A stretch of 64,000 nt of DNA, from sequence record NC_070962.1; one strand, given 5' to 3'. Of this stretch, positions 1 through 64,000 are shown in pieces. The number at the start of each line of letters is the position of its first letter. Positions within the stretch are counted from its first letter, which is position 1. The position numbers were made by a program, and so were the translations under genes. The notes beneath the pieces were generated by a model. The model was not told the origin of the DNA. It worked only from the letters and a program-made list of their open reading frames with translations, and ran no database searches.

Positions 1-1
1 T

Positions 2-487
2 GAAGCAATTAGAAATATTGCTAGAGAAGGATATAACCCTCATGCACCATATCCAGGAAAAATTGATCAACTATTGAGAAACTTTGGTGTTGAACCAAAT
101 ACACCAAGACCATTCCAATTGCAGATGGAACAAAAAACAAATGTAAATGTTCCTGGACAATCACCTGGACCTAAAGGTATTATAGAATCATTAAGAGATG
201 ATAAAGGACTTTCTAGATTTATTCCTGGAGCAATTAGAAATCTTATTCCTGGAAAACCACAGTCTAGTATTTCACCATCAAGTGGAGGTGGATCTGTTCG
301 TGTTCCAGGACCACCAGCAAGTAATAATATTTCAATGACAGAATTACCAACTATTCAAAGAGTAGCATCAGCTAATAGAGATTCTGCACCACCAGCTGGT
401 CAAGATGTTCCTCAGTTTGATTCATTCTCTGCTTCTGGAATAGAAACCAGGGCAAACAAACTTAGAAGTCTTACTGGAGCTACCTGA
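2..487 (+). CDS. 3' end of a baseplate/tail-associated protein (partial, open at the window edge)
   Basis: The frame is open from position 2 through the 74..487 ORF. It has a Pro/Ser-rich linker and ends just before the large hub-associated gene. Confidence 0.5.
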   Translation, partial: EAIRNIAREGYNPHAPYPGKIDQLLRNFGVEPNTPRPFQLQMEQKTNVNVPGQSPGPKGIIESLRDDKGLSRFIPGAIRNLIPGKPQSSISPSSGGGSVRVPGPPASNNISMTELPTIQRVASANRDSAPPAGQDVPQFDSFSASGIETRANKLRSLTGAT

Positions 488-489
488 AC

Positions 490-3400
490 ATGAGCAAAGT
501 AATTTCCTCTAAATTTTTACCACAATCTTCTACAGGATCAACAAGTATTGTTTCTGTTAGTGGTAAAAGAATTACTGCGCTTTCTACAGATAAGAAAAAA
601 ATTAATTTTGAAAAATTTGTTGATGATGTTCAAGAAAAAGTATCTAAGAAAAAAACAACTGGTGGTTCTAATTTAAAATTGATTAATCATGAATTGATTA
701 TGATTAAAAAAACTCTTAGTAAAGAGAAAACAGAAGATAAAAAACAAAATGATGTCAAAAGAAAACTGAGGGAAAAAACAGGTAGAGAAAAACGAGAAAG
801 TAAATTAGAAAGTGGATTAAAGTTAGGAAAGATTGGGAAAAATATTGCTAGTTCATTAACATCAAATAGTATATTTGATGCGATTAAAAACTTTATAGGT
901 AATGTTCTTTTAGGTCGATTTGTTATATTTTTACTCGAAAATATTGATAAAGTATTTGAGTTTTTAAAATTTGTTGGTGGTGTTACCTCTTTCATATATG
1001 ATCTTGGCACTAAAGTATTTGGTGGTATTGTTGGACTGATTGAAGGTGCTTATGATATTAATGAAACTGTAAAGGGTGAGATTGAACGTGTTGGTGGAGA
1101 AAATGCAGGTAAAGAATATGACAAGTTTACTGGTGCATTTAATAAGTTTATAAATCTTGCAATTATTCTTGCAGCATCTGGAGTTCCTTTAAATCTTGGT
1201 GGAGGAAAAGATCCTTTAAAGAGAATACCAAAAGGAACTCTTAATCAGGCAGCAAAATCAGTATCAACAAGCACTAAACCTTTTGCTGGTTTTTCTAGAA
1301 CACCAGGAACATTTGGTGCAGGAAATCAAAGAAGTTCAATAGCAGAATATCTTAAGAGATCTAGAGCAGAAAAATTAATTGAAAGGAGATATGGTAACGC
1401 AGCTGCAATGCGTTATTCAAATGCATATAGAAATGCAATTGATGCTGGTAGATCTCCATCTCAAGCAGTAATAAGAGCAAAAGCAACACTACAAAGTTCA
1501 ATAAGAAAAGGTACTATTATAGCAAGACCTGCAGGATATGGTCTTCGTGGAGGAACACAGGCACGTGGACTGACTGGTGGTATTATGAGACGAGGAGTAG
1601 GACGGGCAGGTAGTCGTTTACAGACTCGTATACTAGGTCGTAGTGCAAGATTAGGTATTAATCGAGTGGGAATGCGTACAGCAAGTATGTATTCTCGTTA
1701 TATGAATAGTATGCTCGGAAGAATTCCCGTTCTCGGAGCACTACTAGTTGGTGTCAATACTTATTTTGAAGATGCTGATGGTGATGGTGAACCTGATAGA
1801 AAATTGGATAAAGCATTATTTAAGATGGGTGGTGCTGCCCTTGGTGGATTCTTGGGATCTTTTATTCCAATTCCATTTTTGGGAACAATGCTTGGATTGG
1901 CTGTTGGTGAATATGTTGGTGACTTATTTTATACTTTAATAAGAGGTGGTGGAGTAAATGCTGTTGGAGATAAACTTAAAAAGGATATTGAAAGACTTAT
2001 TAATGGTGTAGAACTAGCAAAAAACTGGTTGCTTAATGGAGTAGGAAATATTGCAAATGATAATAGATTTCCTACTAATATCGGTCTGTTTAGACAGGAA
2101 CAAGTTGAAGGAATGCTTGGATTTAAAATGGGTGCATGGCCAGCACTATTAAATCCACTTAACTTCAATTTATTTCAAAAACTTGATATCCTCAGACAAG
2201 CATTCTTAGTCGATAATAAAAAATCTTTACCTAACAATAAGCAACAAACTGGAAATAATAGAAATTCTAATCAATCAGGAAATAGAAGAAGTGTTACTGC
2301 ACAAACTCTTGGATTTACTCCAGCGCAAGTTAGGAATCTAAAAGCTATTACTCCTGGAGCAGTTCCAACATTAGCACAGTGGAAAGCAGCAGTAAAGGGA
2401 AGTATTTTTGAACCCGTAGCAGAGGAAGTATATAATACATGCATTAATGAAGGAATAAACCCAGCATTTATGTGGGGATTATCTGGTGCTGAACAGTCTC
2501 ACGTACCTTCCCTCAAAAATAATCCATGGAATTATGGTGTTAATAGTCAGATGACATTTCCTTCGTTGGCAGAGGGTGTGAAAGTTATTGCAAGAGCAAT
2601 TAGAGATCCTAATGGATATTATGTTGGAGAAGGACGCAGGACACTCGCAGCTATTATTGAACGATATACACCACATAATGTCCAAGGTAATAATACACCT
2701 CAGCATATTAAGAATATTATTAATATTGGAATTGAAACAAACGGAGATCCATCTACAGTATTACTTCCTTTAAATTATAAACCAGGAAATCAAGTTAGTC
2801 CAAGCACCTCATTATTACCTTCTATCGTTCAACCCGCAGGAACTATTCCACAATCAACCGTCCAAAATAATGGACAAAATGGAAGGTTGAAACAAAGTCA
2901 ATTGACTAGAGTTGGTCAATTATCTAGTTCACCAACTGGTGGTCCTTATTGGTATGGGAACGGTGCTTACTTGAAACATGAGGCAGCAAGATGGTTTATA
3001 AAAGCAAAACAAGCTGCTCAGAAAGAAGGTATATACTTTACAATTAATAGTGCATATAGAAGTTATGAGCATCAGCAAGCATTAGTTGGTAGGTATGCTG
3101 TAGTTGCTGCTCCTGGAACATCTGCTCATGGTTGGGGAACAGCACTTGATATTGAAGTAAATGGTGGATGGACTTGGTTGAAGGAGAATGGACCGAAGTA
3201 TGGGTGGCATTGGATGCAAATTCCAAATGATGATGTTCACTTTGAATACTTAGGACCTCCTACAATTGCTCCACAACAAGCACAACCTGCAGCAATTCCT
3301 CTTAATCCTAATACTGGTATGCCTCCAAATACTAGTAATTGGGGAACTGGAGGAGTAACTCCTGCAGGAACACGACCAATAACAAATAATCCTACAAGAC

Positions 3401-3885
3401 AAAGCTCTTTAAAAGCATCTCTAGATAGATTTTTTAAAGCTAAGCCTGGAAGTAATCATAAACTAATTGTTCCAGAATTGGGATTAATTTTAGTTAAAGG
3501 TGTGGGTTGGTTAGGAGGAAATCAAAGTCAAATATGGACAAGAAAACCAGGAGGAAAAAACTTTGAATTAGGTAAACTTATTTTTGGTGGTACTGACGAA
3601 GAAGTTAAAAATGAGATATACAAAAAATTAGAACAAAGGGGATTATTGACTGTACCAAAGGCAACACTTAGTCCTACACCACCAGTACCTGGTCAGAGAT
3701 ATGGTAAAAATGGTCAACCAGTATCATTTAACCCACAAATAAATAATACAAACAAAACACAACTGACAGCATCTTTAAGACAAACACCTTCTTATAACAC
3801 AAGAACCCTGGTTTATGTTCAACCAATAGAGACAATTATTGAAAAAGAAAATCAGAATACCGATCCATTAAGTTTCTTGGTATAA
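490..3885 (+). CDS. Large baseplate-hub/tape-measure-like virion protein with a lysozyme-fold (GH73-like) domain and an M15B (VanY-like) peptidase domain
   Basis: Lys-rich coiled N-terminus and hydrophobic Gly-rich helices. Glucosaminidase-like segment INPAFMWGLSGAE..NNPWNYG..TFPSLAEG. M15 motifs INSAYRSYEHQ, GTSAHGWGTALD and DDVHFEY. Baseplate gene context. Confidence 0.7.
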   Translation: MSKVISSKFLPQSSTGSTSIVSVSGKRITALSTDKKKINFEKFVDDVQEKVSKKKTTGGSNLKLINHELIMIKKTLSKEKTEDKKQNDVKRKLREKTGREKRESKLESGLKLGKIGKNIASSLTSNSIFDAIKNFIGNVLLGRFVIFLLENIDKVFEFLKFVGGVTSFIYDLGTKVFGGIVGLIEGAYDINETVKGEIERVGGENAGKEYDKFTGAFNKFINLAIILAASGVPLNLGGGKDPLKRIPKGTLNQAAKSVSTSTKPFAGFSRTPGTFGAGNQRSSIAEYLKRSRAEKLIERRYGNAAAMRYSNAYRNAIDAGRSPSQAVIRAKATLQSSIRKGTIIARPAGYGLRGGTQARGLTGGIMRRGVGRAGSRLQTRILGRSARLGINRVGMRTASMYSRYMNSMLGRIPVLGALLVGVNTYFEDADGDGEPDRKLDKALFKMGGAALGGFLGSFIPIPFLGTMLGLAVGEYVGDLFYTLIRGGGVNAVGDKLKKDIERLINGVELAKNWLLNGVGNIANDNRFPTNIGLFRQEQVEGMLGFKMGAWPALLNPLNFNLFQKLDILRQAFLVDNKKSLPNNKQQTGNNRNSNQSGNRRSVTAQTLGFTPAQVRNLKAITPGAVPTLAQWKAAVKGSIFEPVAEEVYNTCINEGINPAFMWGLSGAEQSHVPSLKNNPWNYGVNSQMTFPSLAEGVKVIARAIRDPNGYYVGEGRRTLAAIIERYTPHNVQGNNTPQHIKNIINIGIETNGDPSTVLLPLNYKPGNQVSPSTSLLPSIVQPAGTIPQSTVQNNGQNGRLKQSQLTRVGQLSSSPTGGPYWYGNGAYLKHEAARWFIKAKQAAQKEGIYFTINSAYRSYEHQQALVGRYAVVAAPGTSAHGWGTALDIEVNGGWTWLKENGPKYGWHWMQIPNDDVHFEYLGPPTIAPQQAQPAAIPLNPNTGMPPNTSNWGTGGVTPAGTRPITNNPTRQSSLKASLDRFFKAKPGSNHKLIVPELGLILVKGVGWLGGNQSQIWTRKPGGKNFELGKLIFGGTDEEVKNEIYKKLEQRGLLTVPKATLSPTPPVPGQRYGKNGQPVSFNPQINNTNKTQLTASLRQTPSYNTRTLVYVQPIETIIEKENQNTDPLSFLV

Positions 3886-3886
3886 A

Positions 3887-5191
3887 ATGGCAGCACAATT
3901 TAAAAATATAAGTAAATTTACAATCTATTCAAACTATAGTGGTGAACTTAGTTTGATGGGATCACGTGCCTTTTCAAATATTATGATCTTTCAAAGTATG
4001 TTTGATGATACTGTGAGAGGATCATTTGTTATGAATGATACTGGGTACAGAGATAGTAAACGTGAAGAAGTGAACATTGATGAAATTGATGGATTTAATC
4101 TTACCTCTGGAGAAAAAGTAGAATTAAAACTTGAGGATACTAAGGGCAATATATTAGACTTTAAAGATGCAAACGAATTTTTAATTGAAGATGTTAAAAG
4201 TTCTGGTTCAACTACAATGTATGAAACATTTAACATTACTTTATGTCAAGATGATTTTGTTCGGAAAGAATTTAATAAACACAAAGTAATTAAGCACTGG
4301 GATGGGTCATATAAGATAAGTGAAATTGTTAATGATGTTCTTAAAAATATTTTACAAACAAAAAAGAATGTTTTTATAGATCCAACAGTAAATAAATTGC
4401 CAATAAATGGTCACTATGATGATGCTTGTGATTTCTGTACTCTTCTTGCATCTAAAGCAGTATCAGAACAGTTTCCTGATTTTTCTGGGTATTTTTTCTT
4501 CGATACTTATGAAGGATATAAGTTTAAATCAATTGACGTTATGTTTTCACAGGAACCAAAGAGAATAATGTTGTATAATGAAACTCAGGGTGCTCCTAAT
4601 GGAAAATATACTAATAAAATATTAGAGTCACACTTCAATCACAATTTAAATGTTATTGACAATATTAGAAGTGGATCTATATCTAAAACTATTCTGAAGA
4701 CATGGGATCCATATACTCATGCTTACACTGAAACAGAATATGATGCGAATGAGTTGTATAAAACAAATAATAATGCTGAAGTCGAAAGACCTAAGGTTGG
4801 AACACATTTGAACATTGCTGAAGAATCATCAAATACACTTAATCATGTATGGAACACTGGTACTAAACCAACTGGAACTGGTACTGAGGAGCAAATAAAA
4901 AATTCAAAAGAACCTACTTTCGATATTGAAAATATTGTTAGAAAATCTATCATGAGAACAAAGCAGGCAATGCTTTATAAGGGAACCATAACAATAGCAG
5001 GTGATTTTGGCATTTTTCCTGGAGATGTTATACAATGCGACTTTCCCGAGATTTCATCGAAAGATTTAAAAAAAGTCGTATCGAAGAAAAAATCAGGAAA
5101 ATACTTAGTATTAGATGTAGCACACTTAATTAGTGGAGAACACTGCTATACTAAGCTAAATATCATCAGAGATTCTATTAAGGCAGCATAG
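3887..5191 (+). CDS. Baseplate hub protein (gp27/gpD-like)
   Basis: Size, position just upstream of the gp5-like gene, and C-terminal pattern ITIAGDF..GDVI..SGKYLV..VAH..YTKLNIIRD typical of contractile-tail hub proteins. Confidence 0.65.
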   Translation: MAAQFKNISKFTIYSNYSGELSLMGSRAFSNIMIFQSMFDDTVRGSFVMNDTGYRDSKREEVNIDEIDGFNLTSGEKVELKLEDTKGNILDFKDANEFLIEDVKSSGSTTMYETFNITLCQDDFVRKEFNKHKVIKHWDGSYKISEIVNDVLKNILQTKKNVFIDPTVNKLPINGHYDDACDFCTLLASKAVSEQFPDFSGYFFFDTYEGYKFKSIDVMFSQEPKRIMLYNETQGAPNGKYTNKILESHFNHNLNVIDNIRSGSISKTILKTWDPYTHAYTETEYDANELYKTNNNAEVERPKVGTHLNIAEESSNTLNHVWNTGTKPTGTGTEEQIKNSKEPTFDIENIVRKSIMRTKQAMLYKGTITIAGDFGIFPGDVIQCDFPEISSKDLKKVVSKKKSGKYLVLDVAHLISGEHCYTKLNIIRDSIKAA

Positions 5192-5195
5192 CAAA

Positions 5196-5423
5196 ATGGA
5201 AAGTATCGAACAACATATTGAGAAGGATAAGGAGATCCTAGAAAATCCCACCATCTCACCACAACAACGTCGTCACATTGAATCCGAACTAGAAGAACTG
5301 GAAGCATATGCAGAAAATCACAAAGCAGACATTGAAGCAGGTGATCATCATGATCCAACTCCATTAGAGATGTATTGTGATGCAAATCCAGAAGCAGATG
5401 AATGCAGGATTTACGAGGATTGA
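5196..5423 (+). CDS. cp12: CP12 Calvin-cycle inhibitor (cyanophage type)
   Basis: C-terminal HDPTPLEMYCDANPEADECRIYED is the CP12 signature with its Cys pair. 75 aa, acidic. Confidence 0.92.
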   Translation: MESIEQHIEKDKEILENPTISPQQRRHIESELEELEAYAENHKADIEAGDHHDPTPLEMYCDANPEADECRIYED

Positions 5424-5430
5424 GTAAAAA

Positions 5431-8190
5431 ATGGTAATGAAGGGGATAGGACCAACATATAATAGTCCTGGTGTCGAAAAAAATATTATGTATTGGTGGC
5501 TTGGTCAAGTCACTGATGAATCACACTGGAAACCTAATGAGGTAGCAGAAAACGTCAACCGAGATGATCATCCTGGTTGGGGAAGAAGGTATCGTGTTAG
5601 AATTTTTAGTAGAGATGCCAGTGTCAAAGTTGTTCCTGACAGTGAATTAATTACTGCCCCAGTAGTTGTACCAGTTACTTCAGGCACAGGTCATGAAGGA
5701 TATGGTGAGTCTGTTTGTTTAGCACAAGGTTCTTTTGTCGTTGGATTCTATCTCGATGGTGTCCAAGGAAAAGAACCTATTATTCTTGGTGCTATACCAA
5801 ATAATTCCCAAACTAGATTATTTGGTGGTGATCCTCAGGAAGGATTTGTTCCTAGAACTGGATACAAAGGACTTACTGGGGATAAAAAAGTTGCTACGAA
5901 AAATATATACATTGCTCCTGGATCGCATCCTAACAAAGAAGATGCTAATACAAGTCCAAATACTAAAAATGTTTCGGGAGAAGATAAACGAGATGATGGT
6001 AAGGATAAATCTCCCAGAAAAAAGAATATCGAGTGTGAAGGTGGTGATGGTCCAGTAAAAGGAATTCAAGGGCACATACAACGTGCTCTTGCAATGATTC
6101 AAAGAATACAAAAAGCAACTACTAGTTTTCTTGGTGCTGCTTCTAATATAGTTTCAAATATAGAAAATATTGTCAACTCAGTATCAACTGCTGTAGCATC
6201 ATTATTTAAATTAATTATCGGCAAGATGAGAGGATATGTCCTCAGAAAAATTAATGCTGGTATCAAAGACTTGGGTCAGATGTTACCTCCAAGTTTAAGA
6301 CAAGTTTTTGCTACAGGATCTGGTGAAGCAACTGATACTCTTGCCTGTGTGTTCTCCAAAATTATGGGAACCCTGTTTGAGATGGCAAAGGGTCTTCTAA
6401 ACGACATTATCAACAACTATGTTATGGCACCAATGTGTGCTGCAGAAAAAATGGTTGGTGATATGGTTGGAAATATATTAGGAGAAGTTACTGGAGCAAT
6501 TAGTGGTGCTCTTGGTGCTATTAAGGGTCTTCTCGGTGCAGTTGGAGATATTGCTGGTGGAATCTTCTCAGTTCTTGGATTAGTTCAGGGTCTTTTAAAT
6601 TTCCTAAAATGTGACTCTACACCTAATTGTAAATATGTTGATGAGTGGAGTTTTTGGGATGGAAGTAGTGAAGCACAAGTAGTTACAGAGGCTATTGATA
6701 AATTTGTAGAAGATGCTGCAAATAATATACCTGGAACAATTCCTCCATGTAATACTGATCAACTACCATGCGGACCACCATCAATTCAGTTCACAGGTGG
6801 TGGTGGAACAGGTTTAGCAGCAAATCCAATCATTAGTATGACTGGAAAAATGATGGGTCTCGACTTTAGTTCTTTTGGTGGTGGTTATTCAAGTTCACCA
6901 GGAATTTCTATAGTTGATCCATGTATTGGTGGTGGAAGTGCAGTAAAACTGCTTACAACACTTGATGGTATAACTTCATCCGAATCTTGGAAACAAGGTG
7001 ATAATGTTCAAGTGACTTCTGCTGTGGTTACTCATCCAGGAGCAGGATATACTGGATCTCCTAATGGAAATACTAATATTAGTAATAAGGACCAAACAAT
7101 TGTAAATGATGATAATGGTACAAAAGTACATGATCCTGGTAAACCAATTCGTATACCAGTGATTCCTTACGAACCAGATAATGTGCCAAGAGTTTATCTT
7201 CCATCTGGTCAAAATGTTCAAATCTTTGATGATGATGGAAATGTCATTCAGGAAGTTACTGGACAAGGATCAGTAGTTCCAATAAGTCTTCCTAATGGTG
7301 GTAACTTTACAACACCAACACCTCCAAATTATGATGGACCTGGTGGTGGAAGATTTGATTTTACAGGTACACCACCAGAAAATCCACTTACTAATGTTCA
7401 TTATACAAATAATACACCTGGAGTAGGAAACTGGAATGGATTTGTAAATGATCCAGTAAGAGTAAATGATAAGGCAGTATTTGATGGAAACACTTGGAGA
7501 ATTATTACTGGTCAAACTGATACAAGACCTAAATCTGGTGGTGAAAGTGTTGATATTATACTAGATGGAGTGTATATTGATAATCCTGGTGTAAATTATG
7601 AGCAAGGTGATGAGATTATAATGGAACCAAGTTATGGTGGTAAACTTTGCCCTGTGTTTAATGACATTGGTCAACTGATTGATGTTGTTATATGCGAACC
7701 AGGTGGATTATTTGATGATTATCCAAAAATCTATATAAGATCTCAAACAGGTATCAACGCAAATATTTTACCGATCTTTAGAGTTAGACGTGAGGATGAG
7801 GATCCTGATGCTAATGCAAGAAGGATGTCTGGTGATAGAATTATCACTGTTGATGATTGTATTGGTAGACTTGTAGTTGGGTATGTTAATGGACAACCAT
7901 ATTATGGTCCATGGCATTATCATAATGGAAGAAAGATGATTGGTAAAAATCATACTCAACGTAAACATCCATACATTTATGATACACCAGAAGAAAGTTT
8001 AAAGGATCAGTATTATGTGAGAAGACCGAATTATAGAACACAAACATCACTTACTGTTGAAGTTGATGAATCACCTGATGAAGTGTCATCCCCAACACCT
8101 ACACCTAGACCATCTCCAACACCTATACCTACACCATCTCCAACACCTAGACCATCTCCACCTCCATCATCTGGATCTTCGGGATATTAA
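5431..8190 (+). CDS. gp5-like baseplate hub/spike protein (N-terminal OB-fold)
   Basis: N-terminal WWLGQV...GRRYRVRIF...GSFVVGFYLDG..GKEPIILG matches the gp5 OB-fold. C-terminal Pro-Thr repeat. No T4 lysozyme domain recognised. Confidence 0.8.
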   Translation: MVMKGIGPTYNSPGVEKNIMYWWLGQVTDESHWKPNEVAENVNRDDHPGWGRRYRVRIFSRDASVKVVPDSELITAPVVVPVTSGTGHEGYGESVCLAQGSFVVGFYLDGVQGKEPIILGAIPNNSQTRLFGGDPQEGFVPRTGYKGLTGDKKVATKNIYIAPGSHPNKEDANTSPNTKNVSGEDKRDDGKDKSPRKKNIECEGGDGPVKGIQGHIQRALAMIQRIQKATTSFLGAASNIVSNIENIVNSVSTAVASLFKLIIGKMRGYVLRKINAGIKDLGQMLPPSLRQVFATGSGEATDTLACVFSKIMGTLFEMAKGLLNDIINNYVMAPMCAAEKMVGDMVGNILGEVTGAISGALGAIKGLLGAVGDIAGGIFSVLGLVQGLLNFLKCDSTPNCKYVDEWSFWDGSSEAQVVTEAIDKFVEDAANNIPGTIPPCNTDQLPCGPPSIQFTGGGGTGLAANPIISMTGKMMGLDFSSFGGGYSSSPGISIVDPCIGGGSAVKLLTTLDGITSSESWKQGDNVQVTSAVVTHPGAGYTGSPNGNTNISNKDQTIVNDDNGTKVHDPGKPIRIPVIPYEPDNVPRVYLPSGQNVQIFDDDGNVIQEVTGQGSVVPISLPNGGNFTTPTPPNYDGPGGGRFDFTGTPPENPLTNVHYTNNTPGVGNWNGFVNDPVRVNDKAVFDGNTWRIITGQTDTRPKSGGESVDIILDGVYIDNPGVNYEQGDEIIMEPSYGGKLCPVFNDIGQLIDVVICEPGGLFDDYPKIYIRSQTGINANILPIFRVRREDEDPDANARRMSGDRIITVDDCIGRLVVGYVNGQPYYGPWHYHNGRKMIGKNHTQRKHPYIYDTPEESLKDQYYVRRPNYRTQTSLTVEVDESPDEVSSPTPTPRPSPTPIPTPSPTPRPSPPPSSGSSGY

Positions 8191-8216
8191 TCTAAATACA
8201 ATAAAAGTTTATAACA

Positions 8217-8801
8217 ATGACATCTGAGTTTGAACACTTACAAGGTACAAAAAGTCATCCAGAGGGTGAACTTTTACTTGGAACAATGTGTGCCGACAAT
8301 GTGATAACTGGTATTGGTATGCAAGCAAGACATAGTTTGCATTATGTACACTTAGAAAATAGTGGACATAGAGAAGGGTGGACTTTAATGAGAAACCCTG
8401 GTGTTTTTGAGATTAAATGTGGAGATAGTGTTAATCCAGAAAGTATTGGATTAGATATTGAATGCCTTAATGGTGATATATGCTTGACAGCACCGAACGG
8501 ACGTATTAGACTGTCTGCGTTGGATATTGATATTATGGCAAATGGTCCAGATACTGGTAGAGGTCATATAAAAATAGAGGCAAATCAAGACATTAAATGT
8601 AAGGCTGAAGGTAGTTTTGATGTAAAGGCAGAGACTGGTTTTAGAATATATACTCCAAATGTTGGAAATGTTATTGCCAACACAGAACTATTTCTTGTTT
8701 CCAACTTTATTAAAGGATTATCTTGTGCCTCAGCAAGTCTTGCTGGTAAAACAGATCCTATTAATGTCTTACAATTTACAACAAAATCTAGTTACGTTTA
8801 A
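8217..8801 (+). CDS. gp5 C-terminal-like beta-helix/spike protein
   Basis: Repeating beta pattern (IKIEANQDIKCKAEGSFDVKAETG), directly after the gp5-like gene, preceded by TAAATA at 8193-8198. Confidence 0.55.
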   Translation: MTSEFEHLQGTKSHPEGELLLGTMCADNVITGIGMQARHSLHYVHLENSGHREGWTLMRNPGVFEIKCGDSVNPESIGLDIECLNGDICLTAPNGRIRLSALDIDIMANGPDTGRGHIKIEANQDIKCKAEGSFDVKAETGFRIYTPNVGNVIANTELFLVSNFIKGLSCASASLAGKTDPINVLQFTTKSSYV

Positions 8802-8803
8802 AC

Positions 8804-9580
8804 ATGTCTTTATCATTTGACGATATAGCAATTCAACATCAACTTAATGTTGGTATGGGTGTTGTTCCATTCTTTGGTTTGGGACCTGCACGTGTTCGTG
8901 GTGCAGCATACATTGAAGGTCCACTAAATGTTGGCACACCCTTTGCAATTAATATGGGTGCTGTCAATATTGGTCCTCTTATTAATCCAGATTCACCACC
9001 ACCATTTATTCCTGGTGGATTCTGCTATGGACCACCAGCAAATCCATTTTCACTTGCAGTTTTAGGAAGTGTAGGAATTCTTGGTGATCTTAACATTGCG
9101 ACTAATGTAATTATTGGTGGTAATTTATTTGTTCAAGGATTGGTCCTTGGCAGTTGTGGTGGTCATTTGTTACAAATTAAAAAGAACTTTGACATTCCTC
9201 ACCCATCAAAGGAAGGTTGGAGACTGAGGCATACTTGTCCAGAAGCACCTTACAATGATGTATACATCCGAGGGAGAGTTACTAATCAAAAAGAGATCAA
9301 TCTTCCTGCATATTGGAAAGACTTTGTTGATGTAAGAAGCATCACAGTAAATCTAACTCCAGTTGGATCTCATCAAAACGTTATAGTAAAACGTATTGAT
9401 GAAAATAAAATTTATCTACAATCAAATGGTGGAATGCCAATCGATTGTTTCTATCACATCTATGCTGAACGCAAAGATGGTGAAAAACTAATTCCAGAAT
9501 ACCCAGGTCAATCACCAGCAGATTACCCAGGTGATAATAGTGGTTATTCTATTGCTGGATATAACTACGACGTTCGATAA
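8804..9580 (+). CDS. Virion structural protein, paralogue of 9592..10239
   Basis: Shares FDIxHP..RLRHxCxE..VYIRG..LPxYW..VD..SITVxLT..YxIxAxRxDGExLIxEY with the next gene. Confidence 0.55.
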   Translation: MSLSFDDIAIQHQLNVGMGVVPFFGLGPARVRGAAYIEGPLNVGTPFAINMGAVNIGPLINPDSPPPFIPGGFCYGPPANPFSLAVLGSVGILGDLNIATNVIIGGNLFVQGLVLGSCGGHLLQIKKNFDIPHPSKEGWRLRHTCPEAPYNDVYIRGRVTNQKEINLPAYWKDFVDVRSITVNLTPVGSHQNVIVKRIDENKIYLQSNGGMPIDCFYHIYAERKDGEKLIPEYPGQSPADYPGDNSGYSIAGYNYDVR

Positions 9581-9591
9581 GGAGATTTATT

Positions 9592-10239
9592 ATGTCAGAA
9601 TTTGTACCAGGTAATCATGACAGTCAAAATTGTGATGGACCAGTAACTGGTGTTCCTCATCCAAGTTTTGATTATATTTTAAGGTCAACTACTAATGATG
9701 ATGATGAATATAGTGAATGGAATCCATGTCCAAGATACTTACAAGTAAATGGAAAGTTTGATAACCTTCAGGTTACTGCTAATGTAACTGTTGCTGCTAA
9801 TGTAACTGCAGCAACATTTACTGGAGTTATCAACCAACAATCTTGGAAAGGATTTGATATTAAGCACCCCAATAAGGACAATCACCGTCTGAGACACATC
9901 TGCATGGAAGGACCAGAAGCAGGTGTTTATATTCGTGGCAGACTTACTGGAAATAATACAATTAAGTTGCCAGAATATTGGGATGGTCTTGTAGATCCAG
10001 AATCAATTACTGTTTCTCTTACGCAGATTGGATACTCTCAAGATCTTATTGTTGAAGGTATTGAATGGGGTAAGATTGTGAAGGTGAAGTCAGGTAATGG
10101 AACTTCAATTGATTGTTACTATACCATTCAAGCATCAAGAATTGATGGTGAGCCATTGATCGTGGAGTATGAGGGTGAGACACCAGCAGAGTACCCAGGC
10201 AGCAAGGACCAGTTCTCCATCTCTGGATTCGACTATTGA
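9592..10239 (+). CDS. Virion structural protein, paralogue of 8804..9580
   Basis: Same C-terminal domain as the preceding gene. Confidence 0.55.
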   Translation: MSEFVPGNHDSQNCDGPVTGVPHPSFDYILRSTTNDDDEYSEWNPCPRYLQVNGKFDNLQVTANVTVAANVTAATFTGVINQQSWKGFDIKHPNKDNHRLRHICMEGPEAGVYIRGRLTGNNTIKLPEYWDGLVDPESITVSLTQIGYSQDLIVEGIEWGKIVKVKSGNGTSIDCYYTIQASRIDGEPLIVEYEGETPAEYPGSKDQFSISGFDY

Positions 10240-10264
10240 CACGGGTCCCTGACCCTGCTATAAT
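10236..10264 (+). promoter_or_regulatory. Consensus sigma70-type promoter
   Basis: TTGACA (10236-10241), 17-nt spacer, TATAAT (10259-10264). The spacer contains a GGGTC-CCT-GACCC hairpin. Confidence 0.85.
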
Positions 10265-10287
10265 ACGTGGGTAAACAAGGGAACACC

Positions 10288-10476
10288 ATGGAAGAGTACG
10301 TTGATTCAGTCCTCATCGACATGAGCAAGAGGCAGTTCAAGTTGTTCTCCACTCAAGGTGACGAAAAAGTTGTTGATTGTGAGACCTATGATCAATTCAT
10401 GAGTGTCTTCAAGCTTGTTCGTGACCGAGTTGATGAGGAAATGATTTTTTATACCAAACCAAATGTAGCAGTATGA
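10288..10476 (+). CDS. Small hypothetical cyanophage protein
   Basis: ATG at 10288 after AAGGGAA, downstream of the sigma70 promoter. Stop overlaps the cpeT start. Confidence 0.7.
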   Translation: MEEYVDSVLIDMSKRQFKLFSTQGDEKVVDCETYDQFMSVFKLVRDRVDEEMIFYTKPNVAV

Positions 10477-10931
10477 TTGAAGAGTTTATCTCTAAACTGA
10501 CGGGAAAATATAATAACCTTAAGCAGGCACAATCAAGTCCCCGAGACCACTCTCACGTTCATATCCTTTGGACTAATCTTCGTGAGGGTGGTAGAATGAC
10601 CATCAAACAATGGTATGAACATGATGGAGAATCAAATCCTTATCGTGCTCGTTGCCACAAAGTTCTACAAAAAGATGATTACATCGTCGTAGAAAACTGG
10701 GGAACTGATTGGACTCATAGTCCTGCATTTGATATGAAGTTCACTCTTATAGATACCTTCTATAAAGGTGAATTGATTTATCCAGACCCAATCATTCGTG
10801 AAACAACTCTCAAAAGTTTCGTGGAGTTTGATGGGTACACCTATCGTAGTATGGATCAAGGATGGAAGGATGACAAACTTGAGTGGGGATCTTTGAGTTA
10901 TTATGAACTCCAAAAGGAAATTGGGTTTTAA
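10473..10931 (+). CDS. cpeT: CpeT/CpcT-like phycobilin lyase (T-type)
   Basis: N-terminal F..L.GKYNNLKQAQSSP...HVHI, KQWY...PYR and C-terminal YRSMDQGW...WGS pattern of cyanophage CpeT. Confidence 0.8.
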   Translation: MIEEFISKLTGKYNNLKQAQSSPRDHSHVHILWTNLREGGRMTIKQWYEHDGESNPYRARCHKVLQKDDYIVVENWGTDWTHSPAFDMKFTLIDTFYKGELIYPDPIIRETTLKSFVEFDGYTYRSMDQGWKDDKLEWGSLSYYELQKEIGF

Positions 10932-10993
10932 ATCCAAAAATCGGGCAAAAAAATTCCCCAAAAATTTTTCACGTAAAAGGTTTTTCAAAAAAT

Positions 10994-11158
10994 ATGCGAC
11001 CAGAAACAAGAAAGTCAATGGAGATGCTGTTTGAAGCAAAATGGAACTTGCCAAAAGCAGCAAAACATGCTAATCTTACTAACAAAGAGATGAAAATCAC
11101 TTTTAACGAATATTGTTCCTTTCATAAACCTACTTGGGAATTAAATGACAATACTTAA
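10994..11158 (+). CDS. 54-aa hypothetical protein (not in the ORF track)
   Basis: Hand translation: MRPETRKSMEMLFEAKWNLPKAAKHANLTNKEMKITFNEYCSFHKPTWELNDNT. Fills the gap between cpeT and the oxygenase. Confidence 0.65.
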   Translation: MRPETRKSMEMLFEAKWNLPKAAKHANLTNKEMKITFNEYCSFHKPTWELNDNT

Positions 11159-11702
11159 TTTTTATCATATTCCATCCGATATTACTAAAACAGTATGTGA
11201 TGAAATTATTAAACAGTATGATAATGAATTTGAGTATGAACCAGGTATCATAGGAGATAAGACTTTAGATTTAAAAAGAAGAAAATCTAAAGTAAGATGG
11301 ATTTATAGTGATAGTTGGATTTCTGGAATGTTAGCTCACTTTATACAAAGTGCTAATCATAATCATTTTAATCTAGATTTAACTGGATGGAGTGGAAAAA
11401 TACAATTTACATTGTATGATTCAGAAAATGATCATTATTACTGGCACATCGATACAAATGCAGATGATTTAAAAGATGATTTTGTAAGAAAACTAAGTAT
11501 TGTAATGTGCTTATCATCAAAAGATGACTATGAAGGTGGAGAATTTGAAATATATTATCCACACGGTCTAAAAGAAACTAAAAAACTAGATTATGGTGAT
11601 GTGGTGGTATTTCCATCAATAATACCTCATAGAGTTAGACCAATTAAATCTGGAAAAAGATATTCTTTGGTTGGATGGTATGGAGGACCACCGTTCAAAT
11701 AA
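11145..11702 (+). CDS. 2OG-Fe(II) oxygenase (prolyl-4-hydroxylase-like)
   Basis: YYWHID (HxD), RKLS, GGEF, PHRV and RYSLVGW motifs. Confidence 0.9.
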   Translation: MTILNFYHIPSDITKTVCDEIIKQYDNEFEYEPGIIGDKTLDLKRRKSKVRWIYSDSWISGMLAHFIQSANHNHFNLDLTGWSGKIQFTLYDSENDHYYWHIDTNADDLKDDFVRKLSIVMCLSSKDDYEGGEFEIYYPHGLKETKKLDYGDVVVFPSIIPHRVRPIKSGKRYSLVGWYGGPPFK

Positions 11703-11707
11703 CACAT

Positions 11708-11779
11708 GGGACTGTCGCCTAATGGTGAAGGCCCTCTGCTTATAACGGAGTGATCCGAGTTCAATTCTCGGCAGTCCTA
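11708..11779 (+). tRNA. tRNA-Ile (anticodon UAU)
   Basis: Acceptor stem GGGACTG/CAGTCCT, anticodon arm CTCTG-CTTATAA-CGGAG, T-loop GTTCAATTC. CCA is not fully encoded. Confidence 0.85.
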
Positions 11780-11783
11780 CCTT

Positions 11784-11868
11784 GCGAGTGTGGCGGAATC
11801 GGTAGACGCACCAGACTTAAAATCTGTTGGGCATTATGCCCGTGGGAGTTCAAGTCTCCCTACTCGCA
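11784..11868 (+). tRNA. tRNA-Leu (anticodon UAA)
   Basis: Acceptor stem GCGAGTG/TACTCGC, D-loop GGAATCGGTAGA, anticodon loop CTTAAAA, long variable arm GGGCATTATGCCC, T-loop GTTCAAGTC. Confidence 0.92.
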
Positions 11869-11883
11869 CTATAATTATATTCC

Positions 11884-11889
11884 TAAATA
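11884..11889 (+). promoter_or_regulatory. T4-like late promoter (TAAATA)
   Basis: TAAATA about 30 nt before the 1853-aa structural gene. Confidence 0.6.
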
Positions 11890-11917
11890 GACCTATAGGA
11901 ATTTAACGCTTAATAAG

Positions 11918-14900
11918 ATGGGTCTTAGTCGTCTGGATAATTTTCTAAAGAGCACCAAGGGTGAGATTCTTTATGTAGATCCCTCAAGTCTCGATTCTAC
12001 GGACAGTATCGAGAATAAAGGTAACTCTTTAGCAAGGCCATTTAAAACAATTCAAAGGGCACTGCTGGAAGCAGCACGTTTCTCCTATCAAGCAGGAGAA
12101 AATAATGATAGATTTGGTAAAACAACCATTCTACTCTATCCTGGTGAGCACGTAGTAGATAATAGACCAGGATGGATACCAATTCATGATCAAGTGGCAA
12201 ACACGTACAGACTTAGATCTGGTACTACTTCTGATGACTTTCCACCACTTGATGTCAATAGCAACTTTGACCTAGACAGTCCTAATAACGCATTATATAA
12301 ACTTAACAGTATTCATGGTGGTGTTATCATTCCTAGAGGTACATCACTAGTAGGTCTCGACCTTAGAAAAACCAAAATTATTCCTAAGTATGTTCCTAAT
12401 CCAGAAAACGACCAAATTGAAAGATCTGCTATCTTCCGTGTAACTGGTGCTTGTTACATGTGGCAGTTCTCCATCTTTGATGGTGATCAAACTGGAACTG
12501 TATATAAAGACTATACTAATAATTCTTTCGTTCCTAATTTCTCACACCATAAGCTAACAGTATTTGAATATGCTGATGGTGTAAATCCAGTATCTATTAA
12601 TGACGACTTCCTAGTCTATGATGATACAAATACCGATCTTGATATGTTCTATCAAAAGGTTGGTTTTGCATATGGTAAACCATCTGGAAGAGAAGTTTCT
12701 CCTGATTATCCTTCTGATAGCCTAGACATCGAACCAAAGGTTGATGAATATCGTATTGTTGGTTCTACTGGTGCTGAAGTAGGAATTACCAGTATTAAGG
12801 CAGGTGATGGAGCAATTTCTTCAACAGAAATTACAGTTACACTAGAGAATGAAGTTCCTGGTCTTGACGTAAATACCCCAATTCGTATTGAAGGTATTGC
12901 TGATGAGGGTTATGACGGTCAGTTTGCTGTATTTGAAGTTCTTTCAACTACAGAGATTAAGTATCAAGTTTCTGTTCCACCAACAAATCCACTACCAGCA
13001 ACAACTTCTGGTGCAACACTGAATATTTCCGTTGATACTGTTACATCTGCATCACCATATATCTTTAACATCTCTCTGAGGTCTGTTTATGGTATGTGTG
13101 GACTTCATGCTGATGGATCTAAGGCAACTGGATTCAAGTCCATGGTTCTTGCACAATATACTGGTATTGGACTCCAGAAAGACGATAATGCATTTGTAAA
13201 ATATAATTCTTCTACTGGATTATATGAAGGAACTCTAGCAGCAGGTAATGAAAATATTCATACCGACTCCAATGCTAGATTCAAACCAGAGTATGAGAAC
13301 CATCATATTAAGTGCAGCAACAATGCACTTTTACAGATCGTTTCGGTTTTCGCAATTGGTTTCAACAATCACTTCTTGCTAGAGTCTGGTGGTGACGCAT
13401 CTATCACCAACTCCAACTCTAACTTTGGTGCAAAAGCTCTTGTCTCTAGAGGTTTCAGACCAGATGCATTCCCAAGAGATGATATTGGTTATATCTCACA
13501 TTTTGTAACACCAAAAGAAATTGAATCTGTTGAAGGTGGTATTGAATTCTTAGGTATTGATGTAGGTGTTACTACTTCTGTTGGTATCGCAACAACTAGC
13601 AAACTTTTCCTATATGGAGAGGATAATTTAGACGTTCCACCAGCAACCGTAATTGATGGTTATCGTATTGGTTCTAAGAAAGATGAAGCACTAAAAGTTC
13701 TTCTTGCATCAGGTAATGAGATTGAGACATATCATTCTCAAGTTGTAATGCCTAGTACTGAAGGTACTGCAAATGAAAAAATATCTGAAAAAATTCATAA
13801 AGTTAAACAATCTAATGATATTAATGTAATTGTATCAAATACACTTACTCTTGAAGAAAATCACACATTCTTGAATGGTGAGACTATTAGGATTATTAGT
13901 GAAAATGGTGGTCTTCCTGATGGTATTACTGAGGATAAGATATACTACGCAATTACTACAGCAATTGCTCCCAATCCAGCACTCGGTGCAAATCAATTAA
14001 AAATTGCTGCAACTCTAAATGATGCTAACAACGATGTTCCAATTACTATCAATAATACTGGTGGTATCCTCAGTATTGTAAGTAGAGTATCTGATAAATC
14101 TGCTGGAGATCTTGGGCACCCAGTTCAGTGGGATGAAACACAGCAACAGTGGTACGTTAATGTTTCTACTGGAAGCACTGATGTAAGTATCTACAAGCAA
14201 TTGTGGATGAGAGGTGTTGCAGAACTAGGTGAAACGACACCAAGAACATTTGTTCTCAGAAAACCAACTGATAGAAATGTTGAGGGAAGTCTTTATAAAG
14301 TTCGTTATGTTCTACCAAAAGATTCTCCAACATTGGGTAGACCTCCAGTTGATGGATTTGTTATTCAAGAGTCCAATAATATAGATGGAACTAGCAATTC
14401 TGAGGTTGAAAAGTATTTAAGTTTTGACAGTCAAACTCTCTCAAACTCGACAGAGTTTAGAAACTTTAAATTTATTGCAGATGCCGAGTGGTCATCTGTT
14501 GATAGCAAAGCAACGATTAGAACAGAAATACCACACAATTTAAATGCTGGGGCACAGGTAGAAATTACCAATGTGTATAGTGGTTTTAATACTACAGGAA
14601 AAGATAATAATGGATTTAATGGGACATTTATTGTTGATAGTGTTGAAAATAGAAAAGAATTTAAGATTGGTATTGCAGTAAATCCTGGTGATTTTACAAG
14701 TGATACTTCTATTCGTAATCAAAATTTACCAAAACTTAAGAAAAAGAAGAACAGTGGAACATTCTTAGTATATAAGAGTGATGAGATACAACCATATGTT
14801 CAAAATGAACAAGATGGTGTATATCATTTAACTATTATTAACTCATCAAATACTCCCACTGTATCACCATTTACTGGTGTAAAACTATTACAACCTCTGG

Positions 14901-17479
14901 ATAATCTTTATCCTGAGTATGATAGAGATAACCCAAGTTCTGATCCAGATCCCGCAAGGTGTTTTGCTGTTCCCGATCCTATCGGTAAAGTTGTTATTAA
15001 TGACCCAGAAAAGAGTATTACTAAAGAAACAGTAATTTCTACCTTAGAGAATAATGGGGTTGGATTTGCAGTTACTGATATTTTATCAGAAGATGCTATT
15101 GATGGGTATAGACATACTGTTTATACAAGTGCCGATCATGGACTCAATAGAGTTATTGAAGTTGAAATTGTTGATCCAGGAACTAATTATGGTTCAGGAA
15201 TTGGTATTACAGAAAATCTTTACAATGCACAACTAGTAGGTTTTGCTGGTTCTGTTACTGGATCAAATGCAACAGCAAGAGTCCAAGTATCATCAGCAGG
15301 TACACTTGCTAATGTTCAAATTATTGATGGTGGTTCATCTTATGGTATCGGAAACACTATGTCTGTTGTTGGTATTGCAACTACATCTGGACATACAACA
15401 GGAAGTGTAAGAGTAACTAAAATTTATGATAACGTTGGAGATTCTGTCACTATTGAAAGAATCAGTGATCTTTATCATGGATACAATACAACTTATCAAA
15501 TCAATAGTATTGATGTTGGTGAATCTAATAGTTTTGATGTAGTCTCAGCAACTGCTGTTGGAATTGGATCCACTATTTCTGGAATTGGAAATAAAAATTC
15601 CTCTCTTGGATATGCTTATCTAAATGGAAAAGCATATGCCATCTCAGCATCAGACTATACTCCAGCAACTGGCATTGCTACATTTACAACTGGCATTAAT
15701 GCTCATGGATTGCAGGTAAATGATAAGATTTATATTGGTGGAGCCACAGGTGATAGTGTTTTATTTAATGGTGAATATTTAATTGAAAGAACAGATTCTT
15801 TAACATCACTGGTTGTAAACGTAGGTGTTTCTACTTTAACAACGATAACACTTGGTGGATCACCAACTATTTTCTCAACTACATTAAATTCAAAAGGTGG
15901 TGAGATTACTGTTGGTGATGAAAGTTATAGCAGTAGACTTTCTATTCCTTATGGCAATCTTCAGGGAACACTCGCACTTGCGATGACAAAAGTTGATAGT
16001 AATATGAATGTAACTGATCTTGATGACTTAGATTTGGAAATCGGTGATTATATTCTTGTCAATGATGAGATTATGAGAGTTAAGCAGACAGTAGTTGGAA
16101 ATCCAGTTAAGGTTTACAGAGGTCTTTTAGGAACGCAAGCAGAATCACACGTATCTGGATCTGTATTCAGAAGAATTAATGCAAGACCAATTGAATTTAG
16201 AAGGCACTCTATTATTCGTGCTTCTGGTCATACGTTTGAATATCTTGGTTATGGTCCTGGTAACTACTCTACTGCATTCCCTGATCGTCATGATCGTCAA
16301 CTAAGTGCAGCAGAAGAAGTTCTTTCACAATCATTTACTGAAGAAGGTGGATTTGTAGTTTACACTGGCATGAATAGTGATGGTGACTTCTACATCTCTA
16401 ACAAGAGAGTTATCACTACTGCTGGTGATGAAGAAGTGTTCTCCACTCCACGTCCAAGATTTAGAGGTGAGTCTAAGACAATTCCAGATACTAAACTCGG
16501 ATTTAATGTTATTAAAGCATCTGAAGTTAATGTTTCTGAGGCAGTAAGAGTTGATGGTGGTGAAGACAAGACAACTATTTCACAGTTTGATGGTCCACTT
16601 CTAGTCAATAATAAACTCACTGTTACTTCAAACAAAGGACTAGAATCACCAAGTCTATTCTTACAGGGTGATGAAACAGTTTCTAGAAAATATACTGTAG
16701 GTGTTACTCAACCAGCATCTTCTGTTGAACTTGTTGGTGAAGGTGCAGGAAACCCAGGTGATATTATCTTTAACGGAAACCCATTCAAAGGTCAAAATGC
16801 TGGTTGGGTGTACACCACTGATAATGATTGGTATCCTTGGGGTGCTATCTCTAATAAGACAGATGTCTTTGAGATTGGCGGATACTTCATCGGTACATTC
16901 ACAGGTGATGGATCTGGTCTCTATGACGTGTCTGATATCTGGGCAATTGACGCAACAGGTATTCACACCACTCGTAATGTAGGTTTTGGTTCTACAAATA
17001 GTTCCAAAGCAGACGTTTCCATGTATGTTCAAGGAAACGCAGAGATTAGAGGCACCATGAAGGTGTTTGAAATTATTGAAAACACCACTTTAGATAATGC
17101 TACTGTTCTTGGTATTGGTACTACAGTCATTAATGTGGACTTAGATACCTCATCTATCTACTACTATACACAGGATGCTGGTGCTAACTGGGCAGTGAAC
17201 ATGAGAGCACGTGCAGGACTTGCACTTACCGATTTCCTAGAAGTTAGTGAGTCTATCACAGTTGCTATAACCACAAAACAAGGTGGAACACCATATTATA
17301 ATGATGAAGTCTATATTGATGATATTAGGATGTCTCCAAGATACTATGGTTCATTGACTATAAATACTGGAAACGCAAATAGTTTAGATCTTTACACGTA
17401 TGTGTTAGTCAGAAAATCAAATACTGGAGATCCAGTAACTGACTTTGATGTTCTATACTCTCAATCACAATATCAATAA
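11918..17479 (+). CDS. Very large virion structural protein (conserved cyanomyovirus type)
   Basis: MGLSRLDNFLKS start, pectin-lyase-like N-terminal region, repeated T..xHGL/HNL..GD modules, late promoter. Confidence 0.7.
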   Translation: MGLSRLDNFLKSTKGEILYVDPSSLDSTDSIENKGNSLARPFKTIQRALLEAARFSYQAGENNDRFGKTTILLYPGEHVVDNRPGWIPIHDQVANTYRLRSGTTSDDFPPLDVNSNFDLDSPNNALYKLNSIHGGVIIPRGTSLVGLDLRKTKIIPKYVPNPENDQIERSAIFRVTGACYMWQFSIFDGDQTGTVYKDYTNNSFVPNFSHHKLTVFEYADGVNPVSINDDFLVYDDTNTDLDMFYQKVGFAYGKPSGREVSPDYPSDSLDIEPKVDEYRIVGSTGAEVGITSIKAGDGAISSTEITVTLENEVPGLDVNTPIRIEGIADEGYDGQFAVFEVLSTTEIKYQVSVPPTNPLPATTSGATLNISVDTVTSASPYIFNISLRSVYGMCGLHADGSKATGFKSMVLAQYTGIGLQKDDNAFVKYNSSTGLYEGTLAAGNENIHTDSNARFKPEYENHHIKCSNNALLQIVSVFAIGFNNHFLLESGGDASITNSNSNFGAKALVSRGFRPDAFPRDDIGYISHFVTPKEIESVEGGIEFLGIDVGVTTSVGIATTSKLFLYGEDNLDVPPATVIDGYRIGSKKDEALKVLLASGNEIETYHSQVVMPSTEGTANEKISEKIHKVKQSNDINVIVSNTLTLEENHTFLNGETIRIISENGGLPDGITEDKIYYAITTAIAPNPALGANQLKIAATLNDANNDVPITINNTGGILSIVSRVSDKSAGDLGHPVQWDETQQQWYVNVSTGSTDVSIYKQLWMRGVAELGETTPRTFVLRKPTDRNVEGSLYKVRYVLPKDSPTLGRPPVDGFVIQESNNIDGTSNSEVEKYLSFDSQTLSNSTEFRNFKFIADAEWSSVDSKATIRTEIPHNLNAGAQVEITNVYSGFNTTGKDNNGFNGTFIVDSVENRKEFKIGIAVNPGDFTSDTSIRNQNLPKLKKKKNSGTFLVYKSDEIQPYVQNEQDGVYHLTIINSSNTPTVSPFTGVKLLQPLDNLYPEYDRDNPSSDPDPARCFAVPDPIGKVVINDPEKSITKETVISTLENNGVGFAVTDILSEDAIDGYRHTVYTSADHGLNRVIEVEIVDPGTNYGSGIGITENLYNAQLVGFAGSVTGSNATARVQVSSAGTLANVQIIDGGSSYGIGNTMSVVGIATTSGHTTGSVRVTKIYDNVGDSVTIERISDLYHGYNTTYQINSIDVGESNSFDVVSATAVGIGSTISGIGNKNSSLGYAYLNGKAYAISASDYTPATGIATFTTGINAHGLQVNDKIYIGGATGDSVLFNGEYLIERTDSLTSLVVNVGVSTLTTITLGGSPTIFSTTLNSKGGEITVGDESYSSRLSIPYGNLQGTLALAMTKVDSNMNVTDLDDLDLEIGDYILVNDEIMRVKQTVVGNPVKVYRGLLGTQAESHVSGSVFRRINARPIEFRRHSIIRASGHTFEYLGYGPGNYSTAFPDRHDRQLSAAEEVLSQSFTEEGGFVVYTGMNSDGDFYISNKRVITTAGDEEVFSTPRPRFRGESKTIPDTKLGFNVIKASEVNVSEAVRVDGGEDKTTISQFDGPLLVNNKLTVTSNKGLESPSLFLQGDETVSRKYTVGVTQPASSVELVGEGAGNPGDIIFNGNPFKGQNAGWVYTTDNDWYPWGAISNKTDVFEIGGYFIGTFTGDGSGLYDVSDIWAIDATGIHTTRNVGFGSTNSSKADVSMYVQGNAEIRGTMKVFEIIENTTLDNATVLGIGTTVINVDLDTSSIYYYTQDAGANWAVNMRARAGLALTDFLEVSESITVAITTKQGGTPYYNDEVYIDDIRMSPRYYGSLTINTGNANSLDLYTYVLVRKSNTGDPVTDFDVLYSQSQYQ

Positions 17480-17499
17480 TATTTCGGAGGTTTTGATAA

Positions 17500-20400
17500 A
17501 TGCCTTTAATTGGTGCTCAGGGTCCTGGATCTAATATTGCATGGAGAGGTAATCTGGATGAATATCCAGATGCATTTAGTTTTGTAGAAGTTACTGAAGT
17601 ATTTCCAGGAGCAGCTGCAACATGTTCTCCAGTAACTATTACTGGTATTAACTATAAAGCACTATTAACTGCAAATTTAAATACACCAGCATTTGCAATT
17701 GATGCTGGTATTGGAGCCTCAGTTAGAGTTACTCCATATATTGAAGAAACTGATTCATATGGACCTGCAGGTGAGTTTTTACCTGGAAATGATCCAAATA
17801 ATCCGATTATTATCCGTAATAAGGACAAAATTGAACTCGAAGTACTTACTCTAGCACCAGGTATAGTCGGTAGATCTGCATTTGCTGTAGGATATGGAAT
17901 TGGAGTTACTATAGGTACAAGACCTGGAGTAGAATGGTTTGCTAGAACAAGAGATCTTGATGATGATCCAGATCCATTCGATTTCACCGATTTATCTAAT
18001 TTAGAAATTAATACTCTAACCGTTAGTGATACCGTAACTATTACTGGTATTGATGATACGATTGGTGTAGACATTTTTATTGTAGGTACTGGAGAATTAC
18101 GCATAAATGGAACTGGGTCTTGGGTTCAGACCGCAAAGATTTTTGATGGAGATACTTTACAATTAAGAAATACAACATCAAACTTTTACTCTACAACAGT
18201 AGAAACAGTTGTTCAACTTGGTATTTTCCAAGCTAATTGGAATATTACAACTAGAGCAGCAGACACTACAATTAATGACTTCACGTTTACTGATGTTATT
18301 AATGCAGACATCAATACAATTCACGAAAGTAATACAGTTACTATTAGTGGTGCTGACGATAACTTAAATGGAAACAACCCACTACCTCTTTCTTTTAGTG
18401 GTAATGGTCAATACAGAATCACTAGAGGTGGAGCTGTAGTACAAGAATATACAAATTCATCATCAAATACTTGTAACAATGGTGATGTAATTCAGTTAAA
18501 GCAAACAGCATCTGGAAGTTATTCTACAAAAACAGATGCAACATTAACCGTTGCAAATCAATCGGATACTTATTCTGTAACAACTCGACCAAGACCGATT
18601 GACACAATTCCAGATCAATTTACTTTTACTGATCAAACTGGAGTACTTAGAAATGAAATAATTTATAGTAATATAATTACCTTGTCAGGTATGACTGCTT
18701 TTGGTGATGAAGGCACTGCAACTATCAATGGAACTAGTGGATCAAATGCACAATACAAAGTCGTCAGGGGTGGTTCGATAGTACGAAATTGGACTAGTGG
18801 ATCATTTGCAGTTCAACTAGGTGATAAAATTCAATTAAGATTATTATCAGCAACAGACTCTTTAGGATCAAGAGATGCTACCTTTACTGTATCTGGAACA
18901 AATACATTTACTAATATTGGTGGAGTTGCTGGGTCTACATCAGATACTTGGAGAGTAACATCAAAAGCAAGAGATTGTGCTATTAATTCATTTAGTTTAC
19001 CAAATATACCAGAAGGATCTTCAACATTAAACCCTGGTGATTTGGCTTCCACTGAATTTACAATTGGTGGTGGTTTTGAATTTGACTGTAATGTCTCTGC
19101 TACTACTAGCAATAGTAACTCATATCTTAAGAAAAAAGGAACTACTCAACAAGGTACAACATTAACTGATTTAAAACAAGGTGATGTTGTTCAAGTCTTT
19201 ATGACAACTCCATATTATTGTAGTACTAGAACTACAACTGTATCTCTATCTGCAGCATTTACAACATCTGGATCAGCAAGATCTGCTAATTGGACAATAT
19301 CACCAAAAGCACCACCCAAACCAACATTAAGTTTAACAGCAAGTCCAATCAATCCAGCATTCGTTTTCCCTGATGGTGGATCATCTACTTTAACTTATGA
19401 ATATACTCATGTAACAAACTCCTCAGTTACTACAAACTTTGGTGTATCATCAGTTCCTGTCACAACTCTTGGTGATCAGACAAAGAATGGATCTAAAGGT
19501 GTATCAAGTCTTCCAAGTGGAACAAATAAATTTACTATGACAGTTTCTAACTGTACTGGAAGTACATCAGATTCTGTTAGTGTCATTGTCGGAACTCCAC
19601 CTGCACCAACACTATTTTTCTGTGTCAATCAATCAGCAACATCTTCTTGTCCAACCTCAATTAATATTGCAAGAGGATCATCAGTTACATTCTATTGGAG
19701 TTCAACTAATGCTATAAAAGTTGAAGCTACTCAAGGAACTGGATTTAGTACTGGAAACAAACAATCTGGAAATGATACTGCTACACCATCTTCAGATGGT
19801 GAGGTTTACACTGCAAAAGCAACTGGTGCTGGAGCTTCTCCGCAAACAGTATCGAAATCAATTACAGTAAGATTTTCTCCTTCAGTAACTCTTACTGCAT
19901 CTCCTAAAAATGTAATTACTGGCAATAGCACAAAACTTACTTGGACTTCTTCTGATGCTGACAGAGTAACTGCTAGTAGTGGACCAAGTTTTTCTGGAAT
20001 TACTGCTTTAAATGGCGACAAAACCATTACCATGAATTCTAGTGGTACTTACACTTGGTCTATTACTGTAAAAGATGATGGAACTAACACCACTGCTAAA
20101 GCATCTGCAAGTGTAACTGTTACAGACGACACTACTGTAGATAGTTTTAAGATGGATCCAGAATCCAGATCTAATCAAAATCTTGGTTCTTCTAGTGAAT
20201 CACAACCAAAATTTACATCATCTCCAACAGGATCTGTTCATGGTTTATCACCAGGAATAAGTGTAACTGCAAATGTGAGTGGTGGTGGAGCTAAATTTAC
20301 TGACGGAAATACAAGTAAGACAGTAAAAAATGGAACATCATGTTCTAGTTTGAGAATTAAGATGAATGCATCTAATTCATATTCAACTTCAAAAACTGCT

Positions 20401-21537
20401 ACTTTAAATATTGGTGGAGTTTCAAAAACTTATAAAGTAACGACAAAAGCATGTGTTGTTGAAAACGGTACATATTCTCTTGATGGTATGACACTGAATA
20501 CCAGAAGATTGTTGCCAACTAATGCTATGTGTGTAAGAGGTGGATCTGGTTCTGGAAATACTGGAGGAAAAAGAGAGCAAACTAGTACTGGTGGAAATAC
20601 TTATGGAGCAGGATCTTCTAACTGGACAGCACCAACTGGAACTTCATCAGTAACTGCAAAAGTTATTGGAGCAGGTGGTGGCGGTGGTAAAGGTGATGGC
20701 AAGGCATGTGGGAACAAGAGTAATAAGAAAGGATGTGGTGGTGGAGGAGGTGGAGGTGGTGGTGCCTCCGTAGTCAATTGGAATCAAGCAGAATCTGGAG
20801 ATACTTTTGCAATTAGAATTGGTAGTGGTGGTGCTGGAAAAAGTGGAAATGAAGGATCAGGTTCTTCTGGTGGTAACTCATACATTGAAATAAATGGAGC
20901 TCGTACTAAATCAAGAGTAACAGCCAATGGTGGTTCAGGAGGAGGTGGAGGTTCAAAAAGCTCTCCTGGTGGTGCTAAAGGAAATGGAAACGTTTGTAAT
21001 GGTCGCAATGGTGGTGACAGACGTGGTGATGAAGGTGGTCATGGTGGAGGAGCAGGAAGAACTAGCACTACCTCCGCATGTTCTAGTGGTGTAGCAGACC
21101 CTGGATCTCAACCATGTGATCAGGGTGGACCAGGACAAGGATCTAATGTTTCTGGAAGTTGTAATGGGTCTAACAGACAAGAAAAAGGAACAAAGGAAGG
21201 TGCTAGCGGACACAAATATGGTGGTGGAGGATCAGGTGGTGGATGCGGTAATGGTGGAGGAAGAGGTGCTGATGGAAGAGGAAGAATTGAATGGACAATT
21301 TCCTATGCTAAGTATTCAAAAATTTCTGTTGCCAAAAAAATCAATCAAGCATATTGGGATGACATTGGTAGAGCTGCAACTGGAGCAGAAATAAAAACTT
21401 GGTATAATAGATTTAAGGATGACCCAGCAACTTATCCGACAATAGATACTCTTTACACTAAAGTTAAACAAGGTATAAGTGGAAGCACTAGTAATCCAAG
21501 AGATAATTGTGGTGGTTCGTTCCCCAAATGGGTATAA
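17500..21537 (+). CDS. Tail/virion protein with tandem Ig-like repeats and a Gly/Cys-rich C-terminal domain
   Basis: Repeated DxxPDxFxFTD..N..SNT.TISG modules, Thr/Ser-rich Ig-like domains, and GAGGGGG tracts with many Cys. Confidence 0.65.
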   Translation: MPLIGAQGPGSNIAWRGNLDEYPDAFSFVEVTEVFPGAAATCSPVTITGINYKALLTANLNTPAFAIDAGIGASVRVTPYIEETDSYGPAGEFLPGNDPNNPIIIRNKDKIELEVLTLAPGIVGRSAFAVGYGIGVTIGTRPGVEWFARTRDLDDDPDPFDFTDLSNLEINTLTVSDTVTITGIDDTIGVDIFIVGTGELRINGTGSWVQTAKIFDGDTLQLRNTTSNFYSTTVETVVQLGIFQANWNITTRAADTTINDFTFTDVINADINTIHESNTVTISGADDNLNGNNPLPLSFSGNGQYRITRGGAVVQEYTNSSSNTCNNGDVIQLKQTASGSYSTKTDATLTVANQSDTYSVTTRPRPIDTIPDQFTFTDQTGVLRNEIIYSNIITLSGMTAFGDEGTATINGTSGSNAQYKVVRGGSIVRNWTSGSFAVQLGDKIQLRLLSATDSLGSRDATFTVSGTNTFTNIGGVAGSTSDTWRVTSKARDCAINSFSLPNIPEGSSTLNPGDLASTEFTIGGGFEFDCNVSATTSNSNSYLKKKGTTQQGTTLTDLKQGDVVQVFMTTPYYCSTRTTTVSLSAAFTTSGSARSANWTISPKAPPKPTLSLTASPINPAFVFPDGGSSTLTYEYTHVTNSSVTTNFGVSSVPVTTLGDQTKNGSKGVSSLPSGTNKFTMTVSNCTGSTSDSVSVIVGTPPAPTLFFCVNQSATSSCPTSINIARGSSVTFYWSSTNAIKVEATQGTGFSTGNKQSGNDTATPSSDGEVYTAKATGAGASPQTVSKSITVRFSPSVTLTASPKNVITGNSTKLTWTSSDADRVTASSGPSFSGITALNGDKTITMNSSGTYTWSITVKDDGTNTTAKASASVTVTDDTTVDSFKMDPESRSNQNLGSSSESQPKFTSSPTGSVHGLSPGISVTANVSGGGAKFTDGNTSKTVKNGTSCSSLRIKMNASNSYSTSKTATLNIGGVSKTYKVTTKACVVENGTYSLDGMTLNTRRLLPTNAMCVRGGSGSGNTGGKREQTSTGGNTYGAGSSNWTAPTGTSSVTAKVIGAGGGGGKGDGKACGNKSNKKGCGGGGGGGGGASVVNWNQAESGDTFAIRIGSGGAGKSGNEGSGSSGGNSYIEINGARTKSRVTANGGSGGGGGSKSSPGGAKGNGNVCNGRNGGDRRGDEGGHGGGAGRTSTTSACSSGVADPGSQPCDQGGPGQGSNVSGSCNGSNRQEKGTKEGASGHKYGGGGSGGGCGNGGGRGADGRGRIEWTISYAKYSKISVAKKINQAYWDDIGRAATGAEIKTWYNRFKDDPATYPTIDTLYTKVKQGISGSTSNPRDNCGGSFPKWV

Positions 21538-21540
21538 ATA
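21533..21540 (+). promoter_or_regulatory. T4 late promoter TATAAATA
   Basis: Exact T4 late consensus upstream of 21585. Confidence 0.75.
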
Positions 21541-21584
21541 GAACTAGTAAAAAATCGGGGGGATAGTGAACCCCAGGAGTATCA

Positions 21585-24500
21585 ATGGGAATTAACAAGA
21601 ATTTTGTCGTTCGCAACGGTCTTGAAGTTGCGAACACCTTGTTATATGCTAATGATGAAACTAATCGTATTGGTATCAACTCAGGAACACCTGAACATAC
21701 ACTAGATGTCATTGGTGATGCTGCTATTGATGGTGCATTATTCTCACCAGTATCTCTTGGTGGCACTAGTGGTGTAACTGGTCAATATTTACAATCCACT
21801 GGAGATAAGTGGAGATGGGAATCATTTCCTAGAAGTAGACAAACAGAAATATTTACACTTACTGCAGGACAAACCAGAATTCCTGCTACGGGAAGTTTTG
21901 GAACTTTTGTACTTACAGAAACTGAACTGACAAGTATATTTCTTGATGGTGTAAAACTCACTAATGGTGATTACGTCATCAATGCAGGTGGTGGATCAAT
22001 CACACTCTTTGCTGCCGCATTTGGTGGAGAAGAACTTGAACTTATTGCTCATGGTGCAGCAAGTGTAGGAGCAGGAAACACTGGTATCCTTGGTGTTTCT
22101 GTCAGAAAGGCAGGTATTGATAGTGGAACTCCTGGTAGAGTTCAAATACTTGACTTCGTTGGTCTAGGTGTTACTCTAGATGGAACAACAGGTCTTGTTA
22201 CTGCATACATTGATTCTGGTGGTCTAACTGCTGTTATCAATGACCCAGCTCCAACACTTGGTGGATATTTAAATCTTAATAACAGAGGTATTGCTGGTGT
22301 AGGTGTTATTACTGCAACACAATTTTATGGTGGTGGTGCTAACATTACTGGTATTTCTACACTTAATATTGTAGATTATGGTCTTGGATTAGGTGGTGGT
22401 GCTGGTGTATCTGGAGTATTTGGTGAACTTGAAGGTGGTTCATCTGTAGGTATCTTCACTGATACTGCTGCCGTTGGTTTGGGTACAACAGACCCAAGAT
22501 TTTTAGTAGAAATTGGTGATAGACAATCTGAAGTTGCTGGTCTAGGAACTAATCTCTGGGTTAATGGTAATGCAAGAATTACTGGTATTCTAACTGTTGG
22601 TTCTTCTAGTATTGCAATTGATGGTATTAATGATGAAATTAGAATTGGTGCTGGTTTCACACTATCTGCAGATACAATCACGCAGACTGCAAACCTACAA
22701 ATTACTGGTATTGTTACTGCAACAGGATTTGATGGTGACTTAGTTGGTCAGCATAAAGTATTTACCGCAGGTGTTGATAATTATGATGATTATGATGTTG
22801 CATTGTTCCTCGATCCAACTCAAGGTGGACATACATTTAATAGATTTGATTTAGGACATAAACTACAATATAATCCTGCTAATGGTCAATTATCAAACAC
22901 TGGTGTTACTAGCACCCGTGGACTTCAAGTTACTGGGTTATCAACATTTTCAGATTCTGTAACTTTCCAGAATAATATTCAACTTGGCAATAATGACCAA
23001 GCAATCTTTGGTGCAGGTAATGACCTAAGAATCTATTTTGATGGATCAAATAGTTACATCCAAGATCAAGGTGGTGGTGGTCTAAACATTGATGCAAACC
23101 CATCTGTCACGATTGGACAGTATGGAACTACTGTAGAGATGGCATCCTTTAGAGTGGGTGCTGGTGTAAGTCTCTTCCATAACAATTCTAAGAAGTTTGA
23201 AACGACTAGTACTGGTGTAGCAGTTACTGGTGATATTGTAGCAAGCGGTGACGGTACATTTGATGGTATTGGTTTGGGTGGTCAATCTCCTTCATTTACT
23301 GGAGGTATTGATGCTACTGGTAGAATTAGAACTTATAGAGATATTTACATTGTTGGTGATGATAATAGCAGTCTAGTTTTAGATGGTAGAGATGGATCTT
23401 ATAGAACAATACGGTCTCTTGGTGATGCTCCTTTAACTTTCCAAGCATTTGAAAGTTTAGAAAATTCTCCACCAGATGGAGTTGGTATTGGAACCACAAA
23501 TCCTCAAGGATATGGACTATATGTCCAAGCATCCACTAAGTTTACTGGTATTGTAACAGCATCCTCTTTCTCTGGATCAGGTATTGGTCTAACTGGAATG
23601 GTTGATGTTGCAGATGGAACCTATGGTGGTTCTACTGTATCACCACAGATTACTGTTGCTGATGGAAGAATTACTGGTATTACTGCAACTCTCATCTCTG
23701 GTGGAGGAGGTGGAGGTGGTGGTGGCACCGAAGTCATCATTGAAGATAATGATAGTATTGTAGGCACTGCAGGAACAATTAACTTTGGTTCTGGACTTTC
23801 TGTATCTTCTGCGACTGCTGGTGTTGTTACTGTTACTGCTGCAAGTTCAGAGATTATCAGTGACACCACACCACAACTTGGTGGTAACTTAGATCTCAAT
23901 AACAGAACCATCAACGGAACTGGTAACATTAACATTAATGGTAGTTCACGTTTCAACGGTCCTGCTACTTGCACCAGTGATCTTGATGTTGCGGGTGAGG
24001 CAACTATTACTGGTGGATTATTAGATGTTCAATCATCTGGTGTACCAGCAGTCATATCACATTGGAATTCCTCAAAGCATCTCCAGCTGAGCACTGGTGA
24101 TAACGGAGGCGGACTTAACATAACTGATGTAAATTATTTTGCCATTAATCATCAACCATATGCAGATAGAGGAACGACTAATAATTTAACAGAAAGACTT
24201 CGTATAACCACTGCTGGTAATGCAGAGTTATCTGGTGTTGTAACTGCAACAGCATTCTATGGCGATGGATCAAATCTAACTGGTATTGTTGCTGGTGGTG
24301 GAAGTGGAACTGGTTACTTTGATAACAACCAGACTAATCCTGGTATACATACAACAGCAGCTCATGTTGGTCTCGGAACCACCAATCCAAGAACACCTTT
24401 ACAAGTTGAAGAAATCTATGGTGTTTACACTGACTATGGATCATTCTCAGCAACAGCAGGTGTTACTACAACAGGTGATGCTTCTTGGGTGATTGCAACT

Positions 24501-24749
24501 GATGACTTCAAGACTGCAGAATATACACTACATTTCCAATATAATAACAATATTCAATCACAGAAAGTTCTTGTGATGAATGACGGAACAACAGCATATG
24601 CCCAAGAATATGCGATCATGTATAACAATGATCTATTAGTTTCTGTTGGTGCAAGTGTTAATTCTGGAACTTGCGAATTACAATGGACTCCAGAACCTGG
24701 AGTTACTGGTGTTGTTACATATAGAGTAGTAAGGGAGACAATGCTCTGA
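21585..24749 (+). CDS. Tail fibre protein
   Basis: MGINKNFVVRNGL start. GIGTTNP and GIVTATxFxGDG repeats. C-terminal domain shared with 29002..30675. Confidence 0.8.
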   Translation: MGINKNFVVRNGLEVANTLLYANDETNRIGINSGTPEHTLDVIGDAAIDGALFSPVSLGGTSGVTGQYLQSTGDKWRWESFPRSRQTEIFTLTAGQTRIPATGSFGTFVLTETELTSIFLDGVKLTNGDYVINAGGGSITLFAAAFGGEELELIAHGAASVGAGNTGILGVSVRKAGIDSGTPGRVQILDFVGLGVTLDGTTGLVTAYIDSGGLTAVINDPAPTLGGYLNLNNRGIAGVGVITATQFYGGGANITGISTLNIVDYGLGLGGGAGVSGVFGELEGGSSVGIFTDTAAVGLGTTDPRFLVEIGDRQSEVAGLGTNLWVNGNARITGILTVGSSSIAIDGINDEIRIGAGFTLSADTITQTANLQITGIVTATGFDGDLVGQHKVFTAGVDNYDDYDVALFLDPTQGGHTFNRFDLGHKLQYNPANGQLSNTGVTSTRGLQVTGLSTFSDSVTFQNNIQLGNNDQAIFGAGNDLRIYFDGSNSYIQDQGGGGLNIDANPSVTIGQYGTTVEMASFRVGAGVSLFHNNSKKFETTSTGVAVTGDIVASGDGTFDGIGLGGQSPSFTGGIDATGRIRTYRDIYIVGDDNSSLVLDGRDGSYRTIRSLGDAPLTFQAFESLENSPPDGVGIGTTNPQGYGLYVQASTKFTGIVTASSFSGSGIGLTGMVDVADGTYGGSTVSPQITVADGRITGITATLISGGGGGGGGGTEVIIEDNDSIVGTAGTINFGSGLSVSSATAGVVTVTAASSEIISDTTPQLGGNLDLNNRTINGTGNININGSSRFNGPATCTSDLDVAGEATITGGLLDVQSSGVPAVISHWNSSKHLQLSTGDNGGGLNITDVNYFAINHQPYADRGTTNNLTERLRITTAGNAELSGVVTATAFYGDGSNLTGIVAGGGSGTGYFDNNQTNPGIHTTAAHVGLGTTNPRTPLQVEEIYGVYTDYGSFSATAGVTTTGDASWVIATDDFKTAEYTLHFQYNNNIQSQKVLVMNDGTTAYAQEYAIMYNNDLLVSVGASVNSGTCELQWTPEPGVTGVVTYRVVRETML

Positions 24750-27700
24750 TGCATACAGAAGTACATTCCGAATCTGGTAGAGTCATTGTTATCAGTGACA
24801 TACCAGATAATGAACCTCAAGCGTTTACAGTTGCCATCAAAGACCCTGCCGATTGGCAGGAAATGCACGATTACATTATAAATGAAAATGAGATTGATGG
24901 TATACCGAATAGAAGGATAGATTGTACTGCTGAAATGCCCTTCTCAACAAAAAGGGCAGTGTATCAGATTTCTGCAGAAGAAGCAGAAGTTTTAAGACAG
25001 CATCCTAAAGTTGAATGGGTTGAAGAATCTTCTAGATACAACCCAACTTGTCTTGAACAAAGAAAGTATGATGAAGAATTTGATCGACATTCCGATGCTT
25101 TTAGATTTAAAAATAGTGGTATTAGGCATAAAAGAGCAGGTGGAGACCCAACACCAGTTGATAACTCTCTTTTAGATTTTACTCAATGGGGTTTACATCG
25201 TCATGGATATAAAAATGATCCTTTTGGATCAGAAACTGATGTAAGTGCTGATATTAAGTATCAATTTACTGGTAAGAATGTTGATGTTGTTATCATGGAT
25301 ACTGGAATTCGTTGGGATCACCCAGAATTCTTAAAACCTGGTGTTACATCTTTCGTCGATAAGAATAGTACAAGAGTTAGAGATATTCTAATTCATGGAG
25401 CATCTGAATATGGAATTGATTGGGAAGCAGAAGGATTAGTTTCTCCAGGATCATCTCCATATACAGATTATACTGTAGCAAATGTTTTACAATCAAGTTC
25501 TTTTGGTGGATCTTGGCACGGTTCTCACGTTGGAGGAACTGCTGCTGGCAATCAATTTGGTGCAGCATTTGAAGCAAATATTTGGTCTATTGCTTGCGTA
25601 GATCGTTCTGATGTTGGTTGGTCAGAACCATCTGATGGATTTGATTATATTAAAGTATGGCATAAAAACAAACCAATCAATCCAGAAACAGGAAGAAGAA
25701 ATCCAACGATTGTAAATTGCAGTTGGGGACACAGGCAATTCGTAAGAGACAACTTATCTTCCAGTGCAACATTTAGAGGAACTACCTACACTGATGGTGG
25801 TGATGAGTATCTTGGTGAAGCATATGATTCAATTTATTTTTTAGATAGAAATGGTTCTTATTTTGAATTTACAACTAGAAGAGTAAGTGGTCAAACCACA
25901 ATGGACGAACTTCTAGATGATCCAGATTGTCAAGATGTAATTTTTATTTGCTCTGCTGGTAATTCAAAAGCTAAGCAAGATACTATAGGTGGTGTTGATT
26001 ATAATAATGAGTTTGTATCTGGAACATTTTATTATTCTACATCTGGTTATGATAGTTATTGGTGTAGAGGTGGAACTCCCGCAGTTGGTCATGAAGGAGA
26101 ACCAGATGCAGTAATTAGTGTTGCTTCTCTATCAGAATATTATAGTGTCGGTCAAGAGACACTAGATGATTACACAAGCAGAGGACCAAGAACTGATGTA
26201 ACTGCTGCTGGTGGTGATATTTTATCTCCTTGGAGTACTGGATATTATGATCCAAGAGATTTTAGTTTTTACATTACTTACTTACAAGGAACAAGTATGG
26301 CAGCACCAAATGTAACTGGTGTTGTTGCTTTATATTTACAAACAAAACCAGATGCAACAAGAGTTGATGTTAGAAATTGGTTGCTTGAACATGGAACAGT
26401 AACAGCACCATTGAGAGATTCTCAACCAGACTTTACACAACGTAATTACTGGGGAAGTCCAACTGCATTGAGAGATACAAATCCAAGAGTTCTTTTCAAT
26501 CCATTCGCAAATAATGAAAGAGTTTCACTTACTCCTGGTGTTGAACAAATTATTAAAGAAGATCTAGTTATGGAACTAGATGGTGAAAAGGAAGAAATTG
26601 TAAATAATGTCTGGAGAGATACAAGTCCAAATGGTTCTAACAACTTTGCAACATTAGATTCAGGTGTTGATTATTATGGTGATCGTTATTCATATCAATT
26701 CAATGGTAATGCTAAGGCAAGTATAAGTAACAATAGTGATTTTCAATCTATCGGAGAATTTACCATTGAACTTTGGTATAATCAACATACACATTCTAAA
26801 TCAGAAGTATATCCAACATTAATTTTTGGATCATGGAATGCTCTTGAAGTTGCAGACAATGAGTTTGCAATTTACCAACAACCAAATGGCACATTGACAT
26901 ATGAACTTGCAGGTGGTTCTGCAAATTCTGGTATCACATCTACGCATCAAACAACACCACAACTTAATACTTGGAACCATGTTGTTTTAACAAGAACTGG
27001 TAATAAAATTGATTTTTATCTGAATAAAGAAAAATCAACATATCAAGAGATTTATTCTCCAAATATCACTTGCACTCTTGAAACAAGAGTTGGAACAGAC
27101 AATAGCACTGGAACTTATATTAACAGAGTTACTGGTATATCTGGTGGGTCAGGATATGAGACTGCACCAACAGTTTCTGTTGTAAATCCTGGTGGTGCTA
27201 CTGGTGCTGCTTTTACAGTATCACTAAGCACTCAAGGAACATTTAAAAGATTTGAAGTCACAAATGGTGGTTCTGGATACACATATCCACCTGATGTAAC
27301 ACTTGGTGGTGGCATGGCAGATGTTGGTGCTACCGCAGCAATTACTGCTGGTGTTGTTACGTCTATTTCTCTTGATGGTATTGTTTACGATACCACTAAT
27401 TCTGGTGACATCTATTCCTTTGGTGCTGGAACTACTATCGCACCTAATGGGACTGGTGTTGGTGAGCAAGGTGGATTTGATATTGGCGGAACTCACTTAA
27501 GATTTGGTGATTCTGATGGTGGTATTCGTGAATGTGTTGTGAATCCAGTTAATGCTACAGACTTTGATACTATTAGAATCTATGCTATTCGTGGTGATGA
27601 TACTAATGGTGGTGAACTTCCTGAGGGAGATTCTGGTGATGAAAGTCTTTGGCTTTCCTATAATATTGGTGCTGGAGTTACTGATTCTTGGACAGATGCT

Positions 27701-28984
27701 GGTATCATTATTTGGCACGAAGGTCTTGATGGTACTTATGGTAATCCTGGTAATACTTTAAGAAACTGGGATATCAGTATCCCTGGTGCTGCAAGGACAG
27801 ATAATGCATACTTTAGATTGTATATGCCAAGTAATAGTGGAACAATTTATGATAATTATGGTATTCTAAGTGTGTCATTTATTGATACGGGTACAGAATA
27901 TACTGATAGTACAGTTACACTAACACCCAATGCATTGGAATCTAATCCATCAGGTATTACAACAGCAACTGCAAATGTTTGGATCAATAAATCTGTAACT
28001 GATATTGAACTAACTGATGGTGGTTCTGGATATAGTGGAACATATGCATTGTCAATGTCTGGTGGAAATCCAACATCACCAGGATCTGGACAAGCAGTTG
28101 CAGATGGAAAGTTATATTATGATGGTTATGTTGGTATGGTGAGATACTACAAAGGTAGACCATTTACTCAAGATGAAGTCAATCAGCATTATGAAGAGCA
28201 AATTGCAAGATTTGATCCAACTAAGAAACCATCAATATCTTTTGGAAACTCAGATATTAACACTGAGGTATCACTTACTGGTATAACTACAACTGGACTT
28301 GTAATGCACATTGATGGTCCAACTGGATTTGATACTGATTTAAGTGGTAATGGTAATGTACCAACTTATTACAGTGATAATCCATATAATGGACTATCCT
28401 ATCTTAATTATCAAGGACCAATAACTGAAGTTGCTTCTGGTGGTGGATTGCTCAGTGGTGTGAATATATCTGGAAGTTCTTTTTCAATGGAAGCATGGAT
28501 TTATCTTTTAGGAGATCCTAATGCTGGAACAAATGGACAGATTATATCTCAAGATGATGGTATTAGCAGTGGACAAGGATGGCAATGGAGAATAAGTGAT
28601 GCTCCAGATTATCAACAAGATTTTGTATATTGGACTACTTCAGCAAGAGGTTCCGCAGTTGATCTCTCAGCAGCACCAACTCCAATTCCTTTAAATGAAT
28701 GGAGTCACGTTGCAGTTACATATGATGGAACTGATATTAGAATGTATTTGAATGGTGTTCAAGATTTTATCCATACACCAGCAGCATCACTTTATGGAAG
28801 CAGTGCTCAGATAGGTATTGGAAGATTTGCTGGCACTACCTTTGCTAGTAATTACAGATTGAATGCTAGATATGGTGCTGTCCGTCTTTATGATGAGTTC
28901 TTAACTGGTGATCAAATCAAATCACACTATGATTTACAAAAGTATCGTTTCCGTTTCCAATCTCTTACTTTATCATACGAATAA
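24749..28984 (+). CDS. Virion-associated subtilase (peptidase S8) with LamG and further beta-sandwich domains
   Basis: Catalytic triad motifs VVIMDTG (D, 25298), WHGSHVGGTAAG (H, 25517) and QGTSMAAPNV (S, 26294). LamG-like FTIELW..WNHVVLTR and FSMEAWI..WSHVAVTYDG. Coupled by TGATG overlap to the upstream fibre gene. Confidence 0.88.
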   Translation: MHTEVHSESGRVIVISDIPDNEPQAFTVAIKDPADWQEMHDYIINENEIDGIPNRRIDCTAEMPFSTKRAVYQISAEEAEVLRQHPKVEWVEESSRYNPTCLEQRKYDEEFDRHSDAFRFKNSGIRHKRAGGDPTPVDNSLLDFTQWGLHRHGYKNDPFGSETDVSADIKYQFTGKNVDVVIMDTGIRWDHPEFLKPGVTSFVDKNSTRVRDILIHGASEYGIDWEAEGLVSPGSSPYTDYTVANVLQSSSFGGSWHGSHVGGTAAGNQFGAAFEANIWSIACVDRSDVGWSEPSDGFDYIKVWHKNKPINPETGRRNPTIVNCSWGHRQFVRDNLSSSATFRGTTYTDGGDEYLGEAYDSIYFLDRNGSYFEFTTRRVSGQTTMDELLDDPDCQDVIFICSAGNSKAKQDTIGGVDYNNEFVSGTFYYSTSGYDSYWCRGGTPAVGHEGEPDAVISVASLSEYYSVGQETLDDYTSRGPRTDVTAAGGDILSPWSTGYYDPRDFSFYITYLQGTSMAAPNVTGVVALYLQTKPDATRVDVRNWLLEHGTVTAPLRDSQPDFTQRNYWGSPTALRDTNPRVLFNPFANNERVSLTPGVEQIIKEDLVMELDGEKEEIVNNVWRDTSPNGSNNFATLDSGVDYYGDRYSYQFNGNAKASISNNSDFQSIGEFTIELWYNQHTHSKSEVYPTLIFGSWNALEVADNEFAIYQQPNGTLTYELAGGSANSGITSTHQTTPQLNTWNHVVLTRTGNKIDFYLNKEKSTYQEIYSPNITCTLETRVGTDNSTGTYINRVTGISGGSGYETAPTVSVVNPGGATGAAFTVSLSTQGTFKRFEVTNGGSGYTYPPDVTLGGGMADVGATAAITAGVVTSISLDGIVYDTTNSGDIYSFGAGTTIAPNGTGVGEQGGFDIGGTHLRFGDSDGGIRECVVNPVNATDFDTIRIYAIRGDDTNGGELPEGDSGDESLWLSYNIGAGVTDSWTDAGIIIWHEGLDGTYGNPGNTLRNWDISIPGAARTDNAYFRLYMPSNSGTIYDNYGILSVSFIDTGTEYTDSTVTLTPNALESNPSGITTATANVWINKSVTDIELTDGGSGYSGTYALSMSGGNPTSPGSGQAVADGKLYYDGYVGMVRYYKGRPFTQDEVNQHYEEQIARFDPTKKPSISFGNSDINTEVSLTGITTTGLVMHIDGPTGFDTDLSGNGNVPTYYSDNPYNGLSYLNYQGPITEVASGGGLLSGVNISGSSFSMEAWIYLLGDPNAGTNGQIISQDDGISSGQGWQWRISDAPDYQQDFVYWTTSARGSAVDLSAAPTPIPLNEWSHVAVTYDGTDIRMYLNGVQDFIHTPAASLYGSSAQIGIGRFAGTTFASNYRLNARYGAVRLYDEFLTGDQIKSHYDLQKYRFRFQSLTLSYE

Positions 28985-28987
28985 ATA
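28981..28987 (+). promoter_or_regulatory. Late promoter ATAAATA
   Basis: Upstream of 29002. Similar sites at 30680, 33504, 38086, 40872 and 40895. Confidence 0.65.
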
Positions 28988-29001
28988 ACTAGAAAAGACT
29001 T

Positions 29002-30675
29002 ATGGCCAATAAGGATTTTGGTGTAAAGAAGATAGAACTAATTGGTTCATCTGGCACACCCAATTTAACTAGTCCAACTAATCTTAATCTAAACGCAAGC
29101 ACTGTTGCGATTAGTACGGATGTTACGATTGGAGGTAAAGTTCAATCAAATGTTATTGTTGGGACTGGATATTCTGTAGGTATTGGTAGCACTCTTCCAC
29201 GGCAAGCACTTGATGTTGGTGGAACAATTCGTGCTACTGGTTTTGTAAAGTCTGATGGAAGTGCTATTGGTGCTGGAGATACTGCAAATATTGTTACTGG
29301 TATTATTACAGCAACAACATATTATGGAGATGGATCCAATCTAAGTGGTATTTCTAATGTATCTATTGGAGATACAGCACCATCCCCAGCAACTGATAAT
29401 ACTTTATGGTGGAGTAGTGCTCTTGCTAAGGGATTTATCCGTTATAATGATGGAAACTCTTCACAATGGGTAGAATTCTCACCATCTGGTGGTGGAGGAT
29501 CAGGTAATATTGTAGGTCTTTCTACTGCAGGAAATTCATACTTCACAAATATTGATGTTAATAATCAATCAAGTTTAACCAATCTAAATGTATCTGGTTT
29601 TTCTACTTTAACCAATCTAAATGTATCTGGTGTTTCAACATTTGGTTCTAATTTAGAAATTTATGTTGATGGTTCTGATAGTGTAATACGAGAAGGTGGT
29701 GCAGGAAATCTTGAAATAAAAGCTAACGGTATTCAGTTACAAGAATATGATGGGACGGTTTTTGCAGACTTTAATGGAGGACCTTCTGGATGGCAAAGAT
29801 TTTACCATGATGGTTCTAATTTAAAATTAGAAGTAAATGCAAATGGCATTGATGTAACAGGTCATACTGAGACTGATACTTTAAATGCCTCTGGTGTATC
29901 TACGTTCTCTAGCGGTAGTAATTCTGTTGTACAAATTGGTTTATCAACATCGTTAATAGTTCCTACTGGTATAATTCAAGTTGGAAGAACTATTGAAGGC
30001 ACAACACTTATTAAAGGTGGACAGATTAATTTAACTGGTCCAAATTCTAGTGATTTAAACTCTACTTACTATTCAAACATTAGATTGAATAGAATTGGTG
30101 GTAATTTTAGATATGACTTAGAGTTCCATTCTAATGGTTATTCTTCTGGTGATATTGGTGACTTTATCTTCTATAGAAGAAGAACAAGTTACGGAAGAAC
30201 TGAAAGAATGAGGTTGAGTGGTGAAACTGGAAATCTCACTGTAACTGGTAGTGGTAGTTTTAATGGACTGGATGTAACAGGTCATACTGAAACTGATACT
30301 TTAAATGTTTCTGGTGTTTCTACTACATCATCATTAAATGTTGGAACTGCCTATAGTGTTTCTTCTGGTTTAGGAACTTTCACTGCTTCTGCTGGAGTAT
30401 CAACAAATATAGCATCATTTAATGCTTCAGACTACAAGGTTGTTGAATATAAATTGTGGATACAACATGCAAATGGTATTCAATCTCAAAAAGTAATCAT
30501 TATGCACGATGATAATGATGTATATACCCAAGAGTCTGACATTTTCTATAGCAATACTCTTCTAATAGGTGCTGGTGCAACTATTTCTGGTGGAACTGTA
30601 AGTCTTGCCTTAACTCCAGAATCTGGAGTAAATGGAATTACAACTTACAGATATAGTAGAGAATCATTAGTCTAA
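29002..30675 (+). CDS. Tail fibre protein
   Basis: MANKDFGVKKI start, NVSGVST repeats, C-terminal domain shared with 21585..24749. Confidence 0.75.
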   Translation: MANKDFGVKKIELIGSSGTPNLTSPTNLNLNASTVAISTDVTIGGKVQSNVIVGTGYSVGIGSTLPRQALDVGGTIRATGFVKSDGSAIGAGDTANIVTGIITATTYYGDGSNLSGISNVSIGDTAPSPATDNTLWWSSALAKGFIRYNDGNSSQWVEFSPSGGGGSGNIVGLSTAGNSYFTNIDVNNQSSLTNLNVSGFSTLTNLNVSGVSTFGSNLEIYVDGSDSVIREGGAGNLEIKANGIQLQEYDGTVFADFNGGPSGWQRFYHDGSNLKLEVNANGIDVTGHTETDTLNASGVSTFSSGSNSVVQIGLSTSLIVPTGIIQVGRTIEGTTLIKGGQINLTGPNSSDLNSTYYSNIRLNRIGGNFRYDLEFHSNGYSSGDIGDFIFYRRRTSYGRTERMRLSGETGNLTVTGSGSFNGLDVTGHTETDTLNVSGVSTTSSLNVGTAYSVSSGLGTFTASAGVSTNIASFNASDYKVVEYKLWIQHANGIQSQKVIIMHDDNDVYTQESDIFYSNTLLIGAGATISGGTVSLALTPESGVNGITTYRYSRESLV

Positions 30676-30699
30676 TTCAATAAATAACTAAAAAAAACC

Positions 30700-33468
30700 A
30701 TGGCAGAAAAATCTTCTGGTGTAAGAGAACTGAGTGTTATAGGCATAGGTACTAGCACTCCATCAATTAAGAGTTCTAGTAATCTAAATCTTAGTGCTTC
30801 AACAGTTGCTGTTGGAGCAACACTGTCTGTAGGTGATACTTTACAATTAGTTGGTGTTAATACCAGTCTTGCAGGAACAGCAGGAACAACTGGTGACATC
30901 AGAATGTTCCATGGTGCTCCATTTATTCATGATGGAACTGCTTGGAGAGAGTTCTATCTTAAAGAAGGTGTACCAGTAACTGAATCTGCTGATACTGAAT
31001 GGGATAATGTTATCTATAGAAACACTTTTGACTCTAGTTTTACTGATTTAAAATTTGGACAGACAGCTTATGATACTTATCTATCTGATGTTGTAGCATC
31101 ACCACGTAAATTTGGTGATAAAGCATTACGATTACGAGATGGTTATATAAGATATCAGCATAGAAGTGAATATGTTTTTGATGGTGATTGGACCATTGAA
31201 GGTTGGATTTATTTTGATACACTGCCTAGTGGTACTGCTAGTGGTGGATCTGGGGATGGATTAATAACCAAACAAAAGACTGGTAATACTACCCATTGGG
31301 CAATTAACGCTGATCTTAGGAACTCTGGATATGTAGATTTTAGTTGGTACAATTCATTTTTACATGGAAGTTCTTATGGTGGCGCAGGAATTGGATCTGT
31401 TACTAATGCAGAGGCTCTGCACAATTGGAATCATTTTGCTTTAGTTAGAGATAGTACTAATGGTTCTTTACACTTCTATTTTAATGGTGTAGAAAGTGTA
31501 TTTACAATAAATGATCAAGTTATAGATAACAATATTGTTGACTACTCTGACCACGATTTATGGTTCGGTTCTTCATATTATCAAGGATATTGGGATGGAT
31601 GTTTTGATGACATAAGAATTTCTACTGTCGCAAGATATACTTCGGTTGGTATTTCTACTACAGCAACATTTACTCCACCTACAGAACCATATCCAACCAC
31701 AGGAACTTTAAGTGGTCCAGTTGATCCACCATATTTTAGTGCAATTACAGAAATTGCTGATTTAAGTGATGTAAATGGAGCAACTCCATCCAATGGTCAA
31801 GTTCTTAAGTGGAATGGAACTCAATGGGCACCTGCAACTGATTTAGTTGGTGTTGGAACAACAGGAGTTGGTATTGGACTTTCAGATCTATCAGTAACAA
31901 CAAATCCTGTAGGAACAAATGCTTTATCATATGATGATACAACAGGAACCTTTACATTTACACCAACATCTTTAGTTGGATATGCTACTGAAACTTATGT
32001 TGACAATGCTGTATCAGGAATTGCAACTACTGGATATGTTGATAATGCGATTGTAGGATTTATTACTTCTGGTGCATCTGGTGCAGGATTAACTGCATTA
32101 ACAGGTGCTGCTGCAGGAACATATGGTGATAATGGAAACTCTGCACAAATTGTAGTTGATGCAAATGGTAGAATTACTAGCATCACGCAGGTAGCAATTA
32201 CTACTGATGGTGCTGGAGTAAATGTCTCTGGAGTTTCAACTTTTAATGATAACGTTTCATTTGGTTCAACCATATTAGTTGATGGTGCTGTAAATCTTGC
32301 AGTTAATAATGCAACAATCACAGGCACTGCTGGTTCAACTGGTGATATTAAGATGATTGGTGGTGCTCCATTCTTCTATGATGGATCTTCTTGGAGAGAG
32401 TTTGCTCTTGCAACTGGCACACCAGTTACTGTTGCTGAAGACACCGAGTGGGATAATGTTATCTTTAGAAATGATTTTGATACGAGTCTTACAGATCAAA
32501 AATTTAGTCAGGCTATAACAGATCAAACTAATTCATCTTTGGTCACATCTCCTGTTAAGTATGGTACTCAAGCATTACGAATACAAAATGGTTATGTAAG
32601 ATATCCACATAGAAGTGAATATAGTTTTGACGGAGAATGGACCATCGAAGGTTGGATGTATTGGGACGCATTACCAACTGGAGCCGCAGCATCAGGATCT
32701 GGAGATTCATTTATATCAAAATATACTCCTGGTAATACTTCCCATTGGGCAATTAGCGCTGATGTCAGGAACTCTGGATATGTAGATTTTAGTTGGTTCA
32801 ATTCCTATCTTCATGGAAGTTCTTATGGTGGCGCAGGAATTGGATCTGTTACTAATGCAGAACTTCTTCAGACTTGGAATCATTTTGCTGTAGTCAGAGA
32901 ACCAGATAATGGTTCGATCCACTTCTATTTTAATGGTGTAGAAAGTGTATTTACAATAAATGATCAAGTTATAGATAACAATATTATTGACATCTCTAAT
33001 TCTTATTTGTACTTTGGTGATAGTTATCATCAAAATTATTTTGACGGATGTTTTGATGACGTAAGAATTTCCAATGTTGCAAGATATACTTCTGTTGGTA
33101 TTTCTACCACAACAACATTTACTCCACCAACTCAGGCATATGCAACTTCAGGAACACTTACAGTTACAACTGATCCACCAGGAGATAAGTATGGTGAGAT
33201 TGGACTTGGAACTTCTCCAACTTGGACAGGAACATCTGGTGTTACTGTTTCACAACAAGATCAAGGAGAGTATCGTCTGACATTTACATCTTCTTATACT
33301 AATGCTGATGATTACTTTGTTCTAACTCAACCAATGGATCAAGGATTTGCTGCATATGTTGGTGCTGCAAGATCTACTACACACGTAGACTTTACAATCA
33401 ATAGACAAAGTAATAATGCAGGAGTAGATACTGGATCACTTGCAGTTCAAGTTACTAATCATCCATAA
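30700..33468 (+). CDS. Tail fibre protein with two tandem LamG/concanavalin-like domains
   Basis: Two copies of EWDNVIxRNxFD...WTIEGW...WNHFAxVR...GCFDDxRISxVARYT, 1449 nt apart. Confidence 0.8.
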   Translation: MAEKSSGVRELSVIGIGTSTPSIKSSSNLNLSASTVAVGATLSVGDTLQLVGVNTSLAGTAGTTGDIRMFHGAPFIHDGTAWREFYLKEGVPVTESADTEWDNVIYRNTFDSSFTDLKFGQTAYDTYLSDVVASPRKFGDKALRLRDGYIRYQHRSEYVFDGDWTIEGWIYFDTLPSGTASGGSGDGLITKQKTGNTTHWAINADLRNSGYVDFSWYNSFLHGSSYGGAGIGSVTNAEALHNWNHFALVRDSTNGSLHFYFNGVESVFTINDQVIDNNIVDYSDHDLWFGSSYYQGYWDGCFDDIRISTVARYTSVGISTTATFTPPTEPYPTTGTLSGPVDPPYFSAITEIADLSDVNGATPSNGQVLKWNGTQWAPATDLVGVGTTGVGIGLSDLSVTTNPVGTNALSYDDTTGTFTFTPTSLVGYATETYVDNAVSGIATTGYVDNAIVGFITSGASGAGLTALTGAAAGTYGDNGNSAQIVVDANGRITSITQVAITTDGAGVNVSGVSTFNDNVSFGSTILVDGAVNLAVNNATITGTAGSTGDIKMIGGAPFFYDGSSWREFALATGTPVTVAEDTEWDNVIFRNDFDTSLTDQKFSQAITDQTNSSLVTSPVKYGTQALRIQNGYVRYPHRSEYSFDGEWTIEGWMYWDALPTGAAASGSGDSFISKYTPGNTSHWAISADVRNSGYVDFSWFNSYLHGSSYGGAGIGSVTNAELLQTWNHFAVVREPDNGSIHFYFNGVESVFTINDQVIDNNIIDISNSYLYFGDSYHQNYFDGCFDDVRISNVARYTSVGISTTTTFTPPTQAYATSGTLTVTTDPPGDKYGEIGLGTSPTWTGTSGVTVSQQDQGEYRLTFTSSYTNADDYFVLTQPMDQGFAAYVGAARSTTHVDFTINRQSNNAGVDTGSLAVQVTNHP

Positions 33469-33528
33469 GCATCTAAATAAATTACTTGTATTATTATCTT
33501 ATAATAAATACTTAAAATCTTAAAGAAC

Positions 33529-35877
33529 ATGGCAATAGATTTTCCTAATTCTCCAGCGTTAAGTGAAATTTTTAATTTTGGAGGTAGTTCTTACATTTGG
33601 AATGGAACTGCATGGGTAGGATATGCTACTGATCTTGTAGTAAATTATAATGCATCATCTATTGTTATATCAAGTGCTGATGTTCCAGTTGGTGCTACTA
33701 CAACATTGAACTTTGATAGTTCATTTTTTGTAGAGTATGATGATGTAGGTATTGCAACTATAAGTGGTGGAGGTGGAGCAGGTGCTGGTGGAACAACTGG
33801 AACTTGGACATTAGGTGCTAATGGAACTAGTGATTTTACATTCACTGGTCCTGGTCTAACTGGTACAGAGAATGATCCAACACTTTATTTGGTAAGAGGT
33901 CAGTCATATAACTTCCAAAGTTCATTAGGTGCTACGCATCCATTTAGAATTCAAAGCACTCCAAATGGATCTACTGGTACACAATATAATGATGGTATTA
34001 CAAATAACGATCTTCAGAACGGAACTCTAGTATGGGACGTTCAGTTTGATGCACCTGACATTCTATATTACCAATGCACTAACCATGGTAATATGGGTGG
34101 TCCAATTTATATTGTTGGAGAATCACCTAACAAAGAACTTACACAACTTCAAGTCACTGGTGTTGCTACAATTACCAATGGCAGAATTCAAGCAAATGCT
34201 GCATCTAACCTAAGATTTGGTAACATTGCTGCTGGATCTGGTAGTGGTAGAAACATTGCAATCGGTGATCAGGTTCTAGGTTCACTCTCCAGTGGTAATG
34301 GTAGAAACATTGGTATTGGTGAACTCTCACTCAATAATGTAACCTCTGGTGGATATAACGTTGGTCTAGGTATCAAAGCAGGACAACTGATTACTAATGG
34401 ACAATATAACGTTGTTCTTGGTGGATATGATGGTAACTCTGGTAATCTAGACATCAGAGGTTTATCTAACCGAGTTGTTATTGCTGATGGTGAAGGAAAT
34501 ATTAGACAATACATCAATAACTCTGGAAGAACTGGTATCAATACAACAGTTCTCACAGATATGCTAACTGTTGGTGGTAGTGTTACTGCTACATCTTACT
34601 CTGGTTCTGGTGTTGGACTTACAGGATTGCCTGCTGGACAACTCACAGGAGCACTACCTGCACTCGACGGTTCTGCACTTACTGGTGTATCTGCTGTTGG
34701 ATCTGGTATTGAAATTAAAGATAGTGGTGCAGCAGTTGGTTCTGCTGCAACGGTCGATTTCTCTACTGGTTTAGATGTAACTCCAGTATCTGCTGGTGTT
34801 GTTACTGTTACAGCAGCTATTCCTGGTATCAGCACAACAGGAACTTCAGGACTTAATGATGTTACTGCAAATGCATTAACAGTTAATGGTGATTTGGATG
34901 TAACAGGTCACACTGAACTTGATCAGGTGAACATAACTGGATATACTACAGTTTCTAATACTGTTAAATTTGGTGACACAAATTTATTAAGATTTGGAGA
35001 TAATGAAGATTTTGGAATCACTTTTAACGGAACTAATTCGTTTATTGGTGGTAATCTTGATAAGGGTGGTGATTTATTCATTAATACACCTAACGATGGT
35101 AGTGGAAAAGTTCAAATTCAAAGAGGAACATTTTTCAATAAAATGGCCGTCTTCAATGATGGTGGTAGTGTAGATCTTTATCATAACAATGCATTAAGAC
35201 TTCAAACAGCAACTGGTGGTATTACTGTTTATGGTAATGTAGCACTTTCTGGTTCTGGTTCACATTTTGTTGGTTCTGGTGCTGGTCTTACAAGTATTCC
35301 TTCAAATCAACTTACTGGTGCATTACCTGCTATTGATGGATCTGCACTATTAAATGTCAACGCAACTGGTGATGGTGTCGTTGTTGAAAACAGTGGATCA
35401 AACGTTGGTTCAGCAAAGACTATCAACTTTGATACTGGTCTAGATGTTACTTACAGTTCTGGTATTGCTACTGTTACTGCATCTGGTGGTTCACTACAAA
35501 ACAGAACAACAGTTTCTGCATCCACAACATCTATTGCAGACAATGCTGTAGGACTTGTAACAGTTACTGGATTTAAGTCTTATGCCCTGATGAAGGTTGG
35601 TTTATCTACAGCAGGTTGGATCAGAATATATACCGATAGTGCATCTAGAACTGCTGATTCTAGTAGAAGTGTTGGAGAAGATCCAGCAGCAGGAAGTGGA
35701 GTTATTGCTGAAGTTGTAACGACAGGCATCTCTACTGAACAAAAGATCTCTCCATTCACAATGGGTGGAAATATGGACGATCCAGTTGATACCACAATCT
35801 ATATGGCAATCACAAATCTGTCTGGAACTACACAATCAATCAACGCAAACCTAACCATTCTTCAACTGGAGGCATAA
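33529..35877 (+). CDS. Tail fibre protein with a cupredoxin-like domain
   Basis: MAIDFPNSP..YIWNGTAW start, HPF...YYQCTNHGNMGG motif, GSGAGLT fibre repeats. Confidence 0.75.
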   Translation: MAIDFPNSPALSEIFNFGGSSYIWNGTAWVGYATDLVVNYNASSIVISSADVPVGATTTLNFDSSFFVEYDDVGIATISGGGGAGAGGTTGTWTLGANGTSDFTFTGPGLTGTENDPTLYLVRGQSYNFQSSLGATHPFRIQSTPNGSTGTQYNDGITNNDLQNGTLVWDVQFDAPDILYYQCTNHGNMGGPIYIVGESPNKELTQLQVTGVATITNGRIQANAASNLRFGNIAAGSGSGRNIAIGDQVLGSLSSGNGRNIGIGELSLNNVTSGGYNVGLGIKAGQLITNGQYNVVLGGYDGNSGNLDIRGLSNRVVIADGEGNIRQYINNSGRTGINTTVLTDMLTVGGSVTATSYSGSGVGLTGLPAGQLTGALPALDGSALTGVSAVGSGIEIKDSGAAVGSAATVDFSTGLDVTPVSAGVVTVTAAIPGISTTGTSGLNDVTANALTVNGDLDVTGHTELDQVNITGYTTVSNTVKFGDTNLLRFGDNEDFGITFNGTNSFIGGNLDKGGDLFINTPNDGSGKVQIQRGTFFNKMAVFNDGGSVDLYHNNALRLQTATGGITVYGNVALSGSGSHFVGSGAGLTSIPSNQLTGALPAIDGSALLNVNATGDGVVVENSGSNVGSAKTINFDTGLDVTYSSGIATVTASGGSLQNRTTVSASTTSIADNAVGLVTVTGFKSYALMKVGLSTAGWIRIYTDSASRTADSSRSVGEDPAAGSGVIAEVVTTGISTEQKISPFTMGGNMDDPVDTTIYMAITNLSGTTQSINANLTILQLEA

Positions 35878-35880
35878 TAA

Positions 35881-37851
35881 ATGGCAATATCGACACATAC
35901 AGTTTCTATTGCAGGAACCTGGACAAGAGTAAACCTAATGGAACAACTTGGTGAAGGTCTTGAGTGGTTAGGTTGGCATAGTATTGCTGGTTCTGGATCT
36001 TCAGAAACTGGTAAGATTTGTGGATTTCAAACATTTTACGGTGGTGGTGAATTGCCTGCAGGAGCACCATATCAACCATTATACTATGATGTATTTCCAG
36101 TAGCAACAACTGGTATTGGAACTGGAGCATCATTCTTAGTACAAAGATGTCCATTTAATGGTGATAATAACACCAGCAGTGCTAGAGTTATTGATTCGGT
36201 TTTGGTTAATCGTCCTGGTTATGGATATACTGCTGGAGAAGTTGTAACACTTTCTGCCGAAGATATTGGTGGTTCTGCAAATGGTGCAACAGATATGACA
36301 ATTCCAGTTGTCATTGAATCTGATGTGTCTGGTGGTAATTCTTATGTTTGTACATTTACAGGTTATATCCCTCTCAATATGGAAGCATGGGGTAGAAATG
36401 GATTTGTTTCTGGATCATGCACTAACACTTATGTCGAAATTCAAGAAGGTGACACTTTAGGTTTTGATAATAATAGTTCTTGGGATGATATAGCACTTTG
36501 TTGGAGAAATCATCCAATTAATGATACTTTAGTGCATGAATTTACTAATGAAAATAGAGTTTTTAATATTAACGGTCAGTTTACAAGTGGTGGTTCAGTT
36601 GTAAACTTTACTCCATTACCTGGTCAAGCAGGAAAATATTATCTACGTGAAGATAGTTCAGACATTAGACCTTATGTCAATGATGATGTAGGTAATGTAG
36701 TTGTAACTGCAGCAACTTCTGGTATTTCTACAGTTGGATTTGGTACAACCAACAGTTGGTATCATGTTGACTATACGAATACTAACAGACCATGGGCAAT
36801 TTGGAGACAAAGTTTTGACGAGAATAAAAAGTTTGGTGCAACATATAGATTATTTTGTGCATATGACAGCAACAATACTATCACTCAATGGGTTGGTAGT
36901 GGATGGCATCCTTCAACAAAAACTGCATCTGCTACTAGATATTATAGTGGTGGACATGGATATGGTAAGAGATTTGCTGGAGTAGATGGATTAGATAGTG
37001 GTCATCTTAATTCCTTTTATGAATATGGTTATTGCTCATTTGAAAGTGGAGTGGGTTCTGGTCAGATAGAAGCACATACAAATGCATATTTAACTCATGG
37101 TGGAGTTACAAACAAACAACTTGATTTGAATATTTACAGATCAGGAATTGATCCAAGTTTTGCAGTATTTTCGTATTATGAACCAGATGCATCTGCAACA
37201 AGATGGGACGGGAGAAGTAGTAATGCTTGGTTCTTCCATAACTTCTCCCAAAATGTTTGGGATCTAGATGAATGCTTTACTTCAGGAACAACATTTATTG
37301 ATGATAATGGACAAGGTGGTGTAAATCCAACAATTCGTTTCACTACATGGGTTGGAGGAACTCATGATCATAGCCAGAGTGATGAACCAGCAAAACGTGC
37401 TGGTGAGTTTGGTTATGCTGGAATTGATAATGAGGAAGACTTTACTGCATATATTACTACTGACTATCAATCACAAATAGTTCCATCAAGATCATCTACT
37501 TACCAAGGTGATCATACTGAAATGTTGATTTATCATAGATCAACAAATTCTGCAATGAATCGCAAAAATGTTGGAACTAATGTTGGAAATAACACAGTAC
37601 AAGATACGGTAGGTGTTGATTTCAATCCAGTTATTAAAGGAATTCCACTTAGTGGAAAGATGGTTCCTTGTCCTTATTATCTACCAGATGACTTTGTATT
37701 GATTGACTTCTATTACGGTTCAAGTAATGAATTCATTGATCAGGGAGATACAATTACAATTAGTGGTAGTGAAATATACACAGTAATTGTTGCTTCATAC
37801 TATCAAGGATCAGGAACAACAGGTATTGCATTCTGTGCGAGGACAACCTAA
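35881..37851 (+). CDS. Virion/tail protein, paralogue A of a duplicated two-gene module
   Basis: C-terminus VIKGIP..MVPCPYYLPDDFVLIDF..QGDTITISGSE..CAR is nearly identical to that of 38111..39766. Confidence 0.65.
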   Translation: MAISTHTVSIAGTWTRVNLMEQLGEGLEWLGWHSIAGSGSSETGKICGFQTFYGGGELPAGAPYQPLYYDVFPVATTGIGTGASFLVQRCPFNGDNNTSSARVIDSVLVNRPGYGYTAGEVVTLSAEDIGGSANGATDMTIPVVIESDVSGGNSYVCTFTGYIPLNMEAWGRNGFVSGSCTNTYVEIQEGDTLGFDNNSSWDDIALCWRNHPINDTLVHEFTNENRVFNINGQFTSGGSVVNFTPLPGQAGKYYLREDSSDIRPYVNDDVGNVVVTAATSGISTVGFGTTNSWYHVDYTNTNRPWAIWRQSFDENKKFGATYRLFCAYDSNNTITQWVGSGWHPSTKTASATRYYSGGHGYGKRFAGVDGLDSGHLNSFYEYGYCSFESGVGSGQIEAHTNAYLTHGGVTNKQLDLNIYRSGIDPSFAVFSYYEPDASATRWDGRSSNAWFFHNFSQNVWDLDECFTSGTTFIDDNGQGGVNPTIRFTTWVGGTHDHSQSDEPAKRAGEFGYAGIDNEEDFTAYITTDYQSQIVPSRSSTYQGDHTEMLIYHRSTNSAMNRKNVGTNVGNNTVQDTVGVDFNPVIKGIPLSGKMVPCPYYLPDDFVLIDFYYGSSNEFIDQGDTITISGSEIYTVIVASYYQGSGTTGIAFCARTT

Positions 37852-38093
37852 TGGCAGACTATTCTTTCTCACATATAACTGTACCATCACAAAGTATGTT
37901 CGATACTGCTACTAGACTTACGACTGGTAGCACTATTCGATCAGGAGATAGTCCTTTTTATATTACTATAACCAATGGTGGTGTTCGATTAAGAGCATTT
38001 GATGTTACATATACATCTGGAACAGTAAATGTCTTTAATCGTGGTCAGGATAGACCTGCAACAGGTCAGATGTATCCTAGATTTAATAAATAA
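37851..38093 (+). CDS. Small partner protein (MADY...GQMYPR)
   Basis: TAATG stop/start overlap with the upstream gene. Termini match 39766..40872. Confidence 0.7.
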   Translation: MADYSFSHITVPSQSMFDTATRLTTGSTIRSGDSPFYITITNGGVRLRAFDVTYTSGTVNVFNRGQDRPATGQMYPRFNK

Positions 38094-38110
38094 CTAAAAA
38101 ATAAAAAACA

Positions 38111-39766
38111 ATGGCAGTATCCATCAGTACGATTACAAAATCAGCAGGTTGGGCAAGATCTGATGTTATTCTTGCACTTGAAGAAGCATTTGAAATTGTA
38201 GAGTTCCATGGTGCAACTCAGACTGGCATCGTTACAAATATCCTTTATCAAAATGGTGGAACAGATGATGGATCTAATAATGGACAATATTACACTGATA
38301 TAGAAGCAGTATCTACTTCTGGTATTGGAACTGGAGCAAGTTTTGATATCTACAGGAATAGTGGTACTGTATCTGCAATAAATGTCAATCGTCCTGGTTA
38401 TGGGTATACTAATGGAGAATACTTAGTTCTTGCTGCTTCTGATATTGGTGCAGCAGTTGGTTTAGGAATTACCGTTAGTGTTGCAGGAAGAGGTTCAGCA
38501 ACATCATTTGGATCTACAACTACATTTTATGTTAAAAATGTTGGTGTAGGATCTGAATATCCATTTGGTGTACTGAGACACGAAATTGAATCAAATAAAA
38601 AATATGGAACTATTTGTAGAGCATTCCAGGTATGGAGTGATAACCAAATTTCTTTTGGTGTAGGACCATTCTTCCATCCATATTCAGCAAAATATGATCC
38701 TATTGCAGTAAATGAGTCTTATAATGATAGTGATAATGGGACTACTGGATATCAATACCAATTTGTCGGAAAAAGAGTCTATGATGCTGTATCCGTTAAT
38801 AATCAAGTAATTCCTGAAGATTTTTATAGTGCTTGGTATCAACCAAGTTCTACTGATGCTTTTGATGGAGATGGCAATTACGGCGCGGCATCAATCAACC
38901 AAACTGGTCAATGTTTTAATGGTAATAATACAGGAAGCAATATCAAATTTGCTACAGCAACATCACCAACAACACATGATCTTAAGTTAAGAATCTATCA
39001 ATCTACTTTAGATCCTAAGTTTGCTATATTTTCATTTACTCAACCATCTGTAGCAGGATCAAAAATCAGTGATAATACATTTTTAACATTCTTCTTCCAT
39101 AATTATACATCTTCCTTGTGGGATTATGATCATCAATGGAATGGTGGTTTAACATTGATCAGACCAGCAGCATCTTCAGCAAGTAATGCAGGAAATTATT
39201 GTGAGATAAATTTTGATACTTTTCTAGGTGGAAATGCAAACTATGATTCTTCTTATAGTTCTAGTTATTACTATAATTTTGGTAGTCACGGTGGTGGAAG
39301 ATCTGCACTAATGGGATATGGGTCTGTATCTGGATCATATTATGATGGTGATGCAGAAATACATTTAACAACTCAGTATAGAGCAACTGGAACAAATTAT
39401 GCTGCAATGCAAACAAATTGGTACAGCACTCCCACTGATTACAATCAAGCTGTCTGGGGTTCTAGTTCACAAAAAATATATGTTAGAAGAAGTACGGATA
39501 TAAAAGATCCCTACACTATGGATGCATCACAAAATTATAATGCAGTTATCAAAGGCATTCCTGTATGTTCAAGTATGGTTCCTTGTCCATATTATCTACC
39601 AGACGATTTTGTATTGATTGATTTCAGATATGCGACTTCAGAAACAGATATTCAGCAAGGTGATACAATTACAATCAGTGGTTCTGAAGTTTATGAAGTA
39701 ATTACTGGTTCATACAATCAGTATGTAGAAACTGCAGGAATCTTACTCTGTGCAAGGAAAGTCTGA
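38111..39766 (+). CDS. Virion/tail protein, paralogue B
   Basis: Homologous N- and C-termini to 35881..37851. Late promoter at 38086. Confidence 0.65.
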   Translation: MAVSISTITKSAGWARSDVILALEEAFEIVEFHGATQTGIVTNILYQNGGTDDGSNNGQYYTDIEAVSTSGIGTGASFDIYRNSGTVSAINVNRPGYGYTNGEYLVLAASDIGAAVGLGITVSVAGRGSATSFGSTTTFYVKNVGVGSEYPFGVLRHEIESNKKYGTICRAFQVWSDNQISFGVGPFFHPYSAKYDPIAVNESYNDSDNGTTGYQYQFVGKRVYDAVSVNNQVIPEDFYSAWYQPSSTDAFDGDGNYGAASINQTGQCFNGNNTGSNIKFATATSPTTHDLKLRIYQSTLDPKFAIFSFTQPSVAGSKISDNTFLTFFFHNYTSSLWDYDHQWNGGLTLIRPAASSASNAGNYCEINFDTFLGGNANYDSSYSSSYYYNFGSHGGGRSALMGYGSVSGSYYDGDAEIHLTTQYRATGTNYAAMQTNWYSTPTDYNQAVWGSSSQKIYVRRSTDIKDPYTMDASQNYNAVIKGIPVCSSMVPCPYYLPDDFVLIDFRYATSETDIQQGDTITISGSEVYEVITGSYNQYVETAGILLCARKV

Positions 39767-40872
39767 TGGCAGATTATTCACTTTCTCAATTAACAACAGT
39801 CCAATCTTCTGGACTTTCTACTAGTTTCCGAGCAGCAACAGAAAACGCAGATGTAACTCTTACAGCAGTTCCTGGTACATCTCACGCAGCATTTACATCA
39901 AATGCTACTCTTCAGGCAGCAATAAGAAACTTTATTGGTTCAACTAATCCAGGTGGTCCTATTCCAAATGCACAGTTTACTATCATTCCTAGTGATGGTG
40001 AGACACATACTGTAGATGGTACATCATACCCAGTTATGGGAAAATTATATGTTCCTACAGGTTTAGCAGCAAGTCAAATTGATGTTCTAGTTGTATTTCA
40101 TGGAACTCTTGAGGATGATGATACTACAACTATTGGAAATGCAGCAGTAACTTCTCTTAATTTTTTCCTAGATACAGGTGGTCTTAATTGTAGGGATTTA
40201 ATTATCTTCTCTGCTGCATACCCACAGGATCATATTTCTAATACATTGCAATTTAATATAAGTGGTGTTGGTACAGAAGCATCAACATTTTTGATGGGAG
40301 ATAATATTGTTTACACAAGAGCAGTAGTTGGATGGGTTAAATCTGGTGGACTAAATTCATTTATTGCTGCACAAGGTGGATCTAAAACTATTGGTGATGT
40401 ATATCTGTTCGGTCATTCTCAAGGTGGTAAACTTGTTACAAAGATGAATACCATAGAAGAAGGTATTGCTGGTGTTGTTGCAAATGCTCCTGGTCCCATT
40501 CAGTTTGACCAAACTTGCAGTACAACTCCAAACGTATACTCTTGCACAAAGGTTGCTGCAATTCATGGTGCTTCCACGGGAGATGGATCAGAACCATATA
40601 AATCAATCGGTCTTGAGACTTATACATATCAACATAAAGCACCAATACTATTCACTCAGGCAATATCTGATGGAACAGGTGGTGGAAACCAATATAGTTG
40701 GTTAGTAGATTATGTAAATGATATTGGTGCAACAGCAGATCAAACAGTCAATACTCTCTTTTCAGATTCTGAATTAGTAACTACCGATTTTACGATGGTA
40801 GGACTAACTGCACAAGAACGTGGATGGAACGCACCAGGAAGACCACAGTCTGGTCAGATGTATCCTAGATAA
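39766..40872 (+). CDS. Alpha/beta-hydrolase (esterase-like) flanked by MADY.../GQMYPR termini
   Basis: Nucleophile elbow GHSQGG, upstream VVFHG, downstream ILFTQAISD. TGATG overlap with the upstream gene. Confidence 0.75.
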   Translation: MADYSLSQLTTVQSSGLSTSFRAATENADVTLTAVPGTSHAAFTSNATLQAAIRNFIGSTNPGGPIPNAQFTIIPSDGETHTVDGTSYPVMGKLYVPTGLAASQIDVLVVFHGTLEDDDTTTIGNAAVTSLNFFLDTGGLNCRDLIIFSAAYPQDHISNTLQFNISGVGTEASTFLMGDNIVYTRAVVGWVKSGGLNSFIAAQGGSKTIGDVYLFGHSQGGKLVTKMNTIEEGIAGVVANAPGPIQFDQTCSTTPNVYSCTKVAAIHGASTGDGSEPYKSIGLETYTYQHKAPILFTQAISDGTGGGNQYSWLVDYVNDIGATADQTVNTLFSDSELVTTDFTMVGLTAQERGWNAPGRPQSGQMYPR

Positions 40873-40934
40873 TAAATAGGAGATTGTGAGAAACTAAATA
40901 CTCTTAAGAGATCCACCTAGCTAGGGAATAGTAG

Positions 40935-43900
40935 ATGACTAGAAATAGTAGAGAGCTATCTCAATTTGCGTCCTTCGTTGAAGTCAGAGATGCTAACCAA
41001 AATATAGGACTGACAACATCCCTAGTCATGCTAGGTGGTGTGGGCATCGGTAGTACGGTCGGTGATTATCTAACAGAACGAACGTCAAGAGGTTCTAATG
41101 CTGACGATTCACTGATCAACTTTAACGAGACATATTTGCTGGATGATGTTTATATTGAAGGAAACTTAAATATTGATGGTGGAGATAGTGGTGCAGTAAC
41201 TGGTTTTGGTGCTACATTCCCTAAGTTAAACGTAGGTGGACTAACAACAACTAGGGATCTTGTAGTAGTTGGTGTCACAACACTTGCCCGTGACACTGGA
41301 ATGGGTACAGTTTATATTGGTCAACCATCAGTTCCTGTGCAAAATGCTCAAGGAACTGCGGCAGGAAGTAATGCAGATATTGGTATTGCTCTTACTGGTC
41401 CTGGTGGTGGTGCATATGCGGATGATGCAAGTACAGCACATGGTTTAGTTGTTATTGATAATGTTGGTGCAGCAGATCCAAAAGAAGTTGCACTTTATGT
41501 TGCAGGTAGAGTTCACTTTAATGGTGGTGATCCTCTTATCACAGATCCAATCAATGGTGGTGAAGTTGGATTAGGCACAGAATTTGTTGTTGTTCCATCT
41601 GCACTATTCTATGACAAAGTAACTGTCATGGAAGGTGTTGACATTATTCAGCAACCAGGTATAGGTCTTTCTGCTACATTAAGAGTATTTAATCCAGAGT
41701 TTGAAAATGATCCTGGTGGAGCAGCAGGTGATGACTTTGGGAATCCAGCAATTTGGACAACTGGTGGTGCTCAAGTTGATTGTAACTTAGGTGTCGGTAA
41801 ATCTGCAGTAATTAAAGGTTCTCTTGAAGTTGGTTCTGAGATTGATTATACTAATCCAACAACTGCATCAGAAAATACTTTCTTAAATAACACAGCATTT
41901 AGAGTTCCAGAATTTTATGTAGGTATTGGTTCTGGTGATCAAAGATTTACAGATGGTAGTGCTGCTGCCAATGGAAATAGAACAAGTATCAACTTTGGCA
42001 CATCTACACTCACTGATCTATTACCAAAAATTGCTGATGGTAGACCACATGCGGGTATTGGATCTGAAGGTGGACGTTGGGAAAATGGTTACTTCCACTT
42101 CTTAGATATTGGTCCTGCTGGAACAGACAGTCAGGTAAATATGGTAAACCTAGATGTTGGTCTAGGTGCAACTATTGCTTACTTATCTGTTGCTGGTGTT
42201 GGTGGAACTGATGAGAATGAAGTTTATCTAGATGTTGGTCCTGGTAAAGCAACATTTGCCAATGTTGATAGTGCAGGTTATTTCAATCATGTTGGTGTTG
42301 CAACAATCAATGGGTTCTTAAACGTAATTAGTGATGCTTATAATAATGCGTTCGTTTCTACTGCTTTCCAAGCAAATAACGTAGATTTATATAAGCAAGA
42401 CGAAACTAATAGTACAAATCCAGAGTTCTTCTACCCAGCAATGGGTAACTCTGGACAAAATCAAATTGATGCTGGTGGTCAACTATTTGTCAACCCAGGT
42501 TTCTACTTAGATGCGTTTAGTACAAGTCTATTCGTACATAATAATCTGAATGTTCTTGGTACTGCAATTAACGCATCACTAGAAAATCCAGATTTAAGAT
42601 TCGACTTATTAAACTATGGTGTTACTGAACTTAATATTGCAAGTCAGGCAAGATATATTGACATTGGTGAGGGAGAAAGTGCTGATGGTGGATTTACATC
42701 TATTAGAAGTAATGTTACCGAACTAACAAGACTTAGACTCTCACAAAATGATATTCAAGCATCTACTGGTGACACTGCAATTACACTTACTGATAATACA
42801 TTAGTAGCAATTGCTGGTTATGTTCAAATTGGTGGTACTTATATTAAGTGTGATCAGAACGATATTAACATTGCAGACACATCATTAAGAGCAGATCTAT
42901 TCAAGGGTGCAACTGATATTGTAATTGGTGGAGATGATCTTGGTATTGCTACCATCAGAAATAATGTTACTGAACTTACTGGTTTCTTAAGACTTAAGAA
43001 GAATGTTATTCAGGCAGATGATGGTGGAACTGCTATTACAGTCGGTACTGCTGGAACATTTACTGCTACAGAAGGTGATTTAATTGTTGGTGGTAATGAT
43101 ATTCAAACTGGATTTGGTATTACCAACATTCAAATGGTTAGTGATACTAAAACTATTTTCTATGGTGACATTGAAGTTCGTGGAAACGAGATTTTATCTT
43201 CTGATGGATCTGTCAACATATTGATGTTTGACAGTCAAGAATTAACAAGTTTCACTGGTGATATTAGAGTTGAAGGTAATAATATTCTAGCAGGTACTGG
43301 TGATACGAATATCACCTTGGTTGCAAATAATAATACCATATTTGCTGGACCAATTCAAGTCAATGGTGACATTATTCGTGCAAGTAATGGTCAAGATAAT
43401 ATCTTGATGGATAGTGATCTAAAGACAACGGTTACAGGTGATTTACAAGTAGGTACAGGCACAATGCGTGCTGGTGATGGAACTATCTGTATCGCAATGG
43501 AAGGTGGAACTGGTGATGTTGGAATTACAAGTGATTTAACTGCTAACAGTGTATTCTTTAATGGTCTTGAAGCAAGACTAAATGTTCAAGATGTCAACAT
43601 TAGAGACAATCTTCTGACACTTGGTCTCATTGAAGATCCACTGAATGAAGGAACACTTATTCCTCCTAATGTATCAACAGGAAATACTGGTGATGCTGGT
43701 ATTTTGATGGCACGTTATGATGTTGGTCTCTCAACTCATAAGTATGCTGGTATTTTCTATGATCAATCTGCTGGAAGAGTTGCAATCCGCACTGATGTAA
43801 ATCCTGATCCTGGTACTGGTGAAGTTGGAAGAAATCGTTATGTCGTACCTCAAGGACTTCCATCAGAGATGGAGTTACAAAATCTCTATATTAACATAAA

Positions 43901-44012
43901 CAATACACTTGGACTTACTACAATCTTTGAAGCAGCAACAGTTGACACTGGTGAAGAAGTCAAAGAAGTTCTAAATGTTGTAAATGTTGAGATTGATGCT
44001 GGGTTCTATTGA
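40935..44012 (+). CDS. Long tail fibre protein
   Basis: Roughly 31-aa repeats (NDIQASTGDTAITL, NVIQADDGGTAITV, NEILSSDGSVNILM, NNILAGTGDTNITL). Late promoters at 40872 and 40895. Confidence 0.7.
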   Translation: MTRNSRELSQFASFVEVRDANQNIGLTTSLVMLGGVGIGSTVGDYLTERTSRGSNADDSLINFNETYLLDDVYIEGNLNIDGGDSGAVTGFGATFPKLNVGGLTTTRDLVVVGVTTLARDTGMGTVYIGQPSVPVQNAQGTAAGSNADIGIALTGPGGGAYADDASTAHGLVVIDNVGAADPKEVALYVAGRVHFNGGDPLITDPINGGEVGLGTEFVVVPSALFYDKVTVMEGVDIIQQPGIGLSATLRVFNPEFENDPGGAAGDDFGNPAIWTTGGAQVDCNLGVGKSAVIKGSLEVGSEIDYTNPTTASENTFLNNTAFRVPEFYVGIGSGDQRFTDGSAAANGNRTSINFGTSTLTDLLPKIADGRPHAGIGSEGGRWENGYFHFLDIGPAGTDSQVNMVNLDVGLGATIAYLSVAGVGGTDENEVYLDVGPGKATFANVDSAGYFNHVGVATINGFLNVISDAYNNAFVSTAFQANNVDLYKQDETNSTNPEFFYPAMGNSGQNQIDAGGQLFVNPGFYLDAFSTSLFVHNNLNVLGTAINASLENPDLRFDLLNYGVTELNIASQARYIDIGEGESADGGFTSIRSNVTELTRLRLSQNDIQASTGDTAITLTDNTLVAIAGYVQIGGTYIKCDQNDINIADTSLRADLFKGATDIVIGGDDLGIATIRNNVTELTGFLRLKKNVIQADDGGTAITVGTAGTFTATEGDLIVGGNDIQTGFGITNIQMVSDTKTIFYGDIEVRGNEILSSDGSVNILMFDSQELTSFTGDIRVEGNNILAGTGDTNITLVANNNTIFAGPIQVNGDIIRASNGQDNILMDSDLKTTVTGDLQVGTGTMRAGDGTICIAMEGGTGDVGITSDLTANSVFFNGLEARLNVQDVNIRDNLLTLGLIEDPLNEGTLIPPNVSTGNTGDAGILMARYDVGLSTHKYAGIFYDQSAGRVAIRTDVNPDPGTGEVGRNRYVVPQGLPSEMELQNLYININNTLGLTTIFEAATVDTGEEVKEVLNVVNVEIDAGFY

Positions 44013-44095
44013 CAAGATCCCTGTTTATGAGTAGAATATCTCTGTCAGGGATCAAAAGGAAGGCTCTTGACAACTCTGAGACTTATCTATATAAT
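44009..44095 (+). promoter_or_regulatory. Two tandem sigma70-type promoters
   Basis: TTGACA(44009)-17-TAGAAT(44032) and TTGACA(44067)-17-TATAAT(44090). An inverted repeat GATCCCTG/CAGGGATC brackets the first -10. Confidence 0.8.
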
Positions 44096-44123
44096 GCTAA
44101 GACACTAGTAAAGGAGCATTTTC

Positions 44124-44288
44124 ATGGACCCTAATGACATTTCATTACAAACACCTTCAAAATCTTTTGAATATGAGAAAGTTTCAAGAGAAATTGATAA
44201 GATTGAAGATATTGAGGGTCTACGAACGATGCTTAAGTCATATGTAAAATTATATTTCAAACAACAAGAAACGATCAGAATGATCTGA
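44124..44288 (+). CDS. 54-aa NblA-like helix-loop-helix protein (not in the ORF track)
   Basis: Shine-Dalgarno AAGGAG. Hand translation MDPNDISLQTPSKSFEYEKVSREIDKIEDIEGLRTMLKSYVKLYFKQQETIRMI. The ORF itself is well supported; the NblA resemblance is judged by eye. Confidence 0.5.
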   Translation: MDPNDISLQTPSKSFEYEKVSREIDKIEDIEGLRTMLKSYVKLYFKQQETIRMI

Positions 44289-44291
44289 TAA

Positions 44292-44348
44292 GACCAGTTT
44301 GAGAACTGTCACAGGCACCTTGACTTTCGGGTCAGGGTGCCTTATATT
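44292..44348 (+). promoter_or_regulatory. Early promoter with upstream dyad motif and overlapping terminator-like hairpin
   Basis: GACCAGTT-n6-CTGTCAC, then TTGACT-17-TATATT. Hairpin GGCACCTTGAC-TTTCGG-GTCAGGGTGCC at 44314-44341. Confidence 0.7.
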
Positions 44349-44371
44349 ATATTCATCGACACGGAAACCAC

Positions 44372-45619
44372 TTGACCATCTCTCTTCGTCCTCATCAGCA
44401 ACGTGCTTGCGATGCTATGCTGACATTTGATAAGGGTCAGATCATTGTTCCGACTGGTGGTGGTAAAACTATCACCATGATTCAAGATACTATTACAACT
44501 CACGATGCAATCAACAGTGGCACCACTACTGTTGTTGTTGCTCCTCGTATTCTTCTTGCTGAGCAACTTTGCAGTGAGTTTCTGGAACTGATTGACACTA
44601 AGAATGTCCATGTAATGCACGTTCACAGTGGTGAAACTCATCACTTCAGCAGCACCAAAGCAGACCAAATTCATCTGTTTGCTAATGTTGCTCGGACTGC
44701 TGGTGATTCTTGCATTATTTTTACCACTTATCACTCCCTGCACAAAGTTCAGCAGGCAGATATTGAAGTCAATACCATTTACTTCGATGAATCTCACAAC
44801 TCTGTTACCCGTAACTTCTTTCCTGCTACTGAGCACTTCAGTTCTTCTGCTGATCGTTGCTATTTCTTTACTGCGACTCCGAAACACTCTGCTACGGTGA
44901 TGAAACCTGGCATGAATGATCGTGAGGTCTATGGTGATGTAATCTGTCAGGTTCCTGCACCTGAACTTGTCAACAATGGTTTCATCATTCCTCCTAAGGT
45001 TGTTGTCAACGAACTGGACAATGCTGATCTGTTTGCTGATGTTCCTGCACGGGATTCTGCTCACCTGATCAAAACTATTGATGAGACTGGTGCTGACAAA
45101 GCACTGATCTGCTCCAAGTCTACGAAGAACATTGTCAACCTAATTGGTCAGTCTGACTTTACTTTCCAACTGGAGATCCGCGGATATTCTTACATGTATA
45201 TCACTGCCAAGACTGGTGCAGTGATTGATGGTCGCAAGGTCAATCGTGAGGTTTTCTTTGAGACTTTGAGTGCATGGGGCAAAGACAATGAGAAGAAGTT
45301 TGTTGTGTTGCACCACAGCATTCTGTCTGAAGGTATCAACGTCTCTGGTCTCAATGCTGTGATCTTCATGCGGTCTATGGACTACATCGGTATCAGTCAG
45401 ACCATCGGACGTGTGATCCGTTTGCACAAAGATGATGCTGAAGGTCTTCGCAATGGCACCATCATTCCTGGTAAACTTGACCAGTATACCAAATCTTTTG
45501 GTCTGGTTTGCATCCCTACCTACAACAAAGTAGGTATCCAGACTGCTCAAAAGATTCAGAATGTTGTTGACATTGTGTTTGAGCAAGGTGGTGCTGCTGT
45601 TTCTACAATCAAGAGGTGA
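44372..45619 (+). CDS. Superfamily 2 (DEAD/DEAH, ResIII-like) helicase
   Basis: Walker A VPTGGGKT, Walker B variant YFDESH, TATP, LSEGINV and QTIGRVIR. TTG start. Confidence 0.9.
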   Translation: MTISLRPHQQRACDAMLTFDKGQIIVPTGGGKTITMIQDTITTHDAINSGTTTVVVAPRILLAEQLCSEFLELIDTKNVHVMHVHSGETHHFSSTKADQIHLFANVARTAGDSCIIFTTYHSLHKVQQADIEVNTIYFDESHNSVTRNFFPATEHFSSSADRCYFFTATPKHSATVMKPGMNDREVYGDVICQVPAPELVNNGFIIPPKVVVNELDNADLFADVPARDSAHLIKTIDETGADKALICSKSTKNIVNLIGQSDFTFQLEIRGYSYMYITAKTGAVIDGRKVNREVFFETLSAWGKDNEKKFVVLHHSILSEGINVSGLNAVIFMRSMDYIGISQTIGRVIRLHKDDAEGLRNGTIIPGKLDQYTKSFGLVCIPTYNKVGIQTAQKIQNVVDIVFEQGGAAVSTIKR

Positions 45620-45622
45620 TCT

Positions 45623-45847
45623 ATGAAGTATACATATAGTAACTCATCACTGTTAGAACCTGATTTTCGCAATCAATATTGCTCAGATGATGGAAACTTT
45701 GTTGTGATTCCAATGGCAGGTAAGAAAGAAAAATATACTCTAATTGTTCAAGGAAACACAACTGGAAAAACCTATCGCAAATTTGACACAGCACTTAAAG
45801 AAGTGATAAAATTGCAGAATAGGTATCACAAAAAACTCAAAAAGTAA
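45623..45847 (+). CDS. Hypothetical protein
   Basis: Compact ORF between the helicase and the oxygenase cluster. Confidence 0.65.
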   Translation: MKYTYSNSSLLEPDFRNQYCSDDGNFVVIPMAGKKEKYTLIVQGNTTGKTYRKFDTALKEVIKLQNRYHKKLKK

Positions 45848-45852
45848 TTGGT

Positions 45853-46521
45853 ATGTCACATTTTCATCTTTATTCTGATCCACCTGAAGGAAACGTAGAG
45901 TATTTGATTCCAATGTTCTCTACTCCTCTTTTACATCTTAAAGTAGTAAATTGGGAAGAAAAAAAGGCAGAACTTCTCAAAATGTATGAAAATAGAAAAC
46001 AAGATCGATCCAGATTTAAAGTTGCAACTGGTAGTGAATTAAGTCTAGATGTTGAAACAGACTATCATCATAATCATGACACTGGAGAAACTTATGATGA
46101 AGACATCATGGATATTTTTCAGGAAGAACTAGAAACTCTTGCTGATACCTTCGAGTGTAGTGTTGATGTTTGTACCTCATGGTTTGAGAAAGCATCAAAA
46201 AGTAAGTTTCATCAGGTTCATAATCACGGATCACAAGGATTTAGTGCTGTATGTTTTGTTCAATTCGATGAAAAACATCACACACCAACAATTTTCCTTA
46301 ATCCAAATTTAGCAGATGTTGAAGTTTGTAATGTGATTCCACCAGGAATTAGAGAGGGATCACTTATCTTCTTCCCATCATATGTTTTACATTATACCGC
46401 ACCAAATGTAAGTGATGTTGATAGAATTATTCTATCATTTAATATCAATGCCGAGTATGAATCATTTACATTTGAGGAAGAAAGTCAGTTTGATTCCGAA
46501 TATGTAAACAACGATGTCTAA
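45853..46521 (+). CDS. Putative 2OG-Fe(II) oxygenase (HxH type)
   Basis: FHQVHNHG...LIFFPSYVLH..RIILSFN. Confidence 0.8.
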   Translation: MSHFHLYSDPPEGNVEYLIPMFSTPLLHLKVVNWEEKKAELLKMYENRKQDRSRFKVATGSELSLDVETDYHHNHDTGETYDEDIMDIFQEELETLADTFECSVDVCTSWFEKASKSKFHQVHNHGSQGFSAVCFVQFDEKHHTPTIFLNPNLADVEVCNVIPPGIREGSLIFFPSYVLHYTAPNVSDVDRIILSFNINAEYESFTFEEESQFDSEYVNNDV

Positions 46522-47077
46522 ATCATTTGTTCTTCGCAATTTCTTATTCGATCATGATGTAAAGCAATTAAATCAATGGACTCTCGATAATTGTCATCGA
46601 AAGATCTTTGAGGATGCTTGCATGGATCCTGACAATCCTGGAACAAGATTTACAACTCGGTTTCCAAATGAATCAGTTGCTCCTGATATAAATTATCCCA
46701 AATCTGCATTTGCAGTCAAGCAAAGAATTGTAGATTACTTTCATTTGAGACGATATAAAAATCCACCATCATACAGTCATGGCATTGTTAATGGTATAGG
46801 ATATGCTGGTGGAAGAATAGAAAATCATATTGATCCCACATACTATCCAAATACTAAAACTGTTCACTTCAATGCCATCACGCAGCAGGCATCTAGGGGT
46901 GGACATACTGTCATTGGTGGTGTAGAATATAATGATCTCAATCCTACAGATCTTCTAATTTACCAGGTATCTGAAATTCATCATGAAGTTACACCAACAG
47001 AAGGTAATATACCAAGAATACTGTGGGTGTTTGGTTTTTGTTTAGATGACATAAAAATAAAGGAGTTATTCTTATGA
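46514..47077 (+). CDS. Putative 2OG-Fe(II) oxygenase
   Basis: IENHID...GG...HHEVTP...RILWVFG. Confidence 0.78.
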   Translation: MSKSFVLRNFLFDHDVKQLNQWTLDNCHRKIFEDACMDPDNPGTRFTTRFPNESVAPDINYPKSAFAVKQRIVDYFHLRRYKNPPSYSHGIVNGIGYAGGRIENHIDPTYYPNTKTVHFNAITQQASRGGHTVIGGVEYNDLNPTDLLIYQVSEIHHEVTPTEGNIPRILWVFGFCLDDIKIKELFL

Positions 47078-47805
47078 TAGACCTGAGTAAAGATCCAACA
47101 TTGTTTGAGACTAATGATTTCTCAAACATGAATATCATTGAGTTTGTTGATGGTGATAGGGTATCTAATCTTTATTGGATGGATAATTTCTATAAAAGAC
47201 CTGATGATGTATATAACTATTTGCTTTCTATTGAACCACCATTATGGAAAGTAGGACCAGACTGGGAACTTGGTAGAGGAACACTCAACACCAAGTATTT
47301 TGAAGATCGTAGACATATGATGGAACATCCTGGCATATGCTCACTGTATGATAAGGTTTCTGATATTTGTGGTCAAGAACCATTGGACGATGAAATTGTT
47401 ACTAATTTCACAAGATTTTCCAGAGTAAGAGAGAACCCATACAAAACTCATTACTGGTGGCCTCATCATGATGGAGGATATAATGGTATTTGTTATCTCT
47501 CTAAGAAGGATGAAGTTGGCACAAACTTATATAAACCACTGATCACTGATGATCCTGAGATACTACCTTTGGATGAGAATGGTGGTGTGAGAGATGAACA
47601 TGCTATTCCGTGGACACCTAAAAACCTATGGGAAATTGTGGTGAGATTTAGATCGAAGTTTAATCGATTTGTAATGTTTGAAGGTTCATATTATTATCAC
47701 AGTATGGATCTAACTGGTAAAAATTATTTTGCAGATCATTTTAATGATGCAGAATTTAGAATCAATCAAGTATTTTTCTTCAAAAATCCAAGGGCACCAA
47801 GATAA
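47074..47805 (+). CDS. Putative 2OG-Fe(II) oxygenase-like protein
   Basis: WPHHD..GICYL..GT.LY...FNRFVMF...YHS...RINQVFF. Confidence 0.7.
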   Translation: MIDLSKDPTLFETNDFSNMNIIEFVDGDRVSNLYWMDNFYKRPDDVYNYLLSIEPPLWKVGPDWELGRGTLNTKYFEDRRHMMEHPGICSLYDKVSDICGQEPLDDEIVTNFTRFSRVRENPYKTHYWWPHHDGGYNGICYLSKKDEVGTNLYKPLITDDPEILPLDENGGVRDEHAIPWTPKNLWEIVVRFRSKFNRFVMFEGSYYYHSMDLTGKNYFADHFNDAEFRINQVFFFKNPRAPR

Positions 47806-48467
47806 TGACTGAACATAGATTTAGACCAGAGATAAGTCCAAATGATGATAATTTTGTTGCATATGAAGTTTCTTCAAGGGATCGATTAGATTTATTTGTA
47901 ACACCATTTTATGACTATAAACTGGGATTAAATAATCAAGAAATTGTAGATGAATGTTTTAATCTAAAAGAAAAGTATCCAAATGGAGTTAAAAAATCCA
48001 ATTTTGGTGATGGTTGGCAAAGTCAAGTATATGAATTAGCAACAATTAGAAGAGGAATGATCCCAGCAATTCAAAATCTTGCTAGGAACGTGATTGATCT
48101 CACAAACGATATGCTTGAGGATTGTCATTCTGGTAAATCAGTGAATGATAATGAAATTGGTTGGTGGATTAACATTAACAAAGGGATGGGATATAATGTA
48201 TATCATACACATCCTGGTTGTTCTGTAATTGGACTATATTATCCTATGGTTCCAGAAAATATGGGTGATCAAGAAGGACTTCTTACACTACTGAGATCTG
48301 ATCCTTCAAGTCATAATGAAGCATTTGCTGATATTGAAGGGCATTGTGAGTGGGTTATTAGACCAGAAGTTGGAAGACTTTATCTGATGCCTTCTACTAT
48401 TGCTCATTATGTAACTCCTCATTTTAGTGATCAGGAGAGAATATCCATTGCATTTAATATTGGATAA
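47805..48467 (+). CDS. Putative 2OG-Fe(II) oxygenase (HxH type)
   Basis: YNVYHTHPG...PSTIAHYVTP...RISIAFN. Confidence 0.8.
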   Translation: MTEHRFRPEISPNDDNFVAYEVSSRDRLDLFVTPFYDYKLGLNNQEIVDECFNLKEKYPNGVKKSNFGDGWQSQVYELATIRRGMIPAIQNLARNVIDLTNDMLEDCHSGKSVNDNEIGWWININKGMGYNVYHTHPGCSVIGLYYPMVPENMGDQEGLLTLLRSDPSSHNEAFADIEGHCEWVIRPEVGRLYLMPSTIAHYVTPHFSDQERISIAFNIG

Positions 48468-48470
48468 ATA
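48464..48470 (+). promoter_or_regulatory. Late promoter ATAAATA
   Basis: Directly upstream of the collar-domain genes, marking them as late (structural). Confidence 0.7.
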
Positions 48471-48504
48471 ATACACGTTATCTGTTGTTAGTAATTGGTA
48501 TAAT

Positions 48505-49041
48505 ATGTCTATTTTACAAACGAGTGGTATACAATTTGGTTCTGACAATACCATTCTAAACTCTAAGTATGGTATTATTCCTCAAAATAGTAAAGCAGTA
48601 TTTTATCAAGCAAATGCTCCTACTGGATGGACAAAAGTAACTACACATAATAATAAAGCACTTAGAGTTGTATCTGGAACTGGTGGTGGATATGGTTCTG
48701 GTGGAACTGCTGGTCCTGGTGGACAACCATTCTCGACAATTTTTCCCACCAGTGTTCGTCCAATTAGTGGAACTGTAACTGCTGCTGGTACTGTAAATGC
48801 GACAACATTGACAATTCAACAAATTCCTGGACACACACATAATGCAGGTTCTCAAGTTAATGTCAGTCCTGGATCTCCTGGTATTGGTGGACGTGCTGTA
48901 AATGCTCAAGCACCAGCAACATCACCAACTGGAGGTGGAGGTTCTCATACTCACCCATTTGGTGGAAGTGCATCACCATATAGTGGAACTATTGACATGA
49001 GAGTTCAATATATTGATGTCATCATTTGTAACTTCACTTGA
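48505..49041 (+). CDS. Short tail-collar/needle-type fibre protein
   Basis: FYQANAPTGWTK..HNNKALRVV collar motif, two HTH motifs 35 aa apart, C-terminal RVQYIDVIIC. Confidence 0.75.
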   Translation: MSILQTSGIQFGSDNTILNSKYGIIPQNSKAVFYQANAPTGWTKVTTHNNKALRVVSGTGGGYGSGGTAGPGGQPFSTIFPTSVRPISGTVTAAGTVNATTLTIQQIPGHTHNAGSQVNVSPGSPGIGGRAVNAQAPATSPTGGGGSHTHPFGGSASPYSGTIDMRVQYIDVIICNFT

Positions 49042-49051
49042 GGTATAATGT

Positions 49052-50317
49052 ATGTCAATTTTAAGAGCAGACGGACTTAGATTTGGTAATGGAACTGAAT
49101 TAACAAGTTTTTATGGAATTGTTCCACAATCTTCCACGATGGTGTTTTATCAAGCATCAGCACCAACTGGGTGGACTAAATCTACAACACATGATAATAA
49201 AGCGCTTAGAGTTGTAGATGGAACTGGTGCAGGATCTGGTGGTTTAATTTCCTTCACAGATATATTCAATGATTCTACAGGTGCAGAAGCAGATCTTTCA
49301 GCAACACTTTCAGGTTCTGTAGGTGGTCATACTTTAACGGAAGCAGAGATTCCTGCACATACTCATAACACTGGAAGTAATCCTAATTCATATAGATCTT
49401 CTGCTGGTTCTTCACCATTCAGAACCGATAACAGACAACCACGTGGATATAATATCAGAGCAATAACAAGAACTGTTCAAAACAATAGGGTTATTGTTAA
49501 TTTTAGACAACCAGTTAATGTAAGACAACCTCGTAACTATAGGCAACCAAGAAGACAGAGAGTTCCACTCAGACAGAGACAACCTAGGAACTTTAGGGTT
49601 AGGTATCCTACACGTTCTAGAGCACCATTTAACTTCCGTGCTCCTGTTCCTTTCCGTGTTCCATTAAGATCTAGAGCACCATTTAACTTCCGTGCTGATG
49701 TAGGAAGAAGTAGAAGACCAATTCCTTTCTCTTTCCGTGCATCTATTAGAAATAATGATAGATTCCCAAGAAGAAGAGGTGGAAGACGTAGGAGAAACGA
49801 TAGAGAACCAAGAAGAGCAGATAGAAGACAACCAAGAAACTCTGGTTGGAGACAAAGAAGACAACTTAGACAACCTAGATCTGCTAGACAGAGAAGGTCA
49901 TTCCGTCAACCTCGTAACTTCAGACAACCTAGAGCAGCAAGACAGAGGAGATCATTCAGGGTAAGACAACCAAGAACATTTAGAGTGAGATATTCATTCA
50001 GACAGAGAAATTCTTATCGTGTGAATATTCCGTTCAGAGCAGTAGTTCCACAGAGAAATCCTGCATCTTATAGACAACCAAGATCATATCGTGTACCACA
50101 AAGATACCCACAAACTAGCAGTGTGAGAGTATCGCAGAGAGTTTTAACTCCTGGTGGTACAATCAGAGCAAATAATACTCAAGCACCAGCAACATCACCA
50201 AGTGGTGGTGGTCAATCACATAATCATCCATTTACTGGATCTCCAATATCATGGGTTGCTTCATTGTCACCATTGAGAGTACAATACATCGACGTGATTC
50301 TTTGCAGTTTGGACTGA
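49052..50317 (+). CDS. Tail-collar/needle-type fibre protein with a ~240-aa Arg-rich insertion
   Basis: N- and C-termini are colinear with 48505..49041 (FYQASAPTGWTK; HTH at aa 103-105; HNH at aa 390-392; RVQYIDVILC). The interior is RQPR-type repeats. Confidence 0.75.
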   Translation: MSILRADGLRFGNGTELTSFYGIVPQSSTMVFYQASAPTGWTKSTTHDNKALRVVDGTGAGSGGLISFTDIFNDSTGAEADLSATLSGSVGGHTLTEAEIPAHTHNTGSNPNSYRSSAGSSPFRTDNRQPRGYNIRAITRTVQNNRVIVNFRQPVNVRQPRNYRQPRRQRVPLRQRQPRNFRVRYPTRSRAPFNFRAPVPFRVPLRSRAPFNFRADVGRSRRPIPFSFRASIRNNDRFPRRRGGRRRRNDREPRRADRRQPRNSGWRQRRQLRQPRSARQRRSFRQPRNFRQPRAARQRRSFRVRQPRTFRVRYSFRQRNSYRVNIPFRAVVPQRNPASYRQPRSYRVPQRYPQTSSVRVSQRVLTPGGTIRANNTQAPATSPSGGGQSHNHPFTGSPISWVASLSPLRVQYIDVILCSLD

Positions 50318-50320
50318 TCA

Positions 50321-50334
50321 TGCTATAATAAATA
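50321..50334 (+). promoter_or_regulatory. Overlapping extended -10 (TGcTATAAT) and late (ATAAATA) promoter
   Basis: Sequence TGCTATAATAAATA immediately after the Arg-rich gene and before 50354. Confidence 0.55.
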
Positions 50335-50353
50335 ATACACTGAATTTCATCTT

Positions 50354-50740
50354 ATGACTAAATCATCTGGCAAGTGGTGTCCACTTATTAAAAAAGATTG
50401 TGTTGAACATAAGTGTGCTTGGTACACACATATCGCAGGAGTAGATCCTAACACTGGAAATGCAGTAGATCATTGGTCTTGTGCAGTACAATGGATGCCA
50501 ATGTTAATGATTGAAAATAGTCAACAACAACGTCAAACTGGTTCTGCTGTTGAGTCTTTCCGTAATGAAATGGTGAAAGCAAATGACAGCAATCAGCAAA
50601 TGTTAGATGCTGTTGGTAACATGTATCTTGATATGTGTGAAGCACAAGGTGTTAATGTTTCCGAATATATTGAACAAATCGAAGGCATAGATAATACAGA
50701 AGAAAACTTACTACCAGAGTCCAACGAGGAGCAACAATGA
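50354..50740 (+). CDS. Cys-rich accessory protein of the collar-fibre cassette
   Basis: WCPLIKKDC...KCAW...WSCA (four Cys), followed by a helical and acidic tail. Confidence 0.7.
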   Translation: MTKSSGKWCPLIKKDCVEHKCAWYTHIAGVDPNTGNAVDHWSCAVQWMPMLMIENSQQQRQTGSAVESFRNEMVKANDSNQQMLDAVGNMYLDMCEAQGVNVSEYIEQIEGIDNTEENLLPESNEEQQ

Positions 50741-52074
50741 GAATTTCTATTATTCCAGAAGATAAGAAAATTATCGTAGATGGTAAGACTGTTGATCTTG
50801 AGGATGATGCACCTTGGGATTTTGATGATGAACCTATTCATGCAATTCAGTGGAGAGATGGTAGAGGTGAATTAGAATATGAGGATGTTCCTGGTGAAGA
50901 TCCTTTACCGAATAAGATTTTTGGTGATGATGAATTTGATACTATTGTTCAACCATACTTAGATTATTTTAATAGTTTCCTCACAGTCTATGAGCAAAGA
51001 CAACTTGCTGCTGCATTAGCAGAAGAAGAAAATCTTGCTGCTCAGATTGAAGAATTAAATCTTGATAAACTAGAAAAAGAAGCACAGTTGGTTATCATTG
51101 ATGATCTTCAGAGACAAAATAAAGAACTTCGTGATGAAAGAGAAGAACTGTATAATGAAAAATCTAGACTTGAACAAGCAAAAGTTTTTGATGAACAAAC
51201 TTCTTTGATGGAACTTCAAAGAGAACAGGCAGCAAGAGAATCAGAAAGAGCAGGACTTGAAGCACAAAAAGCAGAAGAATTTTTTGAAAAGAAATCTTTA
51301 GAACTTGCTAAGAAGTATGATGAACTCTTCCATGACTTTGAGAAAGAGAAGGAAGCATTTATTGAAGAGAGGAAGCAGTATCAAGAACTGCTTCAGATGG
51401 AACGTGACAAGATGGAACGTGAACTTGAAGAAAGTGAAAAAGGCATTCTTCTAGAGGATAAAGAAAGAGCACAAAAAGAGGAGATGCTAGAGAAAGTCAG
51501 GTTGCTTGAAGAAGAGCAACTTGAAATTACAAAGGCAGAACTTGAAATGCAAAAAGAAGGTCTTCATGTTCAATGGCAAAATGCTGAATGGGAACTTGAA
51601 GAGATTCGACGTGAAAGAGATAAAATTCGCATGGAGTTTGAGGAAGAGAAAAAAAGATTCGATAAACAAGTTGATCAAGAACTTGATGTTATCATGAGAT
51701 CTCATGAAGATGTTCTTGCTAAGTTAGATAATGAACAGTATTATGATGAACTTGATGATGCTCTAGAGAAAGAATTTGACAAAGCAGAGAAAGAATATAG
51801 AGATAGTCAGAGAGAAAAACTTAAGGCATCTCAGGCAAATACTTTTGCTTCTGAGTTGAGTGATCTTTCTAAAGAGAGTGCCGATAGAGAAGAAATTGAG
51901 AAAGGTCAAAATTATTCTATTGATGACATTCTAACTCTCATGGATGAAATTGATCCTGAGAAATTATACACAACTCTTACATCAGAAGAAAGGAAAGATA
52001 ATGAACTTCCTGTAGATAAAGCAGTTAAATGGTTCTCTGCCCTTAAAGATGTTCTAGATAAAAATAACAACTAA
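50737..52074 (+). CDS. Fibre-assembly-chaperone-like N-terminal domain fused to a long acidic coiled coil
   Basis: N-terminal MRISIIPEDK.I.VDG...IHAIQW.DG.GELEY. From about aa 85 it is a heptad-like Glu-rich helix. Hand count 130 D/E versus 68 K/R. Confidence 0.6.
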   Translation: MRISIIPEDKKIIVDGKTVDLEDDAPWDFDDEPIHAIQWRDGRGELEYEDVPGEDPLPNKIFGDDEFDTIVQPYLDYFNSFLTVYEQRQLAAALAEEENLAAQIEELNLDKLEKEAQLVIIDDLQRQNKELRDEREELYNEKSRLEQAKVFDEQTSLMELQREQAARESERAGLEAQKAEEFFEKKSLELAKKYDELFHDFEKEKEAFIEERKQYQELLQMERDKMERELEESEKGILLEDKERAQKEEMLEKVRLLEEEQLEITKAELEMQKEGLHVQWQNAEWELEEIRRERDKIRMEFEEEKKRFDKQVDQELDVIMRSHEDVLAKLDNEQYYDELDDALEKEFDKAEKEYRDSQREKLKASQANTFASELSDLSKESADREEIEKGQNYSIDDILTLMDEIDPEKLYTTLTSEERKDNELPVDKAVKWFSALKDVLDKNNN

Positions 52075-52080
52075 TATGGT

Positions 52081-53442
52081 ATGAAAGATGAATTGATGAA
52101 GAACAACTATCTGGTTGTTCCTGGTTTTATTGATGCTGATCATGCCAAAAGATTAGAGGATGAGTTTTTTGTAACAGATGCAAAGTTTAATTTTAATGGT
52201 GATGAACAAGCACCAAACTCTGCATCTGTTTGGAATTATCTTCCAGCACTAGAACTTCTCACTAACAAGACATCTCATGTGAGTGAACTTGTTGGTGAAA
52301 CTGTTTTGCCAACGTACACTTATTCCAGAATCTATCGCAATGGAAGTGTTCTTGCAAAACATACAGATCGTCCAGCATGTGAAGTTTCTATGACTCTACA
52401 TTTGGGTGGTGATGTACCTTGGGCAATTTGGATTGAAACACCAGAGGGTGAAAAAAGATGTGTATCTTTGAATCCTGGTGATGCTATGCTATACTTGGGA
52501 TGTGTTGCTCCACATTGGAGAGATAGATTTACTGGTGAACACTATACACAGTTCTTTTTACACTATGTGAGAAGCAGAGGAATGTATGGTGCTGCATTTT
52601 TTGATCAAGAACGTGATGTAATTGAAGACCACGAAAGTTTATTAGAGGAGTATGATGACATGAGAAATAGACTAGAACATTCCAATCCAAGAGCAATTCT
52701 ACCTAAAAAGTATAGAGAAAAACAGCAAGGTAGTATTGACATTGTAAAAGTTGATAACAATGATGAAGGGTTTGTCGATTTTGATAATGTTGTAATTGCT
52801 AATTCAAAGTATGAAAAGTTTCTGAAGAAGAAAGATACACCAGAGATTGTAAATTCCAGTGCCAATAAATTGAGTGTAAAGAAACTGGAAGATTTTATCT
52901 GGCATGGTGAAGAGTTTATTGATCCTGAATTTTGTGATAAACTTCTAGAAGAATATGCACCAACAAATTATTGGGAACCAACACTAACTGGAAGTGGTCA
53001 TGATCCAGATGCAAGACGTTGTGAGATGATTCCTATTTCTGATCAAGGAATTATAGAAGAAAATAATACAGAAGAGAGAAAGGAATTAGATGAATATCTT
53101 TTTAATGTCGTGAAAGATATTATTGAAGATTATCAAAAAATGCACCCTGAGTTTGAACTAGAAGTTCAAGAAGATAGTGGATATGAGTTACTAAAATATG
53201 AAGTTGGTGACTTTTATATTCAGCACAGTGATTCTTTCAAGGAGCAACCTAGAGCATTGACTGTTATTATGTCAATGAATGATGGTTATGAAGGTGGTGA
53301 AGTTGCACTCTTTAATCGTGAGTTAGTATACAAACTTGGTGCTGGTGATATTCTAGTGTTCCCATCAAACTTCATGTATCCACATGAAATTATGCCAGTG
53401 ACTTCTGGAACTAGATATTCTATCATCACCTGGATTGTATGA
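52081..53442 (+). CDS. Tandem two-domain 2OG-Fe(II) oxygenase
   Basis: Domain 1: LAKHTDRPACE..PHWR. Domain 2: YIQHSD...GG...PHEIMPV..RYSIITW. Confidence 0.88.
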   Translation: MKDELMKNNYLVVPGFIDADHAKRLEDEFFVTDAKFNFNGDEQAPNSASVWNYLPALELLTNKTSHVSELVGETVLPTYTYSRIYRNGSVLAKHTDRPACEVSMTLHLGGDVPWAIWIETPEGEKRCVSLNPGDAMLYLGCVAPHWRDRFTGEHYTQFFLHYVRSRGMYGAAFFDQERDVIEDHESLLEEYDDMRNRLEHSNPRAILPKKYREKQQGSIDIVKVDNNDEGFVDFDNVVIANSKYEKFLKKKDTPEIVNSSANKLSVKKLEDFIWHGEEFIDPEFCDKLLEEYAPTNYWEPTLTGSGHDPDARRCEMIPISDQGIIEENNTEERKELDEYLFNVVKDIIEDYQKMHPEFELEVQEDSGYELLKYEVGDFYIQHSDSFKEQPRALTVIMSMNDGYEGGEVALFNRELVYKLGAGDILVFPSNFMYPHEIMPVTSGTRYSIITWIV

Positions 53443-54092
53443 AACATAATGATTTTATTGGTGTTTATCCAGATTCACTAGATAAACAAACTTGTGATTA
53501 TATTATTCAATATTTTGAAGATAATTATAAACACCCTGATGATCCAAATTGTAAAATAAAAGCAGGATGTGGTTCACATGAAACTGAGAGAGGTCATCTT
53601 ACCCGTCATGATTATCAATGGTATCTAAATTTAGATGATCCTGCTGCATCTCTTATTGCACAAGTTGTTGATCATTGTTGGAGGAAATATGTTGAAAGAT
53701 TCTGGGTTGCTGATTACATAAGCACATCTTTTGAGGAAGTAAAACTTCAGAAAACACCACCAAGAGGTGGATTTCATGATTGGCATTGTGAAATCAATGA
53801 TTTAGGTGTTGTTGACAGATGTGTTGCTTGGATGTTATATTTGAATGACATTCCTGAAGGTGAAGGTGAAACTGAGTTCCTTTGGCAAGGTCTTAGAGTA
53901 CAACCAAAAGCAGGAACGTTGTTAATTTGGCCCGCATTTTTTACTCATACTCATCGAGGAAATCCTGTTTATTCATGTGATAAGTATATTGCAACAGGAT
54001 GGGGTTTATATGAACCAAATGAAGATGTCGCACTTGTTGATGTTTTTAATTGGGATGATGACAAAAAAATCTTTACTGGAAGAAAAAACTAA
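53439..54092 (+). CDS. 2OG-Fe(II) oxygenase (HxE variant)
   Basis: FHDWHCE...MLYLND..GETEF...THTHRG..KYIATGW. Confidence 0.88.
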   Translation: MKHNDFIGVYPDSLDKQTCDYIIQYFEDNYKHPDDPNCKIKAGCGSHETERGHLTRHDYQWYLNLDDPAASLIAQVVDHCWRKYVERFWVADYISTSFEEVKLQKTPPRGGFHDWHCEINDLGVVDRCVAWMLYLNDIPEGEGETEFLWQGLRVQPKAGTLLIWPAFFTHTHRGNPVYSCDKYIATGWGLYEPNEDVALVDVFNWDDDKKIFTGRKN

Positions 54093-54307
54093 TGGCACTA
54101 TCAGATCAAGTTAAAGACGAATTAGACTCTGCTTCAACACATCTTCGTGAAGCACTAGCATTTGCTGCAAGAAATGAAAAACCTTTTGTTATTAAAGCAT
54201 TGGGTGAAATGGTTCATGCTTTGGATCAACTATCATCCGCAGATGAGTTCATGGATACTATGCAAGAATTGATGAAGGAGCAAGAAGATGGACTATCAGA
54301 TTTTTAA
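54092..54307 (+). CDS. Small helical hypothetical protein
   Basis: Overlap-coupled to its neighbours on both sides. Confidence 0.7.
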   Translation: MALSDQVKDELDSASTHLREALAFAARNEKPFVIKALGEMVHALDQLSSADEFMDTMQELMKEQEDGLSDF

Positions 54308-54875
54308 TGATCCATTTCCTTATGTTATCATAAATGATACATTTAATTCGGGTGAACTTGAGTTAATTTGGAGAGAAATTGATTTTTTAGAACCAAAACT
54401 AAGAGAACCTGAAGGTTTTTTTGCTGCGGCAAATGAAACAGGGGAATATATTACAAATTCCAAAGGATTGTCCTTAGATGATACCTATGGAAATCGTGAT
54501 TGTTCTGATATTTTAACTATAACCAGATCAATTTTCTTTCATAATACTGAATTGTACGATGATTTGAGTAAATCTAGTGACTATTGGGTAACATGGACAA
54601 AATCAAATTCGGATTATACTAAACTTAGGAAGTATTCACCTGGACAAGGATATAATCCACATTCAGATACTTGGGTAAATGTGTTAATTTCAACCACATT
54701 GTATAAAGAAGAAGGAAGTGGTGGTGATTTATATTTCCCTTATCATGATCTGACAATAGAAACTAAAAACAATCAAACTGTTATTTTTCCTGGATGGGTA
54801 GAACATGCTGTACTAGATGTTGAAGATAATGACAGATATGCTGTAACGATATTTGTACACTGTGCCAGTTCTTGA
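54288..54875 (+). CDS. 2OG-Fe(II) oxygenase
   Basis: YNPHSD...GGDL...FPGWVEHAV...RYAVT. Confidence 0.85.
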   Translation: MDYQIFNDPFPYVIINDTFNSGELELIWREIDFLEPKLREPEGFFAAANETGEYITNSKGLSLDDTYGNRDCSDILTITRSIFFHNTELYDDLSKSSDYWVTWTKSNSDYTKLRKYSPGQGYNPHSDTWVNVLISTTLYKEEGSGGDLYFPYHDLTIETKNNQTVIFPGWVEHAVLDVEDNDRYAVTIFVHCASS

Positions 54876-54935
54876 AGTGTCCACTATCGGTTGAAATGGT
54901 CCCGTTTTCCTGTATTCTATAAGAGTCAAAGGAAC
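54862..54935 (+). repeat. Early-promoter cassette, copy A
   Basis: GTGCCAGTT-n6-GTGTCCAC...TTGAAA...TGTATTCTATAAGAGTCAAAGGAAC. The 25-nt core is identical at 54911, 59275, 59914 and 61611. Confidence 0.85.
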
Positions 54936-54943
54936 AGACACCG

Positions 54944-55312
54944 ATGCCCACTGAATTTGCCGACTTCGTTGCAACTCAAGATGCACGGAACACCATTGAA
55001 CTTAACGTCCGTAAGTATTGCTTGATGCTGTGTGATTGTCTTCTTGAAGACTTCAAACGTGCCAACAATCGTAAGACTGACGATTACAAATTCTACATTG
55101 AATCTGGTCGTAAGTATCACAAACTGATCATGGAGACTGGTGCTGGGTCTCGCAGTGTTCATGCTTTTGTTGATAAAAAGACTGGTGATGTATACAAACC
55201 AGCATCATTCAAAGCACCAGCAAAGCATGTAAGGTTTAATTTACTTTCCATCACTTCCCGTGAAGAATGTTTTGCCCGTGCAGATTGGGCAGGTGGTTAT
55301 CTTTACATGTGA
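54944..55312 (+). CDS. Conserved phage hypothetical protein (early)
   Basis: GRKYHKL...SVHAFVDKKTGDVYKPAS.KAPAK..R pattern. First gene after cassette A. Confidence 0.7.
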   Translation: MPTEFADFVATQDARNTIELNVRKYCLMLCDCLLEDFKRANNRKTDDYKFYIESGRKYHKLIMETGAGSRSVHAFVDKKTGDVYKPASFKAPAKHVRFNLLSITSREECFARADWAGGYLYM

Positions 55313-55872
55313 TGAAAATGACTCGTACTGAAATTGTAACTTATGGTGCTGTGGTCGTTCTATTGACTGCGGTATCTTATCATACTGTAAATGTTAAAAG
55401 TGAACGACCAAAATATGTAAATGAAAGACATGAATATATTTGTTCAACACTACCCAAACCTCATCCCGATTGCCCATGAAACTTAATCATCATCAATGGA
55501 AACTTGTCTTCGATGCTGTTCGCAAACAACAGGTGAATAGTATTGTTGATGGATCTGAATACAAAGAATATGATGCAATTCTTACTGAATTGTGGGATTT
55601 GGCATACTCCGAAACATATGCTAACATTCAAATGGTAGAAGATCTTGCCAATGAAAACTCCTGATAAAGTTAAGAAAGATTACGAAACATGGTTTGCAGA
55701 CACATTCTGCGAACTATGTGAGTATGATGATGGGGCAGAGGTTCTTCAGCATTGCATGAATCATGCTATTGCAAACCTCACATCATGGCATCTCAAAGAA
55801 TTACAGTCTCTGAGTGACATGCAGTCTATCACCGAAAAAACTTTCTCCAAACAAAACGATGCACCTGATTGA
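55312..55872 (+). CDS. Three small overlapping hypothetical ORFs (55312..55479 membrane-anchored, 55476..55664, 55651..55872)
   Basis: Consecutive overlapping starts and stops. The first has a hydrophobic helix. Confidence 0.6.
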
Positions 55873-56410
55873 TTCTCTGGAAACAAAAACTGACTGGGGT
55901 AAGATCTTCGGTGTTGTAGATTCACTCTACAATGATGCAGGATTCTCCTCTAATGCTGATAACTTTGCCCGTGCAACTGCTGTAGAGAAAGCAATCGCAA
56001 AGTTCTCAGATCTTGAACGTGTGGATCAAACTGGGTATGATTTTATCTTTGGTGATACTAAAGTAGAACTGAAGATGGGTAAGAATTTGTTCTACAAACG
56101 TAAGGACATTCATGCCACTAAAAAGTTTAAGGTCAAGTCTTTCCTGAGTGAGAAGAAGACTGTCGAAGATTTCAAGCAACTGAAAACTTTCGACTACATG
56201 ATGGTGATTGATCTTACTGCACGTCGTGTGGTAATTGTTGATGACGAAAAAGCACGATCTCTCTACACTGATGGTGCTGACGGTGCTATGATTGAACTCA
56301 AACTCGGTGACTATTACGAGTGTGATCTGGGTGACTTTGATGTCATTGAACCACCCACATCTTTGTCTAAGGCTATCAACAAAGCAATCGAGGGTTATCT
56401 TGACTTCTAA
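55859..56410 (+). CDS. Putative PD-(D/E)xK restriction-endonuclease-fold protein
   Basis: E in the first helix, then GYDF..GDTKVELK (D...ExK). Confidence 0.5.
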   Translation: MHLIDSLETKTDWGKIFGVVDSLYNDAGFSSNADNFARATAVEKAIAKFSDLERVDQTGYDFIFGDTKVELKMGKNLFYKRKDIHATKKFKVKSFLSEKKTVEDFKQLKTFDYMMVIDLTARRVVIVDDEKARSLYTDGADGAMIELKLGDYYECDLGDFDVIEPPTSLSKAINKAIEGYLDF

Positions 56411-56500
56411 AGAAAAACTGCTATTTGTATCATCATTCGTTTGGTTTCTTCATTGGGGAACACATTTAACATCAACTATTATTGAAGCAATGATTAAGAT

Positions 56501-56558
56501 GTGACAGTTGTTAAGGTGCCCACTCTGCCCTGACTCTGCCCTCACTCTGCCCTATACT
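56501..56558 (+). promoter_or_regulatory. Early-promoter cassette variant with a triple 11-nt repeat
   Basis: GTGACAGTT-n6-GTGCCCAC, then three copies of ACTCTGCCCT, then TATACT. Confidence 0.65.
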
Positions 56559-56578
56559 GACTTCAGTCACAAGAAAAC

Positions 56579-57463
56579 ATGCAAAACAAACATCAAGAGC
56601 ATCCTGAAGATACCATTCTGACTGGTGATCTTTCTGCTATCAATCTTCTTTACAATTTCACACATGCTAGTGTGAAGATGGATGGTATTGCTATTGTTTG
56701 GGGCAAAGATCCTGCCACTGGCACATTCTTTGTTGGCAATAAAGCAGTTTTCAACAAGAAAAAGATCCGTATTGCTCACTCTCATGAGGAGATTGACTTC
56801 TTCTATGAGGATGAAATGGCAGAGATTCTGCATCTTGCTTACAACTTCCTTCCTCGCACTGATAGAATCTTCCAAGGTGATTTCTTGGGTTGGGGTGCAG
56901 GAACTATCTTCACTCAGAATACTATCACTTATGAATTTCCAGAAGTTGTAACTCAAAAGTTCATTGTTGCACCTCATACAGAATACTTTGCAGAGAATGA
57001 TCTGCGTGATGCTGTAGCATCTCCACTTAAAGAGCACTTTGATGATAATCAGAAAGTCAAGTGGGTGCAACCTTGTGTTGATTGGATGAGAAGTCCTGAA
57101 ACACCACAGATTGACACCACTGATGTTAAGTTTCTGGACAAACGTACAGCAGATTGTTGTAAGAAAATCATCAATGCTTTCATCCGTGAGGGTAAAGAAC
57201 TCACCTATGAATTGCTGACGTTGGTGTTTGATTGTCCTAAACTTGCAAGTCTTTATCTCACTGTGATTGAGATGAAAGAGGATCTGATGGATAGTCTCAA
57301 GATCACAAACTGTCCCAAATCTTACATTGGAGACCTGCAAATCAAGCAGGAAGGGTTCACTATTGCTGATGAATCTGGTCAAGTTGTTAAACTTGTAGAC
57401 CGTGAGATTTTCTCCATGAACAACTTTAACATGCCCAAACGATGGGAGACACCTGGACGGTGA
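56579..57463 (+). CDS. Ligase/nucleotidyltransferase-superfamily-like protein
   Basis: SVKMDG (KxDG), QGDF, QEGF and VKLVDR motifs in the expected order. Confidence 0.55.
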   Translation: MQNKHQEHPEDTILTGDLSAINLLYNFTHASVKMDGIAIVWGKDPATGTFFVGNKAVFNKKKIRIAHSHEEIDFFYEDEMAEILHLAYNFLPRTDRIFQGDFLGWGAGTIFTQNTITYEFPEVVTQKFIVAPHTEYFAENDLRDAVASPLKEHFDDNQKVKWVQPCVDWMRSPETPQIDTTDVKFLDKRTADCCKKIINAFIREGKELTYELLTLVFDCPKLASLYLTVIEMKEDLMDSLKITNCPKSYIGDLQIKQEGFTIADESGQVVKLVDREIFSMNNFNMPKRWETPGR

Positions 57464-57469
57464 AACAAG

Positions 57470-57528
57470 TGGCACACAGACCCTTGTAGGTGCCTCTCAG
57501 TCGTGTATTATTAAAGAGTCAAAGGGAC
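57470..57528 (+). repeat. Early-promoter cassette, divergent copy
   Basis: GTGGCACAC...TGTATTATTAAAGAGTCAAAGGGAC (21/25 match to the core). Confidence 0.7.
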
Positions 57529-57533
57529 ACACG

Positions 57534-57719
57534 ATGATTCTCTCTCAAGCATCCTGCCTCACAACTCGTCAACGTATGTGGGTCGGTCGGAGAACTGATA
57601 ACGGTCCACAAATTGGATACGGTGATCAACCAACACAACTAGAAACTGAGTGGATTGCTGGTGTTTATGCTGAAAAGTATGCAGCAGAAGCAAAAGCAAA
57701 GATTCCATCTTTTGAGTGA
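57534..57719 (+). CDS. Hypothetical protein
   Basis: Directly after the promoter cassette and Shine-Dalgarno. Confidence 0.65.
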   Translation: MILSQASCLTTRQRMWVGRRTDNGPQIGYGDQPTQLETEWIAGVYAEKYAAEAKAKIPSFE

Positions 57720-57756
57720 TCTTCACTCTCACATTTTCATCTAATTCTTCTTCATC

Positions 57757-58191
57757 ATGGGCACTCGTTCTCGCATTGGTATTGAACTTGCAGACAAATC
57801 TGTTCTGTCAATCTATCAACACTGGGATGGTTATCCTGAGTGGACTGGTCGCATCCTGAACACACATTACACTACAAAAGAGAAAGTTTCTGAACTGATT
57901 GATGGTGGTGATTGTTCATCTATCTGGACAAAAGACCGTTGGACTGGTAAGCAACTTGCTCCATATGTGATTGAGAATAAAGAAGCAGAAGAATATGGTC
58001 CTCAATACTATGCACAACGTGGTGAGGATTGTCCTCCTCGTCTTGATAAGAATGTAAAACAATTCATCGAAGATGGTGAAGAGTACGGATACATTTACCG
58101 CAATGGTGAATGGGTCTGCTATAATACTCGCAGTTGGGATGATAACTTCGGAAAGAAAGAAGTCATCCCTGAAGGTGCTCTTGCCTGCTAA
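57757..58191 (+). CDS. Conserved phage hypothetical protein
   Basis: MGTRSRIG...SIYQHWDGYP...EYGYIY..GEW pattern, common in early phage genes. Confidence 0.7.
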   Translation: MGTRSRIGIELADKSVLSIYQHWDGYPEWTGRILNTHYTTKEKVSELIDGGDCSSIWTKDRWTGKQLAPYVIENKEAEEYGPQYYAQRGEDCPPRLDKNVKQFIEDGEEYGYIYRNGEWVCYNTRSWDDNFGKKEVIPEGALAC

Positions 58192-58197
58192 ATTACA

Positions 58198-58503
58198 ATG
58201 TGTTATCCTACTATTCAAACACCTATGGACTACAATCAAATGTCTTATTCTGAACAACGTCGTGAACGTCTAAATGATGTCATCTTTGACTATATCTCAG
58301 ACGAAGAAACATCAATGGAGGAACTCTTTGATGATATTATTGCTGAGGTCCGTGGTAGTCATGAATACTTCGCAAGATATGAGGAAAAGTGTTCAAAACT
58401 GCTTGATAAGTTGAACGCAATTACATTTGTTGAAGGAAGTCGTAAGGATTGGGAAGACTTCTGGAACAGCACTGATGAAGAACTTTCGTCGTCGGATTGC
58501 TGA
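58198..58503 (+). CDS. Acidic hypothetical protein
   Basis: ORF in operon context. The start may be internal (about 58225). Confidence 0.6.
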   Translation: MCYPTIQTPMDYNQMSYSEQRRERLNDVIFDYISDEETSMEELFDDIIAEVRGSHEYFARYEEKCSKLLDKLNAITFVEGSRKDWEDFWNSTDEELSSSDC

Positions 58504-58889
58504 TGGAAAGTCTATTCAAACTTGCAACTGAGATCGCAGCATCATCACCATCTAAAAAGAAGGTTGGTGCTGTGTTACTTAAAAAGAACAGAGTTCTCAC
58601 CTGTGCTACTAACAATGAGAAGAAAACTCATCCAACTCAAGCACATTGGGCACAAAAAGTAGGACGACCTTGTAAGATCTATCTTCACGCAGAATTATCT
58701 GCCTTAATTAAAGCAAAAGAGGAAGGAGATAAGATCATTGTTGCACGTTTGGGTGGACACAATCAGGATGAATTAAGAATGGCACGACCCTGCCCAGTTT
58801 GTGAGGCATATCTCAGAGATTGTGGCATCAAAGATGTATACTACTCTGTAACAAATAACAAATGGTCTTATGAACACTGGGAGGATTGA
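58497..58889 (+). CDS. Cytidine/deoxycytidylate deaminase family protein
   Basis: VGAVL, HAE and PCPVC Zn-deaminase motifs. Confidence 0.88.
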   Translation: MLMESLFKLATEIAASSPSKKKVGAVLLKKNRVLTCATNNEKKTHPTQAHWAQKVGRPCKIYLHAELSALIKAKEEGDKIIVARLGGHNQDELRMARPCPVCEAYLRDCGIKDVYYSVTNNKWSYEHWED

Positions 58890-59219
58890 TTGATGGCAAC
58901 TTGGAAAGCAGATGTATTTGTAAACTCAAGAGTTGGACAAATTACAACAACAGTAGAAGCAGCAACATTTAGTGGTGCTGAAGAACAAATCTATGCAAAG
59001 CATGGTGATGTTCAACAAATTTGTAATTTGAGAGAAGTTTCAAGTGGTGGAGGTTCTCTACTCTCTGATGCTGGAGATATGGGAGGATGGTTTATACTTG
59101 GTTGCATAGTTTTTGCAACTTGGTTGATCATGGAGTTCTGGTGGATTATTGTTCCTGTCGCAGCAATTTGTGGTCTGGGTTGGATAGCAATGAAAACAGA
59201 ACATTTATGGAATAAGTGA
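58890..59219 (+). CDS. Membrane-anchored hypothetical protein
   Basis: C-terminal hydrophobic hairpin. Confidence 0.65.
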   Translation: MMATWKADVFVNSRVGQITTTVEAATFSGAEEQIYAKHGDVQQICNLREVSSGGGSLLSDAGDMGGWFILGCIVFATWLIMEFWWIIVPVAAICGLGWIAMKTEHLWNK

Positions 59220-59223
59220 AGTA

Positions 59224-59299
59224 GTGGACACTTTGACAAACTGTCCACTATCGGTTGATCTGGACCCGTTTTCCTGTATTCTATAAGAGTCAAAGGAAC
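59224..59299 (+). repeat. Early-promoter cassette, copy B
   Basis: GTGGACA-CTTTGACAAAC-TGTCCAC palindrome. About 58 nt match copy A with 3 mismatches. Confidence 0.85.
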
Positions 59300-59306
59300 G
59301 AAACCC

Positions 59307-59546
59307 ATGCGAGACTTCATCTGTGTTTATTTTGGCAAGGATTGGGCAATCAATGCCCGTGGATTCTCCAGTGCTAAACAAGCAGAAAAGCATGGTCTTT
59401 TTATGATGCCAATGGCAGGATGTTTCGGGTTTGCTATTATTGAAGAGGACATAGGTTGCTGGAATGTAGATTGGGATCGCAGCATTTTATCAGGTAAAGA
59501 GACAGTAACTCAAGACAATCTCGGTAACTTTGCAATCTCCTTCTGA
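59307..59546 (+). CDS. Hypothetical protein
   Basis: First gene after cassette B. Confidence 0.65.
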   Translation: MRDFICVYFGKDWAINARGFSSAKQAEKHGLFMMPMAGCFGFAIIEEDIGCWNVDWDRSILSGKETVTQDNLGNFAISF

Positions 59547-59878
59547 TGTTATTCATTTCTGGCAAATCTAAGCACACTCATCTCACTCAGAGTGTGTTTG
59601 AGTTCTTTACAACCAAATATGAAATTGACAGTGACGTTGAGGTTTATCACACTGACCTAAGTGATGATAATGCCTTCGGATTCACTGAGGTTAATGGTGA
59701 TGAGCAATTTGTTCAGATTCACAATGATCTGAATGAAAAAGACTATGTTGTTACATTGCTGCACGAATTGGTTCACGTTGTTCAAAATGAAAATGGGCAA
59801 TTTGATGATGAAGAGAGAGAAAATGAAGCATATACTTTGGAGCAAGTTCTTTACAACAACTATTGTGCCAGTCGGTAA
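59546..59878 (+). CDS. Small zincin (HExxH) metallopeptidase, ImmA/IrrE-like
   Basis: TLLHELVHVVQ...E.EA. Confidence 0.75.
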   Translation: MLFISGKSKHTHLTQSVFEFFTTKYEIDSDVEVYHTDLSDDNAFGFTEVNGDEQFVQIHNDLNEKDYVVTLLHELVHVVQNENGQFDDEERENEAYTLEQVLYNNYCASR

Positions 59879-59938
59879 GGTGTCCACTTTTGGTTGATCT
59901 GCTCCCGTTTTCCTGTATTCTATAAGAGTCAAAGGAAC
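59865..59938 (+). repeat. Early-promoter cassette, copy C
   Basis: GTGCCAGTC-n6-GTGTCCAC plus the identical 25-nt core. Confidence 0.85.
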
Positions 59939-59943
59939 ACACC

Positions 59944-61544
59944 ATGAAACCCTATCCACTTGGCATCGACAATCCAATCAAAGTTAAAGCAGTTTGGGGT
60001 TCACATAAGTGGGCACTTTACTGGAAAGATGATCACACTAAGATCGCAACATTTCCAAACGAGTTTGTAGCAATGCAGGCACGTCGTTCCATCATTGAAT
60101 CTCTTTGATCATGAAAGTTCTTGTTCTCATTGTCATTGCCATTCTGTTCTGGAGTAGTGATGATGCCCGAAGATTTACTGCTGACGGTCTCAACAATGCT
60201 GCCAAAGTTATTCAACCTCGATGAAAACAACCACTGCAACTTATCAAATTGAAGTCACAACAGATGAAGGATATTTGTCCTTCATTAAAGTGATGCCCAC
60301 CAAACCAAAAACACACAAAGGAGTTAAATCACAGAACAATAAGTTATCAAAATGGGTAGAAAAACAATACCCTAACTTCACTTCCTACGAAATTTCTCCT
60401 CTCGACTGATGAACTACACTCTCAAACAACTGCAAGACAAACTGAATAGAATGATCGCAGATCAGGGTGAAGATGCACAATGTGCAGCATGGATTTACAC
60501 CAAAGAGGACATTTATCGAGTTGATGAAGACGGAGAATTTGATTACTTTGCACTCGACAATCCTGAACTGGTTGAACGTGTCTTCGATGATGTTGGCAAC
60601 ATTGATTACATCTACCAAGTCATTCAAGAATGTGTAGATGAAGTTGCAGAAGAGCAATTTGTTCAACAACAGCAGGAGTTAGTCTGATGCAATTCCGTAT
60701 CACTGACATTGAATTTGACTTTGAAGATTCTCAAGGAGAGTTACCCTATGATGAGCAAGTTGCCATCGTTGATGATGTTATGTCAATCACCTGGGATGCT
60801 GCTGACAATGAAGATCTAGTAGAAGAGATTACCTGTTCCACAGGATTTTGCGTCAAAAGTATTGATTACTGCTACGTTCTTAAATGATCACTTCCAAGGC
60901 ACATATGCTCCGCATCATGAAAAATTGTGATGGAGCAAATACTCTCACCCGAGAAGAAAAGTTTCAAGTCTTCTGCAACGTGTGCGACAACATGTTGAAA
61001 GAAGGTAGAATGACCAAAGCAACTCACAAACGTTTCACTGAAATCTGGTAATTATGATCAAGAAAGGTGGCAATCCTTCTCCAGTTCAAGTTTGCAAAGG
61101 ATTGAAAGGTTACAATGTCTGGGTCTATAAATCTAGTACAATGCACCCTGATGGTGTTATTAGACATCATTACAAAACTCTCACTGCTAAGGGAAAGTAT
61201 TTCAGAAAATGTGATGCTTACTCTGTCGGTTGGGATTACATCGAAAATCAAAACTTTTCTCACTGTTTATGACAATGACCGAACAAGAAAAAGATCAACT
61301 TGCTGTATGTAAAGAACAAGGATTGCCTAATGATGCTGAACTCATTGATGATGTTTTTTATGTTTGGGAAACTCGGTTTGGATTACACTCAACAATGACA
61401 AAACAAGGTCGTAAAATGTTGACTGGACTAAAAAAGGAAGATGTAGTGAACATGACACGTTGGCATCTTCAATGTGAACAAGAAGGCACACTTGAAAAAT
61501 ATAGTAGAGTTGTAGGGTCTGCGATTGTAGGAGGCAAACTGTAA
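59944..61544 (+). CDS. Run of eight small hypothetical ORFs (59944..60108, 60111..60224, 60221..60409, 60409..60687, 60687..60887, 60884..61051, 61054..61272, ~61269..61544)
   Basis: Tightly packed with stop/start overlaps. Three were found by hand because they are below the 60-aa track limit. Confidence 0.6.
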
Positions 61545-61561
61545 AGAAATGGGTTTGGGGT

Positions 61562-61635
61562 GTGCCAGTTGGACAACCTGCACACATTTTTGGCACTGCC
61601 CTCAAAACCGTGTATTCTATAAGAGTCAAAGGAAC
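61562..61635 (+). repeat. Early-promoter cassette, copy D
   Basis: GTGCCAGTT-n7-CTGCACAC plus the identical 25-nt core at 61611. Confidence 0.8.
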
Positions 61636-61644
61636 ACAACCGAC

Positions 61645-64000
61645 ATGGCACAACCGATCTTCACTCTCTCTCCTGAAATGCAAGAATCCTGGGATTATGT
61701 TATGGGACAAATGTTGTCCTTCGTCAATGACACAAATGCCGATGTAGATATGGCATATGATTTTGTTTGCGAGCAACTGGACATTGATTCCTTTGTTGAT
61801 AACGAAGCAGCATGGAATGACTTCTATGATACTTGGGAAGCAGCAGACAATCGTAACTGCACTGAGTACAACTTCGTCTGATTCTTAACACTTTCCACCT
61901 CTACTTTCTTCATTATGTTTCAACACAGACTTCCTAACGGCAACATCATCATGCACGAAGGATTGCCCCGTGAACTTGCTATCAAACGAATGGAAGATGA
62001 GGCACGTTGGGTACAAGAACACCGTGAAGAATTGAACCGTGATTCACAACAACTGTTCGATGATATGTTTGGAGGTTAATGATGCAAACACCTAACATTG
62101 TTCGTCGGACTGGTTATCATCAATTCAAAACCATTCCTAACACAAAACAACCCAAATTCATCAAAGTTCTAGATCCTAAGTCACTCAAAGTTTCCATCAT
62201 CTCAACAAAATGAATTACACTGATCCTTGCACCATGGCACTCGACACCGACGAAAAGATCCGTGAAATTATGGATCTTCCTGCTGAAATCTACGACATTC
62301 CAGAAATTTCTGATGCCGAAGATTTTAACATGAATGATTATCTGTCTGCTGATTACGATTACTAATTGATGTCTTTCGTTTCTTTTTCCACTGATCCTAA
62401 CACCATGAAAAAACTGACTAACGATCAACTCGACAAACTGAAAGAGAATTATGCTCTGCACATTGTAGATGGTATGGATATGGATACTCTCGTTACTTTT
62501 GCTGTTGATAGTATCATGCAAAATATGGAAATGTGGGATCAGGAAGATGTTACCGAAGAGATTGTGGATTTATATGATGAAGAAATGCTTAATGATCTTC
62601 TAGAAGGTGTTTAATTGATGATATAATTATGTTAGTTCTCAAACATCGTATGGATCTTGATTCACTCACGCATGACCAATTAGAGGCACTATCTGAGGAT
62701 TGTGAGGATTATCTCATTCACAGATATATTCCCTTGACATCACATTCCTATTCCAATATAATCAATCAAGCAATCAAAGAGGGTTATCGTCTTGAAAAGT
62801 TCGACCGTTTCATTCACAAAAGTTCGTCTCAGTGATGATGAGTTAAATGTTCTGATGACTGCACTTCAGTTAATGACATTGGAGGAGCAAAAAGATTGTG
62901 AAGAACAATTCTGCGTCAGAACACCTGCACTGTTTAACAAACTTCTATCGAGTTATGAAGTGCGAGGTTAAATTATATGTTGCGGGCACTGTATTCACTG
63001 AAGAAGTCATTGCCCGTGACTATCAAGAAGCAAGAAAAGTTGCTCTTGCTCGTAATCCAAATGCCACTGTAGTTTCAGTCACAGCAAAACTATGAAGACC
63101 GAACATCTTGAAAATCTTGAAGTCAATGAACTGGAAAGATTTTTTGAACATGCTGAGAAAGAAGCAGAACGATTAGAGATCACTGTTGATTACTACATTG
63201 CGGAGTTCCTATGAAATTGAAAGAAGAATCAATGCTTCATGAAGAACTTAGGTATGAACTTCGTTGCTGGTTCAGTGCATGTATTGAGAAAGAAGTTGAA
63301 CCGATTCAAATCTATGAGATGCTGTTATCTGAGTCAAAAATTTGTAAAGATCGTGCATTAGATCATTATGAAAAGACATCAGAAATTCATGATTTGTTGA
63401 TTGGTAATTTATCACCATCTGACTTTAATCCATGACCGTTGAGTTACCATCAGACTTTCCACATTCTGCACCCGAAGGATTTTCTTACGTCACTGAGCAA
63501 CACAATGCTAGCACTGTTTCGATTTGGTTATTACATCATCGTCGGTATATTTTTCATGACAGTGATTCACCTGTTCGGACAATCTGGGGATTCTATAAAC
63601 CCAAATCACGAAAGTATTATGCACCAATCAATGTCAAGAAACCTGGAAAAGAGGTTGACATAGTATCCACAACTCCTTATACTTCGATGCAGTTGAAGTT
63701 CTCCAATGCCCTCGAATCTGCGTTATTCGGTTGCTCTTAAACATCTGTATGCGTTGTGCGAGTGTTTAGAATGGGATCGTGAATTGACTAGTCATCTTAT
63801 TACATTAGAAACCGAATTGAACTATCGCCAATGTTTACTGAAGGAACAATCATCGAATACAAAGGACACCAAGGACCAATTAAACATGTGAATGATCAAG
63901 CAATTACCTTTACAATTTCCCTTTCTCCTGATAAAATGAGAGAGGTCAATATGGTGATCTACAATCACTCATTTGATCAAATTACATTTCCTGATAGCAA
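61645..64000 (+). CDS. Run of small hypothetical early ORFs (61645..61881, 61915..62079, 62210..62365, ~62405..62614, 62629..62835, ~62946..63095, 63092..63214, 63211..63435, 63432..63740, and a partial ORF to the window end)
   Basis: Dense, overlapping short acidic ORFs typical of cyanomyovirus early regions. Confidence 0.55.

Follow-up and report, generated by a model that had tools for sequence, protein, structure and literature searches.

The question raised by positions 45853 to 54875 of the window, a stretch of 64,000 nucleotides from the marine cyanophage Synechococcus phage S-SCSM1 (NC_070962.1), is why an extremely Arg-rich collar-type fibre protein should be encoded amid seven genes for 2OG-Fe(II) oxygenases or probable 2OG oxygenases. 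The segment comprises genes SSCSM1_240 to SSCSM1_251, all on the + strand, and since every open reading frame (ORF) of the original prediction was recovered at the same position with 100% identity to the GenBank entries, its gene inventory stands. We see about an even chance that a receptor-binding-fibre module widespread among phages has here been elaborated, within one clade, into a needle tip, its assembly partners, and oxygenases that would hydroxylate it. In the generic form of this module, 1 or 2 collar-type tip proteins are followed by a Cys4 partner and by a protein whose N-domain is shared and whose acidic tail varies; cyanomyoviruses extend this series with a P4H/PiuC-like 2OG oxygenase plus a small helical protein. 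Many phages whose collar-type fibre proteins are free of the Arg-rich insert likewise encode the Cys4 protein, the acidic-protein N-domain, and the two-domain oxygenase of S-SCSM1 behind the fibre gene.

The 2 fibre genes of the locus are colS (48505..49041; SSCSM1_244), encoding a short collar-type fibre-tip protein of 178 aa that carries the note "virion protein" in GenBank, and colL (49052..50317; SSCSM1_245), encoding a paralogue of 421 aa with an Arg-rich insert and a net charge of +65. Both ends of the 2 proteins align, with the similarity being strongest in the N-terminal 57 residues, the HxH motifs, and the C-terminal strand, while the approximately 250 extra residues of ColL fall between its 2 HxH motifs (residues 103-105 and 390-392); in ColS, the motifs correspond to the invariant H110/H112 and H148/H150. 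The family profile matches the solved trimeric tail fibres 9qgo (Photorhabdus PVC fibre Pvc13; E=1.3e-10) and 9nxk (Pseudomonas phage Pa223 fibre; E=3.9e-7), in each case across both HxH motifs, so that the trimeric-collar identity proposed for both genes is supported by homology to solved tail-fibre tips. For Pvc13, homology of the C-terminal region with the host-binding domains found in short tail fibres of phages has been described. However, the inter-HxH segments of these 2 fibres are short and devoid of an Arg-rich insert, and oxygenase neighbours have not been reported for them. No T4 protein appeared in the PDB profile search at E<=1, and the Pfam search did not match the collar proteins to Collar (PF07484); HHpred matches of SSCSM1_244 and SSCSM1_245 to T4 gp10, gp12, and gp37 have been published (PMC9602691).

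ColL contains 81 Arg and 2 Lys (pI 12), and the same bias runs through its family, with 0-11 Lys compared to 44-89 Arg per member. About 59-60 protein clusters and 30 distinct loci with a shared architecture belong to this family, and in S-SCSM1 and its relatives, the segment between the HxH motifs spans 275-364 residues, is very Arg-rich, and follows a Pro-containing hexapeptide repeat of 250-340 residues. Because approximately 59 of the homologues are full-length and the dN/dS of the insert against close relatives is 0.2-0.35, indicating purifying selection, the insert is not low-complexity sequence that arose by chance. A search of 1.84 billion representative proteins with the insert alone retrieved exclusively members of its own family.

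From an alignment of 35 sequences, AlphaFold2 predicted that the insert forms one long beta-hairpin of two 72-residue paired strands (pLDDT mostly 70-81), comprising an outgoing strand (residues 127-198; 49430..49645; pLDDT 63-81), a tip region (residues 199-290; 49646..49921), and a returning strand (residues 291-362; 49922..50137; pLDDT 61-81). The model represents a monomer with a mean pLDDT of 54, in which the collar and the tip have low confidence, and fold searches returned nothing significant. The predicted tip holds the densest Arg window with the centre RRRGGRRRR (residues 240-248; 49769-49795), and in 26 of 30 family members, the position of this window corresponds to 0.46-0.52 of the insert length. 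Thus, the elongated cationic segment originally proposed would take the form of a predicted out-and-back hairpin, Arg-densest at its midpoint. A homotrimer of ColL would carry a net charge of approximately +195 and would need counter-ions or a partner for stability.

Two probable assembly partners are encoded directly downstream. The Cys4 protein (50354..50740; SSCSM1_246; 128 aa) has the 4 predicted cysteines, C9, C16, C21, and C43, all of which are invariant among its homologues. It belongs to a family of more than 4,700 clusters that can be regarded as a general partner of collar-type fibre genes, with 107 of 121 distinct loci having its start at most 150 nt 3' of the collar gene, and it is without a match in Pfam, PHROG, NCBIfam, and PDB. 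The acidic protein (50737..52074; SSCSM1_247; 445 aa) has a net charge of -62 (130 D+E, 68 K+R; pI 4.4) and consists of an N-domain delimited by HMM (residues 1-95; 50737-51021), a rod recognized by its E/K/L-rich, nearly Pro- and Gly-free composition (residues 74-389; 50956-51903), and a clade-specific C-domain (residues about 371-445; 51847-52071). The N-domain HMM matched 121 ORFs, including the PF16778-bearing CRP-361 gp41 and PSSM2_030, and the gene with this shared domain follows Cys4 in 83 of 101 loci. This fits the original suggestion of a chaperone behind the fibre gene, in that the protein resembles an assembly partner and has its N-domain in common with PF16778 tail-assembly chaperones. 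PF16778 itself was not found in the acidic protein by Pfam, and its C-domain, which is restricted to Arg-insert loci, is unrelated to PF16778 by profile comparison. Neither for the acidic protein nor for Cys4 did searches of Pfam, PHROG, NCBIfam, and PDB reveal a T4 or other named helper.

The acidic protein had further been proposed to be a charge-matched escort, and comparison of insert and acidic protein across homologous loci showed that the two do co-vary. Within the Arg clade, the raw correlation is r=-0.83 for charge and r=+0.92 for length, and independent contrasts retain it (charge, r0=-0.69/-0.58; length, r0=+0.77/+0.78), with the controls, ox4 charge and ox5 length, staying near 0. 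In the raw data, insert charge correlates with ox5 and Cys4 charge as well, and the sign test on the contrasts is weak (12 vs 7). However, positional homologues in phages without the insert are equally acidic (-25 to -76) beside neutral collar proteins, and therefore the idea of a charge-matched escort is supported in part only: the co-variation within the Arg clade withstands phylogenetic correction, while the acidity as such is not particular to Arg-insert loci, so that the protein is no escort dedicated to the polycation.

A late promoter had been placed ahead of the fibre genes, and a late-promoter-like ATAAATA motif is indeed located before colS (48464..48470) and kept in related loci, 27 out of 30 of which have it at most 90 nt 5' of the short collar gene. 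A second copy precedes the Cys4 gene (50328..50334), as in 15 of 27 related loci, and there, the motif is conserved before no oxygenase gene. The window contains 10 copies, all on the + strand, with a chance expectation of approximately 21 over both strands. Upstream of ox1, a sigma-70-like promoter (TTGACA-18-TAAAAT, TG extended; 45783..45812) can be recognized as a consensus match, a kind of site that is not enriched in the region (48 found vs 43 expected). The gene junctions from 50354 to 54875 are tight or overlapping, which we count in favor of co-transcription.

Four oxygenase genes lie upstream of colS. The first and the fourth are of the PF13759/TIGR02466 type: ox1 (45853..46521; SSCSM1_240; phrog_81; Pfam E=6e-11), with H120/H123/H125, H180, and R191 conserved in 30 homologues, and ox4 (47805..48467; SSCSM1_243; Pfam E=5e-15, TIGR02466 E=2e-15), with H134/H136, H201, and R212 conserved. 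Between them, ox2 (46514..47077; SSCSM1_241) is without a Pfam match and is considered a probable 2OG-Fe(II) oxygenase based on its GenBank annotation and on H105-x-D107, H157, and R168, conserved in 25 homologues; it was also called an oxygenase in PMC9602691. The DUF6445-like ox3 (47074..47805; SSCSM1_242; phrog_1644; weak PF20043 match), likewise a probable 2OG oxygenase, has conserved H131-x-D133 and H209 and, in Arg-insert loci, always immediately precedes ox4 and the short collar gene. Downstream of the acidic protein follow the two-domain ox5 (52081..53442; SSCSM1_248; N-domain, 52093-52614; P4H/PiuC-like PF13640 C-domain, 52870-53436), whose 66 homologues retain both HxD...H triads, and 2 further PF13640 oxygenases, ox6 (53439..54092; SSCSM1_249; E=4e-10) and ox7 (54288..54875; SSCSM1_251; E=8e-9), the latter with conserved H125-x-D127 and H173 and present in the S-SCSM1-like subclade only. 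Between ox6 and ox7, s71 (54092..54307; SSCSM1_250; phrog_1179) encodes the small acidic helical protein that forms the conserved end of the generic module. Pfam 2OG-Fe(II) matches above threshold were obtained for the genes at 45853, 47805, 53439, and 54288 and for the C-terminal domain of that at 52081, and an HxD/H...H...R pattern is conserved in all 8 domains (13-66 homologues). The predicted ring of 4 upstream genes and 3 downstream genes with 4 domains is thereby corroborated.

None of these oxygenases has a known substrate, and cyanophage 2OG oxygenases are viewed in the literature as reprogramming host metabolism. Of the 24 such genes of S-SCSM1, 17 lie outside the locus, and proteins resembling ox3 and ox4 are encoded in 37 and 168 insert-free phage records, respectively. 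It is therefore possible, although on the improbable side, that the fibre is read correctly while the oxygenases are unrelated auxiliary genes, whose targets would be host metabolites, the 2-oxoglutarate balance, or other proteins and which inherited synteny in one lineage alone would keep adjacent. Among loci with enough flanking sequence, however, all 19 with the Arg insert have 3-5 oxygenase genes less than 4 kb upstream, compared to 4 of the 44 insert-less loci (none in the other 40), and downstream, 2-3 oxygenase genes compare to 0-1 elsewhere, with 14 of 15 Arg-insert loci having ox6 there compared to 1 of 48 others. Moreover, the block ox3-ox4-colS-colL-Cys4-acid-ox5-ox6 is invariant even though the fibre proteins are only 31-35% identical, the flanks are rearranged, and a flanking helicase has moved; ox5 to ox7 are packed gaplessly behind the chaperone genes, and the collagen-repeat fibre of P-SSM2 likewise has a P4H-like gene downstream. 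On the other hand, 36 of 48 insert-less loci likewise have ox5 behind the chaperone gene, beside neutral short collar proteins, and ox1 to ox4, lacking the late motif, may use the early sigma-70-like promoter. Since trees place all Arg-insert loci in one clade, the association may be, and for the extra upstream oxygenases probably is, one historical event. The proposed tie between oxygenases and insert is supported by the conservation of the ring in every Arg-insert locus with enough flank and weakened by ox5, which is present regardless, and by the ox3 and ox4 families, which are common in cyanophages without the insert.

Virion mass spectrometry identified 45 proteins, and while ColS is one of them, ColL is not, contrary to its predicted place in the virion. 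Tryptic peptides of usable size are similarly few for both (6 for ColL, 5 for ColS); if the prolines of ColL were modified, standard searches would miss 4 of its 6. The absence could also mean that ColL is an intracellular binder of polyanions (nucleic acid, polyphosphate, or acidic host proteins) or an assembly-only factor, its collar scaffold being re-used for trimerisation with no virion appendage. We consider this unlikely, as ColL has the docking-type N-terminus, both HxH motifs, and the C-terminal strand in common with the proven virion protein ColS, is encoded behind a conserved late motif within a structural gene string, and carries a conserved, regular hexapeptide/Pro pattern with a predicted paired hairpin instead of a disordered tail. 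Its composition, extremely Arg-rich and nearly free of Lys, and its R8-like centre, a kind of Arg cluster typical of nucleic-acid-binding arginine-rich motifs, would suit such a role nevertheless, and the acidic partner could then be an inhibitor or mimic.

That ColS and ColL form mixed trimers with 1 or 2 Arg hairpins per tip and the acidic rod remaining in the virion as a structural counter-strand is very improbable: the close similarity of the 2 proteins at the N-terminus, the HxH motifs, and the C-terminal strand, the charge that a homotrimer would bear, and the similar lengths estimated for rod (approximately 47 nm) and hairpin (approximately 40 nm) under assumed geometry would agree with it, but SSCSM1_247 is not flagged as a virion protein in GenBank, and the several relatives with 2 short collar genes besides the long one are equally compatible with separate homotrimers.

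We thus return to the elaborated fibre module. The second collar paralogue would have acquired the Arg-rich Pro-hexapeptide segment between its HxH motifs, and most likely, this segment projects from the trimeric collar as an out-and-back beta-hairpin needle of tens of nanometres, which is Arg-densest at its far end and might bind an anionic target. ColL would be made late, from the promoter that also serves ColS, and because its N-terminal docking region is the same, it probably serves as a minor fibre tip or as an alternative one. Cys4 and the acidic protein would act as assembly partners; in the Arg clade, the latter appears to have grown into a helical rod of approximately 315 residues with a new C-domain, and since its length and charge track the insert, it likely lies along the nascent polycationic hairpin, shielding it. 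The 5 to 8 oxygenases around the fibre genes would most likely hydroxylate the insert at Pro and/or Arg, which is plausible by analogy with P-SSM2.

There, PSSM2_028-032 encode in the same order a collagen-repeat fibre, a Cys4 protein, a PF16778 chaperone, PiuC, and a small protein, of which Cys4, the chaperone N-domain, and the P4H-like oxygenase are homologous to those of S-SCSM1, and a repeat-bearing fibre likewise adjoins a prolyl-hydroxylase-like enzyme. However, the P-SSM2 repeat is classical Gly-X-Y collagen, the oxygenase is 1 compared to 7, and the chaperone is short and contains PF16778. Tfa/PF16778 tail-fibre assembly proteins in general occupy the same slot behind the fibre gene and, in PF16778-bearing members, have the same N-domain; the S-SCSM1 protein has a long acidic helical rod instead of PF16778. 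The T4 gp12 and gp37 tips are similarly trimeric, with the chain leaving the collar after an HxH metal site and returning to a second HxH, whereas the S-SCSM1 family has just 2 HxH sites and an Arg/Pro hexapeptide repeat in place of a His-rich needle. T4 fibre genes are also followed by genes for non-virion helpers, gp38 and gp57A, the latter a small acidic helical protein, in whose stead S-SCSM1 has Cys4 and the 445-aa rod. The prolyl 4-hydroxylase of the Chlorella virus PBCV-1 and its Pro-rich repeat substrates were reportedly characterized by Eriksson et al. in 1999, as cited in PMC9301287. This enzyme is the nearest functional precedent, a viral 2OG oxygenase whose Pro targets lie in short basic repeats of proteins encoded by the virus itself, although as a single enzyme of a eukaryotic virus without a fibre/chaperone cassette; PMC9301287 terms the role of viral P4H genes cryptic. 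Against this background, the combination of the fibre-tip insert with its oxygenase neighbourhood suggests, without proving it, that the long-puzzling 2OG oxygenases of phages act on a virion protein.

The DNA under study belongs to Synechococcus phage S-SCSM1 (MK867354.2, 228,827 bp, Kyanoviridae), and window positions 45853-54875 correspond, with 100% identity, to positions 210680-219702 of that record, comprising the genes SSCSM1_240-251. The S-SCSM1 genome has been published (PMC9602691), where seven of these genes are assigned to the '2OG-Fe(II) oxygenase superfamily', three are left as hypothetical proteins, and the other two are labeled 'tail fiber protein (virion protein)' and 'short tail fiber protein'; the cassette as a unit was not treated there. 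All ORFs named in the original prediction are present in the window, and its oxygenase count was confirmed by Pfam matches together with conserved catalytic residues: 4 genes (ox1 to ox4, at 45853, 46514, 47074, and 47805) lie upstream and 3 genes with 4 domains (ox5 to ox7, at 52081, 53439, and 54288, the first encoding two domains) lie downstream of a core that encodes a short collar-type fiber-tip protein (48505), its long paralogue with an Arg-rich insert (49052), a Cys4 protein (50354), and an acidic protein (50737). None of the genes within the cassette is broken, and those between 50354 and 54875 are tightly packed, with junctions that consist of overlaps or a 6-nt gap. Rfam and tRNA scans gave no match inside the cassette; tRNA genes for Ile (anticodon TAT) and Leu (anticodon TAA) are located at 11708-11869 of the window. 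The sole convincing terminator near the cassette is a strong terminator-like hairpin with a 13-bp stem at 44313-44342, which follows a small nblA-like gene (annotated as phycobilisome degradation protein); both lie within 44124-44342.

Global alignment showed the 49052 product (421 aa, 81 Arg, 2 Lys, net charge of +65, pI 12) to be paralogous to the shorter 48505 product (178 aa). The two proteins align over the N-terminal ~110 and the C-terminal ~55 residues, and the extra ~250 residues of the longer one are found between its first (H103/H105) and second (H390/H392) HxH motif. Among 5.8 billion protein clusters, ~59 full-length relatives were identified (411-516 aa, 33-91% identity), beyond which only short collar proteins were retrieved that match just the N-terminus. 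Through scans of viral and metagenome contigs as well as look-ups by protein, 30 distinct proteins with the same architecture were collected. Their stretch between the HxH motifs spans 275-364 residues and contains 44-89 Arg, 0-11 Lys, and 18-50 Pro, and the commonest Pro-Pro spacing in the insert is six residues. When the insert alone was used as a query against 1.84 billion representative proteins, seven matches were obtained, all of which belong to the 49052 family. The insert-bearing phages represent one oceanic and estuarine clade, and S-SCSM1 is the only one of 50,697 deposited phage genomes to carry the insert.

The insert cannot be dismissed as non-coding or as a low-complexity artefact, given its conservation and dN/dS values of 0.2-0.35 against close relatives with unsaturated dS; values for the collar parts are not lower. 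Tandem Repeats Finder reported two short arrays only, with tandem repetition being nearly absent in the DNA, and the hexapeptide repeat is therefore old at the DNA level rather than a recent expansion. The insert favors AGA, with 54 of its 75 counted Arg codons, and a strongly acidic ORF of 75 aa in another frame of the + strand (49737-49964) was rejected as a gene, since it is a by-product of these AGA-rich codons. The number of paralogues within the cassette varies, as some Arg-insert relatives harbor two short collar genes ahead of the long one plus an additional ox1 copy (comparison locus L006, 8912-9991). The related large cyanophage S-SCSM2R has three consecutive short collar genes, with a wcaG RNA element and the gene for a 2OG oxygenase of 530 aa behind them (L002, 8995-12459), and its Cys4 homologue is located elsewhere in the genome.

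For the assignment of the collar proteins to fiber tips, a profile was built from 45 short collar proteins and searched against solved structures. It matched 9qgo (E = 1.3e-10) and 9nxk (E = 3.9e-7) with both HxH motifs covered, while a single-sequence query gave a weak match only. These structures correspond to the Pvc13 fiber of a Photorhabdus contractile injection system and to the fiber of Pseudomonas phage Pa223, respectively. Both are trimeric, and the C-terminal region of Pvc13 has been described as homologous to the host-binding domains of phage short tail fibers. HHpred matches to T4 gp10, gp12, and gp37 were given previously (PMC9602691), but the T4 match was not reproduced in our own HMM search with the collar profile. 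The Pfam Collar family (PF07484) was not matched either: neither the 48505 nor the 49052 product matched any Pfam family at E ≤ 0.1, PHROG and NCBIfam likewise returned no Collar match, and homologues carried no precomputed Pfam domain. The HxH histidines are invariant, both in 35 long members and in 45 short members (H110/H112 and H148/H150).

The AlphaFold2 monomer model of the 49052 product, based on a 35-sequence alignment, is poor overall (mean pLDDT of 54), and its collar part is of low confidence. Two strands of 72 residues each (127-198 and 291-362) are predicted to pair (block-mean pLDDT ranging over 61-81, for the most part 70-81), and the model predicts the insert to be a single very long out-and-back hairpin. 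Independent support for this prediction comes from the sequence: in 26 of 30 members, the Arg-densest window is positioned at 0.46-0.52 of the insert, corresponding to the RRRGGRRRR center (residues 240-248) of the window protein. If its strands were extended, the predicted hairpin would measure ~24 nm in the confident part and ~40 nm in all. Foldseek searches with the hairpin and Cys4 models retrieved nothing at E ≤ 0.001, with TM scores below 0.25, and the best non-significant matches of the hairpin model (phi29 tail axis and lysenin pore) merely reflect the presence of long hairpins.

Searches of all loci with the proteins of the window and with HMMs built from them revealed that most of the four-gene core is generic to collar-type fiber loci. 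In 107 of 121 distinct loci, a Cys4 homologue starts no more than 150 nt past the last collar gene, irrespective of the fiber length (127-1302 aa), and the next ORF after Cys4 carries the ~90-residue N-domain of the 50737 product in 83 of 101 loci. Where a cyanomyovirus locus has two neutral short collars, its order is collar, collar, Cys4, acidic protein, ox5-like, and s71-like (s71 being the small acidic helical protein encoded at 54092), and ox5 was found in 36 of the 48 insert-less loci with enough flank. More than 4,700 clusters make up the Cys4 family (50354-50740 in the window), in which four Cys are invariant and the core is nearly so. Pfam, PHROG, and NCBIfam gave no assignment for the family, a PDB profile search returned nothing significant, and the AlphaFold2 model is of low confidence (mean pLDDT of 52). 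Further Cys4 homologues were observed at 5485-5796 of comparison locus L003 and at 6001-6324 of the P-SSM2 locus (L090). Cyanomyoviruses, a Roseobacter podovirus, and further phages encode the Cys4 protein directly behind collar-type fiber genes, and it appears to be a general partner, not previously described, of this class of fiber tips.

No match to the acidic 50737 product was found in Pfam, PHROG, or NCBIfam, and a PDB profile search with its N-domain family gave no significant match. The N-domain HMM, in turn, matches gp41 of the Roseobacter podovirus CRP-361 (E = 7e-11) and PSSM2_030 (E = 5e-4), both of which end in a PF16778 tail-assembly-chaperone domain. This domain was absent from the 50737 product in a Pfam search, and the C-domain of the latter is unrelated to the profiles of PF16778-bearing homologues (hhalign probability of 0.3%). 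P-SSM2 itself (L090, 4315-7699) encodes a collagen Gly-X-Y fiber (PF01391), followed by Cys4, the PF16778 chaperone, PiuC (P4H-like, PF13640), and a small protein, and thus provides a natural pairing of a collagen-like fiber with an adjacent prolyl-hydroxylase-like gene.

The 50737 product (445 aa, net charge of -62) had been proposed to be a dedicated, charge-matched escort of the polycationic fiber. This was not borne out, as equally acidic positional homologues (145-350 aa, net charge of -25 to -76) are encoded in insert-less loci beside collar proteins of near-zero charge. An evolution of the acidity to match the polycation is thereby ruled out, and the acidity must be older than or independent of the polycation. 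Particular to the Arg clade are the length of the acidic protein (423-502 aa), a C-domain that is confined to this clade, and a negative charge that is even along an E/K/L-rich and nearly Pro/Gly-free stretch (residues 74-389 in the window protein), which would extend over ~47 nm as a helix.

Across 24 distinct Arg-insert loci, the charge of the insert protein correlates with that of the acidic protein (r = -0.83), and so do their lengths (r = +0.92). However, the insert charge also tracks the charges of ox5 (-0.76) and Cys4 (-0.80) in the raw data, which is a warning of lineage effects. Independent contrasts were computed on two neighbor-joining trees: insert charge versus acidic-protein charge resulted in r0 values of -0.69 and -0.58 (signs agreeing in 12 and disagreeing in 7 contrasts for either tree), and insert-protein length versus acidic-protein length in +0.77 and +0.78 (11 agreeing and 4 disagreeing for tree 1, 10 and 4 for tree 2). 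In the controls, r0 was +0.03 and -0.03 for insert charge versus ox4 charge (9 agreeing and 9 disagreeing for both trees) and -0.09 and -0.10 for insert-protein length versus ox5 length (7 and 8 for tree 1, 5 and 9 for tree 2). The co-variation signal within the Arg clade is real but depends on a small number of deep contrasts and on crude trees, and there is moderate support for the acidic rod and the hairpin being physically related.

The surrounding oxygenase genes are likewise associated with the insert. All 19 Arg-insert loci contain 3-5 oxygenase genes in the 4 kb that precede the collar genes, whereas none was found there in 40 of the 44 insert-less loci, with one such gene in three and two in the remaining one. 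Downstream, 2-3 oxygenase genes in Arg-insert loci compare with 0-1 in insert-less loci, apart from one insert-less exception with 2. The order ox3, ox4, short collar, long collar, Cys4, acidic protein, ox5, ox6, and s71 is kept in every Arg-insert locus, even where the long collar proteins are 31-35% identical and the flanking helicase is on the other side. However, several observations speak against oxygenases that are dedicated to the insert: all loci with the insert belong to a single clade; proteins resembling ox3 and ox4 at 30-40% identity are encoded in 37 and 168 insert-less phage records, respectively; S-SCSM1 encodes 17 further oxygenases elsewhere in its genome, 24 in all (PMC9602691); and none of the cassette enzymes closely resembles an enzyme whose substrate is known.

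All eight oxygenase domains show at least 95% conservation of the HxD/H...H...R pattern (13-66 homologues), which comprises the iron-binding triad and the basic residue that binds 2OG, with HxH replacing HxD in two of them. The products of 45853, 47805, 53439, and 54288 as well as the C-terminal half of 52081 scored above the Pfam cut-off for 2OG-Fe(II) oxygenases, while 47074 showed a weak match to DUF6445 below the cut-off and 46514 had no Pfam match. The C-domain of 52081 weakly matches PKHD/PiuC-type hydroxylases and 4iw3 (E = 1e-3 to 6e-3), and NCBIfam matches of the cassette oxygenases were below cut-offs. The labels 'minor coat protein' (ox3, 47074-47805) and 'ferrochelatase' (N-domain of ox5, 52081-52614) in RefSeq/PHROG appear to be propagated misannotations of proteins with a 2OG-oxygenase fold.

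For S-SCSM1, 45 virion proteins have been detected after tryptic digestion (PMC9602691), and the virion notes in GenBank are consistent with the examples named in that study. The 48505 product carries such a note, while 49052, 50354, 50737, and all oxygenases are unmarked. An in silico tryptic digest yielded similar numbers of 7-30-residue peptides for 49052 (6) and 48505 (5), so that the lack of the former cannot be put down to poor digestibility alone. Four of the six usable 49052 peptides contain Pro, and hydroxylated Pro would hide these from a search that does not include this modification. The non-detection of 49052 is weak evidence for low copy number, absence, or modification. With respect to expression, the motif ATAAATA was found upstream of the short collar gene in 27 of 30 loci, of the Cys4 gene in 15 of 27, and of oxygenase genes in none. 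The window contains 10 sites, including 48464 and 50328, all on the + strand, compared to ~21 expected on both strands, and this scarcity and strand bias fit a reserved late-promoter element. Since ox1 is preceded by a sigma-70-like match and ATAAATA is missing ahead of the oxygenase genes, the upstream enzymes could precede the fiber in time.

The cassette encodes a late fiber-tip paralogue with a conserved and selected Arg/Pro repeat insert, accompanied by generic assembly partners and surrounded throughout the clade by a ring of intact oxygenases. In the proposed mechanism, the insert would form a trimeric needle with a polycationic end, which the acidic rod would shield while it folds; the oxygenases would hydroxylate the insert, and the needle would then touch an anionic host-surface structure. 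S-SCSM1 has been reported to infect both Synechococcus and Prochlorococcus, and this dual host range would fit two alternative tips sharing one docking site. We consider it rather unlikely that all of this amounts to a phage-encoded multi-enzyme system dedicated to one virion protein, in which five to eight distinct 2OG oxygenases hydroxylate a poly-Arg/Pro hexapeptide-repeat needle on a tail-fiber tip and a length- and charge-matched acidic rod escorts its assembly.

Fiber-plus-chaperone modules and viral prolyl hydroxylases are already known, and the use of the latter has been called cryptic (PMC9301287). In the literature searched, we found neither a description of an Arg-rich hairpin insert, an elongated co-varying acidic partner, or a conserved multi-oxygenase neighborhood, nor a report of phage fiber hydroxylation. 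A fiber tip with an Arg-rich hairpin of 250-340 residues, as predicted here, would represent a new tip design that is confined to one clade. The pair of Cys4 and N-domain, in turn, is very widespread with collar-type fibers of both myoviruses and podoviruses, lacks a family assignment, and bears on the folding of receptor-binding proteins across many phages. Furthermore, cyanophage genomes are rich in 2OG-Fe(II) oxygenase genes of unexplained role, for which the cassette offers a specific and conserved candidate substrate. If the dedicated system were true, these abundant marine cyanophage enzymes would have a first concrete substrate, and the needle would define a new class of receptor-binding appendage that is both modified and polycationic.

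Follow-up and report, generated by a model that had tools for sequence, protein, structure and literature searches.

The tip of T4 phage gp37 binds metal along its threefold axis through HxH motifs, with seven iron atoms in total (PMC6957217). A gp37-tip-like region has also been described in gp60 of the Pseudomonas phage Pa223 (residues 124–215), and the authors of the Synechococcus phage S-SCSM1 study, a phage reported to infect both Synechococcus and Prochlorococcus, noted HHpred matches to gp12 and gp37. How marine cyanophages recognize their receptors is poorly understood, although both host range and the mortality of the main oceanic photosynthesizers are shaped by it. Here, we describe ORF245 of S-SCSM1 (421 a.a; nt. 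49052–50317), a tail fiber tip protein, which bears an arginine-rich insert that very likely forms a long out-and-back antiparallel beta-hairpin. Coordinates refer to the window analyzed, a 64,000-nt stretch of record NC_070962.1, and all features given lie on the + strand.

The flanks of the insert place ORF245 in the T4 gp12/gp37-type family of HxH fiber tips, whose trimeric state we infer here from the three-chain structures 9qgo and 9nxk. Directly upstream lies ORF244 (178 a.a; nt. 48505–49041), a short tip paralogue whose HxH motifs lie at 110 and 148; a profile of its family matches the trimeric fibers 9qgo_A (E = 8e-11) and 9nxk_A (E = 6e-5). The four histidines of these motifs (H110, H112, H148, and H150) do not vary across 27 short relatives, and PHROG tail family 5795 was matched weakly (E = 8.5e-5). 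The tools used here picked up no direct similarity to gp37 or gp12 and matched only 9qgo and 9nxk. Searches against Pfam returned no family for ORF245 at E ≤ 1 and no relevant match for ORF244, and the Phage Tail Collar domain (PF07484) was not matched at its gathering threshold. Some relatives are named "microcystin-dependent protein" by their sources, despite the lack of a PF07484 match for ORF245. In ORF245, the first motif (H103-T-H105, nt. 49358–49366) presumably binds metal on the threefold axis, and the second (H390-N-H392, nt. 50219–50227) is likewise invariant in the family, all four histidines being retained in the 45 aligned members; metal binding is inferred by analogy to T4 gp37 (PMC6957217). 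In the GenBank proteome of S-SCSM1, ORF244 carries the virion protein flag and ORF245 does not. Given that ORF245 yields only six tryptic peptides of 7–30 a.a, covering 53 residues, we consider the missing flag weak counter-evidence.

Alignment of the two paralogues (BLASTP) showed flanks of 52% and 56% identity, the N-terminal flank (a.a 1–112, nt. 49052–49387) pairing at 52% with residues 1–119 of ORF244. Between them, a Lys-free hexapeptide-repeat domain (a.a 113–365, nt. 49388–50146), supported by this alignment, by composition, and by periodicity, takes the place of about four residues in the ORF244 tip loop. A preliminary description, made from the sequence alone, had placed a ~240-a.a insertion with ~31% Arg and no Lys (a.a 124–363, nt. 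49421–50140) at the tip of a needle domain, and this held, since the insert occupies the loop that joins the HxH motifs in a tip of the gp12/gp37 type, although its true extent is slightly wider than first drawn. Its hand counts are exact (75 Arg, 0 Lys, and 6 Asp/Glu, the latter comprising 5 Asp and 1 Glu; 31% Arg, net charge +69), and its HxH spacing of about 285 residues against 35 in the short paralogue also stands (284 in ORF245). The segment contains no Cys and only 5 Gly in 240 residues. Other long + strand open reading frames in the window average 3.7% Arg and 4.1% Lys, such that some 10 Lys would be expected per 240 residues, while the Arg codons used (AGA 54, CGT 12, and AGG 9) are similar to those of the remainder of the window.

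The exclusion of Lys is a property of the family and is selected. At least 61 full-length clusters of metagenomic relatives, 91–33% identical, retain the insert, with HxH gaps of 275–375 residues (mostly 275–298), 39–102 Arg, and 0–1 Lys in all except the three most distant. At the columns where ORF245 has Arg, relatives have Arg (64%), Gln (7.8%), or Asn (4.8%) and almost never Lys (0.06%, i.e., 2 of 3,300 cells), across a divergence reaching 33% identity, and the flanks tolerate Lys at 1.7%. The insert is under purifying selection, with dN/dS (0.22–0.34) no higher than in the flanks (0.27–0.56) at dS of 0.43–0.78, and of the ~73 conserved Arg in these comparisons, 17–26 have a changed codon. 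A guanidinium-specific function, proposed in the preliminary description, is supported only indirectly by this selection against Lys, in the absence of ligand data. We rejected an assembly artifact or a recent repeat expansion, given that the gene is present in many independent assemblies and its DNA repeats are degenerate.

The insert appears to have grown by duplication of a hexapeptide unit. Its residue periodicity is 6 and its DNA repeat spacings are mostly multiples of 18 nt, which upholds the earlier proposal of intragenic duplication. A 27-nt exact direct repeat (repeat family D8; nt. 49616–49642 and 49670–49696) has its second copy 54 nt, or three hexapeptide units, downstream and extends to 32 nt at 94% identity; this one pair excepted, the DNA repeats of the insert are degenerate (67–94% identity). 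The related motifs RQPRNFRVRY (a.a 176–185) and RQPRTFRVRY (a.a 305–314) had been taken to suggest a hairpin, an argument that failed, since they are direct repeats and show duplication and not pairing. The evidence for pairing is instead a mirror symmetry of the protein, which duplication cannot create; as no DNA inverted repeats were found in the ORF245 gene, this symmetry must be selected.

Three lines of evidence uphold the long out-and-back hairpin. First, in an alignment of 71 sequences, APC-corrected mutual information showed an antidiagonal ridge at i + j = 487, 489, and 491 (z = 4.4–4.6, 4.1–4.2, and 3.3–3.6, respectively) that covers i = 124–207 and survives the exclusion of gaps, with no covariation signal at even values of i + j over i = 124–219. 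Second, an AF2 model of the monomer, built from a 45-sequence alignment, contains two strands of 59 residues each (140–198 and 291–349) at pLDDT 65–80, although the mean pLDDT is 57 and falls below 50 over residues 214–277; this model draws on the same covariation signal and is thus not independent of the mutual information result. Third, the lengths of the two arms correlate across the family (r = 0.90), several separate elongations having lengthened both. An alignment-free test agrees: at i + j = 487, the mirrored residues are the same at 41 of 138 positions, compared to a maximum of 31 in 200 shuffles. In relatives with other insert lengths, the mirror center lies mostly 2–5 residues N-terminal of the center of the HxH gap.

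The turn is at G243-G244 (nt. 49778–49783), within the oligo-Arg tip PRRRGGRRRRN, because the mirror center (487/2) falls at 243.5; the apex had been placed at or near these residues by the preliminary description, and mirror center and covariation both bear it out. The outbound arm thus comprises a.a 118–242 (nt. 49403–49777) and the return arm a.a 245–369 (nt. 49784–50158). The apex is the most variable and indel-rich region of the family alignment, with a consensus of GRRRR, and the arms are more conserved. An AF2 model of the short paralogue, also as a monomer, has pLDDT below 50 between its HxH motifs and thus gives no independent support for a distal position of this loop.

Two faces can be told apart in the hairpin, one of Arg and Pro and the other of aromatic residues, Val, and Gln. 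Even positions of the outbound arm and odd positions of the return arm make up the first (46% Arg, 24% Pro, 4% hydrophobic), and the remaining positions make up the second (12% Arg, 0% Pro, 44% hydrophobic), a difference (Fisher p = 6e-7 and 6e-11) that is split the same way family-wide. At i + j = 487 there are 27 mirrored Arg-Arg pairs, which are kept or lost jointly (odds ratio 13.8, compared to 2.4–7.2 at shifted registers).

The insert could instead be disordered, as a polycationic tail or a nucleic-acid binder similar to protamines, and perhaps be removed during maturation. In favor of this view are a composition like that of arginine-rich nucleic-acid-binding regions, the AF2 pLDDT below 50 over residues 214–277, the lack of a virion flag for ORF245, and the complete disagreement (TM-score 0.15) between the BFVD model of ORF245 and our AF2 model. 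The covariation ridge, the mirror symmetry, and the faces defined by residue parity all speak against it, as do the absence of indels among relatives at dS ~0.7, a dN/dS as low as that of the folded flanks, and the fact that those flanks are fiber-tip domains; we regard it as very unlikely. Of the two outcomes that the preliminary description named as refuting it, an insertion that is disordered and cleaved off or an assembly artifact, neither applies: the insert recurs in many independent assemblies, is under purifying selection, and is predicted to fold except at its apex.

Several other folds and elements were considered and rejected. A left-handed beta-helix would share the period of 6, but the covariation is antiparallel (antidiagonal 0.076, best diagonal 0.039), and the insert has no match to Pfam Hexapep. 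A collagen-like or polyproline-II triple helix is incompatible with 5 Gly in 240 residues and periods of 6 and 2 rather than 3. Homology to nucleic-acid-binding proteins or protamines was not seen, as a search with the insert alone against 1.84 billion representatives gave only six clusters, all fiber-tip proteins of the ORF245 architecture, outside of which the insert has no detectable relatives. A self-splicing intron or RNA element was excluded by the lack of a relevant Rfam match at E ≤ 1 and by a frame that is open and conserved as protein.

Which face points outward is less certain. We lean towards an outward-facing Arg ladder, an inference from hydrophobicity alone. In the converse arrangement, every layer would contain a cross-strand Arg pair from each chain of the trimer, and these six Arg would coordinate anions (e.g., sulfate or phosphate) on the threefold axis, making the needle an equivalent of gp37 with anions in place of iron. 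The recurrence of Arg pairs about every six residues and the habit of this fiber family of coordinating axial ions by paired residues from three chains (i.e., the HxH motifs and the seven gp37 irons; PMC6957217) are consistent with it. However, it would leave a 44% hydrophobic face in solvent, Pro shares the Arg face, and to our knowledge no precedent exists, such that we find it very hard to support.

A membrane-active role, in which an amphipathic Arg/aromatic hairpin perturbs the outer membrane for anchoring or penetration on the design principle of cationic beta-hairpin host-defense peptides, also seems unlikely. It is favored by the strict amphipathicity of the hairpin (aromatic face and Arg face), by the oligo-Arg tip, and by the only Foldseek matches, all non-significant (E-values >0.1), which were to long hairpins from pore-forming proteins and to the phi29 collar-tail assembly; with either model as query, Foldseek detected nothing significantly similar in the PDB or BFVD except the protein itself. 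Against it, each arm of ~125 residues is many times longer than a membrane is thick, a trimer core is the simplest reading of the hydrophobic face, the insert lacks Cys, and those Foldseek E-values exceed 0.1.

The tip genes lie in a conserved neighborhood. A ATAAATAATAC motif upstream of ORF244 (nt. 48464–48474) is possibly a T4-type late promoter, a function that is inferred; there are nine matches with ≤1 mismatch (3.05 expected), including three exact copies, all on the + strand and upstream of ORF244, ORF246, and the baseplate hub gene. Downstream, the Cys-rich ORF246 (128 a.a; nt. 50354–50740) follows the tip-gene pair in 68 of the 68 loci where DNA extends past the pair, from which a functional link to the tip genes is possible, inferred from synteny only. 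Next is ORF247 (nt. 50737–52074), an acidic Glu/Lys-rich protein (445 a.a, net charge −62) that is longer in the Arg-insert clade.

Given the opposite net charge of ORF245 (+65), ORF247 was considered as a charge partner or neutralizing chaperone and rejected. ORF247 homologues adjoining neutral fiber tips are equally acidic (−22 to −76), and in the insert clade the charge of the fiber correlates not only with ORF247 (r = −0.77) but also with ORF248 (−0.76), ORF246 (−0.76), and the short paralogue (+0.76), i.e., the correlation is a lineage-wide trend and not a specific one. The tracking of insert length by ORF247 length (rho = 0.91 overall) is largely phylogenetic, since ORF247 spans 137–352 a.a while the fiber gap stays at 33–40.

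The neighborhood also includes 2OG-Fe(II) oxygenases, which might hydroxylate Pro, Arg, or Asn in the insert, whose properties would then depend on modification, an idea compatible with any of the other explanations. ORF248 (nt. 52081–53442), with a 2OG-FeII_Oxy_3 domain (PF13640), is conserved downstream of the tip pair, and four upstream genes (ORF240–243, nt. 45853–48467), two of which match 2OG-FeII_Oxy_5, were seen beside the fiber pair only in the Arg-insert clade. In support, ORF240–243 lie directly upstream in every Arg-insert locus with enough upstream DNA, down to 33% fiber identity, and are absent beside the fiber pair in the sampled insert-free loci; PF13640-type oxygenases follow the module, and Pro and Asn sit with Arg on the presumably exposed face. 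However, the insert loci form one clade and may reflect a single event with conserved synteny, and the downstream oxygenase also adjoins insert-free fiber tips. T4-like cyanophages have many such oxygenase genes, which further weakens the case. With no biochemical evidence, we consider substrate status doubtful.

Our main reading, to which we assign a probability of roughly 0.5, is that the insert forms a polycationic needle acting as an adhesin, able to withstand high salt and carried on a trimeric tip; the function is inferred, as no ligand is known. The short distal loop of the ORF244 type has been replaced by a hairpin of ~250 residues of hexapeptide repeats, in which each chain runs outward for ~125 residues, turns at G243-G244, and returns antiparallel, residue i pairing with 487−i. 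The Phe/Tyr/Val/Gln faces of the three chains would pack together as the needle core, an inferred packing. The other face carries Arg-Arg pairs across the strands at intervals of about six residues, separated by Pro, Asn, and Ser, and the tip is an oligo-arginine cluster. The predicted product is a thin needle of 30–40 nm with ~200 positive charges per trimer. Numerous bidentate contacts, made at short range by the guanidinium groups to an anionic polymer on the surface of the picocyanobacterium, may outlast the charge screening of seawater better than Lys contacts, which is our proposed reason for the exclusion of Lys, and the outcome would be a reversible first adsorption of low specificity. 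Whether the needle adheres to a polyanion at all could go either way, both the ligand and the role in adsorption being inferred. Marine Synechococcus lipid A is not known to contain phosphate, which may leave the needle without the usual anionic target. As further counterpoints, Foldseek gave no significant structural match, and 24% Pro on the Arg face makes a full hydrogen-bond network with a neighboring strand impossible on that face.

A purely structural Arg ladder remains possible. Here, stacked guanidinium pairs and Arg-aromatic contacts would zip a long two-stranded ribbon, the needle would be a spacer setting reach, and receptor contact would occur elsewhere or at the extreme tip only. 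The cross-strand coupling of the Arg pairs (odds ratio 13.8) and the scaffold-like conservation of the arms relative to the apex fit this view, and Lys, which cannot stack in this way, would be excluded here too. Conversely, ~200 uncompensated positive charges per trimer would be costly, other fiber shafts need none, and the apex is oligo-Arg with GRRRR conserved in the consensus.

A bolder version of the adhesin reading, which we think unlikely, would see an undescribed architecture, i.e., a mirror-symmetric two-stranded beta-ribbon of at least 30 nm, forming a trimer with an ordered ladder of guanidinium pairs and a linear charge density of roughly +5 per nm, comparable to double-stranded DNA with the opposite sign. 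The neighboring 2OG oxygenases and the Cys-rich and acidic Glu/Lys-rich proteins would mature the ribbon, and its salt-proof grip on polyanions would aid S-SCSM1 infection of both Synechococcus and Prochlorococcus. The Arg-rich hairpin is not mentioned in the S-SCSM1 paper, and nothing relevant on arginine-rich tail fibers was found in the literature searched. If the inferred function holds, a conserved and strongly selected polycationic needle in an isolated, genus-crossing phage offers a concrete, testable adsorption device. The insert is also a clean natural example of Arg selected over Lys, and because its mirror symmetry cannot arise by duplication, the hairpin is a useful model for guanidinium pairing, long beta-ribbon design, and binding at high ionic strength.

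Functional analogues of such a domain are oligo-arginine cell-penetrating peptides, cationic beta-hairpin host-defense peptides, and protamine-like or arginine-rich nucleic-acid-binding regions. By analogy, the insert would share with them a preference for Arg over Lys, multivalent guanidinium binding of polyanions, and aromatic and Arg faces; unlike them, it is tens of times longer, lies within a putatively trimeric fiber, lacks disulfides, and keeps a strict hexapeptide period, with no sequence homology to any of them. Among fiber tips, ORF245 resembles T4 gp37 (2XGF) and the gp12 receptor-binding domain in its HxH motifs and its out-and-back tip, inferred to be trimeric, and in T4 it is the part between the outbound and return segments that contacts the receptor (PMC6957217). 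The T4 tip, however, is only a few tens of residues long and has HxH sites at several points of its needle, whereas ORF245 has two HxH sites at the base only and a hairpin of ~250 residues that is free of both His and Lys, its strands presumably held by the hydrophobic face and the Arg ladder and not by metal. The nearest solved relatives of the flanks are the C-terminal domain of the Photorhabdus PVC fiber Pvc13 (9QGO) and the Pa223 gp60 tip (9NXK), both trimers with two HxH motifs in the aligned region, but with short HxH spacing and no Arg-rich insert. Other T4-like cyanophages have short tip paralogues in tandem, with flanks 40–55% identical and the same order of tip A, tip B, Cys-rich protein, acidic protein, and PF13640 oxygenase; there, tip B has an HxH gap of 33–40 and a net charge of about zero, and only the S-SCSM1 clade has the insert.

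Positions 48400-50400 of the window are 100% identical to MK867354.2, the Synechococcus phage S-SCSM1, a T4-like cyanomyovirus of the Kyanoviridae with Synechococcus WH7803 as its isolation host. Two fibre genes lie here in tandem on the + strand: ORF244 (48505..49041, 178 aa), annotated as 'tail fiber protein (virion protein)', and directly downstream its longer paralogue ORF245 (49052..50317, 421 aa), annotated as 'short tail fiber protein'. In the S-SCSM1 paper, both were assigned via HHpred to T4 gp12, gp37, and gp10; the Arg-rich region of ORF245 is unmentioned, and the word 'arginine' is absent from the main text. In the virion proteome ORF245 is unflagged, which is only weak evidence against it being structural given that trypsin yields just six peptides of 7-30 residues.

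All numbers given for ORF245 in a preliminary description held on recount. Residues 124-363 contain 75 Arg, no Lys, five Asp, and one Glu, against averages of 3.7% Arg and 4.1% Lys for the other long ORFs in the window. The HxH motifs are spaced by 284 residues compared to 35 in ORF244, the glycine pair proposed as the turn (G243-G244) maps to 49778-49783, and the 27-nt direct repeat noted within the gene is exact. By BLASTP against ORF244, the insert comprises aa 113-365 and stands in place of ~4 residues of the paralogue's tip loop, with the flanks on either side sharing 52% and 56% identity with ORF244. We also noted a very acidic 75-aa ORF with a GTG start in another frame of the Arg-rich region (49737-49964, +), most likely a by-product of AGA-rich codons, as AGA shifted by one base reads GAA.

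The insert is not peculiar to this genome. A search of 5.8 billion proteins returned at least 61 clusters of full-length relatives (411-516 aa, 91-33% identity). In all of them, 275-375 residues separate the HxH motifs and Arg numbers 39-102. The insert alone (phmmer, 1.84 billion cluster representatives) retrieved six clusters, all of 422-441 aa and with the insert at the same place. Among 50,697 phage records S-SCSM1 is the sole carrier, and there was no Pfam or Rfam match and nothing significant by Foldseek. Lys numbers 0-1 in all relative clusters but the three most distant, and is tolerated in the flanks (1.7%). At columns where ORF245 has Arg, the relatives carry Arg (64%), Gln (7.8%), Asn (4.8%), or Pro (4.2%), and Lys in only 0.06% (2/3,300 cells); AGA, the commonest Arg codon, is a single transition from AAA (Lys). 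In comparisons with relatives at dS 0.43-0.78, dN/dS was no higher in the insert (0.22-0.34) than in the flanks (0.27-0.56), and 17-26 of ~73 conserved Arg used a different codon; no indels were found among relatives with a 284-residue HxH gap. Retention of the insert across relatives under these constraints rules out neutral low-complexity filler, recent expansion of a repeat, and an artefact of assembly.

With regard to its origin, Arg, Pro, and hydrophobic residues show autocorrelation of 0.19-0.27 at lags 6, 12, and 18, and the DNA repeats are degenerate (67-94% identity) with spacings mostly in multiples of 18 nt, indicating an old, diverged hexapeptide array with a unit of roughly R-Q-P-R-x-aromatic. 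This agrees with the growth through internal duplication suggested in the preliminary description. The hydrophobic residues display an additional period-2 alternation.

That description had also proposed a long out-and-back hairpin, an interpretation which is supported and sharpened by five lines of evidence in agreement, making this topology very likely. First, AlphaFold2 (monomer only; 45-sequence alignment) predicted two strands of 59 residues each (140-198 and 291-349; pLDDT 65-80), with low confidence at the apex (214-277). Second, APC-corrected mutual information (71 sequences, effective number ~42) revealed an antidiagonal ridge at i + j = 487, 489, and 491 (i.e., residue i lies opposite 487 - i, and so on) with z up to 4.6, which spans i = 124 to 207, survives gap exclusion, and is ~2x the best parallel diagonal; no ridge was seen at even sums for i = 124-219. 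These two analyses share the same signal. Because the alignment of repetitive sequence is imperfect, the third line, an alignment-free mirror test on ORF245 alone, is important. At i + j = 487, 41/138 mirrored positions were identical, compared to 31 for the best of 200 composition-preserving shuffles and 30 for the next-best register. The mirror centre (487/2 = 243.5) coincides exactly with the proposed turn at G243-G244, and in relatives of other insert lengths the best centre mostly falls 2-5 residues N-terminal of the HxH-gap centre. Fourth, the lengths of the two arms are correlated across the family (r = 0.90), with several separate elongations extending both. Fifth, the two arms are best conserved close to their bases, and conservation is lowest at the apex, where indels concentrate. 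As duplication cannot produce a mirror at the protein level and the ORF245 gene contains no DNA inverted repeats, the symmetry must be selected, as cross-strand pairing would do. A disordered or nucleic-acid-binding tail is, against this background, highly improbable. In the ORF245 map (49403-50158), the ridge has a sharp edge at 487 and tails towards 489-493, with none at 485; one possible cause of this asymmetry is that, in the trimer, a strand from another chain also lies alongside in antiparallel orientation but in a shifted register.

Mirrored at i + j = 487 are 27 Arg-Arg pairs, from R124-R363 and R128-R359 on to R214-R273, including R240-R247, R241-R246, and R242-R245 at the tip. Even outbound and odd return positions form a face with 46% Arg, 24% Pro, and 4% hydrophobic residues. 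On the other side Arg accounts for 12%, Pro for 0%, Phe/Tyr/Trp/Val/Ile/Leu for 44%, and Gln/Asn for 27% (Fisher p = 6e-7 and 6e-11), a split seen throughout the family. Across the relatives, paired Arg are retained or lost jointly (odds ratio 13.8, compared to 2.4-7.2 for registers shifted by 6-18 residues, which control for lineage-wide Arg loss). A purely structural arginine zipper, where such pairs would serve the fold alone, is considered unlikely. We infer that three hairpins would pack with their hydrophobic faces around the threefold axis, and that on balance the Arg/Pro/Asn/Ser face would be left exposed; a ladder instead facing inward and binding anions is given very little credence.

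At ~0.33 nm per residue, the ~90 residues per arm supported by covariation would form a needle of roughly 30 nm (up to ~40 nm for full arms), and ~+69 per chain would place roughly +5 charges per nm on the trimer. The charge density of double-stranded DNA is close to this in size. Seawater screens long-range electrostatic attraction, while bidentate guanidinium contacts to sulfate, carboxylate, or phosphate groups, plus guanidinium stacking, act at short range, which could explain why Lys is excluded. On these grounds we tentatively favour a role as a multivalent adhesin of low specificity that would bind an anionic polymer on the cell surface (probability roughly 0.45; inferred, without ligand data), which would act in the first, reversible adsorption. 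S-SCSM1 reportedly infects Synechococcus and Prochlorococcus of different ecotypes (PMC9602691), a breadth that fits the adhesin role but proves nothing. Perturbation of membranes by the hairpin appears very unlikely.

The fibre pair opens a five-gene module (48505-53442) shared by many contigs of T4-like cyanophages, whether or not they carry the Arg insert (sampled loci L033-L083). Its two tip paralogues, A and then B, are followed by a Cys-rich protein (~115-130 aa, motif CPLIKKDC...C...C), next an acidic one, and lastly a 2OG oxygenase of the PF13640 type. This constant linkage possibly denotes a fibre maturation or modification unit; that the insert itself is a substrate of the neighbouring oxygenases is doubtful. 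In the S-SCSM1 clade, the insert sits in paralogue B, and the acidic protein measures 417-493 aa, longer than the 137-352 aa seen without the insert. Directly upstream, ORF240-243 (45853-48467, +) are four consecutive genes, two matching 2OG-FeII_Oxy_5. Every Arg-insert-clade locus whose sequence extends far enough upstream has this block, even where the fibre is only 33% identical. Sampled loci lacking the insert never have it beside the fibre pair; transaldolase, carbamoyltransferase, and radical SAM genes are among those upstream there. These associations rest on one clade and may reflect shared ancestry. Within the block, ORF242 (47074-47805) carries conflicting annotations, 2OG-Fe(II) oxygenase superfamily and PHROG 1644 'minor coat protein' (E = 1e-30), with a weak Pfam DUF6445 match. 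Some relatives have three tandem tip paralogues instead of two (two short plus one Arg-rich at locus L084, 4912-7305; three short at L048, 7001-8627), thus the tip-gene array expands and contracts. The exact motif ATAAATAATAC occurs three times, all +, upstream of the baseplate hub gene (3739-3749), ORF244 (48464-48474), and ORF246, the Cys-rich protein gene (50328-50338); in sequence, it resembles a T4-type late promoter (TATAAATA).

The acidic protein, ORF247 (50737-52074, +, 445 aa, Glu/Lys-rich, net -62), is likely a coiled coil, and its N-terminal (~70 aa) and C-terminal domains are both conserved. Neither Pfam nor PHROG has a match for it, and it was unflagged in the virion proteome despite 26 detectable tryptic peptides. 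We rejected it as a neutralising partner of ORF245 (+65), as its homologues reach the same acidity next to tips that are neutral. Fibre charge within the clade also correlates equally (|r| ~0.76-0.77) with the oxygenase, the Cys-rich protein, the short paralogue, and ORF247, so that the charge match is a lineage-wide trend and not a specific pairing. Across the insert clade (L002-L032 and L084-L089 vs. the window), as fibre charge ranges from +30 to +87, the acidity of every neighbouring protein varies with it (|r| ~0.76); Arg count and acidity may be linked to lineage or habitat (e.g., salinity).

The flanks relate ORF245 to fibres of known structure. A profile built from 27 short paralogues matched two solved trimeric fibres: the Photorhabdus PVC fibre Pvc13, in its C-terminal domain (9qgo, E = 8e-11), and Pseudomonas phage Pa223 gp60, at its tip (9nxk, E = 6e-5). 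The paper on Pvc13 presents that domain as a homologue of the host-binding domains in short tail fibres of phages, and the gp60 tip has been described as very similar to that of T4 gp37. None of the four His in the two HxH motifs varies; in T4 gp37, His of this kind contributed by all three chains bind iron atoms along the needle (PMC6957217). By homology, with only monomer models to hand, ORF245 is inferred to form a trimer with metal sites. While its function remains an inference, we conclude that ORF245 is a fibre tip of the gp12/gp37 type bearing a previously undescribed, selected, mirror-symmetric arginine-ladder hairpin.

What the first reader, a model, noticed from the sequence alone, without database searches (positions are those of the whole stretch)
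50737..52074. Chaperone-like protein whose acidic extension nearly neutralises the Arg insertion
After a ~85-aa N-terminal domain resembling small fibre-assembly proteins comes a ~330-aa Glu-rich coiled coil. Whole-protein hand count is 130 D/E versus 68 K/R (net about -62), against about +69 for the Arg insertion two genes upstream. This resembles the polyanionic-chaperone principle known for histones and protamines (nucleoplasmin, prothymosin-alpha), which I do not know to be described for phage fibre assembly.
Basis: partly seen in the sequence, partly recalled or inferred. Interest (0 to 1): 0.78.

Follow-up and report, generated by a model that had tools for sequence, protein, structure and literature searches.

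The report
Acidic rod protein beside Arg-rich fibre
A cyanophage gene encodes a fibre-assembly-type protein with a long acidic helical rod, found only next to a tail-fibre tip protein carrying a huge arginine-rich insertion; a charge-matched helper is plausible but unproven.

Summary
The window is Synechococcus phage S-SCSM1. The ORF is SSCSM1_247, annotated hypothetical. The insertion two genes upstream is 249 aa and net +69.

The N-domain also heads PF16778/phrog_4912 tail-fibre assembly proteins. It always lies in a conserved module of fibre-tip gene, Cys protein and N-domain protein. "Chaperone-like" is therefore supported by homology and gene order.

Among 46 distinct cassettes, all 32 with a basic insertion have a 440-502 aa rod protein. 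All 14 without an insertion have an 83-258 aa protein. This fits a single origin.

Three results weaken the neutralisation idea:
- Charge co-variation is not specific. The Cys protein, the short paralogue and the neighbouring oxygenase co-vary as strongly.
- Charge ratios range from 0.54 to 1.41.
- An insertion-less outgroup carries a 258-aa protein of net -54.

Verdict: a new variant of a fibre-assembly factor. Electrostatic shielding of the insertion is plausible but unshown.

The parts
50737..52074 (+). Target gene SSCSM1_247, 445 aa, net -62: N-domain, long acidic helix, linker and C-terminal domain
50737..50946 (+). N-terminal beta domain (residues 1-70, net -15), shared with tail-fibre assembly proteins
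   Evidence: AF2 pLDDT 95.7. phmmer gives 74 hits, many 72-200 aa. Some carry PF16778 or DUF4376. phrog_4912 covers this domain in P0077.
50950..51825 (+). Single long helix (residues 72-363, net -37, 23% Glu). The first half is conserved and the second half is variable in sequence but not in length.
51826..51918 (+). Low-confidence, probably disordered linker (residues 364-394)
51919..52071 (+). Conserved small helical C-terminal domain (residues 395-445). It is unrelated to the PF16778 domain.
   Evidence: invariant columns; hhalign probability 0.2%; no stand-alone homologue
50354..50740 (+). 128-aa Cys-containing protein (net -12). Its stop overlaps the target's start by 4 nt. It belongs to a very large unannotated phage family.
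49052..50317 (+). HxH fibre-tip paralogue SSCSM1_245 (421 aa, net +65) with the Arg-rich insertion
49442..50188 (+). The insertion itself: residues 131-379, 249 aa, 30% Arg, net +69, between the two HxH motifs
48505..49041 (+). Insertion-less paralogue SSCSM1_244 (178 aa), annotated as a virion protein. A profile of this group matches solved tail-fibre chains.
52081..53442 (+). 453-aa 2OG-Fe(II) oxygenase (PF13640) that follows the module in every cassette
50328..50339 (+). Motif ATAAATAATACA, 26 nt upstream of the Cys gene start. It is conserved in the short-insertion clade and looks like a late promoter (inference).
48464..48475 (+). Second exact copy of the same motif, upstream of the fibre-tip gene pair

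Best explanation
SSCSM1_247 is a non-virion accessory factor of a small HxH-type tail-fibre tip module.

Shown by homology: its N-terminal beta domain is the domain that heads PF16778/phrog_4912 tail-fibre assembly proteins.

Inferred from the known modular logic of Tfa-type chaperones: this domain docks on the fibre-tip domain encoded just upstream.

Shown: in the S-SCSM1 lineage the usual short C-terminal helical domain has been replaced. In its place are a helix of about 290 residues with net negative charge and a conserved end domain.

Shown: this long form occurs only where the adjacent fibre-tip paralogue carries a 240-340-residue polycationic, probably disordered insertion.

Inferred, not shown: the acidic rod, probably oligomeric, lies alongside the Arg-rich loops while the tip trimer folds. 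This would keep the loops from sticking to nucleic acids or to each other. The rod protein would then be left behind, or be only a minor component of the particle.
For: - N-domain homology: 74 phmmer hits among 1.84 billion representative proteins.
- Some of those hits carry PF16778 or DUF4376, and phrog_4912 'tail fiber assembly' spans the domain in P0077.
- The gene order fibre tip, Cys protein, N-domain protein is conserved in 46 distinct cassettes. It also occurs in P-SSM2 (028-030) and Roseobacter phage CRP-361 (gp39-41, where gp41 is annotated as a tail assembly chaperone).
- The short paralogue profile hits solved tail-fibre chains (9qgo_A, E=1.7e-10).
- The long form occurs in 32 of 32 insertion cassettes and in 0 of 14 insertion-less ones.
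- Across the insertion cassettes the two net charges sum to +4.3 +/- 9.9.
- Raw charge correlation is r=-0.78. Independent contrasts give r0=-0.57.
- The longer-insertion clade has the longer rod.
- GenBank notes from virion mass spectrometry mark 244 as a virion protein but not 245-247.
- The start overlaps the Cys gene's stop by 4 nt, and a conserved promoter-like motif lies upstream of the pair.
- Pam3 gp25 and Mu Tfa show the pattern of an N-terminal beta domain that binds the fibre and C-terminal helices that oligomerise (PMC9608196).
Against: - No interaction has been tested.
- The co-occurrence is consistent with a single gain (tree).
- The charge correlation is not specific. The fibre charge correlates r=-0.81 with the Cys protein, +0.81 with the short paralogue and -0.64 with the oxygenase.
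- The helix part alone gives a contrast r0 of -0.40, or -0.27 without the root contrast.
- There is no correlation within the long-insertion clade (r=-0.1).
- Charge ratios range from 0.54 to 1.41.
- L039-type cassettes lack the insertion yet have a 258-aa homologue with net -54.
- Tight length conservation (440-449 aa down to 36% identity) and a conserved C-terminal domain point to a ruler or adaptor role. That is more than a polyanion would need.
- The heptad signal is weak.
- The protein lacks the PF16778 domain.
- There is no fold match to any solved chaperone.
Confidence: 0.45

Rival explanations
1. It is a fibre-assembly or accessory factor as above, but the near-equality of charges is incidental. 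On this view the helix serves only for oligomerisation or spacing. Its acidity reflects ordinary helical-rod composition, an acidic phage proteome and a lineage-wide drift towards more charged proteins.
For: - The control proteins co-vary with the fibre charge as strongly as the rod does.
- The window proteome is acidic on average (-0.040 per residue), and several proteins have net charges of -76 to -86.
- The long-insertion clade has an ordinary charge density of about -0.07 per residue.
- The L039-type homologue is very acidic without any insertion.
- Nearly all short N-domain proteins are acidic too.
Against: - The association between long form and insertion is perfect, 32/32 against 0/14.
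- The sum of charges stays close to zero across cassettes.
- The sign test on independent contrasts gives 16 opposite against 6 same.
Confidence: 0.25
2. It is a structural rod of the virion, comparable to a fibritin-like whisker or fibre shaft. The shaft-less 170-190-aa HxH tip proteins would ride on it, with the N-domain holding the tip and the C-terminal domain anchoring to the baseplate or neck.
For: - The architecture is an N-terminal domain, a helix of about 290 residues and a small conserved C-terminal domain.
- Length is strictly conserved despite sequence drift in the middle of the helix.
- The tip paralogues have almost no shaft of their own.
- Cassettes whose fibres are long (379-997 aa) have short N-domain proteins.
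Against: - It is not among the proteins noted as virion proteins in the S-SCSM1 record, while 244 is. The protein should give many tryptic peptides.
- Cassettes with fibres of 201-272 aa still have N-domain proteins of 83-91 aa.
- There is no Fibritin_C or other structural Pfam or PHROG hit.
- The homologous N-domain occurs in proteins annotated as assembly chaperones.
Confidence: 0.2
3. It has a function unrelated to fibres, for example a host-directed or DNA-associated helical protein that merely sits in this gene block.
For: The full-length protein has no Pfam, PHROG or PDB sequence hit. The block is rich in 2OG oxygenases of unknown role.
Against: Synteny with a fibre-tip gene is conserved across very different phages. 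The N-domain is homologous to that of fibre assembly proteins.
Confidence: 0.07

Closest known systems
Tail-fibre assembly proteins with PF16778 (Phage_tail_APC) / phrog_4912, e.g. Roseobacter phage CRP-361 gp41 and P-SSM2 PSSM2_030
   Same: They share a homologous N-terminal beta domain. They occupy the same position after a fibre gene with an HxH tip domain and a Cys protein. They are acidic.
   Different: The window protein has no PF16778 domain (hhalign probability 0.2%). Instead it has a helix of about 290 residues and an unrelated conserved C-terminal domain. It is 3 to 5 times longer.
Mu Tfa and cyanophage Pam3 gp25 (Tfa-type intermolecular chaperones)
   Same: The modular logic is the same: an N-terminal beta-rich domain that binds the distal fibre and a C-terminal helical part that oligomerises (PMC9608196).
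   Different: There is no sequence hit to Caudo_TAP-type families. Foldseek gives no match of the N-domain model to any PDB chain (best E=1.1). The helical part is an order of magnitude longer.
T4 fibritin (wac). The comparison rests on my own knowledge; no tool returned it.
   Same: The size is similar, and the layout is similar: an N-terminal attachment domain, a long helical rod and a small C-terminal domain. Fibritin helps long-fibre attachment.
   Different: There is no Fibritin_C or other hit. The heptad signal is weak. The protein is not annotated as a virion protein.
T4 gp57A (my own knowledge; no tool returned it)
   Same: It is an all-helical, non-virion helper needed for the gp12-type short fibre, whose C-terminal domain the S-SCSM1 authors matched to ORF245 by HHpred (supplement of PMC9602691).
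   Different: gp57A is a very small protein without a beta domain. No homology was detected here.
   Same: Only the principle is shared: an acidic partner encoded or acting next to a highly basic, probably disordered client.
   Different: No Pfam match to those families. There are no poly-D/E tracts; the longest acidic run is 3 residues. The acid residues sit on a helix that also carries 15% K/R. Binding is untested.

Membership tests
PF16778 Phage_tail_APC / phrog_4912 tail-fibre assembly proteins | C-terminal APC domain scoring above the Pfam threshold | tested here: not met
   No Pfam hit even at E<=10 for the whole protein or its C-terminal 64 aa. hhalign of the C-domain profile against an APC-domain profile gives probability 0.2%. 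The window protein gives no PHROG hit.
PF16778 Phage_tail_APC / phrog_4912 tail-fibre assembly proteins | N-terminal region homologous to that of family members | tested here: met
   phmmer with residues 1-95 finds P0077 and P0082. Both carry PF16778. phrog_4912 aligns to P0077 residues 3-173 and P0082 residues 16-185. An iterated local search finds CRP-361 gp41 at E=4e-18.
PF16778 Phage_tail_APC / phrog_4912 tail-fibre assembly proteins | Gene lies directly downstream of its fibre gene | tested here: met
   46 distinct cassettes and three isolates.
PF16778 Phage_tail_APC / phrog_4912 tail-fibre assembly proteins | Required for folding or trimerisation of the fibre | not testable with these tools
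   This needs biochemical or structural data.
Mu Tfa / Pam3 gp25 type chaperones | Sequence or fold similarity to the solved N-terminal domain | tested here: not met
   The Foldseek PDB search with the pLDDT 95.7 model gives no match with E<=0.001; the best is E=1.1 to an unrelated protein. The profile search of PDB sequences gives only weak coiled-coil-type hits.
T4 fibritin-like whiskers | C-terminal foldon (Fibritin_C) | tested here: not met
   No Pfam hit.
T4 fibritin-like whiskers | Regular heptad coiled coil | tested here: inconclusive
   28% hydrophobic residues. Occupancy of a/d positions is z=2.3 against shuffles. Periods 3.6 and 7 are each reached by 2% of shuffles. AF2 models a monomeric straight helix.
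T4 fibritin-like whiskers | Present in the virion | tested here: inconclusive
   The GenBank record marks MS-detected virion proteins, and 247 is not marked. The MS is described in PMC9602691. Absence from one tryptic data set is not proof.
Nucleoplasmin / prothymosin-type polyanionic chaperones | Homology to those families | tested here: not met
   No Pfam family is matched.
Nucleoplasmin / prothymosin-type polyanionic chaperones | Long uninterrupted acidic tracts | tested here: not met
   The longest D/E run is 3 residues.
Nucleoplasmin / prothymosin-type polyanionic chaperones | Binds and shields a basic client | not testable with these tools
   Only co-occurrence and charge sums are available.

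The most novel reading that the evidence does not exclude
A phage encodes a dedicated, charge-matched helper for one of its own proteins. An acidic helical rod is grafted onto a fibre-assembly docking domain. It arose together with, and is sized to, a 240-340-residue polycationic disordered insertion in a tail-fibre tip domain. It would accompany that insertion until the fibre is assembled. This would be a viral analogue of the histone and protamine chaperone principle, and a new way of building a highly cationic host-contact surface.
Probability: 0.35. Interest if true: 0.75.

Novelty: new variant of a known kind. Interest (0 to 1): 0.55.

Why it matters
Tail-fibre tips decide which cells a cyanophage can attach to, and their helper proteins are poorly known outside a few model phages. 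This work defines three things:
- an unannotated docking domain shared by many fibre-assembly proteins;
- a three-gene module (fibre tip, Cys protein, N-domain protein) spread over very different marine and soil phages;
- a lineage in which both the fibre tip and its helper acquired large, oppositely charged additions.

If the two additions do interact, it would be a natural example of electrostatic chaperoning of a disordered polycation in a virus. It would also explain how a particle can carry, or a cell can tolerate, a protein with about 70 excess positive charges per chain. If they do not interact, the family remains a useful marker for annotating fibre modules in cyanophage metagenomes.

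Tried and rejected
**Searches with the full protein**
- Pfam, PHROGs and a PDB sequence profile returned nothing useful.
- tblastn against 50,697 phage records, with the whole protein, the N-domain and two distant long homologues, found only S-SCSM1 itself and a weak hit on CRP-361 gp41.

**Fold searches with the N-domain model**
- PDB gave no significant match.
- BFVD gave only uncharacterised proteins.

**C-terminal domain**
- As a stand-alone query it found no candidate.
- An hhalign comparison with the APC domain was negative.

**Independent contrasts**
- A first run was distorted by near-identical loci with near-zero branch lengths. I repeated it after removing them.
- Length co-variation rests almost entirely on the single contrast between the two clades, so I do not count it as independent evidence.
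- I rejected charge co-variation as specific evidence after the controls.

**Promoter and terminator scans**
- The generic sigma-70 and terminator scan was at chance level.
- An 8-base late-promoter consensus search gave fewer hits than chance and is not used.

**Poly-acidic tract**
- I rejected the idea of a nucleoplasmin-like poly-acidic tract by reading the sequence.

Full report
**Identity of the window.** The region is 100% identical to Synechococcus phage S-SCSM1 (MK867354.2, Kyanoviridae), and the window is the last 64 kb of that record. The finding's ORF is SSCSM1_247, annotated 'hypothetical protein'. The Arg-rich gene is SSCSM1_245, annotated 'short tail fiber protein'. The gene between them is SSCSM1_246. 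The gene before 245 is SSCSM1_244, 'tail fiber protein (virion protein)'. The authors' BLAST table lists no database match for ORF247.

**Observation.**
- The upstream protein is a paralogue of the 178-aa SSCSM1_244. It carries a 249-residue insertion (residues 131-379) between two HxH motifs. The insertion is 30% Arg and has net +69.
- Among 41 long ORFs of the window, net charge per residue is -0.040 +/- 0.057. The target has -0.139 and the Arg-rich protein +0.154.
The acidity is marked but not unique, while the basic protein is a true outlier.

**Anatomy.**
- With 26 homologues as the alignment, AlphaFold2 gives a beta domain (1-62), one uninterrupted helix (72-363, pLDDT above 90), a low-confidence stretch (364-394) and a small three-helix domain (395-443).
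- The N-domain alone, modelled with 49 diverse homologues, reaches pLDDT 95.7.
- The family alignment shows that the N-domain, the first half of the helix and the C-terminal domain are conserved. The second half of the helix varies in sequence but hardly in length.
- Charge by part is N-domain -15, helix -37, linker -4, C-domain -6.
- The helix has 28% hydrophobic residues but only a weak heptad signal (z=2.3). It has an excess of i/i+4 opposite-charge pairs.
- 'Coiled coil' is therefore plausible, not established.

**Relatives.**
- 48 full-length homologues of 440-470 aa exist down to 36% identity. All come from metagenomes and none is named.
- An exhaustive phmmer search with residues 1-95 found 74 proteins.
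- Most of these are 72-200 aa.
- P0077 and P0082 carry PF16778 (Phage_tail_APC). P0090, P0106 and P0117 carry DUF4376.
- phrog_4912 'tail fiber assembly' aligns across the N-domain of P0077 and P0082.
- A further set of 420-491 aa has the same plan of N-domain, helix and C-domain.
- The window protein itself has no Pfam, PHROG or PDB sequence match.
- Its C-terminal domain is unrelated to the APC domain.
- The N-domain model matches no solved structure and only uncharacterised viral models.

**Gene neighbourhood.** I fetched loci by exact protein look-up and by pattern scans. I classified their ORFs with searches seeded from the window's own proteins. A module recurs: one or more fibre genes ending in the HxH tip domain, a Cys-containing protein of about 100-130 aa, the N-domain protein, and in the cyanomyovirus cassettes a 2OG-Fe(II) oxygenase.

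The module is also present in isolates:
- P-SSM2 has PSSM2_028 'phage tail fiber-like protein', then 029, then 030, then piuC.
- Roseobacter phage CRP-361 has gp39, then gp40, then gp41 'tail assembly chaperone protein'.
- A Ralstonia phage carries the tip and Cys genes.

A profile of the short tip paralogues matches solved 'tail fiber protein' chains (9qgo_A, E=1.7e-10). The S-SCSM1 authors report an HHpred match of ORF245 to T4 gp12. The Cys family is very large, with 4769 clusters, and is entirely unannotated.

- Of 46 distinct cassettes, 32 have a tip paralogue with a basic insertion (net +28 to +87). All 32 have an N-domain protein of 440-502 aa (net -27 to -72).
- The other 14 have no insertion, and their N-domain proteins are 83-258 aa.
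- Within the 32, the two net charges sum to +4.3 +/- 9.9. Raw correlations are r=-0.78 for charge and r=0.93 for length.

These figures need tempering on six counts:
- The insertion cassettes fall into two clades that look like one origin.
- After removal of near-duplicates, independent contrasts give r0=-0.57 for charge, or -0.48 without the root contrast. The length signal is essentially the single contrast between the clades.
- There is no charge correlation inside the long-insertion clade.
- The controls co-vary with the fibre charge as strongly as the rod does. The Cys protein gives r=-0.81, the insertion-less paralogue +0.81 and the oxygenase's last 300 residues -0.64. The helix part alone gives a contrast r0 of only -0.40, or -0.27 without the root.
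- The ratio of the two charges ranges from 0.54 to 1.41.
- The L039-type cassette has two insertion-less paralogues. Its N-domain protein is 258 aa, consisting of a short helix and a D/E-rich tail, with net -54 and one Arg.

Strong acidity is thus older than, or independent of, the insertion. What tracks the insertion is the long rod with its end domain.

**Expression context.**
- The target's start overlaps the Cys gene's stop by 4 nt. The same overlap is seen in relatives.
- The motif ATAAATAATACA lies 26 nt upstream of the Cys gene and is conserved across the short-insertion clade.
- A second exact copy precedes the 244/245 pair.
- With one mismatch allowed, the window has 7 copies against 1.2 expected.
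- Reading this motif as a T4-type late promoter rests on my own knowledge of such promoters and is an inference.
- The S-SCSM1 record marks proteins detected by virion mass spectrometry. 244 is marked and 245-247 are not.

**Interpretation.** The most likely reading is a fibre-assembly or accessory factor. Its docking domain is conserved, and its oligomerising part has been replaced by a long acidic rod in the lineage that acquired the polycationic tip insertion.
- Shown: domain homology, synteny, co-occurrence and composition.
- Inferred: docking on the tip, oligomerisation, electrostatic shielding and release.
- The modular model is borrowed from Mu Tfa and Pam3 gp25 (PMC9608196), with which no sequence or fold similarity was found.

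The rivals are an assembly factor whose charge match is incidental, a structural rod that carries the shaft-less tip proteins, and an unrelated function. The conserved length and the conserved C-terminal domain argue that the extension is more than a polyanion.

**Novelty.** I found no paper that mentions an arginine-rich cyanophage tail fibre and no description of this family. It is best filed as a new variant of the tail-fibre assembly protein kind. It fails the defining PF16778 domain test, so it is not a member of that Pfam family.

Its result is not used as evidence. The motif reported here was read from the window itself.
- In my working reasoning I also recalled short motif-like fragments of Pfam families as leads.
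Consensus lines printed by the alignment tool were not used.

Noticed in passing
window 50354-50740; L091 5001-5324; L092 3977-4288; L093 3977-4288: The Cys-containing protein of about 100-130 aa has four conserved Cys and a conserved C-terminal half. It lies next to the N-domain protein in the fibre-tip module in cyanomyoviruses and a roseophage podovirus, usually between the fibre gene and the N-domain gene. In a Ralstonia phage it follows the tip gene. The family has 4769 clusters and no annotation anywhere.
   Followed up: partly
window 48464-48475 and 50328-50339 (also 3739-3750): There are exact copies of ATAAATAATACA just upstream of gene starts. With one mismatch the window has 7 copies against 1.2 expected. 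The copy before the Cys gene is conserved in related metagenomic cassettes. It is a candidate late promoter.
   Followed up: partly
window 45853-48467 and 52081-54875: Seven 2OG-Fe(II) oxygenase genes flank the fibre-tip cassette. The one directly downstream (453 aa, PF13640) follows the module in the cyanomyovirus cassettes wherever the contig extends past it, and P-SSM2 has piuC at that position. Its net charge co-varies with that of the fibre insertion. Modification of the fibre proteins is an untested possibility.
   Followed up: partly
L039 4505-6777 (also L040-L043): This outgroup cassette has two insertion-less tip paralogues. Its N-domain protein is 258 aa and ends in a D/E-rich, probably disordered tail (net -54, one Arg).
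   Followed up: partly
L004 5167-7560: One relative carries three tip paralogues in a row, two short ones and one with the insertion. This shows repeated duplication in the cassette.
   Followed up: no
proteins P0103 (1826 aa) and P0113 (1322 aa): Two very large proteins match the first about 45 residues of the N-domain four and seven times. The first beta hairpins of the domain may also occur as a repeat unit.
   Followed up: no
BFVD model A0A8S5MY66 (404 aa, Myoviridae sp. ctWaE18): A long protein from an uncultured myovirus shares the N-domain fold (E=2.7e-6, 30% identity). I could not examine its neighbourhood. It could be an independent long form.
   Followed up: no
window 49052-50317 versus 48505-49041: The insertion-less paralogue is annotated as a virion protein from mass spectrometry, and the Arg-rich paralogue is not. 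Trypsin would shred the insertion, but the flanking domains should still give peptides.
   Followed up: partly
window 490-3885: A 1131-aa ORF has net charge +63. By net charge it is the only other strongly basic protein in the window.
   Followed up: no
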